A stretch of DNA of 64,000 nucleotides from Zygnema circumcarinatum SAG 698-1b (Eukaryota; Plantae; Zygnematophyceae): the NCBI GenBank assembly GCA_037447605.1, contig CM074805.1, forward strand, positions 2,699,361 to 2,763,360. Direction: 5' to 3'. Numbering within the stretch: the first letter of the stretch is position 1; each line of letters opens with the position of its first letter. The translations under genes and the position numbers were made by a program. The notes under the pieces were generated by a model. That model did no database searches. It saw only the letters and a list, made by a program, of their open reading frames with translations, and was not told where the DNA came from. Positions 1 through 64,000 of the stretch are shown here, in pieces.

Positions 1-1460
1 TAAATGGGAAACTGTAAGTGATTTGAAGGGGTTCACACGGAAAGTATTTTCCTTCAAGGGCCGTCTCATACCGTCTCTGCAGACATTGGTGCACTGGCGC
101 CAGATAGTGTGCAGGAGGACGAGTGTGATTTTGCATGCGAAGTGCCAAACGCAAAACCGAGTGTGCAGGACTGGGACTTCTCCTGCAACAGGAGGTACAG
201 GGGCTGGAGTAGCCTCCAAGATAAGGTGATTACAGAGTCAATTTTATCACTGTCGAATAGCTTTGGCTGAGAATAGAGGGCATCAGGATTAGGATCAGGA
301 TGAGGTTCACTTGTTATTGCTGATGCTATTGATCACTTCGGAAAGTTTCGTACAAATTATCCTAATTATACGTAGGATATGCTCGTTAGGGAGATTCGAT
401 TAGGTGCTTATTGTGGAATGCGCCGCGCGCTTCAATTGCGCTCAGCGTTGAATAGTTTCTGCAGCGCCTGCTGTCCCTTGGAGGTATATTGGAGTGGTTT
501 TAGGACAATCTGACCATATGCAGTTCATGCAATTTACAGGATTGAGGGGATTCGGAGAAGGTTATTGAATTGTGAACACAGTGAGCGAGCGATGTTGCGT
601 TTCTTGTTCTTTATAAAACCAGCCAGCCTAGTGGATACGTTCTGCAATAGCTTAATCGTTCAGCTTTGCTTTTCAATTAACCACCACAATTGAGGAGCGT
701 GCGAGCTTTGAACGGCCACATATGCAACTTTAGGACATTGTATCTCAGTGACATTTCCGTACTGCTAGAAAAGATAACATGAGAATCCTGCTTGTCGTAT
801 ACCCGTGTCCAAGATTTCAAGTTTTCTACGAATTAGTCATATGGCCATTGCCACATTCATTGATTTTTGTTTTATATTTCTTGTCGCCTTTATATCCTGC
901 CTTATACTATTCTGTGTAATGATCAAGTTTTGTTATTTTGATGAACTACTTTGAAAAGCTGTTTTGAAGTGAAGAGTTCAACTCGGTTGAAGTTTTATTT
1001 ATTGCTCCATGGGCCTTTTTCTGAGGGAATGAAAGGGAAAGGGTGCAGGGTGGCAGGTTAAATGCATCGTTTTCGACATGTTTAAGGGGAGGGCTTGCAA
1101 CCAAAATTGGATTGCTTCGTCGTTTTCGTATAACTCATGCTAGTTATGCAAGATCAGGATATCTGCAACAGCGGCACTGGTCACCTACTGGAGCAACATT
1201 TCATGAAAGCCACACACTTTTTGCCTTCAAACTGATGCCGACTTCTTTTATCTTGGTTAAAACCCTGGAATTATGGTCGGGCGTTAAGAGATATGGCTCA
1301 GTGAAACTCTATAATGAACTGAAATGGGAGTAAGGGAAGCACAATTTCGCAAGGATCTGGAAGAAGGAAGATTTCATTTGCCATAAGCTGCCTCGTTGGC
1401 AGCCTGGTTGAAAGGCCTGCTTCAGATCAGGAGAACATTAGATTTTTTTCTACTTTCAAT

Positions 1461-4400
1461 ATGAATGTGGTGGAGAACGGAGAGGATGCACTGCCGATGA
1501 TAGGCAATCGTTTCACGGAAGGCAGCACTTGTGATGGTGAAAATGTCCATAATCTAGACGTTGACCGGATAGCTGATTCTGCAGATTCAGAGATTGAACT
1601 TTCCGTGAAGAGTCTTCTGGAGGTTGGAGGAGAAAAAAATGCGGCATTTATAAGCGGATCCCAGAAGCAGTCTGTAATTTTGCTCACCTTAACTGCCGGT
1701 ATCGGTGGATTTCTATTTGGTTACGATACAGGTATAGCCCGCGTCATCATGTCGTGTGCGGAAGGAAACCAAATGGGAGCTGGAAAAGGCAATTTGAGAT
1801 AAGAGAGCTTTGAAAAAAAGGAATTGGCTAGCTACAAGAAATCCATGGATAACCTGTTGGTGGAGTTTTCGGAATGCCTTATTGTTGTTTTGCTGGGCCT
1901 TGTACGAGATTAGCCAAGAATTTATGTACATCTAGAAAGCTAGAACTGTAACTGCTTTTCATGGTTGTTTCTACTTGTTTTTTACAGTCTCGTCTAGGTC
2001 TGAAGAGCAAAGCACGGTGCTCACAGTCATAGTAATTGCCCTCAGGTGTAATTTCGGGCGCTCTTCTTTACATTCGTGATGAATTTCCGTCTGTTGACAA
2101 AAGCACAGAGCTACAGGTGAAATGCCGAGTTTCAAAAGCTGGACAGCAACTGGACTTGTTCGTTCCTTTTTGGCTAAAACCTAAGCCTTCTTTTCCTCGC
2201 TAAGCCAATTGTAACTGTCTTGGAAATGTATCTTCTTGGCAATCGACCATTATTGAGAAAGCTCTGCAAGTCTGCCAGTAGCTGGTCTCAGGAAGCTTTG
2301 AAAAAATACAAGTTATCAGAATCAATCGCTTGAATATTCCATCAGACATTTATGTTCGTTGCTTAATGTCACTGCACACTGGCGCATCACATTCCTTAGC
2401 TGATGTTAATGTATTTAAGTTAATTTCTGTGTGTGCCAGGAAGCAATTGTCAGCTCAGCTATTTTTGGGGCTGCCTTTGGAGCGACAATCGGAGGCCACC
2501 TAAACGACAGGCTTGGCCGGAAGATGGCGATACTTGCAGCTGATGTTCTGTTCGCACTCGGTGCACTTTTGATGGCTTTTGCTATGGGGCCAGCTTTCCT
2601 CCTCGTGGGCCGGATCTTCGTTGGGGTTGGCGTGGGTGTGGCCTCAATGACAGTTCCTCTTTACATTGCGGAAGTCTCACCGTCTAAAATACGTGGAGCG
2701 CTTGTCAGTGTGAACGTGCTTATGATTACGAGTGGACAATTCATAGCTTATCTGGTCAATGTGGCATTTACTACGGTATGATTTCGTTGCACCTTCCTTT
2801 TCCTGCTGTTTGCAATAGGTCATTGGGTGGAGCGTGGTGAAGAGTCCAGTGGGGTACTAAATGTGGACAAATCACTCGGAGTCGCATTGGGCATAAGCGT
2901 ATGTTACATATTTGTTTGAACATATCTCTGCCTCTTTGTCTCCTTGCTTTCTTGAGCCTCCATGTGCAGCATGCTGTGTTGCTCGTGCAGTTGACAACTG
3001 CAAGAGCTACACAACATTTCTGCTGCATGGTATTGCTGGAGGGACTGGAGAATCTCACTTGTTTCATACTTTGTAAGCACTCTAACTATGCAAAGGTGAT
3101 CTTATCAATCATATTTTCTGGTGTTACCTGATCTGTCCACAGCTCATCTGACCATTTTTGAAAGGTGGCATACAGGACAGGTTCCAGGCACATGGAGGTG
3201 GATGTTGGGGGTAGCAGGAGTGCCTGCAGTTTTGCAGGCCCTGCTTATGCTGCCCCTCCCTGAATCTCCTCGATGGTTGCTTAAGCAGGTAATCGGTCTC
3301 CTCTATTGCTGTTTGAGTCAAGCCGGAAAATCCTAGTCTCTCTAAAGCATCTGTGCAGATGAGATATCTGAGGTGCTCTAATCATTTGGCTCTTGAAAGA
3401 TTTACGCCCTTCTGGTCCCTTTCATGTAGGCTGCAGATTTACCTCCCATTACAAAATACCAAGCAGAGTATTAAGCAGTAAAGGATTATGGTTATAGGTC
3501 TAAGACCAAGCATTATTGTGGCCGATATGCCACTCTTCAGTGGACCCATGGGTTTTGATTGATGCATTCCACGAAGTAAAATATTAACTGTTCTAGAGAG
3601 ATGTACTGAAATTGACAGATAATCTCGCCTGCGAATTGTGCATATGATAGCACGGATAGGCTAGATTCTTCACATGCACCTATAGACACCTTCCTCCAAA
3701 TAATGCCCATTGGCCCTTTTTGCATAACAAGTATGAAGACTCTTAACTTTGTTCTGTCATCGTGGAGGTGCCTGCAAACAGGGGAGAATTGCTCAGGCTG
3801 TTGTCGTCATGCGGAGATTAAGGAGCGAGGACGAGCTGAAGGTAGACCTTGCGGAGATGTTAGAAGTTAACAATGGAGAGCGGCGCAAAGTAGGTGCAGA
3901 CGAGCCTGCCAAGCTTCGCGATTTGGTAGCGACACCAGAAATGCGCCTCGCTCTGACAGCTGGTGTGGGACTGCAGGTGAGAATTTTTGGAAGGGTAGAT
4001 TTAGAGACATGCCAATTGGGTAGATGTAGTTCGTTGAATATTCGGGCAAGACAGTTCTTGTCTAATTTTGGTTGGATTTGGCATGCTTCTTAGGACTAGA
4101 ACTAAAAGTTCTGGTAATCTTTAGCTTGTGGGTCAATCTCCAAGTGTTGAAGAACATTCTATCGTAGACTAGTGAAGTGCAGATTTTTCTAGAATCTTGA
4201 CTAAGCATAAAATTTACGAATGAATTTAAGTCGGATGACGTGACAAGTTTGTATGCAAACAAGAGGGGGCTGTAGTCCACATAGGCACAGATAATTTATT
4301 TGCTACTATTGAAGGCACTCTTCAAACTGATATCAGTATAGCAGCCTGCAGTGAATGGCAAAGTCGAAGGCAATTTGTCCGTGCGTGCTACTTACACTGT

Positions 4401-6101
4401 TACTCACCGTGCTTTTTCCTTGTGGAGCAGATTCTCCAGCAGCTTGTGGGCATCAACACTGTCATGTATTATAGCCCCTCGATAGTGGAGCTGGCAGGCT
4501 ATGCAGCCCACAAGACAGCACTTCTCCTCTCCCTTGTTGTGGCGGCCATGAACGCTCTCGGGACTGTTGCAGGAATGATTCTGATTGACAGGTGTGGCCG
4601 GAGGAAACTAGTCATGAGCAGCTTGGTGGGAGTGATTTTGGCCCTCGCCATTCTTGGAGCCTCATTTAGTCTGACAACTACGGATCCACCACTTCTTCAG
4701 CCTGGTGGCCTCCCATCTGCACCAGGCTTGGAGTGCTCTGTGGTAGGAATCACTGAGGGGAGGGCAGCAAACTGCCTGCAGTGTCTTGAAGGAGGATGCG
4801 GATTTTGCTCGGCTGCAGGTAATCAGGTAAAAACACTCTTCATTCGGTTAACAGGCCTTGGCCTGGGGGCTGAAGTGACCATGCTCAACTGTTGGAAATC
4901 TAAGGGTGGTGTTTTGGACCAAACCGGCAGAAAGTACGTCTTAGGTTGTATAGATGTCTTCGATATGACTTGTAGAAGTCGCTATTCTAGACTCATTGTG
5001 GCCGTGGTACAGGTAAAATCCTGTCGGGAATCGAGTCCTAAAGTCCTGAGGTAGAATGCTCTTGTAAACATTCCCGGGCAGAGCTCACATGCTGATCAGC
5101 ACATTTTGCACAGAAGCATCCTGATTTTTCACTGGTGCACTGTGCATTCAAGCCCGTTCGTGCTTAGACTCACTGGGGTTTGTTTTGGGGGGTGACAGAT
5201 GGCCCCAGGTGTGTGCATGGTGCGCAACTCAACATCTTCGGGCCTATGCTGGGAAGAGAACAGATCCTGGTTCACCAAGGGATGCCCTAGGTTAGTGTCC
5301 TCTTGCAGACTTGGGCTGAATGGGCTTCATTATGGGGGAAGAGAACAGTTCCTTGGAAGTGGCTGGACTGGGGAGTTCAACAGCTAACTCACCGTGAAGT
5401 ATAGACGCAGAATGCTGGTCTAATCTCCCTCCTTAAAAGTCATGACAAATTATTTCAACTCTTGTTAGAGACAGGGGCATTCGAAGCATGAGCCAACTTA
5501 GAACATTATGATTGGTTTTGAATGTGGCTACATGTGATTGGTGGACCCATTTAAAGGGCTGATTCAATCAGTCTCCAACTCAGGTCCCTGGAAGTATCGA
5601 AGTAACCTATTAGTTGTAGCTGTCCTATACTATTCTACCTATATCCGTATGAAAAGAAACTCTAGTTGATTCAATTCAACTCCAGACACACTCTTTCTTC
5701 TACCTATGTCCACTTCCTTCCTGATGAACTTCTGGTTTTGCAGTCACTATGGAGCTGCAGCGCTCGTTGGCCTGGCTCTGTATATTGCGGCGTTCGCACC
5801 CGGCATGGGCCCTGTTCCCTGGGCAGTCAACTCAGAGATATATCCTCAGAAGCTTCGGGGTCTGGCGGGGAGCGTGGCTGCTACAGCCAATTGGATCGCC
5901 AACCTCATTGTCGCCCAGACGTTTCTGACTCTCGTCAGGCTTCTTGGGACTGCAATCACCTTCTTTTTGTTTGGAGTGGTCGCTGCATTCGCCCTCCTTT
6001 TTGTGTACTTCGTCCTTCCAGAAACTCGGGGGCTTTCTTTCCAGCAAGTGGAGCGGATGTGGGAGGAGAGAGCCAGACAAGATGCGGATGTGTCCGGCTG
6101 A
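1461..6101 (+). CDS. INT: Inositol transporter (MFS sugar porter, INT family, with Cys-rich extracellular loop), 8 exons
   Basis: Exons 1461-1731, 2046-2116, 2440-2775, 3181-3288, 3782-3976, 4431-4826, 5199-5290 and 5744-6101 join in frame at GT-AG sites. Motifs: [64 protein letters not shown]. The Cys-rich loop [12 protein letters not shown]...[14 protein letters not shown] is typical of INT2/INT4-type proteins. Confidence 0.94.
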
Positions 6102-6418
6102 CAGGTCACAGTTGTGGTACGTAGTTTTGAGGGTTCCAACGGTTTCTGCTTCACAATTATGGCAGCTGTAAGTTGTTATCGAGTGTATGGCACACTTGTC
6201 CTAATATTGGATACATCGCATTTCTCCCTTCTATGTTTTAGGGTTTTTCTTTTGCCAGTTTCCATTTTGCAGCAGCATCAGGGTGAGCTGTAAGCCAGCC
6301 AATAGACAGATGGTCTGTGTCCTTTGCAAAGGTGATGAATTGAAGAACGTGTTGCAACACCTATTGTTGGGGACAACAAGGGGACGTCACAAGGTTCTAT
6401 CTTGGCAAATAACGGCTG

Positions 6419-6456
<38 letters not shown>
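6419..6456 (+). repeat. (GA)n microsatellite
   Basis: Direct run of GA dinucleotides with one interruption. Confidence 0.95.
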
Positions 6457-6457
<1 letters not shown>

Positions 6458-6792
6458 CGCTATGTACTCTCTTAATAATCGTCTCCTCCGTCATCATTCT
6501 TTTCCTTATTCACCTAAAACAAGATAAAATATCAGCCTGTTGCGATCTTAATAAACGCCCTCATCCCTCATAATCCTTCGTCTATTTCCACCCAAAACAA
6601 GATGAAATCACAGCCTGCTGCGAATAGTTTCACAGCAGGAAGTTCTCTGGTAGATTTCTTTAGTTCCCTTTGCGCACCCCTGTAGTAGGGACCTCGAAAC
6701 ACGCCGCGACTGCGCAGGACCTTTTCGGTTACGGGCCAGGAAAAAAAGCTTCTTTCCGCAAGAATGGCGACATTGTTTTCGAGCGGTAAATT

Positions 6793-9700
6793 TCAAGGCC
6801 GTTGCGGAACACTGAAGTTTGGCGAAAAATAATTACAGCCCATGGATGGGCTTACGGTCCCACTGGATGTTCCTAGCCAGCTCTCATCAGTCAATCTGCT
6901 CCACACACTGCGCAGAAAACAGGGACTCGACATGTCAGAAGTCTGTCTTAACTGCGGGGGGTCTGGCTCCATGCGAACAAACCCTTTCCATGTAAAACTC
7001 AGAACTGTAACTGTAGCCATGTGATGGGCACTCACATGAGTCTCTCCGAAAGGGCATGTCCTTATTCTGGCCTTCACGGCGTCCGCCAGCTGGCGGTCGC
7101 GCACCCACCAGTCGTGCTTCTCGTCGTCGGCCAGAGTTCGCCCGCACCTTGGCTCCTTCTCGTCCGTCCTCTCTTTGAGGTTGTAGCGCTGGAAATGCAT
7201 GTGACCCATCTCTGTTTCCAAATTCAGATCTTGGCCTCCTTCCGACGGATCAACGACCCTGTGCACCCTCACACGGAACACCTGCCACACAATCGTAACA
7301 TCAGCTCATCAGCTGTAATCGACAAGCTTCACAAGGAAATCCACAAAATGCAGAAACGAAAAACATCACCACATTCGCAACATGCTAGATGCAAAAAAAA
7401 AGAAGGAAATAAGGGATTCCCCTACGAAGCCATTTGTTTCGTTCCGATGATTCTGCCCTTACCTTGCGTGGATTCACAATCATTTTCCTATGGCCCGCAT
7501 CATCGAGGCAGAACCTCCAGTCCGGATAGAGGTCCTTCTTCGTACAGTAGTGCCCTGGCCAGTGAAAAGTCATTCTCTCCAGTCCAAAAAGATCATCTCC
7601 CTCGTCCTTGTTGCAGATGCCAATTCCCCACCAGACGGAGCCATGGGTCAGCCATGCCTTATCTTCATATTTCTTCAATAACCCTCCGATACCTTCAGGC
7701 CCCATTGGATTCAGGAACTCGTCAAGGTCCAGCATGACGACCCATTTGGAATTCAGTCGGGAACGATAGACGCAATCGTGTTGTGCAAGAGCCTGCCAAG
7801 GGATGAGTTTATGTCAGCAGAAATTAAGGAAACTCGCACAACTTGGTTAGGTCAGGAGCTCTGGGATGGGAGCCTAACAACAAATGCAATGGGTACAGTA
7901 GGTAGTGTTGGCAGTTGTTACGGTTCAACGTTTTGCTTTCTCGACATTCTGGACATACAGTAAAACGAGCTGCAAGTGGCATCCTACTCTTACCTGGGCA
8001 TAGGACCAGACGCTGTACAGTGTAGCATCCGAGAAATCAACAACCTCCATCATGCCCGCGTGGATATAGTCCTTCAAGTGATTGGCGACATCCGAATCGA
8101 ATGCATTCACATTGTACATCACAAAGTGATCGACTCCCGCAATTACGCGATGCCAGTCGAACCACTCCCGCACGGCTTGTCCATGCAGCTCGCCAAACAG
8201 AGGTGGAGAGCACTCCGTCAACTTGTAGTGTAAGATGGGCTCATCCAACTGCACACTCCACACAAGCATGACACCAAGTCAAGTCAGCTCATCTGATCTC
8301 TTTGCAACAGAAACATCAACTAATGCTTCTTCCCTCAATAAGTGTCGTTTAAAAGGCCTTTACGGCTAGAAATGACGAGGGAAGTAGACCTTAACCTCCT
8401 CAGCTGCTAGCCCATTTCTCAAACATCGTTCAAATTGCAATGGCGCCGTTGCCCTTGTATACTATTGGCTGTGCTGAATAAGAAATGAAGCTTTCATGGC
8501 GGCGACTGACCTGCGGATATACGTCTTCTCTCAGCAGCACAAACTCCTCATCGTCGAGGCCTGCAACAAGGAAGCCTCCAGCTGTGCCTGTAACGGAGTT
8601 CAGAGTGCATACAAGCAATGCCGGTTCGTACTGCGGGCACAGGCAGCGAGACAGGTGGGCGTAGCGTCAGTTATGTTGCAGTTTTTTTCCTAACCAGTTT
8701 CTCAGAGCCTTAGAAATGCCATAATCAGATCTGAAAGTAGACGCTATGAGCTCATACTGCAGCATTGTTCCCTTCCCTCCATCCATTTCATGCGGTTTTT
8801 CAAGGACGCCATTAAGATTTTCACAATGTCGAGAATGCCCATCTCCTCCATCTACTGTACTGTAATAAGTGCATGGACGAGACCTCGTCCTTAAGCCCAA
8901 GGGAGGGGAAATTGCCAACTTGGTGACCCTAACCTGTAGAAAAAATAACCACACCTAACTCTAGAGGAGAAAGTATGACCTAACAACTTCTGGTTTATTC
9001 GGTTTGTGACGTATCACATCTATGGTGCATGGTAGTTATCATCCTGAGGGCAACTTCCTTGCACGCTAGAGATACGCAAGTTACGAGTAAGAGATCGCAT
9101 GAAATCATGCGATACTGATGATAATCACAGTCCCCTATCTGCTGCTCCTTTCTATCCCATTCTCCAGAAAAGTTTTGCCACTCTCCTTTAGAGATACAGA
9201 ATAGGGACAGCAGGATTTGTGGTGCAGGCATGGATGGAGAGGGAGAGGGGGAGGGGGAGGTCGAGGGGGCAGAGCATTACCCTGAGGCTGTGATGCTCAT
9301 CGGTGCCTTCCATAGTGAGCTCCCCATCCACACTCCCTCCCTCATTTCCGAACCACCTGCAGCCCTGGAAAGTGCGCATGTCTCGCATGCGAAGGGCAGC
9401 CAATCCCACAGTCACAAACTTTGTGGGAGAGAGTCTGTACGAGCTGCAAAATCCAACCCCCAAATTACCGGAAATGAGTGAATTCTCGGAACTTTTCATG
9501 AAAGAAATTGAGGATAAGCAACTCAGTCAAGAGAGTCTGTGCAGAATTTGATCTGCTTTGGACCTCGTCAAGTGAGAGATGCCTACAGGAGACGACCAAT
9601 CATAGGAGCACAGGGCTAGGGTAATGCGATGTGTGTGGAGGCGCTAGGCTCACAGGGCAATAGAAAAGTCAAGCAAAGGCCCAAGTCCGAGAAGCTTACC

Positions 9701-11620
9701 TGTATTGAATAAAGCCGTACATCCCATGCCTAGTCCAAGAGCTTTGGTGCCAGTCCTTCGGATCGGAGCTCGATATCCTTTCATGGCGGAAATGCCTGTC
9801 TTTGGCAGCGACTGCTTTCGGAAGCGAAACCGCCACCTGAGAACTTTCAGAAAACCTGCTTATGTTAGTCACACGCACATGCACACATCTGGTCCGTGTT
9901 CTAGTTTCAGCCCAAAAAACAAAGTGATGAGTTTTTCAAAAAATCAACGGCCGTCCAAAACTCATCTGATCTGAACCCTTCATGCTGACCCCTTAACAAA
10001 TAAAAAACTCACCTCCATCTGTGACACTTTATGCACTTGTCTCTCCAGAAGAGCGCCCTGCCTCTGAATCGACTCTCGCTGCTGCCGCACCTCCTGCGCT
10101 TGGTTGTCGACAGAGCGCTTTGTCTGCCGCCATGCAGGGGGTGGGGCTATCAGTATGAGAACTTCGGTATGGGCTATTGAGGAAAACACACTATATGGGG
10201 GCAGATGAGGGGCAGTGAGAGAAGTAAAATGGTTAGCTTTGCAAAGACTGAAGCAATTGAGAAGACAATTGGACTGGATTGCGTTGGAAAAATCGCAGGG
10301 ACATGGCTGACATCAGAGGCAATTCCACAAATTACAGGAATGAAAACGAGGTTAACGGATTAAGAAGGTGGAACATGGAACAAGCCCGGACCTGCCATTG
10401 AAAAAGGGTAAGTTTCAACTCACCTGCTCAATAGAGTCTGTTAGAAGCTCAAGCTGGCCTTTCGTAGCAGCTGCATCCCCCAGTCAGGAGGACAAGAGAG
10501 GGTCATCATTTGCTGCTTTTGCATGAATGAATCTCCTCCTAGGAGTTATTTTTCAATCTACCATAAAGCTGCAGAAGGGCATCTTCCGACTCAGTTTGTG
10601 AACATTCAGTCAGAATCGCCTTCAGGGACATTTCATTTCGTCTCAATATACGTTTCGCATGGCTGGGTCTTACATTTCATGGTTGACAGTTCAAACGCCA
10701 TGTTGCGGAGCAGAGTCTTGGTGCTGACCTTCACAGCGTATGTCTGTCAGGCATGAGGGTGATGTGGAGTTATGAGCCTACTTCCAATCCAAATTAATAC
10801 TTTAGAATAGAGCGAGTAGGAGAGTGTACCATCAGCCAACTTAACCCCCCAATTTATTTTCTTCAGTTAAATTCAAGCTTCTCCTCTCGTCCAGTGCGGA
10901 GGGATACTGAGCAAAAAGAAGCAGGTAGGCAGCTCACATTATTTGCAAGCGATCCTGACGTGAATCCCTCTCCAATAAGAGTGATTGTACCCTCTTCCAC
11001 CATCTCTTGGTATACTGCCTGCCAAAGAAATGTAACAATACAAAAAGTTAGTTTTTAGTTGCTCCAGAAAAATTGCACTCTTTTCTCGCGCCTGTGGTTA
11101 GTAGTAACAAGAAAGAAGGGAGTTCTCTAAGCGGCTCAGGTTTCTTAAAACATGTTTGTATCTGGAGTCAACCATGAGCATAGCCAGATTTTTTTACGTC
11201 TTCGCAATCTAGCCCATTACTTATTCACAAAGCGCTTCCAGCCTTCCAGCCGTGCCTTCGGCAACCCCCAGGGACTCTCCATCGTAGTTTTAACCCCTTG
11301 CGGTTCGAACGAGGGAAAGACGAAGTACTCACAAATGATGCAAGGACGAGTGCCATTCCAACGGAAATGAGAATAATCAGATTCTGCGATCCCAAACCCC
11401 ACTTAACGTGTTAACGTCGTCGCTTTTACTTATGCTCAAAGGACTCGGACCGCATGTTCTGTTCCAGAGGAGATGAACTTGGCTCTGTAGCACTTACACA
11501 AACATACTGCGGACATTTAAGACAGTTTCCCAGTCGGTTCTCATCTCTTTTCCCCATTCGGTTTGACTTTGGGGTCAGACACTTGTCTACTCCCGCCGTT
11601 CCGCCTCCTCCTCCTCCCAC
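6793..11620 (-). CDS. Glycosyltransferase family 92 (GALS/galactan synthase-like, DUF23), multi-exon; 5' end uncertain
   Basis: Minus-strand exons give CSPPLFGELHGQAVREWFDWH...DHFVMY, LDLDEFL, HRKMIVNPRKV...RVHRV, which resemble GT92/GALS motifs (CGSPLYG..REW..YH; DxDEF; K.IVNPR.V...GVH). A putative TM exon NLIILISVGMALVLASF (~11332-11382) and a stem exon AVYQEMVEEGT lie upstream. The start codon and any 5' UTR exon near 12.9-13.1 kb are unresolved. Confidence 0.8.
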
Positions 11621-14170
11621 TCCAAACTCAAGGTGGAATCTGCAAATGGTTCAACAATGTGGAAGTGAATCAGCCACTCGCAAAGACCTAGTCCTGCCAA
11701 TTAGGGTTAGTACATAGGAACACCAACAGGCACGGAGCTTAAACTTAAATACTTATTCGAAAGGTTTGGCAAAAGCTGATTCACAGCCTTGATTCCAATG
11801 GCAGATGTAGCGGAAACCAACTGACAGCGGAAAAAAATTGGGGCCTTACAGAGAATTCAGGGTTCAGGGTTTCAGGGTTTTGTTTCCTTATGTTCAAGCG
11901 AAACTACTCTATCCAAATTTCAGCAATTCAATTTGAATCAACGGAATTGAACGATTTTCCAAAAATGCTCATACGTCGCAGCTTTAGGGGTGAATCTGAA
12001 GCGCGGCAGTCCCTTCACTCATCAGATTCATCCTCATTTACTCGAAAATTAGTAACCACCAGTCGCATCGCTGGTGCTCTATTCACGAATGGTCAGAACA
12101 AGCTTTGCATTGTTAGTCTTCCGGCTAGGCAACGGATTATTCTCGTCCTGAAGATTCATTGAGCGTCCCAATAATGCGATCTGAAAGAGCGCATTGCTAT
12201 TCTACCATCGCATTAACACAAAAACCAGGGTTAGGTTTAACCGCCGAAAGCCACCACGTCATTGAGAGCATTAAAGACGGTTCAAAGTACCATGCAAGTG
12301 TGTATGAGATCTGATTCCGAAACTGTAAGCGTGGATGAGCAACAACGTAACAACAAGTGCTTTACGGAGCGGAAAGAACGCAAGAGCAGCAGTCACATAT
12401 AACGAGACAGTTGCTTTTCTAAGGCTCGAGTGAAATTTTATAAATGCAGGAGAATAATTCAATTACTGAATTGGTGTGGAGCAAAAGATTCAAAAAATCC
12501 GCGAACAACAACGACCACAAGCGTAGACTGCTCTGCTCTGCTCTGCTCTGCTCCGAATGCTTTTTGCTGGCGCGGAAAGAATCTGTGCAGGCTTCAGCGG
12601 CACTTGTGCAATACTCAACGGACGGGGTGTGTAAACGAATGTAAGACATTCGCAAGGTGAATGGTTCTTGTTTTTCTGAAGGTTTGGAGGTTCCTAAGCA
12701 AGAAGCAAGTAGCAGCAGCAGCCGCTTGGTCTTGCAAACAGTTACAAACAACCTGACACATAATGCACCTCCTTCAAAAGCAAAAATTAAGCCTGAAGCC
12801 TTTCAAATAGAGCAAGACAGAAGGAGACATAGCGGACATGTACCGCAGCCTGTGAAAGGAAAGAAAGGGCGCAATACCTGGCGATCCTGCCTGCCTGTCC
12901 GGCCAGCTGCCTCAAGCAGCGGCAGCCCCTGCCTCCCCTCCCCTCTGCCCCTGCCCCCTCTCCTCTCCTCCTCCTCCTTCTCCTCCTCCTTATCCTCCTC
13001 CCCCTCCCTCTCCCCCTCACCCTCCTGCAGCGAGGCGAGACAAGGAAAAGCAGCCGCTGGACGCCTCACGACGCCATCGGAGGGACTTTGTCACCGTGCG
13101 GACCGCAGACGCACGCCGGATCTCCTTGGTTTCCGCCGAGGCCGGTACCGTACGATCCTTTGGACTGTCTAACTGCCGTGTGTGGCCGTTCAGCTACGCG
13201 TCAAAATGCACGGGGTAGTTATTGTACGAACAGCCCCAACTGGACCAGGAAGTCCCTTCGGCGCGCGGCCGTCATAACTGTCGCGGGAGGGCCGTTGACT
13301 GCCCGGGGCCGGTGCGGAGCCCGACCGACGTGGGACGTCGCATGCGGCCCGCACGATCCAGTAGAGCGTCAATCCATTAGGAAATTTTACAACCAATGAG
13401 AAGCGCCTTCGGGCATCTAAATTGCGCCAATTTCTGACTTTACCCCGTTTCGCCACATGGATCCTATTAGAGAGTGGTGTACTTGACTGTACGGTGGGGC
13501 AGTGTCTGTGAAGTCTTCTGTACGGTTTCGTACAGGACTTCCATGCGTACGGCCCGCAGGCAGATCCGCGCATTAACGCGCGGGCAGTTGGCCGCTCGGT
13601 CGTTAAAGTACGAGACCGCATCGTATCGCCAATACGGTACGATGCTGAGACCGTGATGTGCCGAAAGGCGGGGATGCGGTCGAGCCGATATATCCCGATG
13701 CATGATTACTGTCCTGACGTACTCGCCGATATGCGGGACCATGATGGTGATGATGGCATGCATGCATGCATGATGATGGCGCCTTGACCATGGCCAGTCG
13801 GCATGGCCTCATGAGGGCGCCCCTTGGGAAGTGGAATCAGCCTCTGCGGTTGTGCGCGTGCGCGGCCCTTCCTTCCGGAACTGGCGGAGAGGGAGAGGGT
13901 CCATGGCATCATCATGTCAAAGGAAGAGTCCATGTCCTGGGCAGAAATCTGCAGCGCTGCAAGGCATGGTTTCCTTTAGTATGTGAGGAGATGCCGCGCA
14001 TGGCGTGCTTTCAGGGAGTACCGTTTTATTTTACAGAAATCGTCAAGTTGTTTACCTGTCAGGACTAATCTCAGCTTTCTGTACTTCATTGCACTCGGTT
14101 CAAGACAGCGTGTCAATTTCTAGCCTCTTTGCCAGTGTTTGTCTCGTCGATTTCTAGGGTTTCCTCAGCC

Positions 14171-15562
14171 ATGGTGCTCGTTTTGGCTCTGGGAGATCTG
14201 CATATCCCTAACCGAGCGGCAGATCTTCCTGCTAAGTTTAAAAATATGCTGGTCCCTGGGAAAATACAGCATGTACTCAGCCCAGGAAACCTCTGCATAA
14301 AGGTAATTAAACGTTATTCCATCACGTCTCTCCCTGACAAGTATTTTATGTTTTCCTTTGCATTCTGCCACGTTTTGCTCGTACCTCTTGTCCATTTATA
14401 TTTGCGTACCTGCCTCTGTTTCGCTCGTTGCGTCTGCTTGCAATCTGTGACCTTGCCAAACTTGGGTTCGAACTTGGGTACAAATTTGCGAAGTAAAAAT
14501 GCAAAAGTAAAAATGCAAGGGTAAAAATCCATGGTGTTCTCTGTCGCTGTCGCAGGAAATGCACGACTACTTGAAGTCGCTTGCAAATGATGTGCACATA
14601 ACCAAAGGAGAATACGATGAAGATTCCCGATATCCTGAGACGAAGGTCGTTACAATCGGTTCCTTCAAGATCGGCCTTTGTCATGGCCACCAGGTTGGTT
14701 TCATCTTTATTCTTTGAATTGTAGGACGTCGAATTTTTTTGACACCGTGAGCTAGTTAATCAGTGCATTGAACTCTCCCTCGTCAGTAATATCTGATTCA
14801 GTGACAGTGGCAATGGCATGTTTCTCTCCGCCGCACGCAATGGGTAAACAAGCATACTGTGTACAACTGATACCATTAAGTTCGCGCTATACTTACCCTT
14901 GCTCCGGTTTAGGCTTTTTGTGAGAAGTGGGAAAGACGACTTCTTATTTATACTGTAGCTTTATTCTAGACGTGTCATTGCCTCCTTCGTTTGCTTGTAC
15001 TTTATCGCTCAGGAAATTCGTAACACTCTTCATTCGTTTCACCTCCCACTTCCTTCCCATTTCATTCGAATGCCCTGTTCTTTTCGTTGGCTTGACCTGA
15101 TTTGTGCTTGGATTTCTAGATTGAAACCTCCTGTAGAAGCTATGGGCTTCTTAGACTCCCGAAAACGAAAATTAGCTGCTCCTAAACTCGCAACAACAAG
15201 GGCTCGCGCATCTTCTATTGTTGTGAAACGTTCGTTGCTTATTCCATTCTCGGTCTCTTTGTGGACAGGTGGTACCTTGGGGAGACGTTGAGTCGCTGGC
15301 CATGCTACAAAGGCAGCTGGACGTCGACATCTTGATCACAGGCCACACCCACCAGTTCAAGGCCTACAAGCACCAGGGCCACCTTCTGCTCAATCCAGGA
15401 TCCGCCACGGGGTCCTACAGCAGCCTCGCCTTTGACGTCCATCCAAGCTTCGTCCTCATGGACATCGATGCTGCCCGGGTGGTGGTGTACATCTACGAGC
15501 TTATTGATGGGGAGGTCAAAGTTGACAAAATCGACTTCAAGAAGCCACAAGCCGCTTCGTGA
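14171..15562 (+). CDS. VPS29: Vacuolar protein sorting 29 (retromer subunit), 3 exons
   Basis: Exons 14171-14302, 14556-14693 and 15269-15562 splice in frame: [34 protein letters not shown]...[13 protein letters not shown]...LITGHTHQF...NPGSATG...[10 protein letters not shown]. Confidence 0.97.
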
Positions 15563-16115
15563 CTGACTGCAGCTGTCCGCCTCGCTGGCTTCAAATAAAT
15601 ACTTTTCCTATCGATGTTTCAGTGGAACAGGGAAACGGTTGCCAACTCAGTTATTGACATCAGGCCGAATATGTATACGGAAGTTTCAGCCGAAGCAGAG
15701 TCTCAGCTGAGTTGAGTTTATGTTCCAATCGAGGACTGCAGTTTGGCTCACATTGTGCAAAGCTGCTCGAAAGCCCATATTGAGACCCTGATTACAAAAA
15801 CGACCATTGTACTGGCACTGAACCTTTCGTTGCACGTTGATTCCATTGGATGAAATAGAGAAATTTTCAAAATTCAATACTTAAGGGTATGAACGTCTTA
15901 AAGAAAGTCATCAAGCTAGAAAACCTTTCTAGCGACTAGAAAAAACAAGCAGTATCAAACTACCTCAATAATGATGTGAAAATCAAAAGTTTTGCATCAT
16001 ATAACAAGGCAAACCTACAAAGGTAACGTACGTGTGAAAACTACTTGCGACTTTTCTTTCGAATTTGTGAACCGTACCAAATTGGTGAGCTAAATAACAG
16101 AAAAAGTTAGCAGCG

Positions 16116-19094
16116 TCACTTGTTCACCTTCTGCGGCAAACATTGGATCGTCACCTGCAGAGAAACCGTTGTAAAATAATCTGAAACATGTGGCATCACA
16201 ATTGAAGCAAAGCTTTTTGCAGGTCTCAAGTTCAGATCTTTCCGGCAATTGATCAATTACGGAATGAAAAAATTACCTCTCCGGCGTTTGTTTTGTCTCC
16301 CACTATTGTCTGGCAGGCGAGGCGCCAGCTCTCCGGCCTCTGAAAACGGGGACAATGGCAGCCGTGAATTAAAGCGGCACACGATGGCTGCCTTGTTCCG
16401 ACCAGATTTTGACCGACTTGGAAGGGTGGTGTCCCAGACTTGCAGCCATTGACACGTGTATGAGAGACACGTTGGAGGACCTCGGACTGGCTCTATGCTA
16501 AACTCCTGCGTGTGTTTCAAATTGGCAGTTTTCATGCTCAACATTTTAAATATTGTGTAAGAATACAGCGACATTGTTGTTTTTGAAGTAGAAACCAGAC
16601 AAACCTTTTTCAGTGATCGCAATTCCGCGTCAGTTCGCTCGCTTAGCAGCTCTCCACCCTCCAAAACCTGCTCAATGCCACTCTCCAAACGAGGAAACCA
16701 TGTGCTCTGAACTGCGGACTGGGACTTTATTCAACACCAGAGGAGCGTCGTAGAAAGTACGAAGCACGCCAAAGGTCGACTTGAAGATAATTTAAATTTG
16801 CTTCCAGTTGATTTTGCAGCAAGGTAAAAACGAAGCAAGCCTCAAACAGAATCAATCGAACAGCCTAAGATGGCTTACCTCAACCAGGCAAGTTCCACAG
16901 TTTCCAGCACCGCCACAGTTCATGAGACTACCCTGTAAGTCCCTCAACCCCAGTAGTACCAAACATAACAATGGAGGCCAAAGTCAAAGCCTTTAGAGAC
17001 CACGTGCGTTTGACCTTTGCACTTACGCACACGCCTTCAATCGCACGTTCACAAACAATAGTTTTCAAGTACAAAAGACTTCTGGAGCGTACTCTTCTTA
17101 AAAAATGCATCTTCTACGTAAACTTCTCACATAAGATGTCCAACCTGCCAGCAAAGGAATTTGGCAAGGGATTCAGAACAAAACCAATGGAAAGCCAGTG
17201 AACTAGGGGAACACTCACATAAGCATCGTACAGGGACACTTTCTCCTCTAACATCAACTTCCGCAGTTGTTTTTCACCACTACCCACCGCGACTTGCTTT
17301 ACCTCATCCCCGGCCTTGTGCTGCAAGATAAGAAGATTGGCCAGGAGATGGGTCGGTGGATGTGAGCATAAGAGACGACAAAGACCAGAAAAGTAAGATC
17401 ACCCTCAGAGGTCCGTGTGGGCGGTCATCTGCAAAGGAGTAACCTCACCTGCTTCAACAAAGTTCTGCTTTGTTCATTAAATTCATTCAAAACATTGTCT
17501 AGGTGCAGTTCAACTGCAGCCATCGGTGGGATTCGAGTATACATCCAAATGTTGAAGTCATCACAGATTCCAGAACAATGAGAGGTATTTGACTTGCAGT
17601 GCGAGCAATCGAGGTTGCAAACGAGGTCATTGTGAACTAAGCATGACCAAAATTTAGAAATGCTTTGTGGAATGTTTACAGTCCGAAGTTCCGCCGTGGG
17701 TTAACCAACTCCAGCATTTAGGTTCCTTCGAGCCAGTATTGACCTCCCAAAAAGATTTCTCACTATGTTTTTTCCAGGTTGCACTCATGCCGAAAGCATC
17801 CCAACTCTCTCTCAGTTATTAATTCACTTAACAATGCCCGTGCATAGCCAGTAATGCGCCCCGTGCTCTGCACGTGTCTTTGGTTTCCGACACCTGCCTG
17901 CAGTTGTACTTAATAACCTGTTTGTGTTGTATTAGTACTGGGGTAATACGGAGAATCCTGTACATGTAACGGAAGCCCAGGCAGTATACCCACTAACCGA
18001 AATGAACTTGAGACTGATTTTGGGAGGGGAGCTAGGTTCGGCGGCCCCGTTTTGACTTTCCGCGCGGACTGTCGCCATTTGCTGCTTCCTCCATCCACCT
18101 GCCCTTCGCAACATCCAAGAAAAGCATCAAAACTAGACATCCAAGAAAGGTAGCTCCATCAAAACTAGCAGTGACTACAGATTACAATGACAGCTTGAAA
18201 ATGACAGCTTAAATGTCCCTGCCTTTTAATAAAGGTCAGTCGTGCACTTTCATTTAGTTTATGCATATGAAAGCAGGATTATTCAAATTTGCAAACATAA
18301 AAGTGTTGGATATACGGTTTTAAAAACCCATAAAAATTTCTAACTGAAGCGTGGAGCTGCAAATATGATGTTGCTGAATTAATGCTGCGTCGCTAGGGTG
18401 ATCACCTCAAATTATTGAGTTCAGACTAACATATTTAGCTAAACAGACAGATTACTCCCTGTGCAATGTTCGTGCAGGTCAAACATAAAAAAGCAGTTCG
18501 TACACTGCAATGCGCTTTAGCAAAGCCAGGCTAGTCTGACTTTGCTCATATTGCACCTTTTCTCACCCAAAACAAATTCTTAAAAAGGAAATGAGTCAGA
18601 CTTTGAAGGGTCATTCAGGACATTTTTTACGAAGGCGGAAAGCATGCTGGAATCACTTCGCGTTAACCATTAAAGCAAACGAGTGATTCACTTCTAAATT
18701 GCTCCTTGAATTTTCCGATTCTCCAAGCAGAAAACTAAGCCCAAGCGTATAGCCCTCCTCAGCAAGACAATGAAACCCTAATTTTGCAGTCTCGTGAAGC
18801 TCAAATCGATTTTTTGCAGCATGCAAACCAAAACCTGTTCTGAGTGGTCGACTTGCTCTAGGAACGTTCTCACACCCTCCCTGCAATAACAAGGCAGCTC
18901 AACGAATGCAGCTGAACTTCTGGTGCCGTTCCCTGGAGCCGCCATTCTCTGCCCCTCCAAGTGCATGCTGACGACGGCATACCTGCCCTCCTGCTGCGCG
19001 CCGGCAGCGAGCCCTCTGAGCTAAGAAGCGAGCGCCGCGCGGACAGTGGAGATACGTCGAGCGCAGGAGTGACCGCGGTCGCGCTGAAAGCCAT
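16116..19094 (-). CDS. Plastid-targeted 2Fe-2S ferredoxin-like protein (At4g32590/PnsB3 family)
   Basis: Exons 17219-17320, 16879-16932, 16605-16667, 16277-16339 and 16116-16154 are all phase 0 and give SGEKQLRKLMLEEKVSLYDAY-GSLMNCGGAGNCGTCLVE-VLEGGELLSERTDAELRSLKK-RPESWRLACQTIVGDK...-VTIQCLPQKVNK*. The Cx5Cx2C...C ligand set is intact. Ser/Ala/Arg-rich transit-like N-terminus from ATG 19094; the upstream exons are less certain. Confidence 0.9.
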
Positions 19095-20028
19095 GGTTGC
19101 CTCCTGAGGAAGGAGCTGCAATGCAAGCGGCGTCCTTCAGGAGCTCCAGAGAAGGATTTCTGGGGCTGGAGAGAGTTCAAAATTCCGAACGCTTGCGCCG
19201 TGAGGGGAGGGCCACTGCTGTGATATGTTCCGCAGAGCGCAGTGCAGCGCAGAGCAGTGCAGTGCAGTGAAGCGCCTCGCGGGCCTTCTGCTGACTGTCC
19301 CCACGTTTCGCGCGTGTTGGCGAGGGCGTGTCGTGGGGAATGAACACCGTGAACTTGAGCGATTTGAGGTTCCAAAAAAAGGAAGGGCTTTCCTTTGGTT
19401 TTGAAGCGCCTTGTGAATGTGCTCGACGAGTCTTATGGCTGCCCTTAGGCGGTGCGTGGCAATGCAGTATGCTCACGCTGATTAGCGAATGTTGATGGAT
19501 GGCTTTGAGCAGGTGATGGTTCTCAATCGCACTCATCCAGTGCTCGAAGTTTCACTCAAAGGGAGACATTTTTCGACCGTAATGTCAATCTATCTTTGAT
19601 TCAACGTCTCACACAAGGCGACCAGTTCCTCGTGGTTCCCCATGCTGATTTTGTCCATGTTCATTCGATGGCATCATCGCCATCATGAGACCAATGCTCC
19701 ATCCGTTGCGTTCACACAAGACGATGGTTTCACTTCCACAAGTTGGCTTTGTTTCGTGAATTCATGGCTGGAGAGGCGACAGTTTTTTTTTTTTTAAGAA
19801 ATGCGAAATCAGTTCGATTATTCATGTATCGTATGCATGTAACAAGAAAACACTACAGCAACTACCTTTGGACGGGGTTCCAAAGGGGTAAGGTAACGCC
19901 TACGAATCCTATCACAATTGCTGATCTAAGGCTTTCTTGCATGCGTACACATCTAAAGCATACTTAGTAACGAATTTACGTCTAAAAGGCCTCTGCTAAT
20001 GAACGCTAAAAAATAAAAAAATAATAAC

Positions 20029-23000
20029 TCATGCAGTGAGATTTCCCAAGTATTGAACAATGCGAGTGAACACGTCTTGTTTCACTTCGCTGCTTGCAAT
20101 GAGGTCCAAGTGAGCGTAATTGCTGACTTCAAAGTGCGCAGGCCTCGCCTTGAAGGCGGAGAGGAGCCGCTCAACATCTTTCGATGCAACCATCCAGTCG
20201 TTCCCTCCACTCACCACGAGAATGGGAATTGTCGACGGGATGGTGGACGGATCATACTGTCGCAATTTCGCAAACGGAAATAATGTAAGGCTCAGAGCAC
20301 TAAGAATCCTACTCTCCCTCTTCCCTCCCCCNNNNNNNNNNTCCCTCTCCCTCTCCCTCTCCCTCTCCCTGTCCCTCTCCCTCTCCCTCTCCCTACTTTG
20401 TGGTTTTGGCCTCGTGTGAAGGGCGTGAAGTGAGCACCACGGGAAGGGAGCAGTTCACACCTGGGGGGGGTCAGCAGTCCCATACGTGAAGATGTTTCCC
20501 GGAGGCGTAGCCGTGTCCCAGTGTTGAAATGACGCTGCTCGGATCTCTGCAGAGGAAACATACAGGAGCTGGTCACTGTACATTGCCTGTTGGTAGCTCT
20601 GCAGGATAGGCGTTGGTGAATGGTAATAGCTTCATTTTAAATAAATTAGCGTAGAATATATGTGGCTATTGTGACCGATTACACGAACCTTGCTGAAATT
20701 GCACAAGGTTTTTGTAAGGGCTAACAACCCAGTTTGGATCCACAGCACTTAATGCCTGGAAGAATTCGGGAGGAACGCAACAGTTCGGACCTGCAACAAG
20801 CGCAGAGTGAGTGTTTGAATGCATGTTCATGCCTGTCTCCTTCATGCGCCTCTGCAATATGATCGAATACATTTTCACATCCTTCATTGCCATGACCACG
20901 AGCATCAGAGCCAGCAAAGCAAGAAACCTTGCAGATGCAACATCCAAATCTGTATGTTAAAGACGACATACTATTTATGCAATCAGAAAAGGAGCATGCT
21001 TAAAAGGTGGTGCTTTGGGCGCTTAACCTGCTGACCTGTTATATTTCTCAGCTGGTCTGCTGCCGAACCCCCTCCTGTGAGCTGACTTCCAAGTTGGAAT
21101 CCAAAAATTGACAAGATCGTAGAAAGTTGATTGAACCTGGACCCCGGCCCGGCGTCAAGGCACCCTTTCATATGCTTTCCGAAGTTTGCCTTACCAATCG
21201 TATCTTTCCCCATGACGCTCAACGAAAACATAGTTAACACGCAATAAACATTCTCTCTCTCACTCTCAACGTCACCACATCTATCGTTTTGCTTGTCAAC
21301 GAGGCTTACTTGCCCGCTTTTTGCGAGATTACTGAAGGATGTGAATGAGGAAACCGTACCGAGCTTTATCCGTATGACTCAATCAAAGACACATAAACAT
21401 AGACTCTTTGGTTCCACTTACGAGGTTAGGTTGAAGACGCCTGCATTCACGCCAAGTAGGTACTCAGCCTGCGTAGGGTTTCGGAAAAGGTAGCAAATGG
21501 ATGAACCGTTTCAATGCCTTCATCAATCCCGTTAGAGGTTTCTATGGGGACATGTCAGCGTGTGAAGCTTCGTTTCATGTCAATCCTGCCATCTTCAAAC
21601 GATGGTCAATCAATCTAAAGTTTGTAATCATGTGCACATTGCACTCGTACGTAGTCTGGAGTGTTGTTGAACGCCCATCGCTGAAGCGTGGGAGATGACA
21701 CGTTCCCGAGGTAGGCGAGGGGAGCGATCAGTACCGCTGATGCAAGCGCATCTGCAAATGCTGACTGCGTTGCAGCCGCCGCTATTGGTACCATGGCGCC
21801 CTGCATGACCATTCTTAGTAAGCAAACATTGAAGTATGGTTTAAATTTGACAAGGGGTGCAGGTTTACGGTTTAGGGCTTAAGAGTTTTCTAGGGTTTAG
21901 GCAACACATAACCGACGACGTGACAGAGTCGGAGGCACTCACAGAGTAGTACACCTATAGAAAAAGTGTCGTTAGGGGTCGAAAAGATCGAGAGAAACTA
22001 GTAAGAGGAAATGTGGTAAGCACCTGGTCGTAACCGATAAAGTGAAACTTTAAGGACTCGGTGATCTGTTGAATAATGTGGACGAAGACGGGAAGGTCGT
22101 TCTTTGCAAGCTCGTCGAAGCTGTAATCCCAGAACTCCTGCGAAGCAACATAGCTTCACACTTGCAAAGCTGAATGAAGCTGCTCCCGGTGACATGAGCA
22201 GCGCACGACCATTTTTAGCTTTGCTGAGACTGCATGCAGCTCCAATTTTAAAAAAGTCTGCAAATATGCTCAAATTTTATTCATAACTTCCGTTGCGCTT
22301 ACCCTTTGCGTCCGGTTGTATCTTTGGCTATCGGGAGAGTATAAAGTACCCCTGTGATTCAACATCCTGTCAAAGACCACAATCAAAAGCATCAATCGTG
22401 TTTTAAGAAATTCCACCCGAACAGCAGAATTGCGTACAGTACTAGCGAACATGCCGGGCAGTTACCAAGTCACTGATCAGCCGATACATACGTGACTACA
22501 ATTTCGCTTTCAAGCTTGCACGCAGTGAACTTGTGGAAGATTGTTGGACATTCGGCGGGCATGCACAAACGGCCATTGGCATGACCTTGCAAGTTGACGC
22601 ACCACACATCATAGCCGCTGTCGGCCAGAAGAAACGGCAGCTTGTTCTGGGCGTCTGCTTTGCTGCTGGAGAAAAACCAAGCATCGGCTCCATAGAATAT
22701 AGCATGGTCCAGAGCAACCGGCCATTTGGTTGCCAGAGTATTGTTTTCTGCATGCGGATATTTCGAGTCTCGAGATTCAGAACGAAGAACACCTACTTCA
22801 ACCGCCAAAGGTGCGACCTAAATGTCCAGTGTGGCTTCGGAGAAACCTGGGCTTTTTTTTTTACTGGATCTACGTGAGATATGCATCTTCGGCACCTAAG
22901 AATCCGTCCCGACATCCATAGTCCCTACAACGACCTAAGGAAAAAATCATAGGAGCAGAAGGTAGCTATCCTTCACGCAACTTGAAGGATTCTTAATGTT

Positions 23001-23501
23001 GCATCAGGGTCACATTGAACATGTCAGAGGAGTGCAGAGTAGAGAAGGATGTGGAGAGCGAGAACTACATACCCTGTCCCGTTCCCGTTTTACCGATGCG
23101 TTGCGTGTTAAGGATATAGCCATCGGTTGTGATACCCTGCACAAAAATGTGAGAGTTTCATATTTTCCTGCCAGATAAGCCCAGTCTGAACAGCTACATA
23201 GTCCGAAGCAACAACACATGATAATATTCACATATTCAGCGGAAACAAGAGTACAACGTTGATAGCTAGAAATCCTAAAGCCAGATCTCTCATAATTCAC
23301 CGAACCCAATTTCTTTATAGGTACCTTGTACTCTGTGCAGATGTATCCCAGTGTTCGAACATACGTCTTGCAGAAGGGAGTCTCCTCGCTGCTGGACGCA
23401 ACCGTCTGAGCCCCGACCCCCGCTGCCAGCGCGCGCAGCGCCAGGTGAAGCAGAAACACGCGTCTGACGAGCATCCCGGAAGAGGGTGGGCTCCTCCCCA
23501 T
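20029..23501 (-). CDS. Secreted acid-lipase-family (LIP1/LIP2-like) alpha/beta hydrolase with a non-canonical nucleophile motif GYDQG
   Basis: Signal peptide; CKTYVRTLGYICTEYKV-TTDGYILNTQR; PFLLADSGYDVWCVN; EFWDYSFDELAKNDLP; SAVLIAPLAYL; GPNCC; SGGNDWM; NYAHLDL. These match plant/lysosomal lipase family motifs across about 10 exons. Confidence 0.9.
20332..20341. other. Assembly gap (10 N); others at 30877-30886 and 51285-51294
   Basis: Runs of n flanked by low-complexity or tandem repeats. Confidence 0.98.
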
Positions 23502-24544
23502 GGCGGCGCCTGCTCTCAGCTGAGAGAACCTCGCCTCGCCCCGCCCCTCCCTCCGCCTCTCCCTCCGGCCCTCCCTCCCTCCCTCAGCGTCCCCCCGAGT
23601 GGCCCTGCAAAGACCGCCGGCTCCGCGGCTAGTTTGGCGCGCGGCCTTCGCGCTGTATACCGTTGGGCCGCGGCGGGCGGGCAGCGGAAACGTCCACTCT
23701 CGACCAATCAGGGGCGGATCTTCCCACTCACTTTCAAGTGCGGGCAGCCTCTGAAAGTTTAGAGCACGCGCAGCTGCGAGTGGACCGGCCGGCGCGTCCC
23801 GCCCTTCTGACGGCCGGCGGGGGTCGGCCGGCGGACGGCTGTCGCCGGCCGTTCTGAGGGCGCCCTCGGGCAAGCCGCGTGGCCTGTCCGCAACCGACAG
23901 GTGACTTTATCGAATAGGCCTGACTACATCAGGAAATCCTTAACTTTAACAAGACAGGGCGTGGCGGCCAGCGGCGGCCCATCGTTGGCTGTTCGCTGTA
24001 CCGCAACAGCCAGGAATTATCGTCGGCAGACAGGAGCGATTTAATCGGATTCGGTACTGTGCGAGAATAATGGGAAGTCCAAAACGTAGTATTAAATTTG
24101 TGTTCGTGAGGAACGGAATCTGTGCCGTACACATAGAGCCATTGTGACGTCAATATAGCGTCATCGTGTCTCCTGGGCAGCCCTTTTGTAGTGCGTCCGC
24201 CGCCAGGATTTGGTGCCACGTGGCAGCACGTTATTCGTGGGAAGCGGCCGCTGGCATTATGGGGTCGTTCCGCCGGGCCCACACACTACCGACAAAATCG
24301 TACGACCGCCGCGCGGCGGCCGCCTCTGATTGGCTGCTTGACCCGAAAATGTGGAGCGACTTTGGCGACCTCGGCGGCCGCCGCTTCGTCCTGGGGAGCA
24401 CATTAGAGAGGGGGGACTGTGTGAGGGTCTGCTGGAAGGGGGGAGGGAGAGAGTGAGGAGTTAGAGCGGGAGAGTGAAGGAGCGTGAGAGAAAGAGAAAG
24501 AGAGAGCGAGAGAAAGAAGGAGGGAGAGTGGACGGAAAGAAAAA
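23502..24544. promoter_or_regulatory. GC-rich bidirectional promoter between the lipase-like gene and the RG lyase
   Basis: Head-to-head ATGs at 23501 (-) and 24545 (+). Contains CCAAT/ATTGG boxes, TGACGTCA (24145-24152) and the perfect palindromic G-box TGCCACGTGGCA (24214-24225). Confidence 0.6.
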
Positions 24545-27500
24545 ATGGGCCTTCCCGCACTCCTCCGCGTCTCCCCCTTCCTCCTCCTCCTCTGCCTGGC
24601 GGCCATGGACTCGCAGCTGCTGCTCGTGCGCGCGCAGGAGGAAGTGGTGGTGGACGAGGCGAGCAGTGGCGAGGAGGTGGCTCTGAGAAACGGCCACGTG
24701 TCCTTGGTCTTCCTGCGGCCCTCCGGCCGCCTCCTCTCCGTCGCGTACGGCGGGCAGCCCAACCTGCTCGCCACGTGGCCCGCCGGCTACGCCCCGCCCG
24801 ACCCGCCCGCCGCCGCCACGCTGGAGGAGGACCGACCCACTTACGGCCTGCCAGGTGGCGCCCCCTCCGACCGCGGGTACTGGAACGCCGTGTGGGAGAA
24901 CGAGACGCACGTCAGCAACTACGACGCGTTCGACTGCGACTCTTTCTCAGTACGTCTCAAGTTTTGTTTGAAGGGCAGTCGCTGAAATTAGCAGGAAATG
25001 GGAGTCACTCTGACTCGGAAACCAGCTTGCAACCAGCTGCCCTTGTTTAGAACCAGCTTTAATTTCTTCTTCCCTCGTCAACAGGTCGTTTCCCACAACT
25101 CATCTCTCGCCATTTTGAAGTTTTCTCGGCAATACGATCCGTCGGCAGAGGACAGAACTGCGATCAACAGTGACATCAGCATTTTCTATTCGCTGGCTGC
25201 CGGCGAATCGGGCTTTTACACGTGGACAGTGCTGGACCACTCCGGGGCGCACCCCGCCTTCACTCTCGTGGAGCTCCGCTTCACTCTCAAGCTCAGCCAG
25301 GTGCGGGGCGGGGGGGCACCTCCCTTTAATAAATCAAACAGATTCTCCTTTGAAAGAATCAACACGAATCAAACATTTTCTCCGTGGACAGGTTCTTCGC
25401 GCACTACTTAATGTCAATTGGTTCAGCTACGTTGCACCTTTCAACCCTTCGTGTAATTAATTACAAAGCCATTTTTGTCCCCTTTTTTTTGTTTTTGTTG
25501 GGAACTCCTTTTGCGAGCAGAGCTTCCGGTGGGCAGCAGTGGATCGCAACAGGCGGCACCTCATGCCGGAGTGGGAGGACCGCTATGCGCAAAACAGCGA
25601 TCCCACCGCTATCGCGGAGACGCGCCTTCTTACAAACCCTTCCAATCCCGACCTTAAGGTGAGTGCCACGTTATTCTGCATTATGGTGATGTTGGGGATA
25701 GAATACTGTCCGCGAAATTTCTCTACAAGTTGTTAAGTGGGCTTCCTTGGGACCGTGAGGTGTGTGAACTGCTGACAAGTCTCTTCATCTCTTGCACCCT
25801 CCGCGGTGTAGCAGATGAAACAGCTGCCAATGAAGGCCGCCTCCCCCAAACATTGCGCTCTAATGTCTATCGATCACTGCGTGCGTGCAGAACATGTACG
25901 ACTGCAAGTACTCATACATGGAGGACACCGCGCGGCAGCTCTACTACGGGTGGGTGTCCAATGACAGCAGTCCGGTCGGCGTGTGGGCTTTGAACCCTCA
26001 CAAGTACGAGTACGCGGCGGGCGGACCGACTAAGCAGGACCTCACTGTGCAGGTGCGCTTCATGCAAGCCGAAAGGGGCATTTTCTGCCCCATTTAAAGT
26101 GGGCATTGCCGTCTTGCATTTTCTTTTAAATGAGTTTAATAACTTATTTTCAGCATTTGGTATGCTACGTTTAGTCTAAGGCAGTGGGCACGTCGCTATG
26201 CTTAATTTGCTCTCACAGGCCTATTGCAAGTTTCTAGTTTTGAAGGTTATGGAGTGTGACCTCTGTTGCAGGTGGGCCCTTACCTTCTTAACTACATGCA
26301 CTCTCAACACGTCGGAACTCCGGGTCTCGCGGTGTCTAGCGGTGAAAAATGGCGAAAAATGTATGGCCCATTTAAAACTTACTTCAACCAGCAGACAGAG
26401 AGTGAGAGCAGCTCAGGGAGTCCTTCCTCAGACCTTCTCGATGACGCCATCGCCATGGCGGTGAAGGAAAAGTGGCAATGGCCATACTCCCAGTTTTCGG
26501 ACCCAATCTATTACCCTCCCTCAGGTACCTCCACCACTTCATAAACATAAAAGATAGACGCACTATACAGTTGACGGCCTTTAGAGCTTAGTTTTCCTCG
26601 TGCTAGATTACCTGCTGCTCAATAGCTCGGCTAGCTAGCTCTATCTTTAAGAAAAAAAGAATGGCCTCGAACGAATGACCTGGAAAGATTAAGTACAGCC
26701 GACGGTTTGATGTTAAAGGAGGCCAGCAATTCGTGGGTTTGCAGCTTTTTTCCAATCAACAGAGTGGAATAATAATAATAGTCTTGCTGCTGAAATTGCA
26801 TAGTATATTTGATCCACGCATCGAGTGCTTAACTAGTTCTACACGAGGACTCGTCTTGTTTTTTTTTTTTTTAGGTGCTCGCGGCAGCCTCAAAGGGTAC
26901 CTCACTCTTGACAGCTCGGCCGGCGTTGACTTGAGCTCAATTGACCTCAAGAAGAACGGATGGGTTGGGTTAACTGCCTCGAGCGCAGAGGGGTCTTGGA
27001 TGTACGAAACAAAAACATATCAATATTGGGAACATTTCGTCAACGCCAAGTCTCCAAAATTCCGAATCAACAATGTGCGGCCCGGGATATATACCCTCCA
27101 CATTTACATTCTGGGAGTGTATGGTGAATACGCATCGTCCTCAACTTACAACATCACTGCAAGCACAACGCTTGACCTTGGAGAAGTTCAGTGGAAACCC
27201 CCCAGAGCGGGCCCCACCATTTTTGAGCTCGGGTATCCGGACAGGGACTCGGCAGAGTTTTTTGTTCCGGACATAAATCCCAAAAGCATACTCCCTTACA
27301 GCAACAGTAATCCGAATCGTTTTCGTGACTACGGAGTGTGGAAAGCCTATGTGACTGCGTTTCCATCGACAGATCTTGTATACACTGTTGGTTCTTCCGA
27401 CTACAGTACGGACTGGTGGTATGTGCAGACCTCACGTTACAGTGAGGACCTGCTCTCCGCCTCTCCGACAGTCTACACTTTGGTCTTCACGCTCCCTTCA

Positions 27501-27827
27501 GCTCCTGCTTCGGATGACGTATTCACCCTCCGCTTGGCTTTAGCCAGCGAGAGCCTCGCAGCGCTCCAAGTATTTGTGAACATCAATGACTTTGATCAGG
27601 ATCCGCTGATGGATACGTCAACCTTTGCAACGCACACGGACATAAATGACAACGGCATGGCTCGGTTAACATCTCACGGTACATACTCGCAGTACGATAT
27701 CGCCATCTCTGGGTCTTCACTCAAAAGTGGAGCAAACCGCATGTACTTCCGACAAAGGAGAACAGCTTCAAGATTCATTTATGTCATGTATGACTATATA
27801 CGATTGGAAGGCCCTTCCGCATCATAA
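24545..27827 (+). CDS. Rhamnogalacturonan endolyase, polysaccharide lyase family 4 (plant-type), multi-exon
   Basis: Signal peptide; VALRNGHVSL...RGYWNAVW; ESGFYTW..LDH; LRFTLKLSQ-DRFFAHY; RRHLMP; YDCKYSY; GWVS...VGVW; GGPTKQDL; SQHVG; YGPF..YFN; WPYS; YQYW...F.INNVRPGIYTL; PPRAGPTIFELGYPDRDSAEFFVPD; FRDYGVW; MYDYIRLEGP. Confidence 0.93.
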
Positions 27828-28663
27828 AGTGATACTACGCTCCTCCTCCAGAACCAGAAAACCAATGACTTTCATCACAGCGACGAGGTTTGCCATTCTC
27901 TCGATGGCTCCGCTCCTGGAACCTCTCGTTCCAAGGCAAGAGCTTCGCGTTTATTTTTTTTTCTATACGCGCACACTCTTGTCATAGGAGCCCTCTCTCA
28001 GGGCACAGCGGCGTAGCGTGAACGCCAAATGCCCCTTTTGCTGCTGCGATGACTTCACCGCGGGCGCGCATGTCTCCCTCCGCCAGCCTTCGCTCGGCCT
28101 TCGGTTGCTTGTCAGTCTTTGTAGCCAATTTCTTTGCAGTTTTGAGTGTATACTCGGTGTTTGCAATCCCCTCTTACACGGAGTTGGGCATGCTTTTACG
28201 CGGATCAGATCGCCCCACAGTCAGAAGCAGCGCGCAAAAATGGCAGCGAGAATTTAAGATTGGAATGTATTACATAAGTGAGAAAATGCTAAATGGAACA
28301 GAGAATCTTCCAATCTCTTTCACACTGGCCGAAAGACTTCTACACGACCTTGTGCTAATCTGCATTTGTATTCATAAGTGGCTACCCTCCATCAATCTAA
28401 AACTGCATAAAATTACAGTACTTCTAAACAATCTGCAAGTTAATTCATTTTCTATAGTTTCGTGCATCGCTACTACACACGGAACTAGGAAAAAATTATC
28501 TGCCCTTTCCCATGCCACTTCCTAATTCTAATCTCAAAACTGATTCGCATACAAAGTGGGAAAACAGGGCAAACAGCAGACGGCCTTGCAACATGAGGCA
28601 GGCCCCAAGTGATGGGCCAAAAGGGGCAAGAAGGCGAGTAACTGAGAGGCGGCCTTCGCTTTG

Positions 28664-31600
28664 TCACGAAGCGCCTCCAGCCCTCTGCTGGGCGGCGATC
28701 CACCCCCTCACATGCGGCTCGATCTCTCTCAATTTTGCCTCCAACTCCTTGAGATGCACCTTGGTGTTGGAGTGGGTCTTTATGCAGTGGTAGCATGCTT
28801 GGCTTTCTCGGCACTGCTTGGGACTCCAATGCAGCCATCGACTGCGACAAAGCACATGAACGCATGCATGGCACGTGAAAACAGTGAAGAGGGAAATGGG
28901 AAAGGTCAAGATGAGAGACATCCCGAAAGCTACTTATTAAGCCGCAGTCAAGGGTGGTCTTCTGCTAGGAAACGTACGGTTTGAAGCAGTCTTTCCGGAA
29001 GGAGGTATTTGCAAAGTGCTTATTGTGCCACTGCTCCCATTTCACCCCAAAACGCGTTCCGATGGAGCGGTAATGCTCGTATTCCATCTTCCACGGCAGA
29101 AGCTCCAATGCAATGCTGCCAGCTGTCCATCACGACAAAGGGCAGATGAGTGACACTGGAAGGAATGGCTGTCCAGTCGTGGAGAAAAGTGCTGGAACAA
29201 AAAGCGCATCACTTCCCTTCTTAAGGCTTCCAGGAAAGGGTCATATGATGACCTACATGGGAGGAATATTTCATTTGCAAAGGACTGGCCATGCATCCCA
29301 AATGCGAAGGCGGTCCTCCTCATCGTGTCAATCACCTGGCAGAAAATTAACGGCAAGAAGTGAAAGGGTCAAGAGTTGTTTATCCTGCGAATCTACTGTC
29401 GGTCAAACCTCACGTTGACCTAAAGACCCTGATCCAAATCATAACTCAATCCAGACATCCTTTAAGTGCAGCCGCTGAACCCTGTCCTTTAGGTGCGAGA
29501 GAAAAGCCTTTAGGACCCACCCGAGCCCAACTCTCAAGGAGTGCACAAGAGCGATACGAGAGTGCCTGCACCCTTTTGCCGAACAACGAGTTGAGAGGTG
29601 GATAACTACCTCCACCAGCGGCTGCTGCGGGGCAAACTCCAACATCTGGATGGGAATGCCGCTGAAAACACTCTCCAGCACGCGCAGAACATCCGGCGCA
29701 TTCAGAATGGTGCGGCTACTCGCTCTCCACAGCCACGTCACCTGAGCATTACACGCCAGCATTACACGTCAGCATCACACGTCAGCATTCCCATGTGGAA
29801 GAGCCCTGTTGACAGTGCCCCTCCCCCAGGTCGCCCTCCCCCCCTTGTACTGTACTGTACCTGGTAGTTGGGCTCGAGCTTTGGCGGCACGGCCACGCCC
29901 ACGTACGACTCCGTCACCAGCTTGTACGCGCTCTGCTTGAACCGCTCGCTGCCCGCCCCTCTGCAAACCACAAACCGCAAACCATAAACCACAAACCGCA
30001 AACCACAAACCGCAAACCGCAAACCGCAAACCACAAACCACAAAGCAGTGAGCGGCGGGGGCAGGGGCGGGGGCGGGGCCCGGTCCCCCTGTACGGTCAG
30101 CGCGGTACTGTACGGTACCCCTCGAAGTCCGCGTTGAGCGGGAAGGCGGCCTCGCCGTAGCACACGTGCGCGTCCCCCGCGCGCCGCTGCAGCCACCCCC
30201 CGCCCGCCACGTGTCAGGGGTAGGGGCACATGGCGGCTCGCTTTTGCGAGCAGAGGGCGTTGGCAGAGGGAAGGGGGCTCGCTGGGGGAAGGGCATTCAG
30301 GGCACCGCGAGAAGGTGATGTGTGTGTGTGTGAGAGAGGGAGAGAGTGTGCGCGTGAGAGGGGGGGTGGGAGAGAGAGAGAGAAAGAGAGAGAGTTAGAG
30401 AGAGAGAGAGACAGAGAGAGATGAGGGACGAAGCGGACCTTCCCCTGCACGTAGTTAATCACGTTTCCAAAGATAATCTTTGTAACGCCTCGTCCAAACG
30501 TCCTCACTGCAACGCGCAAACATAGACATAAAAACCTCCAGAATGAACAACTTGTCCTCATTTTTTTTGTACATTTTTATCTTAAGTTCTTTTAGTCCTG
30601 CAATTACTAAGCTATCAAATTTCTTCTCAGGTTTTCAGATCGCAGTTGCAAATCGTCGAGTTGAACTCACCCCAATGGTTTGAGCTGAACTGGATTGTGA
30701 GGTTGGCAAAAATAGGTTCCCCAAGAGGACGGTTCAACGCTTCCGCAAGGCTCGCAGCGAGCTCTGAACCCCAACTCCAGAACGTCATTCTACGCACTAC
30801 GTCAGATTGAAAAAACTCAAAAAACTGCGTGCATGTGTACATGTGTGTGTGTGTGAAGGGGGGGGGGGGGGGGGGGNNNNNNNNNNGGGGGGAAGTGAGA
30901 GAAAGTGAGAGAAAGAGAGAGAGAAAGGGAGAGGGGGGAAGGGAGAGAGAGATCGCTCCAAGTGGTCTCCTCACCAGCGAGAGGGCCGACATGCTCTATG
31001 AAGTGGCCCGGAAAGCTGTCGTGGGGAGCGCACAAGCCACTGTCCACATGCCACGTGGGCACGCCCTGCACCCCCATCAGGCGAAATGCTCCAATCAGGG
31101 GCCGCCTTGGCTCCCTCTGCCAGGAGCGGGCTTAGACCTGCTGAGCGGAGGGGGGGGGAGACGCAGTTCACCTCAAGAGATGATTTTCCCGGCGGAACGG
31201 AAAGCTCCATGAAGCGTTTGGGAGAAAGAAACTCTCCTGCCTTCACATGTGCGCGGTCTATCTCATGAACGGGGTTTCGTCTGCCATTCCCGTTCCCACC
31301 GCCATTGCATCCGCAAAGAATGCACGTTTCAGACATATCGCTACAGTTCACAGAGCCGTTTTGTGACCACATGCTGCAGGCATTTTCTCGTCAATTATCC
31401 CTCGACCAGGAAGCAGTCCCCAAACTTATGAAAAATCAGACCTTCCAAATTCTTGATCGTGGAATCCCAGCTACTTCGTGAATGCTTCTGTTACTACAGA
31501 CTCAAGTAACCGCTCTAAATGTTTGACATTTTCAACAATTTGTAACAAGGATGAGAAGTAAAACACGACCACGCGAACTCTAAAACCTCTCATGCGGAAT

Positions 31601-33555
31601 CTTCAAAGGGAAACGAAAGCAGCGGTTTCAGCTCCCCACTCACAAGCCGCGCCGTCCCCATCCGCACAAATCCTTTGTCTGCATGAGCCTGAGCAGGCCC
31701 TCCCAGCCCCACCCCCCTCAGCCTCGCCCACTGCAAAAATTTTCTCTCAGCTCAAGGGTGCTTGCTTGCCCAAGGAAAGCAAATCCGCAGGGAGGAACAG
31801 AGACATGGTCCAGAGAACGGAAAATGGCCCTTACTTGGAAAGGTCATAGTTATTTTTAGAGTACCAATAGCCACCAAGCCCTCCATCCACCCTGTCGTAG
31901 TTGAAGTGGCAGACATCCTTCAGCACCAACATGCATGCATAGCTCGCTGTGTCCGACAATACATAGGAGCCGGGCACGCCCTGCATCGTCCATTCACTCA
32001 AACGTCTATCGTCAGCAGGAAGGCTCCTTCACGTGGCAGCACCTGCTTCAAGATGATAATAACATCGTAGAGAACAATCCTCTGCAGTCAACGTCGGTGT
32101 GGATAACAAATAGGAAAGGGACCAAGCGAAGAGAGGGAAAGATAGGAAATGTATGGAAAGCTGATGAGAGCGGTAGTGAAGCTGCACCTCGATGGTTTCG
32201 CTGCTCTCCCACTGAGGGTTGCGCCTCACAACATCCACCCACCATTCATCCGACGTTGCCTCCCAGCCGGAGTAAAACCTGCCTTTTCTTTTCCCAGCTG
32301 AAAGCTGTTCACAGATAGACAATGCAGCAAAGTCAATATCAGCGCCGTTACACAATAAGGAATGTCTTTCATATGTAAAAAAAAGACTCTCAAATAAAAC
32401 TATCACCAGTCGCTAAAGAGTGGCTTAACCACTTGGATGTCAGCCAAGAGCTGTGAATTCTAAGGTTCACACTGCAGGTGTCAGGTGTCCAGCTTCAGGT
32501 GAGTGAAAGGTGCGGACTCGGGAATAGCCCTGTCAGGACGTAACAGAGTTTGACACCTAAACCTGCTTGAGTAATGTCGTTTTTTAAATATCCATAACTT
32601 CTAAGTTGCAGTTCTGATCCTCTATTGCTGTCAGAGAAAGACGGCTGCTAAAGGAAGGGCAACCCCTCTTCGATAAACACTGTCATCTTAAATTGCAAAC
32701 AAGAAAGCGCCCAGTAGGATGTAAAGGCCAAATTTCTCAATTCATTATTGTTGAGAGGTCTTTAATTTTCTCTTTCTTATAAAAAGTCAGCTTCAGGATC
32801 TGGTGCTGGTCTGTTCGATATACATGCACGTCATTGAAATAACAACTCGCATCAAATGCACATAAATAAAAAAACTGTGCGGCTTTCCTGAGCCCTTCCT
32901 GCAATTCATTCTGGAGAGAGAAGCCTTTACAAAGGAAAGGAATGCCACCTGATACAACTGCTTCTCGAGCTCCGCCACCTTCTGCAGCTCCTTCTCCAGC
33001 TTGACCTTGAGGTATGCCAAATGCTCATACCTCACTGCCAAAGAAAGGCGTGATTGCTACCCACATTGCAATAAACAGAGGAAAAAATGGATAAGTTGTT
33101 TAAGCTAAGGCTGTTATAGGGAGAAGTTTAGCCGGTGCATTAATTTTTTTAACGTGGAAAGTTCCAATTAAAGAGTAAGTGTAGTCTTTACATAAGATAA
33201 TTTCTCGGGGAACTGATCTACGATCTTCATTCCAAACTCCTGCGTGTTGCGGTTGAGGAGAGACCGCCTGGGGCCGACCTGCGCCCCCTCAACAATGCAA
33301 GCAACAGGGTTTCTTTCAGATGGGGGGATGAGAGTGGGGTCCCAAAATGACTAATTCATGAACAAAATTCTACATTAAAAAGTGCGATCTTTCAGGCAGC
33401 ACAATGCCGCATACCTGCTCGGACTCCTCGAGAGCGCCTGCGCCGGCCACCTCTCCGCCCACTAAAAATACAGCTATCAGGAAGAAGAAGAGAGCCATAG
33501 CCTCTGCTGGAAACGACCTGACGCTCCTCATCCGCCTGCTCCAAGGTCCAGCCAT
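28664..33555 (-). CDS. Glycosyltransferase family 61 (DUF563)-like type II membrane protein, paralog A
   Basis: N-terminal TM (ALFFFLIAVFLVGG), coiled stem LAVRYEHLAYL, then QVTWLWRASSRTILNAPDV...IQMLEF...LVEVIDTMRRTAFAFGMHGQSFANEIFLP, matching the GT61 R.I.N...EQ...G.HGA.L.N..F signature. The last exon ends HCIKTHSNTKVHLKELEAKL...*. Confidence 0.82.
29965..30041 (+). repeat. 7-bp tandem repeat (AAACCRC)x11 in a GT61-A intron
   Basis: Counted 11 consecutive units AAACC(A/G)(C/T). Confidence 0.92.
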
Positions 33556-33766
33556 GGCGGAGCGGTGCCACTTTTCATGTCCTCTCTACCGCCCTTCCCC
33601 GCCCTTCATCCGTGCACCCCCCGGCCGGCTCCGACTGCTCTCTTCAAACACCTCCTGAAATCGAACCCTAAATCTGCTCTCGTTCGGGAGGTCCGCCTCT
33701 CCCTCCCTCTCTCTACCTCTCTCTCTCCCTCTCTCTCCCTTTCTCGCCTCTCCTTTCCGGCCGGGC

Positions 33767-34290
33767 CACGTGGCAGCGAGCGCGGACAGGGCGGGGAGGG
33801 CAGCCGGGCGGTCCTTTCTCCTGGTCCGTGTGCCGCCCCACCCGTCGCCCACAACGGACCTGTACGGACGGCGCCAGTGCGACCCCTGCCCCTGCCCGCA
33901 GAGCGGTTGGCGGCGCGGCTCCATGCAGCTGGCAGTTTGGCGTCGTGCGCGACGCGCGTCCCGGAAACCATCAGGGAGCTTGGCGCCTACGTGGCTGCCT
34001 ACGTGGCTTCTCACACGTGGCGGTCAAAATTGCTCCCACGTGTGCGTCATATGCTTGTCGGAGATGAACAAAAACATGCTGCACAAGACGTCCCAATCAA
34101 AAGTTGCCACGTGGTGGTCAAGGAGCAGAAGCGGTGCCACGCGCGGTGCTGCTGCCACGCTGGCTGTGGCTGGCAGCCAACGACCGCGGTGACCGCCGGT
34201 CGAGGTCGAGGTTCACACCAAATTGGCGGCGGCGGCCAAGTACGGTAACTGCGGTTGGCCACGTTGGACGCTCGAAATTGTCCACGTGGC
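33767..34290. promoter_or_regulatory. G-box/ABRE-like cluster upstream of GT61-A
   Basis: ACGTG-core elements at 33767 (CACGTGGC), 33988 and 34000 (TACGTGGC), 34014 (CACGTGGC), 34037 (CACGTG), 34106 (GCCACGTGG) and 34282 (CCACGTGGC). Confidence 0.6.
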
Positions 34291-35191
34291 GAGCGATGAC
34301 TGGATATGTGGCTGTCACGGAATTTACCCTCGGGCCGGGGTACCAGTTTCGACGAATCAGGGAGGGAGAGGAGGAGGGAGGCACAGTACTGAGGCACACC
34401 ATCGGATATTCTACACACTTAAAATAAAGTACAGGGTGGTTACCACCACATGCCTGCCTGGGCCTGGGGTGCCCTCACTGAGGGCGTGATTCGAAACCAT
34501 TCTAGTGCAAAAAAATGTTGGCTATCGCGACATCGCGATGGTGATGGTGATGAGGAGTACAACACATCACACCACCTATCTCGCTCAGCCCTAATGTACA
34601 GGAAGGAACACTTGGGCAATTCAGAACCTGAGAGAGGCTCGTATCTACCAATGTAGCTTGAGGGCAGCTAACTAACCAACTAACTAACTAGTCCGAGTAC
34701 AACCAACCACGTGGACACTCTCTCGTGTGCGTGCGCGCCTGCCTCTCTCGAGGCAAGTCAGGCGAACTCATCGCTGCTGCCGCTGCCGCCGACGACTCCA
34801 GCAGCCAGCCTCCCTCCCTCCCTCCCTCTGGCCTCTCCCTCATCGCCTCGTCGAAACTCCGGGAGGGCGGGCGTTGCGTGCAGGCGGGCGGGCGTCTCGC
34901 CCTGCCTTGCACGCTCCGTCTACGCAAGCGTGAACCTCTTTCTCTACAGAAAGACTAAGTCTCCAATCTGTACGAGGACTCCAAGAACCGAAGCCGCAGC
35001 AGGTCTTGTGCCGAGGCCGTCATGAGAGCGCGCAGCCTCCCTCCCTCGGTCGGCCGGCTCGCGGAGGCTAGTAGCGGCGGCTCTCCGCCAGCTGTGACTG
35101 GGAGGGATTTAGGGTTTGCAAGGACTCAACGGAAATGGAGAGAGGGAGAGAGGAAGAGGACTCATGAGGAGTCATGGCCCGTGGCGGCTGC

Positions 35192-38100
35192 TCATGAGGG
35201 AGGTCGAGCGACCTCCTGTCTCGCCGCAATCCAGTCCCGCACTCGCGGCTCGATGGCGCGCAGCACGGCCTCCAGCTCGCGCAGGTCGACGAGCGTGTTG
35301 GAGTGGTTCTTGATGCAGTGGTAGCACACGGTCGAGGCCAGACACTCCTCCGCCGTCCACTCCATCCAGGACCTGCAGTGCAGCCCTGCCTTGGAGCATG
35401 AAATGCGCTCTTCATGCTTCTGCTGCGCCTCGTTATTGGTTTCTTTCGCGACAGGTTGAATCAGTTACAGAGTCTTCTGGACAAGCATAGTGCGAAATGT
35501 ATGGATTCAGCATGCCTACCCACAGTAGTTAGGTTTCTGCTTACTCGTTTTTAATCCAACGCTGCAGTATTTGGGATAATTGATGTTACAACCGACACAA
35601 ATGCCCTAGTGTAAGGTATCCGATAACCCTAGCTGCATATTTGCAAGAGCGGGCGATGAAAACTCAAGCATCGTATCAACAGAGAAAGGAAGCTTACGAA
35701 TTGAAGCACTGTTTGCCAAAAGAAGTGTTTTCAAAGTACTTGTTTCGCCATTGTTCCCATTCCACTCCGAAGAGGGTACCAATGTTACGATAATAATGAT
35801 ACTCCATCTTCCATGGTAGAAGCTCAAGTGCTATGCTGCCCGCTGTCCATCGTCAAGGAAAACAAGCAAACTGTATTAGGTGAATTTCAAGACCAATGAA
35901 CGAGGCATAATTAGGGATGTTTTGGGTAAATTGTAGATTTGTGTTGTCAGGTGTATTTCTTAAAGTGCTTCACTTCCGAGTTAAGGTTATGCGAGACGCA
36001 CAAGGAAGAAATATTTCGTTCGCGAAAGAAGCACCGTGCATTCCGAAGGTGAAGGCGGTCCTCCTCATCGTGTCTATCACCTGAATCCATGCCCAGTCTT
36101 CCATTACTGAATGCCGTCCATTCCCAGCATTGGAGATTTAAAAACCTTCAGCCGTGCTCTCTGAAGAAGCATGGACCTGCTTATGAGACACTTAGAAACA
36201 AGGAGTAGTGACTTCTACCCGTTAAACATATCAATTATCTGCAACAACCTGGGAATTTTTAACAGTTACCCCGCATCAGGGAGAATTCCTCTGGTTTACG
36301 ATGTTTTCAGTGATTGTTCGCGCTTAAGTGATACCATACAGCTAGTGATGATTGAAGCTGCTGATTCAGATTAAACTTGATTGGAAAAATACCGCTTGAG
36401 GAGCCTTCTACATGCCGAAATGGAAAAAGTTAGCCAATTGCTGGGAAAGTGACAGGTACCTCTACTAATGGCTGTCGGTTTCCGAACTCCAACATCTGAA
36501 TGGGAATTCCTCTGAAAACAGACTCAAGGAGGCGCAGCACGTCTGCCGCGTTCACGATGCTGCGTTTCCCCGACCTCCATAGCCAGGTCACCTGCATGCG
36601 CCTTCCTGCAGGGTGTGAGAGACAACATGCAGACGGCGCAGAGCTTGAAAGCATTGTTAATCTTCAATGTCAGTGTCCCGACTCCGGCAGGAATGGCGCG
36701 GAGATGCACCCCCTTTACCTGGTAGTTGGGCTCCACCTTGGGAGGGACATGCACGCCCACGTACGATTCTGTCACCAGCTTGTACGCATTCTCCTTGAAG
36801 CGCTCGCTGCCCGCCCCTCTGCGAAAACGCATTGTTTTGGAGGGGGTTGGTCGCTAGAAGGGGCTTAGGGCGGTGGTTTGCCGAAATCGGAAAAGGAAGG
36901 TTTTTTACCACAATGGATAAGTATAGGAATGAGTTGCCATACCCCACGAACTGATCGTTGAGTGGAAAGATAGCTTCCTTATAGCATGCATGAGCATTCC
37001 CAGGCCTTCTCTGCATTGGAGGCACAGACGTAGGATGAAGGTGGTGTCAACAGAATATGGCGAATTTCTTTACCGAAGGTATAGGTCTAAGAGGCAAGTG
37101 CAGGTGCAATGCAGAAAAAGCAATGATGTCAAAAGTGCCGTACCTTGCCCACCATGAGCCTGGTCAAGTCCCCAAAGAGAATTTTTGTCACTCCTCGAGC
37201 AAATGTACGCACTGCATGCGCAGTTACACAGCTTTGTAAAGTTACCGCCTGTTCTTATGTCTCTCTACAGCTCGGCTAGGGTTTGCAGGCCCCATTCAGT
37301 CCCCTCACACTAATCCGCAAAAAGTTTCTATGTGAGTTTTTCCAGCTGTCAGGTTGTGCAAACCGTCATTATCTGTTCGAGGTTGGGACTATCTGAACGT
37401 CACTCACCCCAATAGTTGGTGCCAAACTGTATGGTGAGATTGGCAAAGATGGCCTCTCCAGAAGGCCGGTTCAGAGCCTTGGCCAGACTTGCGGCGAGTT
37501 CTGTGACCCTCCAAATGTTGACACAGTGCGCCGTGATGAATGGGAGGAGGGGAATAATACCAAAACAAGGAAAAGATGAAGGGCATCGAACTTATGACAA
37601 CCAGCATGGATAGCAGCTGAAAGAGAGAAGGAGCTTTCCTAGTAATCAGACCGCTTTTTCAAGAGGTCGTCTTTTAAGGTTTGAATTGCCATGCAGGTTC
37701 TGTGCATGCGTACCGGCTAAGGGCCCGACGCTTTCGATGAAGTGACCGGGGAAGCTGTCTTGTGGCGAGACCAGGACTTGGTCCAAATTCCACACGGGAA
37801 TATCCTGCACTTCCCTTGGTAGGACACAATCAACTCATGCATGTCCTCACATGAAGATGTGAATGTTGGAGTTACCACTCACAGGCACCTTATGGCATGC
37901 GTTTCCTTAGTTGGCTGCTTCGTGTGACCTTCATAGTGCGATTTGCTATTTTTTCTTAAGTAGGGTATTTTCTTTTAAAAAAGAAACAGCCGTACCTTTG
38001 TAGATATACCATTTCGTGGGATCGTTAAGTTCGCATAATTTCTGGGAGACAAGAACTCCCCGAACTTGAACCGCTTTCGCGCTACTTCCCTAGTCGGCTC

Positions 38101-40052
38101 TACACTGAAAGTAAAATCCCAAAAATTTAAAACAATTTCATGTCAGTATTGTAGCTCCTCTCAGTTTAGTTAAAGTCCATTTGCAACAGTTCTCAACAAC
38201 AGCCCGCAGGATCGCTGCAGCAGACCTTGCCTTCACACCACTCCCAATATTCTGGTCCAATGTAAAGGTATATTGATACGCACTTATTGAATTGACCGCC
38301 AAGTCAGCTTGAGAGTGTCGCTCTGAGACCTAACATGAGTGAGGTCACGCCCAGGAGCGCTATTCGCAACATGCAATTGCCAGTACGTGCGGCCTTATAA
38401 CTTCATAATGTTTTTGAATTGTAATGTATTTCTAACAGACGTTGTCATGGAAATACTAATATTTAAATCGTGCCAGGTCAATGTTTAACCGTCCAAGCAA
38501 CGGACCTTGGCCGACTTCCCCATTATGCCCATAATACCATGCCCATTCCTCTCTTCAGTAAATTTCGTTAATCATGAGCAGTCTGCTACGACTAACCATG
38601 CTGCGATTTTGCGGATTTTACACGTTACTCTTTTAAGAACACCCAAAACAACGAAACCGAGATGGGTCCTGCGTCGTCCACTTACTTGAACCGCTTTGAC
38701 CATCCGCAAACGTCCTTAGACTCCCACAACCTGCACAAGCCCCCAAGAGCATCGCCAGCTTCCTTACATGGCAGTGTTCCCAAAGAAGTCCTCAGAAGGG
38801 CAAACCGCGAGAGCATTCATTCCAAAGTGGACAGCAGGCAAGAAACGTAAGCAAGGGGAGGAGTGGTCCGTGTTTGGGAACAGGGAGGAGGCGAACGTCG
38901 TACTTTGAAAGGTCGTGGCCGTGTTGCGAGTACCAATATCCTCCAAAGGATCCGTCATCTCGATCATAGTTGAAGTGGCAGGCATCCTTCACCACCAACA
39001 TGCATGAATAGCTCGACAATTCTGAAAGGGCATATGTTCCGGGAACTCCCTGCATTCGCAATCTCCGTCGCCATTGTCACAAAATGGTTCTAGCTTTCTG
39101 TAAGTTTAAAAAAAAAAAAGGAACACTGGTTTCGTTGGCTGCTCAAAGGAAGCGCAAATTCAGGGCGGCCATTACCTGAACATTATCGCTGGTCGCCCAG
39201 TTGGCATCTCGCTTGAGCGCGTCCACCCACCACTCATCTGACGTGCCTTCCCATCCAATGTAGTGTTTGCGCTCTCCATGCAGCTTTGAAAAGTGCTGCG
39301 TTTCGACAGTCCCAATTCCGTCCATGTAAAAAAGTTAAGGGTTTCTCACGGTTGGCCATGAAAGAGCTCACATAACATGTTGACGAGCTTCCCAGTTGCA
39401 TGTACACCGTAAGCCACTCCATGATGCTGAAAAAAAAGCAAAGCCATGGTGACGCTTCACGAACTCTTGAACTCACCAGGTTTCCATCCACCTCAAGCCT
39501 GCGGAGTCTCGTTTTCTCCTTCTCAATCTGCGCAATAAGGTACGCTAGATGCTCATACCGCACCGCGAGACCAAGACGATCAGCCTGCAGACGTTTCCAT
39601 CCCAAAAACAAGGAAAAAGGAAAACAATGGTTGTAGGGGAAAATGTTAGAGACCCAAAAACTAAAAATATTTTCGCTCAAAACAGAAGCACTGCAGAGCA
39701 ATGACCAGAGCCGCATGCGAGCGCTGAAAGCCTGGTCACCATGGCGCACCGTGGATACGTTTCCTCCGAACATCTCCGCCGTGTGAATGCCGAAGTGGCG
39801 CGGATCGTCCGAGAGACGGGCGCTGCGCCCGCCATGGACTGCCTGCAAACAGGGGGGGGCGTTAGCAGAGCTTGCCGCAGCCAGTGCCCGTTGACGAAGG
39901 CTTTCAGTTACGGTTCAAAGGCGTGTAAGGACAGAAAGTACCGTTAAGCCGCGGGGAAGGGCATGGGACGCGCAGACATGCAGCAGAAAAGCGAGAACGA
40001 AAGGAGGGGCTCCGGATCGGACATGTCGCATTCGCGGCTCCATGGACGCCAT
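35192..40052 (-). CDS. Glycosyltransferase family 61 (DUF563)-like protein, paralog B
   Basis: Exon-by-exon homology to paralog A: LAVRYEHLAYL, GWEGTSDEWWVD, GVPG...CMLVVKDACHFNYDR, SERFKENAYKLVTESYVG, QVTWLWRSGKRSIVNAADV, VIDTMRRTAFTFGMHGASFANEIF, CYHCIKNHSNTLVDLRELEAVL...RPPS* (TGA 35192-35194). Start Met is 40052 or 40043. Confidence 0.82.
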
Positions 40053-40904
40053 GGACGGAGGGAGAGGGGAGAGTTCGGGAGCAGGGCGCCGTATGGAAGG
40101 GAGGGAGGAAGGGCCAGAGAGCGAGGAGCTGCGAGAGCGGATGGAGGGGGTCGCCGGGAAAGGCAAACTGGCCGGCACGGCCAATCATGGCTTGCCACAT
40201 GTGCATAACTCTGACGTGGCGGTCTTTGATTGATTCAGTCTTCGAGAGGATACGGAGCGGCCTGGCGCCGACATGACGCAGCGGGGCGGCAGCAGGTCCT
40301 GCGGGGACCGCGAGGGACGGACAAGGGACCCTGGGAGCCAGGTGGCGGCCGGCCGGCGATTCAGGACAGAGGGGGCCAGGTGCGGCCAGGGACCTTTTTT
40401 GGCCGCTCTGGGGACACAGTGACCCAGGAACACCATTCTGTCGTTTTGGGGCTGTTGGAGGCTGCGGGGACAGTAGGCGTTAACTGGCCTACTATGCGAA
40501 AGCTAGGATTTCAGCCAATGGAACTGCGTCACGTCAGCATGAATGACAGATCAAATGAGCTCGACAGAACCCAGAACATGCCAAATATGTACAAATGCAA
40601 TCTTAGCCGTCGATCTCACCCCCTGCGTGCTCGGACGTGTCGTGTCCGTACTTGCAGTACGCAAACCGTTCTGGACGATGGCTGTACGGCCGTACGAATT
40701 AAATCGATCGCAAACTCGCCTATGGCCGTACATGTACGGTACGATGGTCCGCACAGTGGGAGGGGCCTAGTGGTCGGCTCGATTCGACTCGGCTCAAGTT
40801 CGACTCGGCTCGAGCGAGATCTGGCGCGCTCAGGGCCGCCTCGTGCCGTGCAGGCGCGCTGCTCGGCGGCCCGAGCGGGCGAGCTGGACGGCATCGGGGG
40901 CCGC

Positions 40905-41165
40905 GACTGGGCGGGACTGGGCGGGACTGGGCGGGACTGGGCGGGACTGGGAGGGCCAAGGGCGCCTCCTTGTGATACATTTCAGGACACGGGCACAGGG
41001 GGGGCACAGGGGGGGCACATGGGGCACATGGGCACAGTGCATACGACAAGGGGAACAGGTTTCAGGGCACAGGGTGCACAAGGCAGAGGGCACAAGGCAA
41101 GGGGCACAAGGCACAAGGGGCACACAACGTACATGGCCCAAGGGGCATAGGGCACAAGGCACAGG
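40905..41165 (+). repeat. Short tandem repeats: (GACTGGGCGG)x4.6 followed by a degenerate GGCACA(A/G/T)G array
   Basis: 10-mer units at 40905-40950; repeated ggcaca cores from about 40990 to 41165. Confidence 0.85.
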
Positions 41166-41369
41166 GTGACTACAAAGGACGAGAGAGACACGTGCAAGGT
41201 CGCGGACACTCATCGCAGCGAGGGAGACAATCCATTTCCAATCCATTTCTTATTTTTCTTTTTCTTCAGAGGGGGAGGCTGAGAAGGAATGCAAAAAGCT
41301 TCAAAGCGGCTCTCTATTTCGGCTGAAGGGTTTACATGTCACAAGCAATCTATGGCGGCCGCGGCCCGT

Positions 41370-44300
41370 CTAGAGCAGCTCCCGGAGCGCGTTGTAGAGC
41401 AGCTGCGCCCACGTGTCCTCGGGCCCCGGCTGGCAGTAGTGCAGGCAGTCCGGCGCGCCCGCGTCGTTGGAGCCGCGGTGGCCGTCCACGCGGAGGCTGG
41501 TCGCGTTGTCCACGTCGAGGTACACGCCGCCGTACGCCTCCGCGACCCTCCGCGCGATCGCGTTCTGCGTGGCGAAGTCCGCCCAGTGGTACGCGCGCGG
41601 GAGGAGGGCCGCGGCCTGCCGCCGCGCCGCCGGCCGGGCGTGCTGCATGCACTGCACGTGGCCTGCCGCAGGGAGCAACGCGCAGGCTCACATAGATAAG
41701 CAGCAAGCAAACAAGTAATGCGCGATGGATTCATAGCTCAATGGATAAACAAATGACTAAGCAAACAATAAAACGAACATATAAATAGAGATATAACTCG
41801 TTCGAAATTGATAAGACTGATACACGTTTTTCTCTTTGTAAAAAAGCTTACCAGGAGGAGTGTTTCTCCAGAAGACGAGCGTGTCGGGGTGGTTCTTCCG
41901 AAGGTACTCGAACGTGTCCCGCACGCCCTTCTCAAAGACGGGGTCGTCGCAGAAGTGCGCCCCGCGGTTGAGGACGAGCACGGTCGGCCTCCACTTCTCC
42001 ATGAGCGTGACCCAGGGCGCCTCCCCGTCGAGCGGCACTCTGGTGAGGGAGACCGCGCGGTTGAAGCAGAAGCGCACGGTCACGGGCCGCGCCGCGAAGT
42101 GCTCGTGGCAGAAGGCCGTCCCGCGGCACGTGAACCGCCGCAGCCCGATGTCGTACTCCTTCCCCCCGTCCGGCACGACGTCCACAGGGGGATACTTTTC
42201 TGCACAATTCAAAGACTCGCTGGACAATTCAGGACACATTTAACGCATAATTTGATGGGGAGTTTATTCTATATCACTGCCAGGAAAGCTAGTAAAGAGT
42301 CCCTGTAGATAGGAGTCCATGGCGTGCAGCTTGCGATGCAGGATATGCGGAAATGGCAGGAGGCCCACCCAGATGGGTGGCTTCATACCTGTGTCGGAGC
42401 CCATGAGCAGATTGAAAAATATGTGGCGTTCAAAGCTGGAAGTCATGGAATCTCCCACCAGGAGGATGCTTCTTCCCGGGCCAGCGGCCCTGCGCCTCAA
42501 CAAGAATATGCATGTGAGATTGACGAAACGACTCGCTCATTACTGAATGTATGAGGGGAAAGTCCATGGTCCATGGTGCTACTCTGAGTGCTACAAACCT
42601 TGCAAAAAGAAACAGCATGCAGCCGATGTAATCGATCAGTCGAGCACTTCGAGCGTTGAAGCCACCTACTCACAGAATCCCTTTCGCGAAAACGGCTCGA
42701 GAGGGCACTGCGGTGTGCGCCACTCGTATTTGAGGTCCTCTCTCACACTCCAGTTCCCTCCCCTCTCCGCCACTGCGTCCGCCTCGGGTCCAAATATTCC
42801 TCCTCGCCACACCTGCCTCTGATCGCACCGCGAGATGATGCTGGGCAGTCCCCACGGCTTCAAAAGCCATGGAAGACGGCGGGGAGTCGGATTATAGACC
42901 CATTTTCCCGAAGTCATGAAGCATTCAATCTTTTTTCGCACCCTTTCCGCCGCTTTGGCAGTCTTCAATCTCGAACCCGGAATCGGAGATGGCAACCGGG
43001 GGGGTTGAAGCTGCGGGAGAGGTTGCCCCAATGGAGGCAGAGCTTCGCATGCTTTAACTCGCGTGCGTTCCTCGAGGGTCTGAACGTGCGCTCCGTTCAC
43101 GGTTGGAATCTGATCAAGATCCACTTTTGGAAGAGCAACTGCGAGCGTGTTGTAGAACAGATCCACCCACGCGTCAATAGGGCCCGGCCTGCACAGGCTG
43201 AAGCAGCCATCTGATTGGCCGGAAGCATTCAGCATTGCTGCAGGGCGCGACTTGATCGTGGGATCGACGTCCAAAAAGAGGCCCCCCATGTTTGCAATTG
43301 ATTTGGCCAATTTGTTTTGGCGCTCATAGTCAGAGTTCGGAAAGCGTTGGGGCTCAGGTGGCTGTGAGGCAGACTGAGGGTCCAAATCGGGACAGAACGT
43401 AGAGCCTGCATGAGCGGTAGCAGGAACGCATATTAAAACATTTTCTCGTCACCCTGCTGCCTCTCACAACTCTCACGTTTGTAGACGGGGTTGGTCTCCG
43501 CTAGATGAGTTGAAGGGGGAAGTGGACGAAGTTTTGAAGTGAAGGTGACTAGGAGGTGCACACGGCAAGAGATACAGCTTTGCAGCGAACTGTCTGACAG
43601 CAAATAAGAAGAAGCCTGTTTGTGCATAGACCTACACCTTCCTGAGCAAACTCCAGTAAACACTCTCTGGCAACCCTTTTTTCTCTATGAGCCCTCCTTG
43701 GAAATCAACAACAGAATTTCAGCCCAAATCCTTCCTTGCTCCATGACAAACATCATGGTAGACTGAACCCATACTAGTAACTTGCCCTCAAAACATGAAA
43801 ATGCTGCACAGAAACGTGAACGGCAGGTAGATTTCCTGCCCGCCCTCCCCCACACCAGCTGAAGCTACCAGCATTGCAGGGCCGCAGAATTGTACCTGTA
43901 GGCGTGCTGCGATATATGAAGAGCGTCTCCCGGTATCGCCCAGTGACCCAATGCGCCGCCGCCGCCAAGTTGGTGGTGAAGGTCTCATCGTCCACATCGT
44001 GAGCGGAGTGGCTCATGAGCACCACGGAGGGCCGCCAAAAGGACATGGCCGATATCCATGGCGTGTTCTGGAAGGCCTCCGTGTGGCGCGTGAGGGAGAG
44101 GTTACCGCTGCGAACAAAGCGCACTGCGACGGAGCGGCCGCCGAGCACATCGTGGCAGTAGCGGTAGCCGGAACACAGCTTGCGGTCGCGGCCCTTGTCC
44201 CATTCCAGGCACCCGTTTGGGAAGAGGTTCACTGGAAAGTAGTTTTCTGCAAGGCGGGGAGAGGAGGCTGGTGGGCTGAGAGGGAGAGGAGGGGGCAGAG

Positions 44301-46263
44301 GGGGGAAAGAGGAATTCGTGGGACTTTGTTGACTTTTTTTTACGGTTTACGAGGATGTGGAGTTGAGGTGTTTTCAAAAATTGAGAAAGTAGGCAACAGG
44401 AACAGTCTTGAGGAAAAGTGAGCCTGGAACCATGAGAGCTTTCTATGCAGAGTATGCTCGTGGAGGCAGATTACATGTGACTGCGAAGGGAGAAAATCCG
44501 GACAAAACATGAATGATATGATTGTGTCTATGACCCTGCAGTGCTAGTGCCACTGCCAATCAGAATGGCAAGGGGCGGTCTTCCTTTTCCTCCCGCCTTA
44601 GCACTCTCCTAGCTAGTTCTCTACTTCGAAAAGAAACCAAAAGGCTTCAATCATAAAAGCGCCCTCAAGGGACACTACAGAGCTCTAATAGCTCACCTTG
44701 ACATCCCCACTTGCTATGACTATGGCTGCATCCGCCTCCTCCTATAAAGCTTGAAAAGTTAGGATTGTCCAGAGGAACAAACCTATGCTACTGCGCCAGG
44801 ACTTTACGAAGGAATGTACCCTATATTGGGAATGTCTATGAAAACTATAGTGAAGAAGATTTATTCCCTCTTGTCTTAGGCTTCGTTGCATACTTCGTTT
44901 GCTGATAGCGAGTGAAGCCAACCCCACAACCCTAATCCCAACCCTAATCCCAATCAGGATCGTGAGCCCGCAGTACCCTGATGACCGGTCCCCTGAGCAG
45001 CGCAGCCCTTACCGGCGGCCCCCGCGAGCATGGCGTAGAAGAAGCGGCGCTCAAAGCCCCACGCGAGCTCGTCCCCAATGATGAGAACGCTCGCATTGGC
45101 GCCGAAAGAAGCGGACATGCGCCTGCCACGTGTCACACGCCCAGCCCCCCGTTCCATGCGCACACTATTGACTGTCGGCAATGGCGGACGGACAGACATA
45201 CATCTCATGGCATGGCATGGCATGGGATGGGATGGGGTTGATACTTTTGATCAACGAGCCGATTCCTCAATTTGAATTGAGGGGACTGAAGGCCTTAATT
45301 GTATAAAAAAGGCGATTTTTTGATATTCGCTGACAGGAAAACGAGCATTTTTGTTTTTCTGTTTTAAAGTTCATATGTCGACAATGTTCCTTTAGAGCGT
45401 GATCGCTAAAATGAAGCAAGCATAGAATGCAGCGATGTGGATTAGTTGACTGGAAGATGTCACGCATAAATCATTGCATTTAGTAACTGCAATCAGATTG
45501 TGGAAAAGATGTTATTTACGATGGCCGAGAATAGACAGGGTTTTACATGGAGTAAGATTTGGGAGGTGGTTTGAACCTTAGAGATTATGTCAAGTGGCGG
45601 ACAATAGCAACAGTTTACGAAAGAAATCCTCCTTACGGAATCTTACAAGGGTCCACGAATTCTACTTCTTGAATTTTTTTACAAAACAACAGAAAATGGG
45701 ACAGACCTCATACTGTAACAGTTAATGACTGAAAAAAAACAGAAATAGCTGTTCGAATTGCATATCAAAACACGTCGTAATTAGAAAAAGAAAAAATGAG
45801 CAGAGTTCTCATTCGATTTCCCGCAGTTTCCACGACTCCCCCTTCGACATGCAAGCATAGAATGGACCCACTTGCAAAATTTCTCGTAGCTGAACTCCTC
45901 CCATGGACAACGCTCCATCTCCCACCGCCACTTCACGTCCTCCCTCACCCGCCATGGCTGCCCCCTCTCTGCGGCGCCGTCCGCCTCCTCCCCCTCCGCC
46001 CACCCTCCCACCCCTCTCTCCCGATCGCACTGCGTCTCCCGTCCGTACGATTCCCTGATCCAGGCAACTTTCCTGGGTTTTGGGTTGTACGCCCATCTCC
46101 CCCTCTTGCTGAAGCATGTCAGCACCCCCCGCAGCATCGCGGCCCCGCCCTCCGTCTGCGCATCAGAGCCCTGAACGCCTCCCATGGCCCTCGCCAAAGA
46201 AGCCCACCAAGCAAGACACGTGACGATCAGGATGGCCTTATTCCTTAACCGCAACCTCGCCAT
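41370..46263 (-). CDS. TBL/PC-esterase (SGNH-like O-acyltransferase) protein with two tandem domains
   Basis: N-terminal TM/signal. Domain 1: C..RGRW.YNP...W.W...C...FC, IIGDE, W.P.V..., YRSTPTGH, DGCFSLCRPGP..AW..L.YN.L. Domain 2: C...GKW.YNP..., LVGDS, VLVLNRGAH, FWRNTPPG, DCLHYCQPGPEDTWAQLLYNAL*. The domain junction lies inside one open exon (42666-43385 ORF). Confidence 0.88.
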
Positions 46264-48034
46264 GGATGCGGAGAGGCTGCGCTCCGTGAGTGGGAAAGGG
46301 AGAGGGAGACGGAGAGGGAGAGGGAAAGGCAGCCGGAGTAGGCAGGAGCGCGCGGGGGGCCGGGCCGGGGACCAGGAGAGGGCAGCGGAGGGCTCTTGAG
46401 GGCGTCGCGGAGGGCGAATGGGAAAGCGCCACGTCGGATGGCTAGCGACAGTGTGATACATGGCAGTCCCCGATTGGTAGATCGGACAATGAGTGTCAAC
46501 GTGACGTAATCTGGCGTGCGGGTTTTGCGGGGAGCCCAGGTTGTGGAGGGTTGCGGTGGATCCACGCTTGCCTTGATGTGGATCCGCAGAGGTGGTGGTA
46601 GATCTAGCGTGGATACTGAGTTGATCCTCCAATAGCAGCCCGCAGATCCTGAACGAAATGTCGGTGGCAGGCGGCGGATGCACGACACGTGTCGAGGGCG
46701 GAGGGGGACCAATGGGCGTCCCCGGGGGACCGTTGACGGTTGGTTGACCGCTTCCTTTGGGAATTGGGACTCCCCGCGCTCCCTCCGCCGCCCGCCGCCC
46801 GCCGCCCTCCGTTTTGTCGCCACGTGCGTCACCACCGCGCGAGCGGCGTCCCGCCGCGGCGCCTCGCGCCCGCCGCCTGCCCGCCTGCTCGCTCGCTGCG
46901 AGCTCAGATCTGCACGGGTTTACGGTTCAGGGTCCCTCCCTCGCCACCGCCCGAGCCAGCCTTGCAGCGGAGCGAGCAGAGCGTCGTCTCGCCTTCCCCC
47001 AGTGAACGGTGAGCGGTGAGCCGGCGACGACGGCAAAAGCGCGATCGGTTTTTAGGGACGACGGCGGACTTGAGCAGCGGTGAGTCCTTGCCCTTGCCCC
47101 TGCCTCCCTTACCCTTGCCCCTGCCTCCCGTGCCCTTGCCTCTGCACCTGCCTCCCTTGCCCTTGCCTCTGCACCTGCCTTCCCTGCCCTTCCCCCTGCC
47201 TCCCTTTCCCTTGCCCCTGCCTCCTGTGCTCTTGCACCTGCCCCTGCCTCCCTCGCCTTTGCTCATGCCTCCCTTGTCTCCCTTGGTGCTCTTTTTGCTA
47301 CTGCTGCTGCTGCTGCTTTTTATGCTGCTGTTGTTGATGTTGCTCCTGCTTTTTAAGCTGCCGCTTTTTTTGCTTTTGTTTTTTTTGCTGCTGCTGCTGC
47401 CTCTTCTTCTTCTTCATCTGCTGTTTCTGCTATTGTTTTTGTGTTGTGCTGCTGCCGCTGCTACTGCTGTTGCTGCTGTTTCTGCTGCTACTGCTCTAGC
47501 TGCTGCCGCTTCTCATCCTGCTGCTGCTGTTGATGTTGCTGCTGTTTTTTTTGCTCTTGCTTTTTCTGCTCCTGCTGCTTCCTCCTTCTTCTTCATCTCC
47601 TATTTCTGCTGTTGTTGTTGTGCTGCTGCCGCTGCTTTTGCTGTTGCTGTTGTTTCTGCTGCTACTGCTGCAGCTCCAGCCGCTTCTTATCCTGCTGCTG
47701 CTGCTACAGCTCCTGCTGCTGCTGTTGATGTTGCTGCTGCTGTTGCTGATGTTGTTGCTGCTTTTTATGCTGCTGCTTTTTTTGCTCTTGCTTTTATGCT
47801 AATGCTGCTGTAGGTTTTGTTTTATTTGTATTGTTGCTTCATTCGTCATTCCGCATTCCGCATTCCACGTTCCGTATCTTACCTCCCTTGCCCTTGCCCC
47901 GACATCCTTTGCCTTTGCCCCTTGCTATGTTGCCTTTGCCTCAGTCTTCCCTTCCTTTGCTTGTGCCTCTCGTTCCTTTGCTTATGCTTTTGTTGCGTGT
48001 ATGACTGTGTGTTATTCCTCCCCCTCCCCATTAA

Positions 48035-48104
48035 GTCGAAGTGGCAAATTGGTATTCAACTGTTGCAAAACAGTAATAAAGGGGTTCAAATCCCCTCTTC
48101 GACT
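48035..48104 (+). ncRNA. tRNA-Cys(GCA)-like cloverleaf, copy 1 (degenerate D arm)
   Basis: Acceptor GTCGAAG/CTTCGAC, anticodon arm ACTGTTGCAAAACAGT, T arm AGGGG-TTCAAAT-CCCCT, followed by a T6 run. Confidence 0.65.
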
Positions 48105-48525
48105 CGTACTATTTTTTCATTTGTTTATTTTGATTCATATATAGTGTTTGTGTTTGTGCATTTGATGTAAAATATTTGTGGTTATTTATCTTAGTTGTTT
48201 TTTTTGTTTTTTGAGTTTCCTTCAAAATTTTGAATACCTTGTATACCATATTTTGTTTTGTGCTGCTGTTTCTGCTACTGTTGCTGCTGCTGCTGTTGAT
48301 GCTGCTGCAGCTTTTTGTGGTGTTTCTTTTTCTGCTTTTGCTATTTCTGCTGCAACAGCACCTGCTGCAGCTGTTGATGTTGCTGCTGCAAATTATGCTG
48401 CTGCTTTTTTTGCTCTTGCTTTTTCTGCTGCTGCTGCCTCTTCTTCTTCTTCTTTTGCTGCCCGTTCCTTTGCCTATGCTTGTGTTGTGTATGATTGCAT
48501 GTTATTCCTCTCCCTTCCCCATTAT

Positions 48526-48596
48526 GTCGAAGTGGCGGATTGGTTACGCAACTGTTGCAAAACAGTAATAAAGGGATTCAAATCCCCTCTTCGACT
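48526..48596 (+). ncRNA. tRNA-Cys(GCA)-like cloverleaf, copy 2
   Basis: Acceptor GTCGAAG/CTTCGAC, D arm GCGG-ATTGGTTA-CGC, the same 16-nt anticodon arm, T loop TTCAAAT with one T-stem mismatch. Confidence 0.7.
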
Positions 48597-49629
48597 TGTA
48601 CGATTTATTCATTCTTCTATTTTTATTCATTTATAGTTTTTGTGTTTGTGCTTTTGCTTTTTCTCTGCCCCTCCCCCCTCTTTGTGCACTCTCTCCCATT
48701 CTCACTTTTGTTGTTTGTGCATTCCCCCCATCCCTCACCCGCTTCCTTCTCTCTTTATGCTGGCCTTGGTGCGTTTGTTTTTTGTTTTTCACTCTCTTCG
48801 CAGCTTGGTGTTTGGAAACTCCATTTGAACGGCTGGTCTGCAGACAGACTGTCTTCCTGTCTGTTAAGATTATTCATATAGACGTCCGTCTAGTTTGCCA
48901 CCTGCGACCCTTTCTTTTGCCCATCTCTCCTCATGTTTGTATCCGTGTGCTCACTTGCTCCCTCCCTCCCACTCTCTCTCCCTCTCACGCTCCATTCTCT
49001 GTTTTTCCTTGCCTTGTTCTTCCATCTTCCCCCATTTTTTCCCTTGTTCTTTCCTTTCTTCTTTCCTGTCCCCTCCCTTCTTATCCCTCTTTCGCTTACC
49101 TTGCTGTGTCTTGCCCTCTCTTTTTTCTGTCACTTCCCTTCCTGTTCCACCCTGTGTGTCTCCTTCCCCATCTTAGTATCTGACATCTTAGCATCTTGTG
49201 TTCTTTGCCCCTTCCTTACAGTCTTCTTGTTGTTGTCTCCCTCTTATGCCTTATCCCCGACTCACTCTCGCTCTCCTCTTTAGTGGATCTCAACCCTCTC
49301 CAGTCTCTCTTGTTGATCCTCTTCTTCCCACCCCCGCCCACTTTGTCCCTCCTTTGCCCACACGTCGATCATTCTTTTTCTAATGATATCTTTTGTATTG
49401 TTGTTGAATCAATTGCACCTTTATCAGCTTGTTTCTCCTAAGTCCGGACGTTTTGGATTTTGAGCACACGCAGTTACAAGGGATTCTATAATTGTACTGA
49501 TGGCATCAAATACAGCCCATTGCCGCACTTGATATGGTTGCTAATACCACCAAGTTTTCCAAAAACCAAAGAAGACGGGTTTTCTTGAGTGTGCCGGCAT
49601 AATTTTGTTAGCAAACTACCTATATATGC

Positions 49630-50930
49630 TCAAAACAAAATATGATGTAAAACGTATTCAAAGTTTTGAAGGAAAAGGCAAAAAGCAATAAAAACAACTA
49701 GGAAAAATAACAACAAATATAAGACATGAAGCACAAACACAAAAACTATAAATGAATAAAAATGGAAGAATGAATAAACAGTGCAGGTCGAAGAGGGGAT
49801 TTGAACCCCTTTATTACTGTTTTGCAACAGTTGCGTAACCAATCCGCCATTTCGACTTAATGGGGAGGGGGAGGAATTATATGCAATCATACACACAACA
49901 CAAGCATAAGGAACGGGAAGCACAAGGACAGGGCAATGCGGAATGCGGAAGAAGAATGCAGCAGCAAAAAAGAAAATGAATGCTGCAACAGTAGCAGAAA
50001 AAGCAGCAGCAGAAAAAGCAGCAACAGAAAAAGCAGCGGCAGCAGAAGCAGCAGCAGAAAGGACAACAGCAGCACCAGCACCAGCAGCACAGCAATAGCA
50101 GCAGCAGCAAAAAAAGAAGCAGCAGCAGCAGCAACAGCAACACAGCAACAACAACACAACAACACAACAACACAACAACAGCAGAAAAAGAAGCAGCAAA
50201 AAAAACATCAGAAAAAAAAAGCAATAAAAAAGCACCAGCAGCACTAGCAGCAACAGAACAACAATAGCAGCAGCAGCAGAGAATGAAGCAACAACAAAAG
50301 CAACAGAAAAAGAAGCAGTAAAAAAAACAGCAGCAGCAGCAGCAGCAGAACAACAATAGCAACAGCAACAGGAAAAGAAACAGCAAAAAATGCAACAGAA
50401 AAAGAAGCAGTAAAAAGAGCAGTAGCAGAAAAAGAAGCAAAAGCAGCAGAAGTAGCAGACAAGAAGCAGCAAAAAAAGTAGGAGCACCAGCAGTGGCAGC
50501 AGCAGCAGCAAAAAAAGCAGCGGCAGCAGCAGAAAGACGGCAGGAGCAACAACAGCAGCAGCAGCAACAGCACAACAATAGCAAAACCAGCTGAAAAAGA
50601 AGCAGCAGCAGAAGCAGAGAAAGAAGGAGCACTAAAAGCAGCTGGTGCAGCAGCAGGGGCAGCAGCAGAAAAAGCAGCAGCAGCCTCAGAAAACGAAGCA
50701 GCGAGAAAAGCAGCAGCAGCAGCAGGAGCAGCAACAGAAAGAGCAACAAGGGAGACCAGGGAGGCATGGGCCAGGCCGAGGGAGGCAGGGGCAGAGTGGC
50801 ACAGGCGGGGAGAATGTGGGAGAGATAACAGGGCGAGAGTGATAGAGGGAGATAGCAAGAGAGAGAGAAAGGGGGAACAGAGAGGGAGAGACGAGGGAGA
50901 CAGCAACAGAGGGGAATAGAGAGGGAGTAC
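49630..50930 (-). repeat. Composite repeat family, copy 3 (inverted), GCA-rich on the + strand
   Basis: Reverse-complement homology to 47240-48260, including the tail, the tRNA-like segment and the GCCCATGCCTCCC..TCTCCCTTG junction. Confidence 0.8.
49786..49856 (-). ncRNA. tRNA-Cys(GCA)-like cloverleaf, copy 3
   Basis: Reverse complement reads GTCGAAATGGCGGATTGGTTACGCAACTGTTGCAAAACAGTAATAAAGGGGTTCAAATCCCCTCTTCGAC; one acceptor mismatch. Confidence 0.7.
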
Positions 50931-52625
50931 CTCTTCGCCTTGGCGTCTTCGCTCACCGCTCTCCCGTGGTGCTCACAGTCGCCGGAAAGAGGGCGCTGGT
51001 CAAGGTCTGACTCCCCCTATTGTATCATCCAACACGGGGTCAAGTGCTATTGGACTGTGAACAAAGCTTGGACTTTCGCCATCGGTCCGTTCCATTCCTC
51101 TCCAGCGCGGCCGGTCCTCAGCCTCCCGCGTGCTGACGGCCCTTCCTTCAACGAAGCCGTCGCGAGACAGCGAGTGTGCACTCCGCACGCCCCTAAATCG
51201 AACATGCGGGCATGGCGTGGCATGGCATGGCCTGGCCGTGGCGTGGCATGGCATGGCCTGGCCGTGGCGTGGCATGGCATGGCCNNNNNNNNNNGAATGC
51301 AGCAGCAAAAAAGAAAATGAATGCTGCAACAGTAGCAGAAAAAGCAGCAGCAGAAAAAGCAGCAACAGAAAAAGCAGCGGCAGCAGAAGCAGCAGCAGAA
51401 AGGACAACAGCAGCACCAGCACCAGCAGCACAGCAATAGCAGCAGCAGCAAAAAAAGAAGCAGCAGCAGCAGCAACAGCAACACAGCAACAACAACACAA
51501 CAACACAACAACACAACAACAGCAGAAAAAGAAGCAGCAAAAAAAACATCAGAAAAAAAAAGCAATAAAAAAGCACCAGCAGCACTAGCAGCAACAGAAC
51601 AACAATAGCAGCAGCAGCAGAGAATGAAGCAACAACAAAAGCAACAGAAAAAGAAGCAGTAAAAAAAACAGCAGCAGCAGCAGCAGCAGAACAACAATAG
51701 CAACAGCAACAGGAAAAGAAACAGCAAAAAATGCAACAGAAAAAGAAGCAGTAAAAAGAGCAGTAGCAGAAAAAGAAGCAAAAGCAGCAGAAGTAGCAGA
51801 CAAGAAGCAGCAAAAAAAGTAGGAGCACCAGCAGTGGCAGCAGCAGCAGCAAAAAAAGCAGCGGCAGCAGCAGAAAGACGGCAGGAGCAACAACAGCAGC
51901 AGCAGCAACAGCACAACAATAGCAAAACCAGCTGAAAAAGAAGCAGCAGCAGAAGCAGAGAAAGAAGGAGCACTAAAAGCAGCTGGTGCAGCAGCAGGGG
52001 CAGCAGCAGAAAAAGCAGCAGCAGCCTCAGAAAACGAAGCAGCGAGAAAAGCAGCAGCAGCAGCAGGAGCAGCAACAGAAAGAGCAACAAGGGAGACCAG
52101 GGAGGCATGGGCCAGGCCGAGGGAGGCAGGGGCAGAGTGGCACAGGCGGGGAGAATGTGGGAGAGATAACAGGGCGAGAGTGATAGAGGGAGATAGCAAG
52201 AGAGAGAGAAAGGGGGAACAGAGAGGGAGAGACGAGGGAGACAGCAACAGAGGGGAATAGAGAGGGAGTACCTCTTCGCCTTGGCGTCTTCGCTCACCGC
52301 TCTCCCGTGGTGCTCACAGTCGCCGGAAAGAGGGCGCTGGTCAAGGTCTGACTCCCCCTATTGTATCATCCAACACGGGGTCAAGTGCTATTGGACTGTG
52401 AACAAAGCTTGGACTTTCGCCATCGGTCCGTTCCATTCCTCTCCAGCGCGGCCGGTCCTCAGCCTCCCGCGTGCTGACGGCCCTTCCTTCAACGAAGCCG
52501 TCGCGAGACAGCGAGTGTGCACTCCGCACGCCCCTAAATCGAACATGCGGGCATGGCGTGGCATGGCATGGCCTGGCCGTGGCGTGGCATGGCATGGCCT
52601 GGCCGTGGCGTGGCATGGCATGGCC
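49954..52625 (+). repeat. Apparently identical direct duplication (offset 1341 bp) spanning the N gap 51285-51294; likely assembly artefact
   Basis: 49954-51284 is repeated at 51295-52625; ORF-track entries recur at +1341 (e.g. 50940 vs 52281). Confidence 0.85.
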
Positions 52626-52803
52626 TGGCCGTGGCGTGGCATGGCATGGCCTGGCCGTGGCGTGGCATGGCATGGCCTGGCCGTGGCGTGGCATGGCATG
52701 GCCTGGCCGTGGCGTGGCATGGCATGGCCTGGCCGTGGCGTGGCATGGCATGGCCTGGCCGTGGCGTGGCATGGCATGGCCTGGCCGTGGCGTGGCATGG
52801 CAT
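52550..52803 (+). repeat. 26-bp minisatellite (GCATGGCATGGCCTGGCCGTGGCGTG)x9+
   Basis: Units start at 52561 with period 26; the translation repeats every 26 aa (3 units). A partial copy lies at 51210-51284. Confidence 0.93.
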
Positions 52804-53083
52804 CCAGGCGGCGAGGCCACCGCTCAACGCTGTCAGCCGACAGGCTGGCCGTACGGTACTGGCAGTGTACGAAACCGTACAGATGGTAGGAAGAGGGTCA
52901 GGGACAGGGTCTCAGAGACGCTAGCGGTGGGCCGGGAAACGGGCGGCCCTGGCCCTGGCTCGGCACCTCGCGGGGCAGCTATAGTCGTAGCCATAGCGGC
53001 TGACTCTGCTGTCAGGAAGCGTCGCTTCGGCTTTCTTCTCCGTGAAGGGTAGAAGAAGCGGGCAAGTGGCCGGGAACGCAGCC

Positions 53084-53933
53084 ATGGCGCGGTCCAACAT
53101 GAAGAAAGTGAACCTTTTGGCGATCGCCAGCCTTAGAGACTTGCCCAAGGAATGGGTGCCTTTCCTCGTCTTCCTCATCTTTCTCGCGTACATCGCCTAC
53201 TTTTTAAGCATCAACCAGGACGTGGACCGTCCTTCTCACTGAGATTTTGGGCAGTGTCTCCGTGCTGGTGTCTCTTGGGCGAAGGGAGCTATGGTAGACT
53301 TGTATGGACGCAAGGGAAATTTTTCCTTGATATTTGATGGGATTCGTCTTTTGGCATCTGCGGGACCATTGTCTCTGAGGTAAATGGTCTCTGGATTCGA
53401 TTACTTGCATGGCGTTCGCTTCACTGCATGCAACTTGGCATGTCCTATTCGTCGATTGTCGTCTGTCGTGGATAGTTTGTGGATCTTAAGATGCTGTGAA
53501 TCAGATTATGCATAAAATTCTTATTGAATTTTCTGCGTGTTTTATGTTGTCGACCAGTTATAGTTTGTCCAGTTGTTTAGCTGTTGTGACTAAGTTATAA
53601 ATTAATCTGCTGAGATTCCTGCATTGGAATTTGGTGATTATTTGGAACTTGATACCTGCGCCCATGTGCGCAGGTGATGTACAGATAAAGCCGCTGCCTA
53701 GCTCTGCGAATTGTTTGACCTAATGTTATCAAACTTACTTGAAGCACTTCCGCTTGGAGCAGGAGATAAGACTGCAACGTGTGGCAGTGCCCACGGTAGA
53801 ATTAGCTTATCCTGTTAGAGATGACGCTGCGAACGGGATGATCTGGTTACTTCTCCTCAGCATCCCTTCCGTTGTTTCGAAGACAAAGCGGGTTATTTAT
53901 TTGGATAGTGAACACTGGATTTTCTGCAACTAG
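53084..53933 (+). pseudogene. Short single-TM ORF (52 aa) followed by a possible GT8-like remnant
   Basis: GCCATGG start; EWVPFLVFLIFLAYIAYFLSI is a TM segment; stop at 53240-53242. The downstream fragment LLLSIPSVVSKTKRVIYLDSE resembles the GT8 'KVIYLDxD' region, but the surrounding frames contain stops. Confidence 0.3.
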
Positions 53934-55121
53934 GAACTGAGGGCAAGCGATGCATTTCTGTATGTACAGGGAAATTTTACTGCGTGGTTTTGCTCAATCA
54001 TGTTTGCCTCGTTCTGCTGATCAGCGTTGCAACCTGGAAAACAGTCAAGCTAGGGAGATTTCTGAGTTCGTTGTTATCTTTGCAGATGCAACGGGTAGGA
54101 TTGGGAAGCAAATGTATGAAACGGTCATAAAAGTGCAGCGTGTAGTCCAGTCTTACAGTTGACGAGTTTCAACGTCCAAGTTTATCTTGAAACTTTTGAG
54201 AAGTGCTCAAAGCCTCACTGCATTCACGCTGGGAAAAGAAGCAACTAATTTTGAAGTGAGTTACAAAGAGCCAGATGTTTTGTTCAAAATGACATGAGCT
54301 GCGGAGGAAATTTATCCAAGCCGCATTTCTCTCCCTTGTACATTCAGCCGGAAGCCGTAGGGGTGCAGCCCACAAAAGCTGCAACTTTCCTGTGCAGGCC
54401 TCGCGTCAGGTCTGCAGATCTGCAGTTTCCCTTTCTGATGCTGTATGGGGCTTTACTCACTTGAACCTGCCTCTCCGGTAGTGGAGCAGGCAGCCCGCAC
54501 TGTCCGAATCAACCGAATGCACTGTGCAAAGCGACCCATCCGATTGCTGCAGCTACTTAAGTAGCTGTGGCAATGGACAGCACCGACAACTTCAACAGCA
54601 ATACGAGGAAAGAAAACATGCATGCCAACCTGCGGGATCTTCAGGGGCTCCGACACAAAGATGTAGATTAAGTAGCGCCCTGTCGAACAAATCAGTTCGT
54701 AATGGCTGGTCACTCCTGACGCTAAAATAAGTAGAAATGCGGAGAAAGAGAGCGTCGTCTACGAGGGCATGGAATAGCGGCCAGAACTTAAGGATTCGTG
54801 TTGCAAAGTCTGGTTTACCCAAGTGGAGTAGGACGAGCATGGGCGGTGCCAACAGGTGGGATGCTTGTACTGCATCCGTCGAGGAGTTTAGTTAGTTCTG
54901 ACAAGTATCACGCAAGTATGACTTGCCTAAGGTGAGAGAGTTGCATGCTAATTAGTTGTCATCCTGGTGTTCGGCCGCAGTAGAAAACGTCGTCGAATGT
55001 GGCAAAGGTGCCAACCAATGACTTTTGAATCAGTAGCCTTTACCAATGGTTGCTTTAAGAGTGAATTCCAATGGTTCACACCAGTGGCAGCGATTGTCTC
55101 TGTCCTTGTATGGTTTCATTG

Positions 55122-55469
55122 TTCAACTTCATTCAACTGGTTGAATGAAGGCGGAGGCGGAGTGTTGTTTGAACCTCCGCAACGAAGTCATTCAACTCGC
55201 TCAACCAGTTGAATAAGTTACATCGAGTGAAATTACATCTGCACAGTTGACCACGTCAGCAAAGGTTGAATGAAGTTGAATGGAGTTGGATGGGGTTGAC
55301 CGAGTTCACTGGAAAAAAAAGAAAGTGAGGCGGAGAGCCTTTTAAGCCTCCGCAACCGCTTTCAACCTCTTTCTTCCTTCTTTTATTTTCTTCCAACTTC
55401 ATTCAAGGCAGTTAAATGAAAACCGTCCGCACGTGTGAAACAACGTCAGCAAAGTTGACTGAAGTTGAA
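55122..55469. repeat. Array of inverted and direct 16-mers (TTCAACTTCATTCAAC) and GCGGAG/CTCCGC hairpins
   Basis: 16-mer at 55122-55137, its reverse complement at 55265-55280, variants at 55393-55406 and 55454-55469; hairpins at 55140-55196 and 55330-55353. Confidence 0.75.
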
Positions 55470-56482
55470 CCATGCAAACGCGCCCATCGCTTGAACCCCC
55501 TGCCAACGGTCGGCCAGTCCAATGATTGAGAATGGAACCTCCTTGTCGCATCTCCGTACCAGAAGCAATCTCGCCCGCCCATTTCCTCCCGACCACGCAA
55601 CCAACGGTCACCGCCGGCCCAAACTGTGTGGCTGCCCGCCCGGCCGCCCGCCCGCCTGCCCGCCTGCCTGACACCGTCCCCTTCCCCCCCGTGCGGCGCC
55701 CGCCCGGCCCGGCCCTGCGTGGCCCCTTTCCCTGAGACCGCGCAGTTCCGCCGCCGTCCAACTGTGCGTTCACACGGAACGGGAGCGTTCCATGCCCAGC
55801 CATCCAGATCTCCGAATCTCGCGGCGGTGGTTGACCTTGCCGTCCGTACGGCCCGCCGGGAACCGCTCGGACCTGCCTGGGGAAGTCCAGGGGTTGCCCT
55901 CCGCCATCTGTACGGACAACCGTACGGGTTACTGTACAAAGCCCTGCCCCCCGCCCGCAACCGCCTCGCAACCGCTCCCAGCCGTCGTACGAACGGCCCC
56001 CGCCGGGCGGCGCCAGCCGTTGAATCTGCCCCGGCCTGTCAGCCGATTTCGCGCGCCGTACGGCCGCCCAGCCCCGCGCTGTAGCTGTCCGCCACGTGCG
56101 CGTGCGGCCACGGCCGCCCACAGTCCCGCCACCGACACGCGCTGTCGGCGGCCCCGCCGGCGCGCCCGCGCGGCTCCACGTGGCGGCTCGCCGCCCGGGG
56201 CCGCGCGGGGGAGCGGACCGTCTCGGGAGGGTTTTGGGACGGGCGAAGCGCGCGGGCGCGGCCAGGCTGGCGGGCCCTCAGGCGGGAGAATCCGCCAGCT
56301 GGCGCACTTACGCACTGCCGCCAGCCGCCAGCGGGCGCGCAAGGGAGTACCAAAAGGAAGGGGAGGGCAGTGCTTTGGGAGGGAGAGGGAGAGAGAGGGA
56401 GGGAGAGGGAGGAGGAGGAGGTGGAGGAGGTGAGGGTTGAAGTGGGAGAGGAGGAGAAGGGCAGCAAAAAACAGAGGAAGCC

Positions 56483-57530
56483 ATGGAGCAGGGACCAGCC
56501 GTGGGGAACGTCATGCTTCCCTTTCCCCGGGCACAGCTCATGGCAACGCAGGCGGAGCTGCTGCAGACGATTGTGGCGAGGTTGGAGCAGCAGATTGTGG
56601 ACCTCGAGGCCATGTTCGAGACGGAGGAGGAGCGGAGCTGCTGCGGGTTTCAGGCGGAGCGCGAGGGAGCACGGTGCTATTTGGGCGACATGCCTCCCTC
56701 GTCTCTCTTCACAGTGCGCCTGAGCAAGCGGCAGCTGCTCTGGCAGCATCAGGCTGCAACAGAGATACAGCGGATTTACCGCGGTCATGCAGTGCGGTCG
56801 AAGCTCGCCCGTCGGATTGCATCCGTGCTGCACATCCAACGGTCGAACTCCCTGTCATCTCTGCCGCGCCATACTCGCAGCCTGTCGATGGCTCCGAGAC
56901 GCGCCCCTCTCTTCCCCCACCGCCGCACGCAGTCGCATGATCCCCGCCTTGAGTCATGGAACTACTCCGCCCCTCTCAGGGGCCGGGAGCTGCCTGCTTG
57001 TAACCAGAACGCGGAGTCTTCTGTAGTCACTAGCCTGCCGTCTGCCAGGCCTACAGTGTCGGATAACCCTATGGCTGATATTCGAGCAGCACCAAAGTGC
57101 GAGAAGCCTCCTTCGGAGTTCTCAACTGTGACCGTTGTTCCTCAAGATATGACTCCTTTGCCGCAAACGCTGGCAGTTGATGAACTGCGAAGAAAGCAGC
57201 CAGTTATGACACTGGAGGATCAGTGTGCTGTGCGAATTCAGGCGGCATTTCGGGGATACTGGGTCCGAAAGTCTGTCAGAGCATGGAAGGAGGCCGCATG
57301 CAGGATACAGGCAGTGTACCGGGGTCTGAAGGAGCGGAAGCAGTTCAACGATACATGGGGCAGAATGGTAAGTTTTTCTCTACTATGGTAGTGCGTGTTT
57401 GGCTTTGGAACTATGTGTCTGAAGCATGAAGTTTAGCGGAGCCCTAACGCTTATCCTTACCGCTGTGCAGGCCATGCGACTTTATCCCAAGTTATGTCCA
57501 CCAAACTCTGTTCGACGGCGACGTGTATGA
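56483..57530 (+). CDS. IQ-motif (calmodulin-binding) protein, 2 exons
   Basis: Exon 56483-57367 holds three IQ motifs (AATEIQRIYRGHAVR, CAVRIQAAFRGYWVR, AACRIQAVYRGLKER) and a short N-terminal coiled coil. GTAAGT donor; phase-0 exon 57471-57530 ends RRRRV*. Confidence 0.8.
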
Positions 57531-59867
57531 TAGGAAGCCTGGCCGTTTTTCCAGATGGTGTTCTCTAGGATAGAGTGACGGCAAGGAGCAATCCAAGCTC
57601 AAGCAACCTTAGTTAAGCTCAGAGGCTTGGAAGTCAGAATTTAGGTTCAAGCATTGTAGATATAGACATGCGGGATGTAGGATATAGGGCTTGTATACGT
57701 AGTTACCTAGGTTCATTCCATATACTCAGCCGGTTTTAGACCATTCCCTGTTGAATGTTGGAATGATTTTCTCTCCAATATGTTGCCTTCGTGAATTATG
57801 ATGTGGATCTAAGCCACAAAGAAACTTTCTTGTGAATCTTGCTTTGGAAGCGTGAACTCATCAAAATGATTGGTGTTGTCTCGTGCCCATGTGTTGTGAA
57901 AACTTCGTGAACTTTTTACGTCGGTCAATGACGTAAAAGTGGTTCTTTTTACTCGTGACACTGGTCGGACTCTATCCTGATATGTTCAATGCCCTTTCTG
58001 CTTTCCTTTGTTGCCAATGTGTCCCTCTCGACCAGTAGCGCACTCTGTCCTCACTTGTTTTCATGGTCAGCCATGCATGATGCCCCTACTAGCAAGCGTC
58101 AAACACAGAGAGTAACTTCCTCGATAATGCTCTCGAAGGCAGCTTTGAATAGGAACAAAGTAGACTCATTTGGCTGCTTCATGTTCCCAGTTGTTCATTT
58201 TATAGAACCTGGAAAAACGTAACCAAACCTATACGCCTGCATACTGAAGATATGACGGTAAAACTGCTGATGGTGACCCCTCTTTCTCACAGCGGGTAAA
58301 TCTGTGGCGAGAAAGCCTTCTCCACTGCTGATTGCTTGTCTGGACCTGAACTATGTTCCATTGCTTTAAGCTCTTGACTGAACCAACCTCGGCTACCATG
58401 GCGCCGACGGGGCACCCTGTTGCATCACGGAGGCCCGCCCTAAGGTCATATTTACCCACAGTCGTCGTCCCTGCTCGCTACTTATTGCTGGACTGCAAGG
58501 AGCAGTCACTACGTGGAGTGGTCACGGATTGGCAAAAGATAGTGGAGGGAGAGAGGAGGGGTGGTGGACGGCACCAGGGCTTCTAGAGGGGAATCACTTC
58601 AAGCGTTTTTTTTTTTTAAGAGTATATTTCCGACTCACAGGAATTCATCAAACAATAGAACAGTCCGCAGCAGAAAGACTGCATTATATGGAGATGGCAT
58701 GCTCAGTGCTGTTAGATGTTCGGTTTCTGGGAAGAAGCTGTCTCCATGTCGAAGTGAACGATCGTTCGTTTTGTGAACAAAGGAAAGGAAAGTGGCATTG
58801 ATCTCACGATGGCGACGCCATCAAATGTACATGGACAAAAGCAGCATGGGGAACCACGAGGGACTGGTCGCAAAGGACCTAAGCACAAAAGAAAAAAGCT
58901 AAGAGCGGAAAACTGCGCCGTTCGTTCAATTGAATGCCTTGTCATACTTCTTTATGCTTCTCTTCTCTCGTTGTAGTACAACACCTCTCCACCGAACGAT
59001 CTACTCGTACATGTTTCAGGATTCCACACTCGGGAGGTAACACTGCCTGTACTATTATGTCCAATGAGGTGTCACTACTAGCACCGTCCCTTCCATTGAA
59101 GTTTGCCTCAAGTCCTGGTTTCCTTCGAGGTGTGCCGCCCACCTTCCGAACGCCACACTGCCGGTATCTCAACTGCAGTCAGCGCACTCGCCTCGTTCCC
59201 ACTGCGTTCTCATCTACATCGGCGGTGCCGTGGCGGTACCGTACCATGCCGTACAATAGCATACTGTACAGTACTGTACAGTCGGGGGTCCTCATATTTT
59301 CCACCCTCTTAAGTGCGTTCCCAAGAAATTCGCCCTGATTTTGCCGAAACCACTTTTCTGTACGGTTAGTCTGTGTTAGCCGTACTAGCCGTACTAGCTG
59401 CAGCAGCCGTTACGGGCTTAAATTTAAACTCTCCGAATCGTCCCACGAGTGCCGCCGTAAGAGGCGCTCGCTCTCCTCCTCTTCTTCTTGGCTTTGGCTT
59501 TGTCTTACTGCTGCAAGCTCATCAGCACGCAAAGCATAGTCGTCCAAGCTAGTACCATGGAGGAGGAAAATCCAACAGCGAAGGAGGCAGCACCACCACT
59601 ACGAGCAAGCACCACCGCGGAGGTGCTCAGTGAGACACGAACGCTCCTACCATCTGGAAGCGACACTCGGATGTCGAACAGGCGAGGCTGCGGCTACGTC
59701 TATACGATACGATACGGAATGGTACGATACCGACCGATACGATACGACATGATACGGTACGATATGTACGGACAAACATGAACTCTAACATGATACCGCC
59801 CGCCTATTATTGGTAACACGAACCTTATATTTGCAAAATCAAGATTTTCTCCCCATATTTGCCAAAA

Positions 59868-60881
59868 GGAAAATTCTATTCTCACACCTTTTTTGTCTAC
59901 ACACAGGCCTCTTTTCGCCGGGCAGATTTTAAAATAGCACAAAAAAAGAACACACCTTTCACACCTTCTCACCTTTTTTTTTTCACCTTTTTTTTTTCAC
60001 CTTTTTTTTCACACCTTTTTGAAATCGATACACACCTTTCTCCATCGGGCAGATTTTACCCCTTCTTGTTTTTTTCAAAGAAAAAAATATCGGCCTGCCC
60101 GAATCCTCTCGGAGCAGAAGATCCGTCCGCCACGAGATCGTTCGCGGGTGGCCGTCCTTCACATGTGCAGAAATCATACAATCGTCGATTTTGGCGCAGA
60201 ATACGTGCCTGACGGCAAGTCAGCTCGGTCCCAGCGACGTAGCAGTTGAATGCTTCACGTACCGAGCCGGCTCGAGGTCCGTACACAACTCGTACGGTGG
60301 CAGCTTCGAGGAAAGTCTAAATTCCTTGGCATTAGAGCTTGAACCAATCACCATCTGCCGCGTGCTCTTTGTAGGCGTGGCAAACTGTGATTGGTACAGG
60401 CACTCAACTTAAATTATTACGGTTTTTGACTTTCCTCGAAGCTGCGGGCGTACGCATTTTGTACGGTCCTTTGAGCCGGCTTGGGTGGGACACGTGGGAC
60501 CGAGCCCGGCTGCCGATCGAACGGTGATCTGCCATGGTGCGATCTGCGTAAATATCGACGGCGGAAAATTATTGCACGTGTGAAGGACGGCCATCCGCGA
60601 ACGATCTCGTGGAGGACGGATCTTCCGCTCCGAGCGGATTCGGGCAGGCAGATATTTTTTTCTCTGAAAATAAATGATGAGTAAAATCTGCCCGACAGAA
60701 AAAGGTCTCACGGCGCTCGGCCGCTCAGGACTAGTAGCGTGTATCGATTCCAAAAAGATGTGAAAAAAAAGGTGAGAAAAAAAAGGTGTGAAAGGTGTGT
60801 TCCTTTTTGGTTTATTTTAAAATCTGCCCAGCGAAAAGAGGTCTGTGTGTAGACAAAAATGGTGTGAGAATAGAATTTTCC
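59868..60881. mobile_element. Non-autonomous Mutator-like foldback element (~450-bp TIRs, 9-bp TSD TTGCCAAAA)
   Basis: Ends GGAAAATTCT.../...AGAATTTTCC; TTGCCAAAA at 59859-59867 and 60882-60890; arms 59868-60317 and 60428-60881. Confidence 0.85.
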
Positions 60882-60956
60882 TTGCCAAAACCATGGCGAA
60901 AATATGAGCTACTGTACTGTCAATACCGTACAGTAAGACCCCATCATATTTTCCAC

Positions 60957-61857
60957 GGGTAACTCTACTGCACCCCCGCGTTTTGTCTTTCGCACCCCCC
61001 TTTTGAAAATTTTGCCTGCCCGTTTGGTTACCCCTTCAGTTTTGAATATTTCGGGAAAAAATCTTTTTCCCGCCCCTCCCGTCCCCTCCGCTCCCCCCTC
61101 TCCCTTCCCCTCCCCTCCCCTCCCCTCCGCTCTCCTCCCTGCCCTGTCCTCCCCGGCCCTCCCCCCCCGCCCGCTCCTCTCCCCTCCCCTCCTCTTTTTC
61201 AGGACATTCCACCCCCCTCGTTTTCTCCATTTCACTATTGACTTCCAACAATGTGCGACAAAAGAAAAGGGGATTTGCATTGGTCTCAAGATGGTGAGGC
61301 CATCAAATAAACATGGACAAAGTCAACATGGGAACCACAAGAAACTGCAAACCGAGAAGAGGAGTGACGAGGAGGGGAGGGCAAGGGAGGGGAAGGGAAG
61401 GGAGGGGAGGGGAGCGGGCGGGAGGGGAGGGCCGGGGAGGACAGGGCAGGGGACGGGAGGGGAGGGGAGGGGAGGGGAGGGGAAGGAGGGAGGGAGGGGA
61501 GGGGAGGGGAGGGGAGGGGAGGGGAGGGAGGGAGGGAGGGAGGGGAGGGGAGGGGAGCGGAGGGAGGGAGGGAGCGGAGGGGAGGGGAGGGAAGGGGAGG
61601 AAGGGAGGGGAGGGGAGGGGAGGGAGGGGAGGGGAGGGAGGGGAGGGCGCGGGCGGGAGGGGAGGGCCGGGGAGGACAGGGCAGGGGGGACGGGAGGGGA
61701 GGGGAGGGGCCAAGGGAGGGGGGGGGCGGAGGGGACGGGAGGGGCGGGAAATTTTTTTCCCGAAATATTCAAAACTGAAGGGGTAACCAAACGGGCAGGC
61801 AAAATTTTCAAAAGGGGGGTGCGAAAGACAAAACGCAGGGGTGCAGTAGAGTTACCC
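60957..61857. mobile_element. Non-autonomous Mutator-like element (long TIRs, 9-bp TSD ATTTTCCAC)
   Basis: Near-perfect TIR of about 105 bp, GGGTAACTCTACTGCACCCC.../...GGGGTGCAGTAGAGTTACCC, extending into CCCCT/AGGGG tracts; ATTTTCCAC at 60948-60956 and 61858-61866. Confidence 0.9.
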
Positions 61858-64000
61858 ATTTTCCACCTGGTTTTAGCGAATATCCGGCGAAAATATCGTT
61901 TTTGGCAAATATTAGGTCTGTGTTACCAATAGACGAGCGGAATTATGTTAGAGTTCATGTAGGTTCGTTCGTATCGTATCGTATCGTTTTCTGGTATACC
62001 GCATCAAGACCGTATCGTGACATCGCATCGCCGCGAATCCCATTACTATGGTGGCTCTCTTTTGCGCGGGTAAAGGGCGGAAAATTGAGAGTTTAAATTG
62101 AGCCCGTGAACGCTACTGGGCGTACCAGACGCTAGTACGGATAGTACCGTATCGGGAGTTTCGCATTGTACCGCACTGCATCGACATCGTGATCTAAGCC
62201 AAGAAGAAGGGGAGAAGAGCCAGCCTTCACTTCAAGGCCCGCAAGCGGAGAATATTATTAGGTGAGTTTTGGCGTGCATAGCGAGCGTAACGGAGCGCGC
62301 GCTTCGGGCGGATCCGCCCGCTTCCGCTGTACTTCTTCTGACATATGCCTCTTCCGTGGCCGCGCGACCGGGCCGAATCTCGTGAGCCGCCAACTAATGA
62401 GAGAGAAGGCGGCGCCACGCTGCTGGCGCCCACGAACGCACATTATCCAAATAAAGGCGCACTCGAAACGCCGCCTAAGGCCGCGACATTGCCATTCGCT
62501 GACCTATCCGCTCCAAATGAGTCGGGCCAGTTCTCCTCAAGCAAGGCCAATTCGTGACCGCCAATGCTAAGACTCAAGATCTATTGTCAGCAGCAAGTGA
62601 GGACGGGATGCCGCTGATGCTTGTTTGTCTTTTAGTGCTGGGCTTAGTATTTGGATTTGCCGTGGTGGTTTTGTTGTCTTGTTCTTCTTTCTTCTCTTCT
62701 TCCTCTTCGCCACAAAGAATGTGATGCTGGCAAGAGAGAGAGAGAGAGAGAGAGTTCCATGCCATAGATAGAGAGAGAGAGAGAGAAAGAGTCTTCTTGC
62801 CTATAGCATTTAGACGTCCTTATCTCACCAGCTTATAGACAAAAGATTTCTGAGAAGACAATTTCATTGTAATGACATTCCCCAGCCAACCGCTGGCTGG
62901 GGTGAGTTTCCAAAATACCACCTTTAGCTAAGTTGTGTCCTGTTTTCCCTTTGCTGTCACTATGCCAAGCCCCTATCTTGCTCTATCCTGCCTTGCATTC
63001 CTCTCAATGACCAATGATCACTAGAAGCCTAGCTAAGAGACCAGCCGCAGGAGAGGACAGTGGGAGGAGAGTCCCAAGGAAGGGTTTCCCTTATGCGATC
63101 GTCCAGCTCACGGCGGGGAACGTGCCTTCGTAATCCCTACGCCTTCACGCTGGGCATCAATCCCCTGACCCCGGCTCTATGCCGCAGCGTACTCCACGCC
63201 ACTACCCTCCCCAAATTCCTACGCCGCCAAAGACGGACGCCGGGTGGCCGTGACATAAAGATTCCTCGCAACTAGCTCTCGCCAGCTCTTCTCTCAACCT
63301 ACCTATCTTGGTATCGAGTCGGGTTTCGCGCAGATCCACGCATCTTGATAATGCGGAGGGCTTCATCCTCGTGCGGACCGTCAGTTCATGGATGAAGAGT
63401 CGCTGTTAGCAGGGACAGCGTATCTTCATGAGTATTCGATGAAGACTTGGCACCTCAAGAAGAAGAAGAACAAAGCATCGGAAATCCAAGGATCTGGATC
63501 TCGCACTGCAGAAGTTGTAGCGCCAGAGTAGATCGGCGATGGGCATCACCGGCGAGAACCCTTTATCCCAGCCCCGCTTACCTTGAGCCAGATCGAGTCG
63601 ACAAGAGTCAGAACGAATTCGCCTCTGCCAGTTGACGGGCCACAAACTTCGCTTCCGCGAATACGCGACGCCGGACGATCAAGCTTCGCAAACCGCCTGG
63701 GCCGCCAGCCGCCACGTCAGCCGATGCCGCGGAAGAGAGGAGTGCTGTTCAACCTGAGGTCCCCACCGCTGCCCTTACGTATATCGTAACTCACTCTGGA
63801 TCCTTACCTGGATAACCATCGCGACCAGGATCCTTCAAGCACCGCACGCAAGACGCTAGCCCCACAGCAAGGGAATCATCGCAAGACACCCTCACCCTCC
63901 CGCCACGACTTACCCATCCCGCTACCCCCACAGCGAAGCTGGGCTTCGTAAGGGTGCGGCGTGATCTATCGCGATGGACTTCCGCCGAACCAACCTCGCC

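Follow-up and report, generated by a model that had tools for sequence, protein, structure and literature searches.

A conserved TBL-like protein of Zygnema circumcarinatum in which a degenerate domain is fused to a domain with an intact predicted catalytic triad

Background

TBL acetyltransferases shape plant cell-wall properties, and their substrate choice and patterning are listed as an open question in a review of the field (PMC11360243). XOAT1, also known as ESKIMO1 or TBL29, is the Arabidopsis xylan 2-O-acetyltransferase (PDB 6CCI), a single-domain protein of two-lobed fold with a type II anchor, which uses the triad Ser216-His465-Asp462 and an acyl-enzyme intermediate and contains disulfides through Cys463 and Cys467 (bioRxiv 10.1101/2020.01.16.909127). 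The TBLs of Klebsormidium and Marchantia are O-acetyltransferases, and the same review, which makes no mention of a tandem or dead TBL domain, describes the charophyte and bryophyte pectin and mannan O-acetyltransferases KnPOAT1/2, MpPOATs and MOATs as single-domain TBLs (PMC11360243). An earlier review reported algae to be without TBL-like proteins (PMC6110886).

The gene described here lies on the minus strand of a 64,000-nucleotide stretch of the Zygnema circumcarinatum SAG 698-1b genome (assembly GCA_037447605.1, contig CM074805.1, positions 2,699,361 to 2,763,360), referred to below as the window. The original prediction was of a dead and an active TBL domain encoded in one gene, and the translated exons agree with it, as the N-terminal half (domain 1) is without the Ser and His of the triad and the C-terminal half (domain 2) keeps GDS and DCLH intact. 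No description of such a double-TBL design, an enzyme joined to its dead twin, was found in the consulted TBL reviews or in the founding paper of the family.

Results and discussion

Gene structure and homology of the two halves

The gene spans positions 41370-46263 and consists of seven exons encoding two homologous TBL/PC-esterase-like halves with 34-38% identity (Table 1). It starts with an ATG ending at 46263 and finishes with a stop codon at 41370-41372. All six introns read GT...CAG, their positions and phases are alike in the two halves (2, 1, 1 in each), and exon GC3 was 0.60-1.00 compared to an intron GC of 0.38-0.49. With splice sites placed by homology the exon lengths total 2331 nt, or 777 codons including the stop, so that the reading frame closes on a predicted protein of approximately 776 residues. 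The exon 2 acceptor (AG 45124-45123) was picked by homology to P0003, a two-domain relative described below; an alternative at AG 45205-45204 had been the first choice and was dropped after the alignment to P0003. Homology and profile searches of the gene were carried out with the separate exons as queries.

Table 1. Positions of the exons, motifs and other features of the two-domain gene within the window
Feature	Position	Strand	Content or basis
Exon 1	45872..46263	-	Start codon, N-terminal signal peptide or anchor, domain-1 Cys-rich N-terminal lobe (CFSKRGRWAYNPKPR...FC)
Hydrophobic segment AILIVTCLAWWASLA, then ARA-MG	46192..46236	-	Kyte-Doolittle 15-residue maximum 2.07
Exon 1 donor	GT at 45871-45870	-	Phase 2
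Exon 2	45013..45122	-	Domain-1 block I; GDE replaces GDS
GDE, Glu at the nucleophile-Ser position of domain 1	45068..45076	-	Translation; Asp/Glu here in 9/9 relatives
Exon 3	43896..44246	-	Domain-1 core; MSHSAH in place of the LNRGAH block
Exon 4	42670..43405	-	Domain-1 end, linker and domain-2 start in a single open frame
DGCFSLC, degenerate DxxH block of domain 1	43191..43211	-	Ser for His; two Cys retained
Inter-domain linker	42924..43142	-	Pro-rich, ~70 residues, no hydrophobic segment
Exon 5	42389..42489	-	Domain-2 block I with GDS; acceptor AG 42491-42490 picked by homology
GDS, predicted nucleophile Ser of domain 2	42447..42455	-	Translation
Exon 6	41852..42199	-	Domain-2 core with LNRGAH block
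Exon 7	41370..41662	-	Domain-2 C-terminal part, DCLHYCQPGP, then stop
DCLH, predicted catalytic Asp and His of domain 2	41439..41450	-	Translation

The predicted homology of the halves was borne out exon by exon, with exon 1 matching the C-terminal part of exon 4 (38% identity, E 4e-25), exon 2 matching exon 5 (38%, E 3e-08), exon 3 matching exon 6 (34%, E 1e-24) and the N-terminal part of exon 4 matching exon 7 (37%, E 4e-13). No further copy of the halves was found within the window by tblastn. All four motifs of the original prediction (GDE, DGCFSLC, GDS and DCLH) translate where it had placed them. Its account of DGCFSLC as standing in for DCxHWC was right in identifying a degenerate block and is corrected in one respect, namely that Ser substitutes the DxxH His in domain 1. 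The D-G-C-F-S-L-C of domain 1 aligns to the D-C-L-H-Y-C of domain 2 with this Ser opposite the His, and the two Asp residues are aligned only if a one-residue insertion is allowed.

Two-domain relatives

An exhaustive HMMER search identified nine clusters of two-domain relatives, eight from Trinity transcriptome assemblies and one from Logan contigs with the ORF unbroken. With nine such clusters the architecture is no peculiarity of one species, and the statement in the original prediction that TBLs are normally single-domain needs the qualification that other exceptions exist in the databases. Domain HMMs built here from the search matches revealed the two-domain architecture, and the domain-1 HMM scored 450-520 bits on two-domain proteins only. 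Within the window gene the domain-1 HMM outscored the single-domain HMM on exon 1 (104 versus 65 bits), exon 2 (43.7 versus 8.0), exon 3 (110 versus 69) and the N-terminal part of exon 4. The single-domain HMM scored higher on the C-terminal part of exon 4 and on exons 5-7, with domain-specific HMM scores of 77 versus 52 bits for exon 6 and 128 versus 52 bits for exon 7. In its layout, with a module of domain-1 type ahead of one of domain-2 type within a single ORF and collinearly with the relatives, and in its sequence, the gene belongs to a conserved subfamily of two-domain (pseudo-TBL plus TBL) proteins of old origin. Longer relatives of 830-980 aa were considered as holders of a more decayed domain 1 and were rejected when the domain-1 HMM came up empty over their N-terminal regions. 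A word-based protein search with exon 4 gave merely two short single-domain N-terminal fragments because of its length window.

In the window gene and the nine relatives alike, the nucleophile Ser of domain 1 is replaced by an acidic residue (Asp or Glu) and the His by N, D or S; the two Cys of its DCxHxC-type block are invariant across this set. The GDS and DCLH of domain 2 were retained in every relative whose sequence covers them. Mean pairwise identity amounted to 37% in domain 1 and 45% in domain 2, compared with 18% in the linker. A purely structural role would not explain why the nucleophile of domain 1 has invariably given way to an acidic residue.

A tree of the separate domains grouped domain 1 and domain 2 into two clades with SH-aLRT support of 99% and 96%, respectively, and placed the exon 3 fragment of the window gene in the first and the exon 6 fragment in the second. 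The branching orders inside the two clades agree when the drawn tree is compared by eye. This pattern fits a two-domain design that arose from one old duplication and fusion and has been inherited jointly since.

Evidence for the fusion

Exon 4 is open across the junction, as predicted, with a frame of 244 codons (42672-43403) running from the end of domain 1 through the linker to the start of domain 2. P0003 was collinear with all seven exons of the window gene; exon 1 matched its residues 1-82, exon 3 was 48% identical to its domain 1, and one tblastn HSP (P0003 residues 261-514) spanned the junction, the final ten residues lying beyond the exon 4 donor and crossing a stop. The source of P0003 is three Logan contigs (runs SRR8128903, SRR8128907 and SRR8128908) in which the two-domain ORF is unbroken, and its GC3 of 0.37, compared to 0.6-1.0 in the window gene, indicates that it comes from a different species. 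A search with P0003 did not recover the window's own protein, and the searched databases yielded neither an annotated model nor a transcript of this gene.

An alternative is that each half forms a gene or product of its own, owing to an internal promoter, to alternative polyadenylation or to proteolysis of the linker, and that the fusion in this species is confined to the DNA. The transcript evidence comes from the relatives, none having been seen for the window gene, and the long, Pro-rich linker is little conserved, shows low pLDDT at 400-430 and could undergo cleavage after secretion. However, the sequence ahead of domain 2 contains neither a stop nor an in-frame Met with a signal peptide, and as the linker has no hydrophobic segment either, a free-standing domain 2 would have no way into the secretory pathway. 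The transcripts of the relatives hold both domains in one ORF, the two domains seem to have diverged in step in the tree, and the pTM of 0.86 for the two-domain model of a relative suggests a fixed arrangement of both. We therefore regard separate products as scarcely credible. The ORFs in the relatives' transcriptomes and the uninterrupted Logan contigs, all with both domains, bear out the earlier claim that the fusion is not a gene-model artefact. The linker ends in IPGSRLKT, a string that in P0001 and P0002, two single-domain fragments, comes after the hydrophobic segment at the N-terminus.

Family membership and fold

The Pfam PC-Esterase profile (PF13839) matched exon 7 alone with 42 bits (E 1.4e-10), above the gathering cut-off of 27 bits, and domain 2 therefore passes as a member. 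The two-domain relatives scored 36-59 bits, always as a single match in the last ~100 residues. In domain 1 the profile gave 12.7 bits (E 0.12) on the exon 4 portion, no match on exons 1-3 and no second match in the relatives. The two PC-Esterase matches anticipated for the fusion thus did not appear, as detection was limited to the final ~100 residues of domain 2 in exons and relatives alike, and domain 1 is linked to the PC-esterase family solely via its homology to domain 2 and via its fold. Because Pfam, unlike the HMMs built here, registers no more than the tail of domain 2, the databases do not reveal the architecture. Surveys based on Pfam will undercount and mis-describe the family, with ~100 of ~776 residues detected, and algal relatives of land plants possess TBL-like architectures that domain databases do not show.

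The PMR5N profile (PF14416) had no match on the exons at E values up to 10, nor on nine relatives at up to 0.1. The proteins do have a Cys-rich N-lobe containing a C-x4-G-x-W motif, which in the models of the relatives is predicted to overlie the minor lobe of XOAT1. The RNQxxS of TBL block II, with its Arg three residues after the Ser, is absent from domain 2, which reads GDSMTSSFER (GDSLNVG, GDSLTLG and GDSINMS in block I of domain 2 of the relatives), and in the alignment to 6cci a Val is opposite Arg219. Without a PMR5N match or an Arg after the Ser, the family is only distantly related to canonical plant TBLs. Similarity to XOAT1 itself was marginal (phmmer E 1.8e-4) and confined to the motif blocks, while the GDS and DCxH(Y/W)CxPG blocks of domain 2 occur in identical order in that enzyme. 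The LNRGAH block was considered as a sign of a hydrolase-type oxyanion hole and was dropped, as it presumably corresponds to the FNxGHWW block of canonical TBLs.

Structure models were made for the relatives P0003 and P0004 and not for the window's own spliced protein. The two-domain model of a relative had a pLDDT of 86 and a pTM of 0.86. Modelled domain 2 of P0004 matched XOAT1 (6cci) with a Z-score of 26.3 and an rmsd of 2.8 over 279 aligned residues, and the domain-1-only model of P0003 matched it with a Z-score of 19.6 and an rmsd of 3.7 over 259 residues, the next entry scoring 12.5. Both domains of the relatives are thus predicted to adopt the two-lobed XOAT1-like fold, and the two Cys of the DCxH(Y/W)CxPG block, which take part in minor-lobe disulfides in XOAT1, are retained in both.

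Putative roles of the two domains

We consider it rather probable that the product is a secretory protein of two XOAT1-like domains, derived from one old tandem duplication, in which a working, acetyl-transferring domain 2 is accompanied by a pseudoenzyme domain 1 that holds the polymer or a partner. The protein begins with a basic stretch followed by the 15-residue hydrophobic segment of Table 1, which could be a signal peptide or an anchor and is probably a cleavable signal peptide; the N-termini of the relatives begin in the same way. In this respect, and in having two domains of which the first is without the triad, it differs from XOAT1. The C-terminal domain with its Ser-His-Asp triad (GDS and DCLH) would be the working module, shifting acetyl groups via an acetyl-serine intermediate, and would most likely O-acetylate a wall or mucilage polysaccharide in the manner of the characterised charophyte and bryophyte TBLs. 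Of these, KnPOAT1/2, the MpPOATs and the MOATs, members of the same superfamily, offer the best functional precedent for domain 2, although they are set apart from the present protein as single-domain enzymes by their description rather than by sequence comparison. Domain 2 is without the Arg after the Ser that XOAT1 needs for transfer, which counts against the transferase reading.

It is also conceivable, if unlikely, that the same architecture serves a secreted acetyl-esterase of wall or mucilage polysaccharides, with domain 1 as a lectin-like targeting module. The N-termini of the window protein and its relatives resemble cleavable signal peptides with no cytosolic tail, and the Arg219 with no equivalent in domain 2 is, in XOAT1, not only required for transfer but also thought to limit hydrolysis. 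Such an N-terminus, unlike a Golgi type II anchor in appearance, and the lack of the Arg are both compatible with an esterase role. Wall acetylesterase activity has been reported for one plant TBL, TBL38 (PMC11043868), and the PC-esterase family was originally predicted to consist of esterases (PMC2824669). However, all charophyte and bryophyte TBLs assayed to date are transferases (PMC11360243), the cleavage of the putative signal peptide is judged from hydrophobicity, and XOAT1 itself has both activities in vitro.

For domain 1 the two-domain reading with acetyl transfer by domain 2 supposes, most likely, a non-catalytic partner. With Glu in place of Ser and Ser in place of His it would be unable to form an acyl-enzyme, and it appears to retain the complete fold along with both Cys of the DCxHxC block. 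As a conserved pseudoenzyme, its cleft would most likely hold or position the polymer or a partner beside the active domain. A comparable division of labour occurs in AlgX, where an SGNH-like acetyl-transfer domain is fused to a carbohydrate-binding module thought to hold the alginate polymer. AlgX, which has been mentioned as a TBL equivalent (PMC11360243), serves here as a working analogy of an acetyl-transfer SGNH domain with a non-catalytic module; it differs in that it is bacterial and periplasmic and its partner module has an unrelated fold, whereas here the partner is the enzyme's own dead paralogue. A conserved fusion of a live TBL-like domain to its dead twin gives a direct handle on substrate choice and patterning, as the dead domain can be removed, swapped or assayed for binding.

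A more speculative and improbable proposal is that domain 1 is no relic and has been re-purposed, its disulfide-held cleft with the invariant Asp/Glu binding the polymer, perhaps via a cation, and acting as a built-in ruler that determines how domain 2 spaces its acetyl groups or how processively it works. Dead TBL-like domains combined with live partners seem to have evolved repeatedly in these algae; if they did, such rulers could represent a general, so far undescribed means of patterning wall acetylation in streptophyte algae. As a further alternative, which we hold to be quite improbable, the invariant Asp/Glu that replaces the nucleophile in domain 1 could serve a new chemistry or a binding that depends on cations. 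Such a function would account for an acidic residue at the Ser position in ten of ten members, and is in keeping with many invariant residues specific to domain 1, invariant Cys of the cleft disulfides and a rate of evolution just slightly above that of domain 2. Against it, the adjoining positions vary (GDE, GGDH, GGEH, GNEL), N, D or S stands in for the former His without a shared partner residue, and the analysis turned up no known SGNH-fold enzyme that employs a carboxylate at the site of the nucleophile.

Other TBL-like proteins

Hypothetical proteins of Closterium spp. and Riccia fluitans R1flu_015298, named 'Trichome birefringence-like C-terminal' by UniRef, share CxxxxGxWxxxxxPRxLPW, GDS, NRGAH and DCLHYCxPGP with domain 2 and formed the group neighbouring the domain-2 clade in the midpoint-rooted tree. 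Unlike the window protein they have one domain, with the triad intact and no domain-1-type module. The database proteins P0011, P0013 and P0014 read GDA, GDQ or GDH together with DC[YW][YS]YC and fell into a clade distinct from both domains described here, so the loss of the triad in these dead domains was probably independent.

Gene structure and homology of the two halves

Reading of the sequence together with exon translation gave a single minus-strand gene of seven exons (E1-E7), and the motifs of the original prediction were all recovered in the translated exons at the positions predicted. Summed exon lengths came to 2331 nt (777 codons with the stop codon counted), by coordinate arithmetic only. 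Two ambiguous acceptors were placed by homology to a relative, and single exons or natural relatives served as queries in all searches.

Ends and signature motifs of the two-domain gene (window positions)
Feature	Position	Strand	Basis
Start ATG	46263	-	translation
GDE, domain 1	45068-45076	-	translation
DGCFSLC, domain 1	43191-43211	-	translation
GDS, domain 2	42447-42455	-	translation
DCLH, domain 2	41439-41450	-	translation
Stop codon	41370-41372	-	translation

The predicted homology of the halves held exon by exon at 34-38% identity, with E1 aligning to the C-terminal part of E4 (38%, E 4e-25), E2 to E5 (38%, E 3e-08), E3 to E6 (34%, E 1e-24) and the N-terminal part of E4 to E7 (37%, E 4e-13). 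No further copies were detected by tblastn of the exons against the entire window. Three introns interrupt each half at equivalent positions and in equal phases (2, 1, 1 and 2, 1, 1), all six are GT...CAG, and two of the acceptor pairs (gcag/aaaac and gcag/aaaag; tgcag/gc and ggcag/gc) are similar between the halves. Exon GC3 was 0.60-1.00 compared with an intron GC of 0.38-0.49. Along the gene, GC3 was 0.78-0.83 in exons 1-3 and rose from 0.60-0.64 in 4-5 to 0.92 in 6 and 1.00 in 7.

Exon 4 (42670-43405) stays open in one frame and, as predicted, joins the two domains without a stop: it covers the final ~90 residues of domain 1, a Pro-rich linker and the initial ~105 residues of domain 2. At the N-terminus, basic residues precede a hydrophobic segment of 15 residues (Kyte-Doolittle 2.07), and no hydrophobic segment was found in the linker (maximum 0.67). 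In P0001 and P0002, database proteins that are single-domain fragments, IPGTRHKT...C...GKWVYNPTPR lies immediately after the N-terminal hydrophobic segment while the window counterpart, IPGSRLKT..., comes after the linker; domain 2 alone would therefore be without a route into the secretory pathway.

A conserved two-domain architecture

When exon 4 was searched exhaustively with HMMER against 1.84 billion cluster representatives, 116 matches were returned, and nine representatives (P0003-P0010 and P0012; 543-1151 aa) had two full domains or were truncated forms of such proteins, several giving one continuous alignment across the domain junction. Eight of the nine were Trinity transcript ORFs from EukProt, while P0003 was traced to three Logan contigs of ~3 kb (runs SRR8128903, SRR8128907 and SRR8128908), in which the ORF is uninterrupted and reaches upstream into a putative signal peptide. 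In these transcript-derived relatives, a single ORF therefore encodes the whole architecture. P0003 was collinear with the window gene over all seven exons (38-63% identity) and comes from another species, because its GC3 was 0.37 versus 0.6-1.0 in the window gene. The named relatives found were single-domain proteins from Closterium species and the liverwort Riccia fluitans.

No transcript of the window gene was found and its protein was absent from the collections searched. The open exon 4 and the transcript ORFs of the relatives, which carry both domains, support the earlier view that the fusion is no gene-model artefact. The reading as a fused pseudoenzyme was largely right. The architecture is no unique event: nine two-domain relatives share the layout, and the window gene belongs with them in a conserved subfamily.

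We found no description of this subfamily in the literature covered. Tandem or dead-plus-live TBL architectures were not described in the founding PC-esterase paper (PMC2824669) or in reviews of wall O-acetylation (PMC6110886, PMC11360243), and full-text searches returned nothing further relevant. Algae seem to be without TBL29-like proteins according to the 2018 review (PMC6110886), and single-domain Klebsormidium TBLs acetylate pectin according to that of 2024 (PMC11360243).

Loss of the triad in domain 1

All domains were aligned to an HMM built from single-domain members. Domain 2 kept GDS, the NxGAH block and DCLH(Y/W/F)CxPG in every two-domain protein covering those blocks. At the GDS block domain 1 had GDE, GGDH, GGEH, GNEL or GGDV; RGAH was absent from it, and its DxxH block read xC(I/V)(N/D/S)xC. 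The Ser position of domain 1 was occupied by D, E, D, E, E, E, E, D and E in nine relatives and by E in the window, its His position by N, D or S in the nine, and both Cys of the DxxH block were invariant. Arabidopsis XOAT1 (ESKIMO1/TBL29) has the triad Ser216-His465-Asp462 and reacts by way of an acetyl-Ser intermediate, and disulfides link its Cys463 and Cys467 to the minor lobe (bioRxiv 10.1101/2020.01.16.909127). Domain 1 has thus kept the scaffold and lost the chemistry. Averaged over all pairs of the nine proteins, identity was 37% in domain 1, 45% in domain 2 and 18% in the linker, so domain 1 is under purifying selection. The former nucleophile position is invariably acidic, which a purely structural role does not account for and which would allow domain 1 to have gained a new function.

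A domain-1 HMM gave 400-520 bits on domain 1 of the two-domain proteins, against no more than 80-240 bits on domain 2 or single-domain proteins, and matched nothing in the N-terminal extensions that other long relatives carry. The window gene switched its preference from the domain-1 to the single-domain HMM within exon 4.

Scores of the window exons (bits)
Exon	Domain-1 HMM	Single-domain HMM
E1	104	65
E2	44	8
E3	110	69
E4, N-terminal part	58	45
E4, C-terminal part	86.5	94
E5	10	17
E6	52	77
E7	52	128

In a maximum-likelihood tree of 58 domain rows, with the window represented by exon 3 and exon 6 fragments only, all domain 1 rows fell in one clade (SH-aLRT 99) and all domain 2 rows in another (SH-aLRT 96). 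The three single rows within the domain-2 clade represented two-domain proteins, as short isoforms or N-terminal truncations. Branching order inside the two clades agreed, as judged by eye from the drawn tree. This is consistent with one duplication and fusion after which the two domains descended together; the root was midpoint only, so no parent lineage is claimed for domain 1.

A separate clade of matched proteins (P0011, P0013, P0014, P0029, P0030 and P0046) had also lost Ser and/or His, partly in tandem proteins, with GDA, GDQ, GDH, GDI or GDE and DCYYYC, DCWSYC, DCYFYC, DCMRYC or DCWRYC; some were single-domain and some lay within multi-domain proteins of 1300-2600 aa. Triad loss thus seems recurrent in this algal PC-esterase family. 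Another match, P0107 (1283 aa), carried two or more domains in tandem, with the canonical TBL motifs GDSLNRN or GDSISKN and DCSHWCLPG; one of them, possibly a third, was weaker. It is a genuine multi-TBL protein or else a fused gene model.

Fold and predicted activity

The AlphaFold2 model of the relative P0004 (33-row alignment; mean pLDDT 86, pTM 0.86) had an identical order of secondary-structure elements in both halves, and its high pTM suggests that the two domains may be held in a fixed arrangement. Domain 2 of this model matched XOAT1 (6cci_A) with Z 26.3 and rmsd 2.8 Å over 279 residues. For P0003, whose domain 1 is closest to that of the window gene, a model of domain 1 alone (pLDDT 75, pTM 0.80) matched 6cci_A with Z 19.6 and rmsd 3.7 Å over 259 residues spanning both lobes, followed by generic SGNH esterases at Z <=12.5. 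A sequence-only search for solved relatives returned 6cci as its sole match (E 1.8e-4).

The two PC-Esterase (PF13839) hits anticipated for the tandem were not obtained, as Pfam gave just one partial match at the C-terminal end of domain 2 (exon 7, 42 bits, cut-off 27; last ~100 residues only) and never a second on the window exons or two-domain relatives, nor was PMR5N (PF14416) found in either set. In XOAT1 an Arg at Ser+3 serves the oxyanion hole, whereas the window domain 2 is without this Arg. By its partial PC-Esterase match, the lack of PMR5N and the missing Arg, the gene family is not canonical TBL but a distant branch of the TBL/PC-esterase superfamily found in algae and bryophytes.

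The gene encodes a probably secretory two-domain protein with a complete triad in the C-terminal half and none in the N-terminal half, both halves having an XOAT1-like fold as modelled in relatives. Domain 2 would transfer acetyl through an acetyl-Ser intermediate, most likely to a wall or mucilage polysaccharide, while the preserved cleft of domain 1 would hold the polymer or a partner. The main alternative to acetyl transfer is that domain 2 is an esterase acting in the wall, a reading favoured by the signal-peptide-like N-terminus and the missing Arg and one with a reported plant precedent, TBL38 (PMC11043868).

Repeats in and around the gene

Intron 2 contained a short telomere-like repeat at 44927-44953, CAACCCTAATCC x2.2 on the plus strand or GGATTAGGGTTG on the gene strand. 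GC-rich minisatellites (GACTGGGCGG x5, GGGCACAGGGG x3 and GGCACAGGGGCACAA x6.6) were located just downstream of the stop codon at 40905-41166. A GAGAGG/CT-rich repeat (46288-46338), within the presumed 5' UTR or promoter, adjoins the start codon upstream, and further upstream, long imperfect TGC/CTG-rich and CCTTGCCC-type repeats (47086-47800 and 48257-48435) yield long low-complexity ORFs on both strands.
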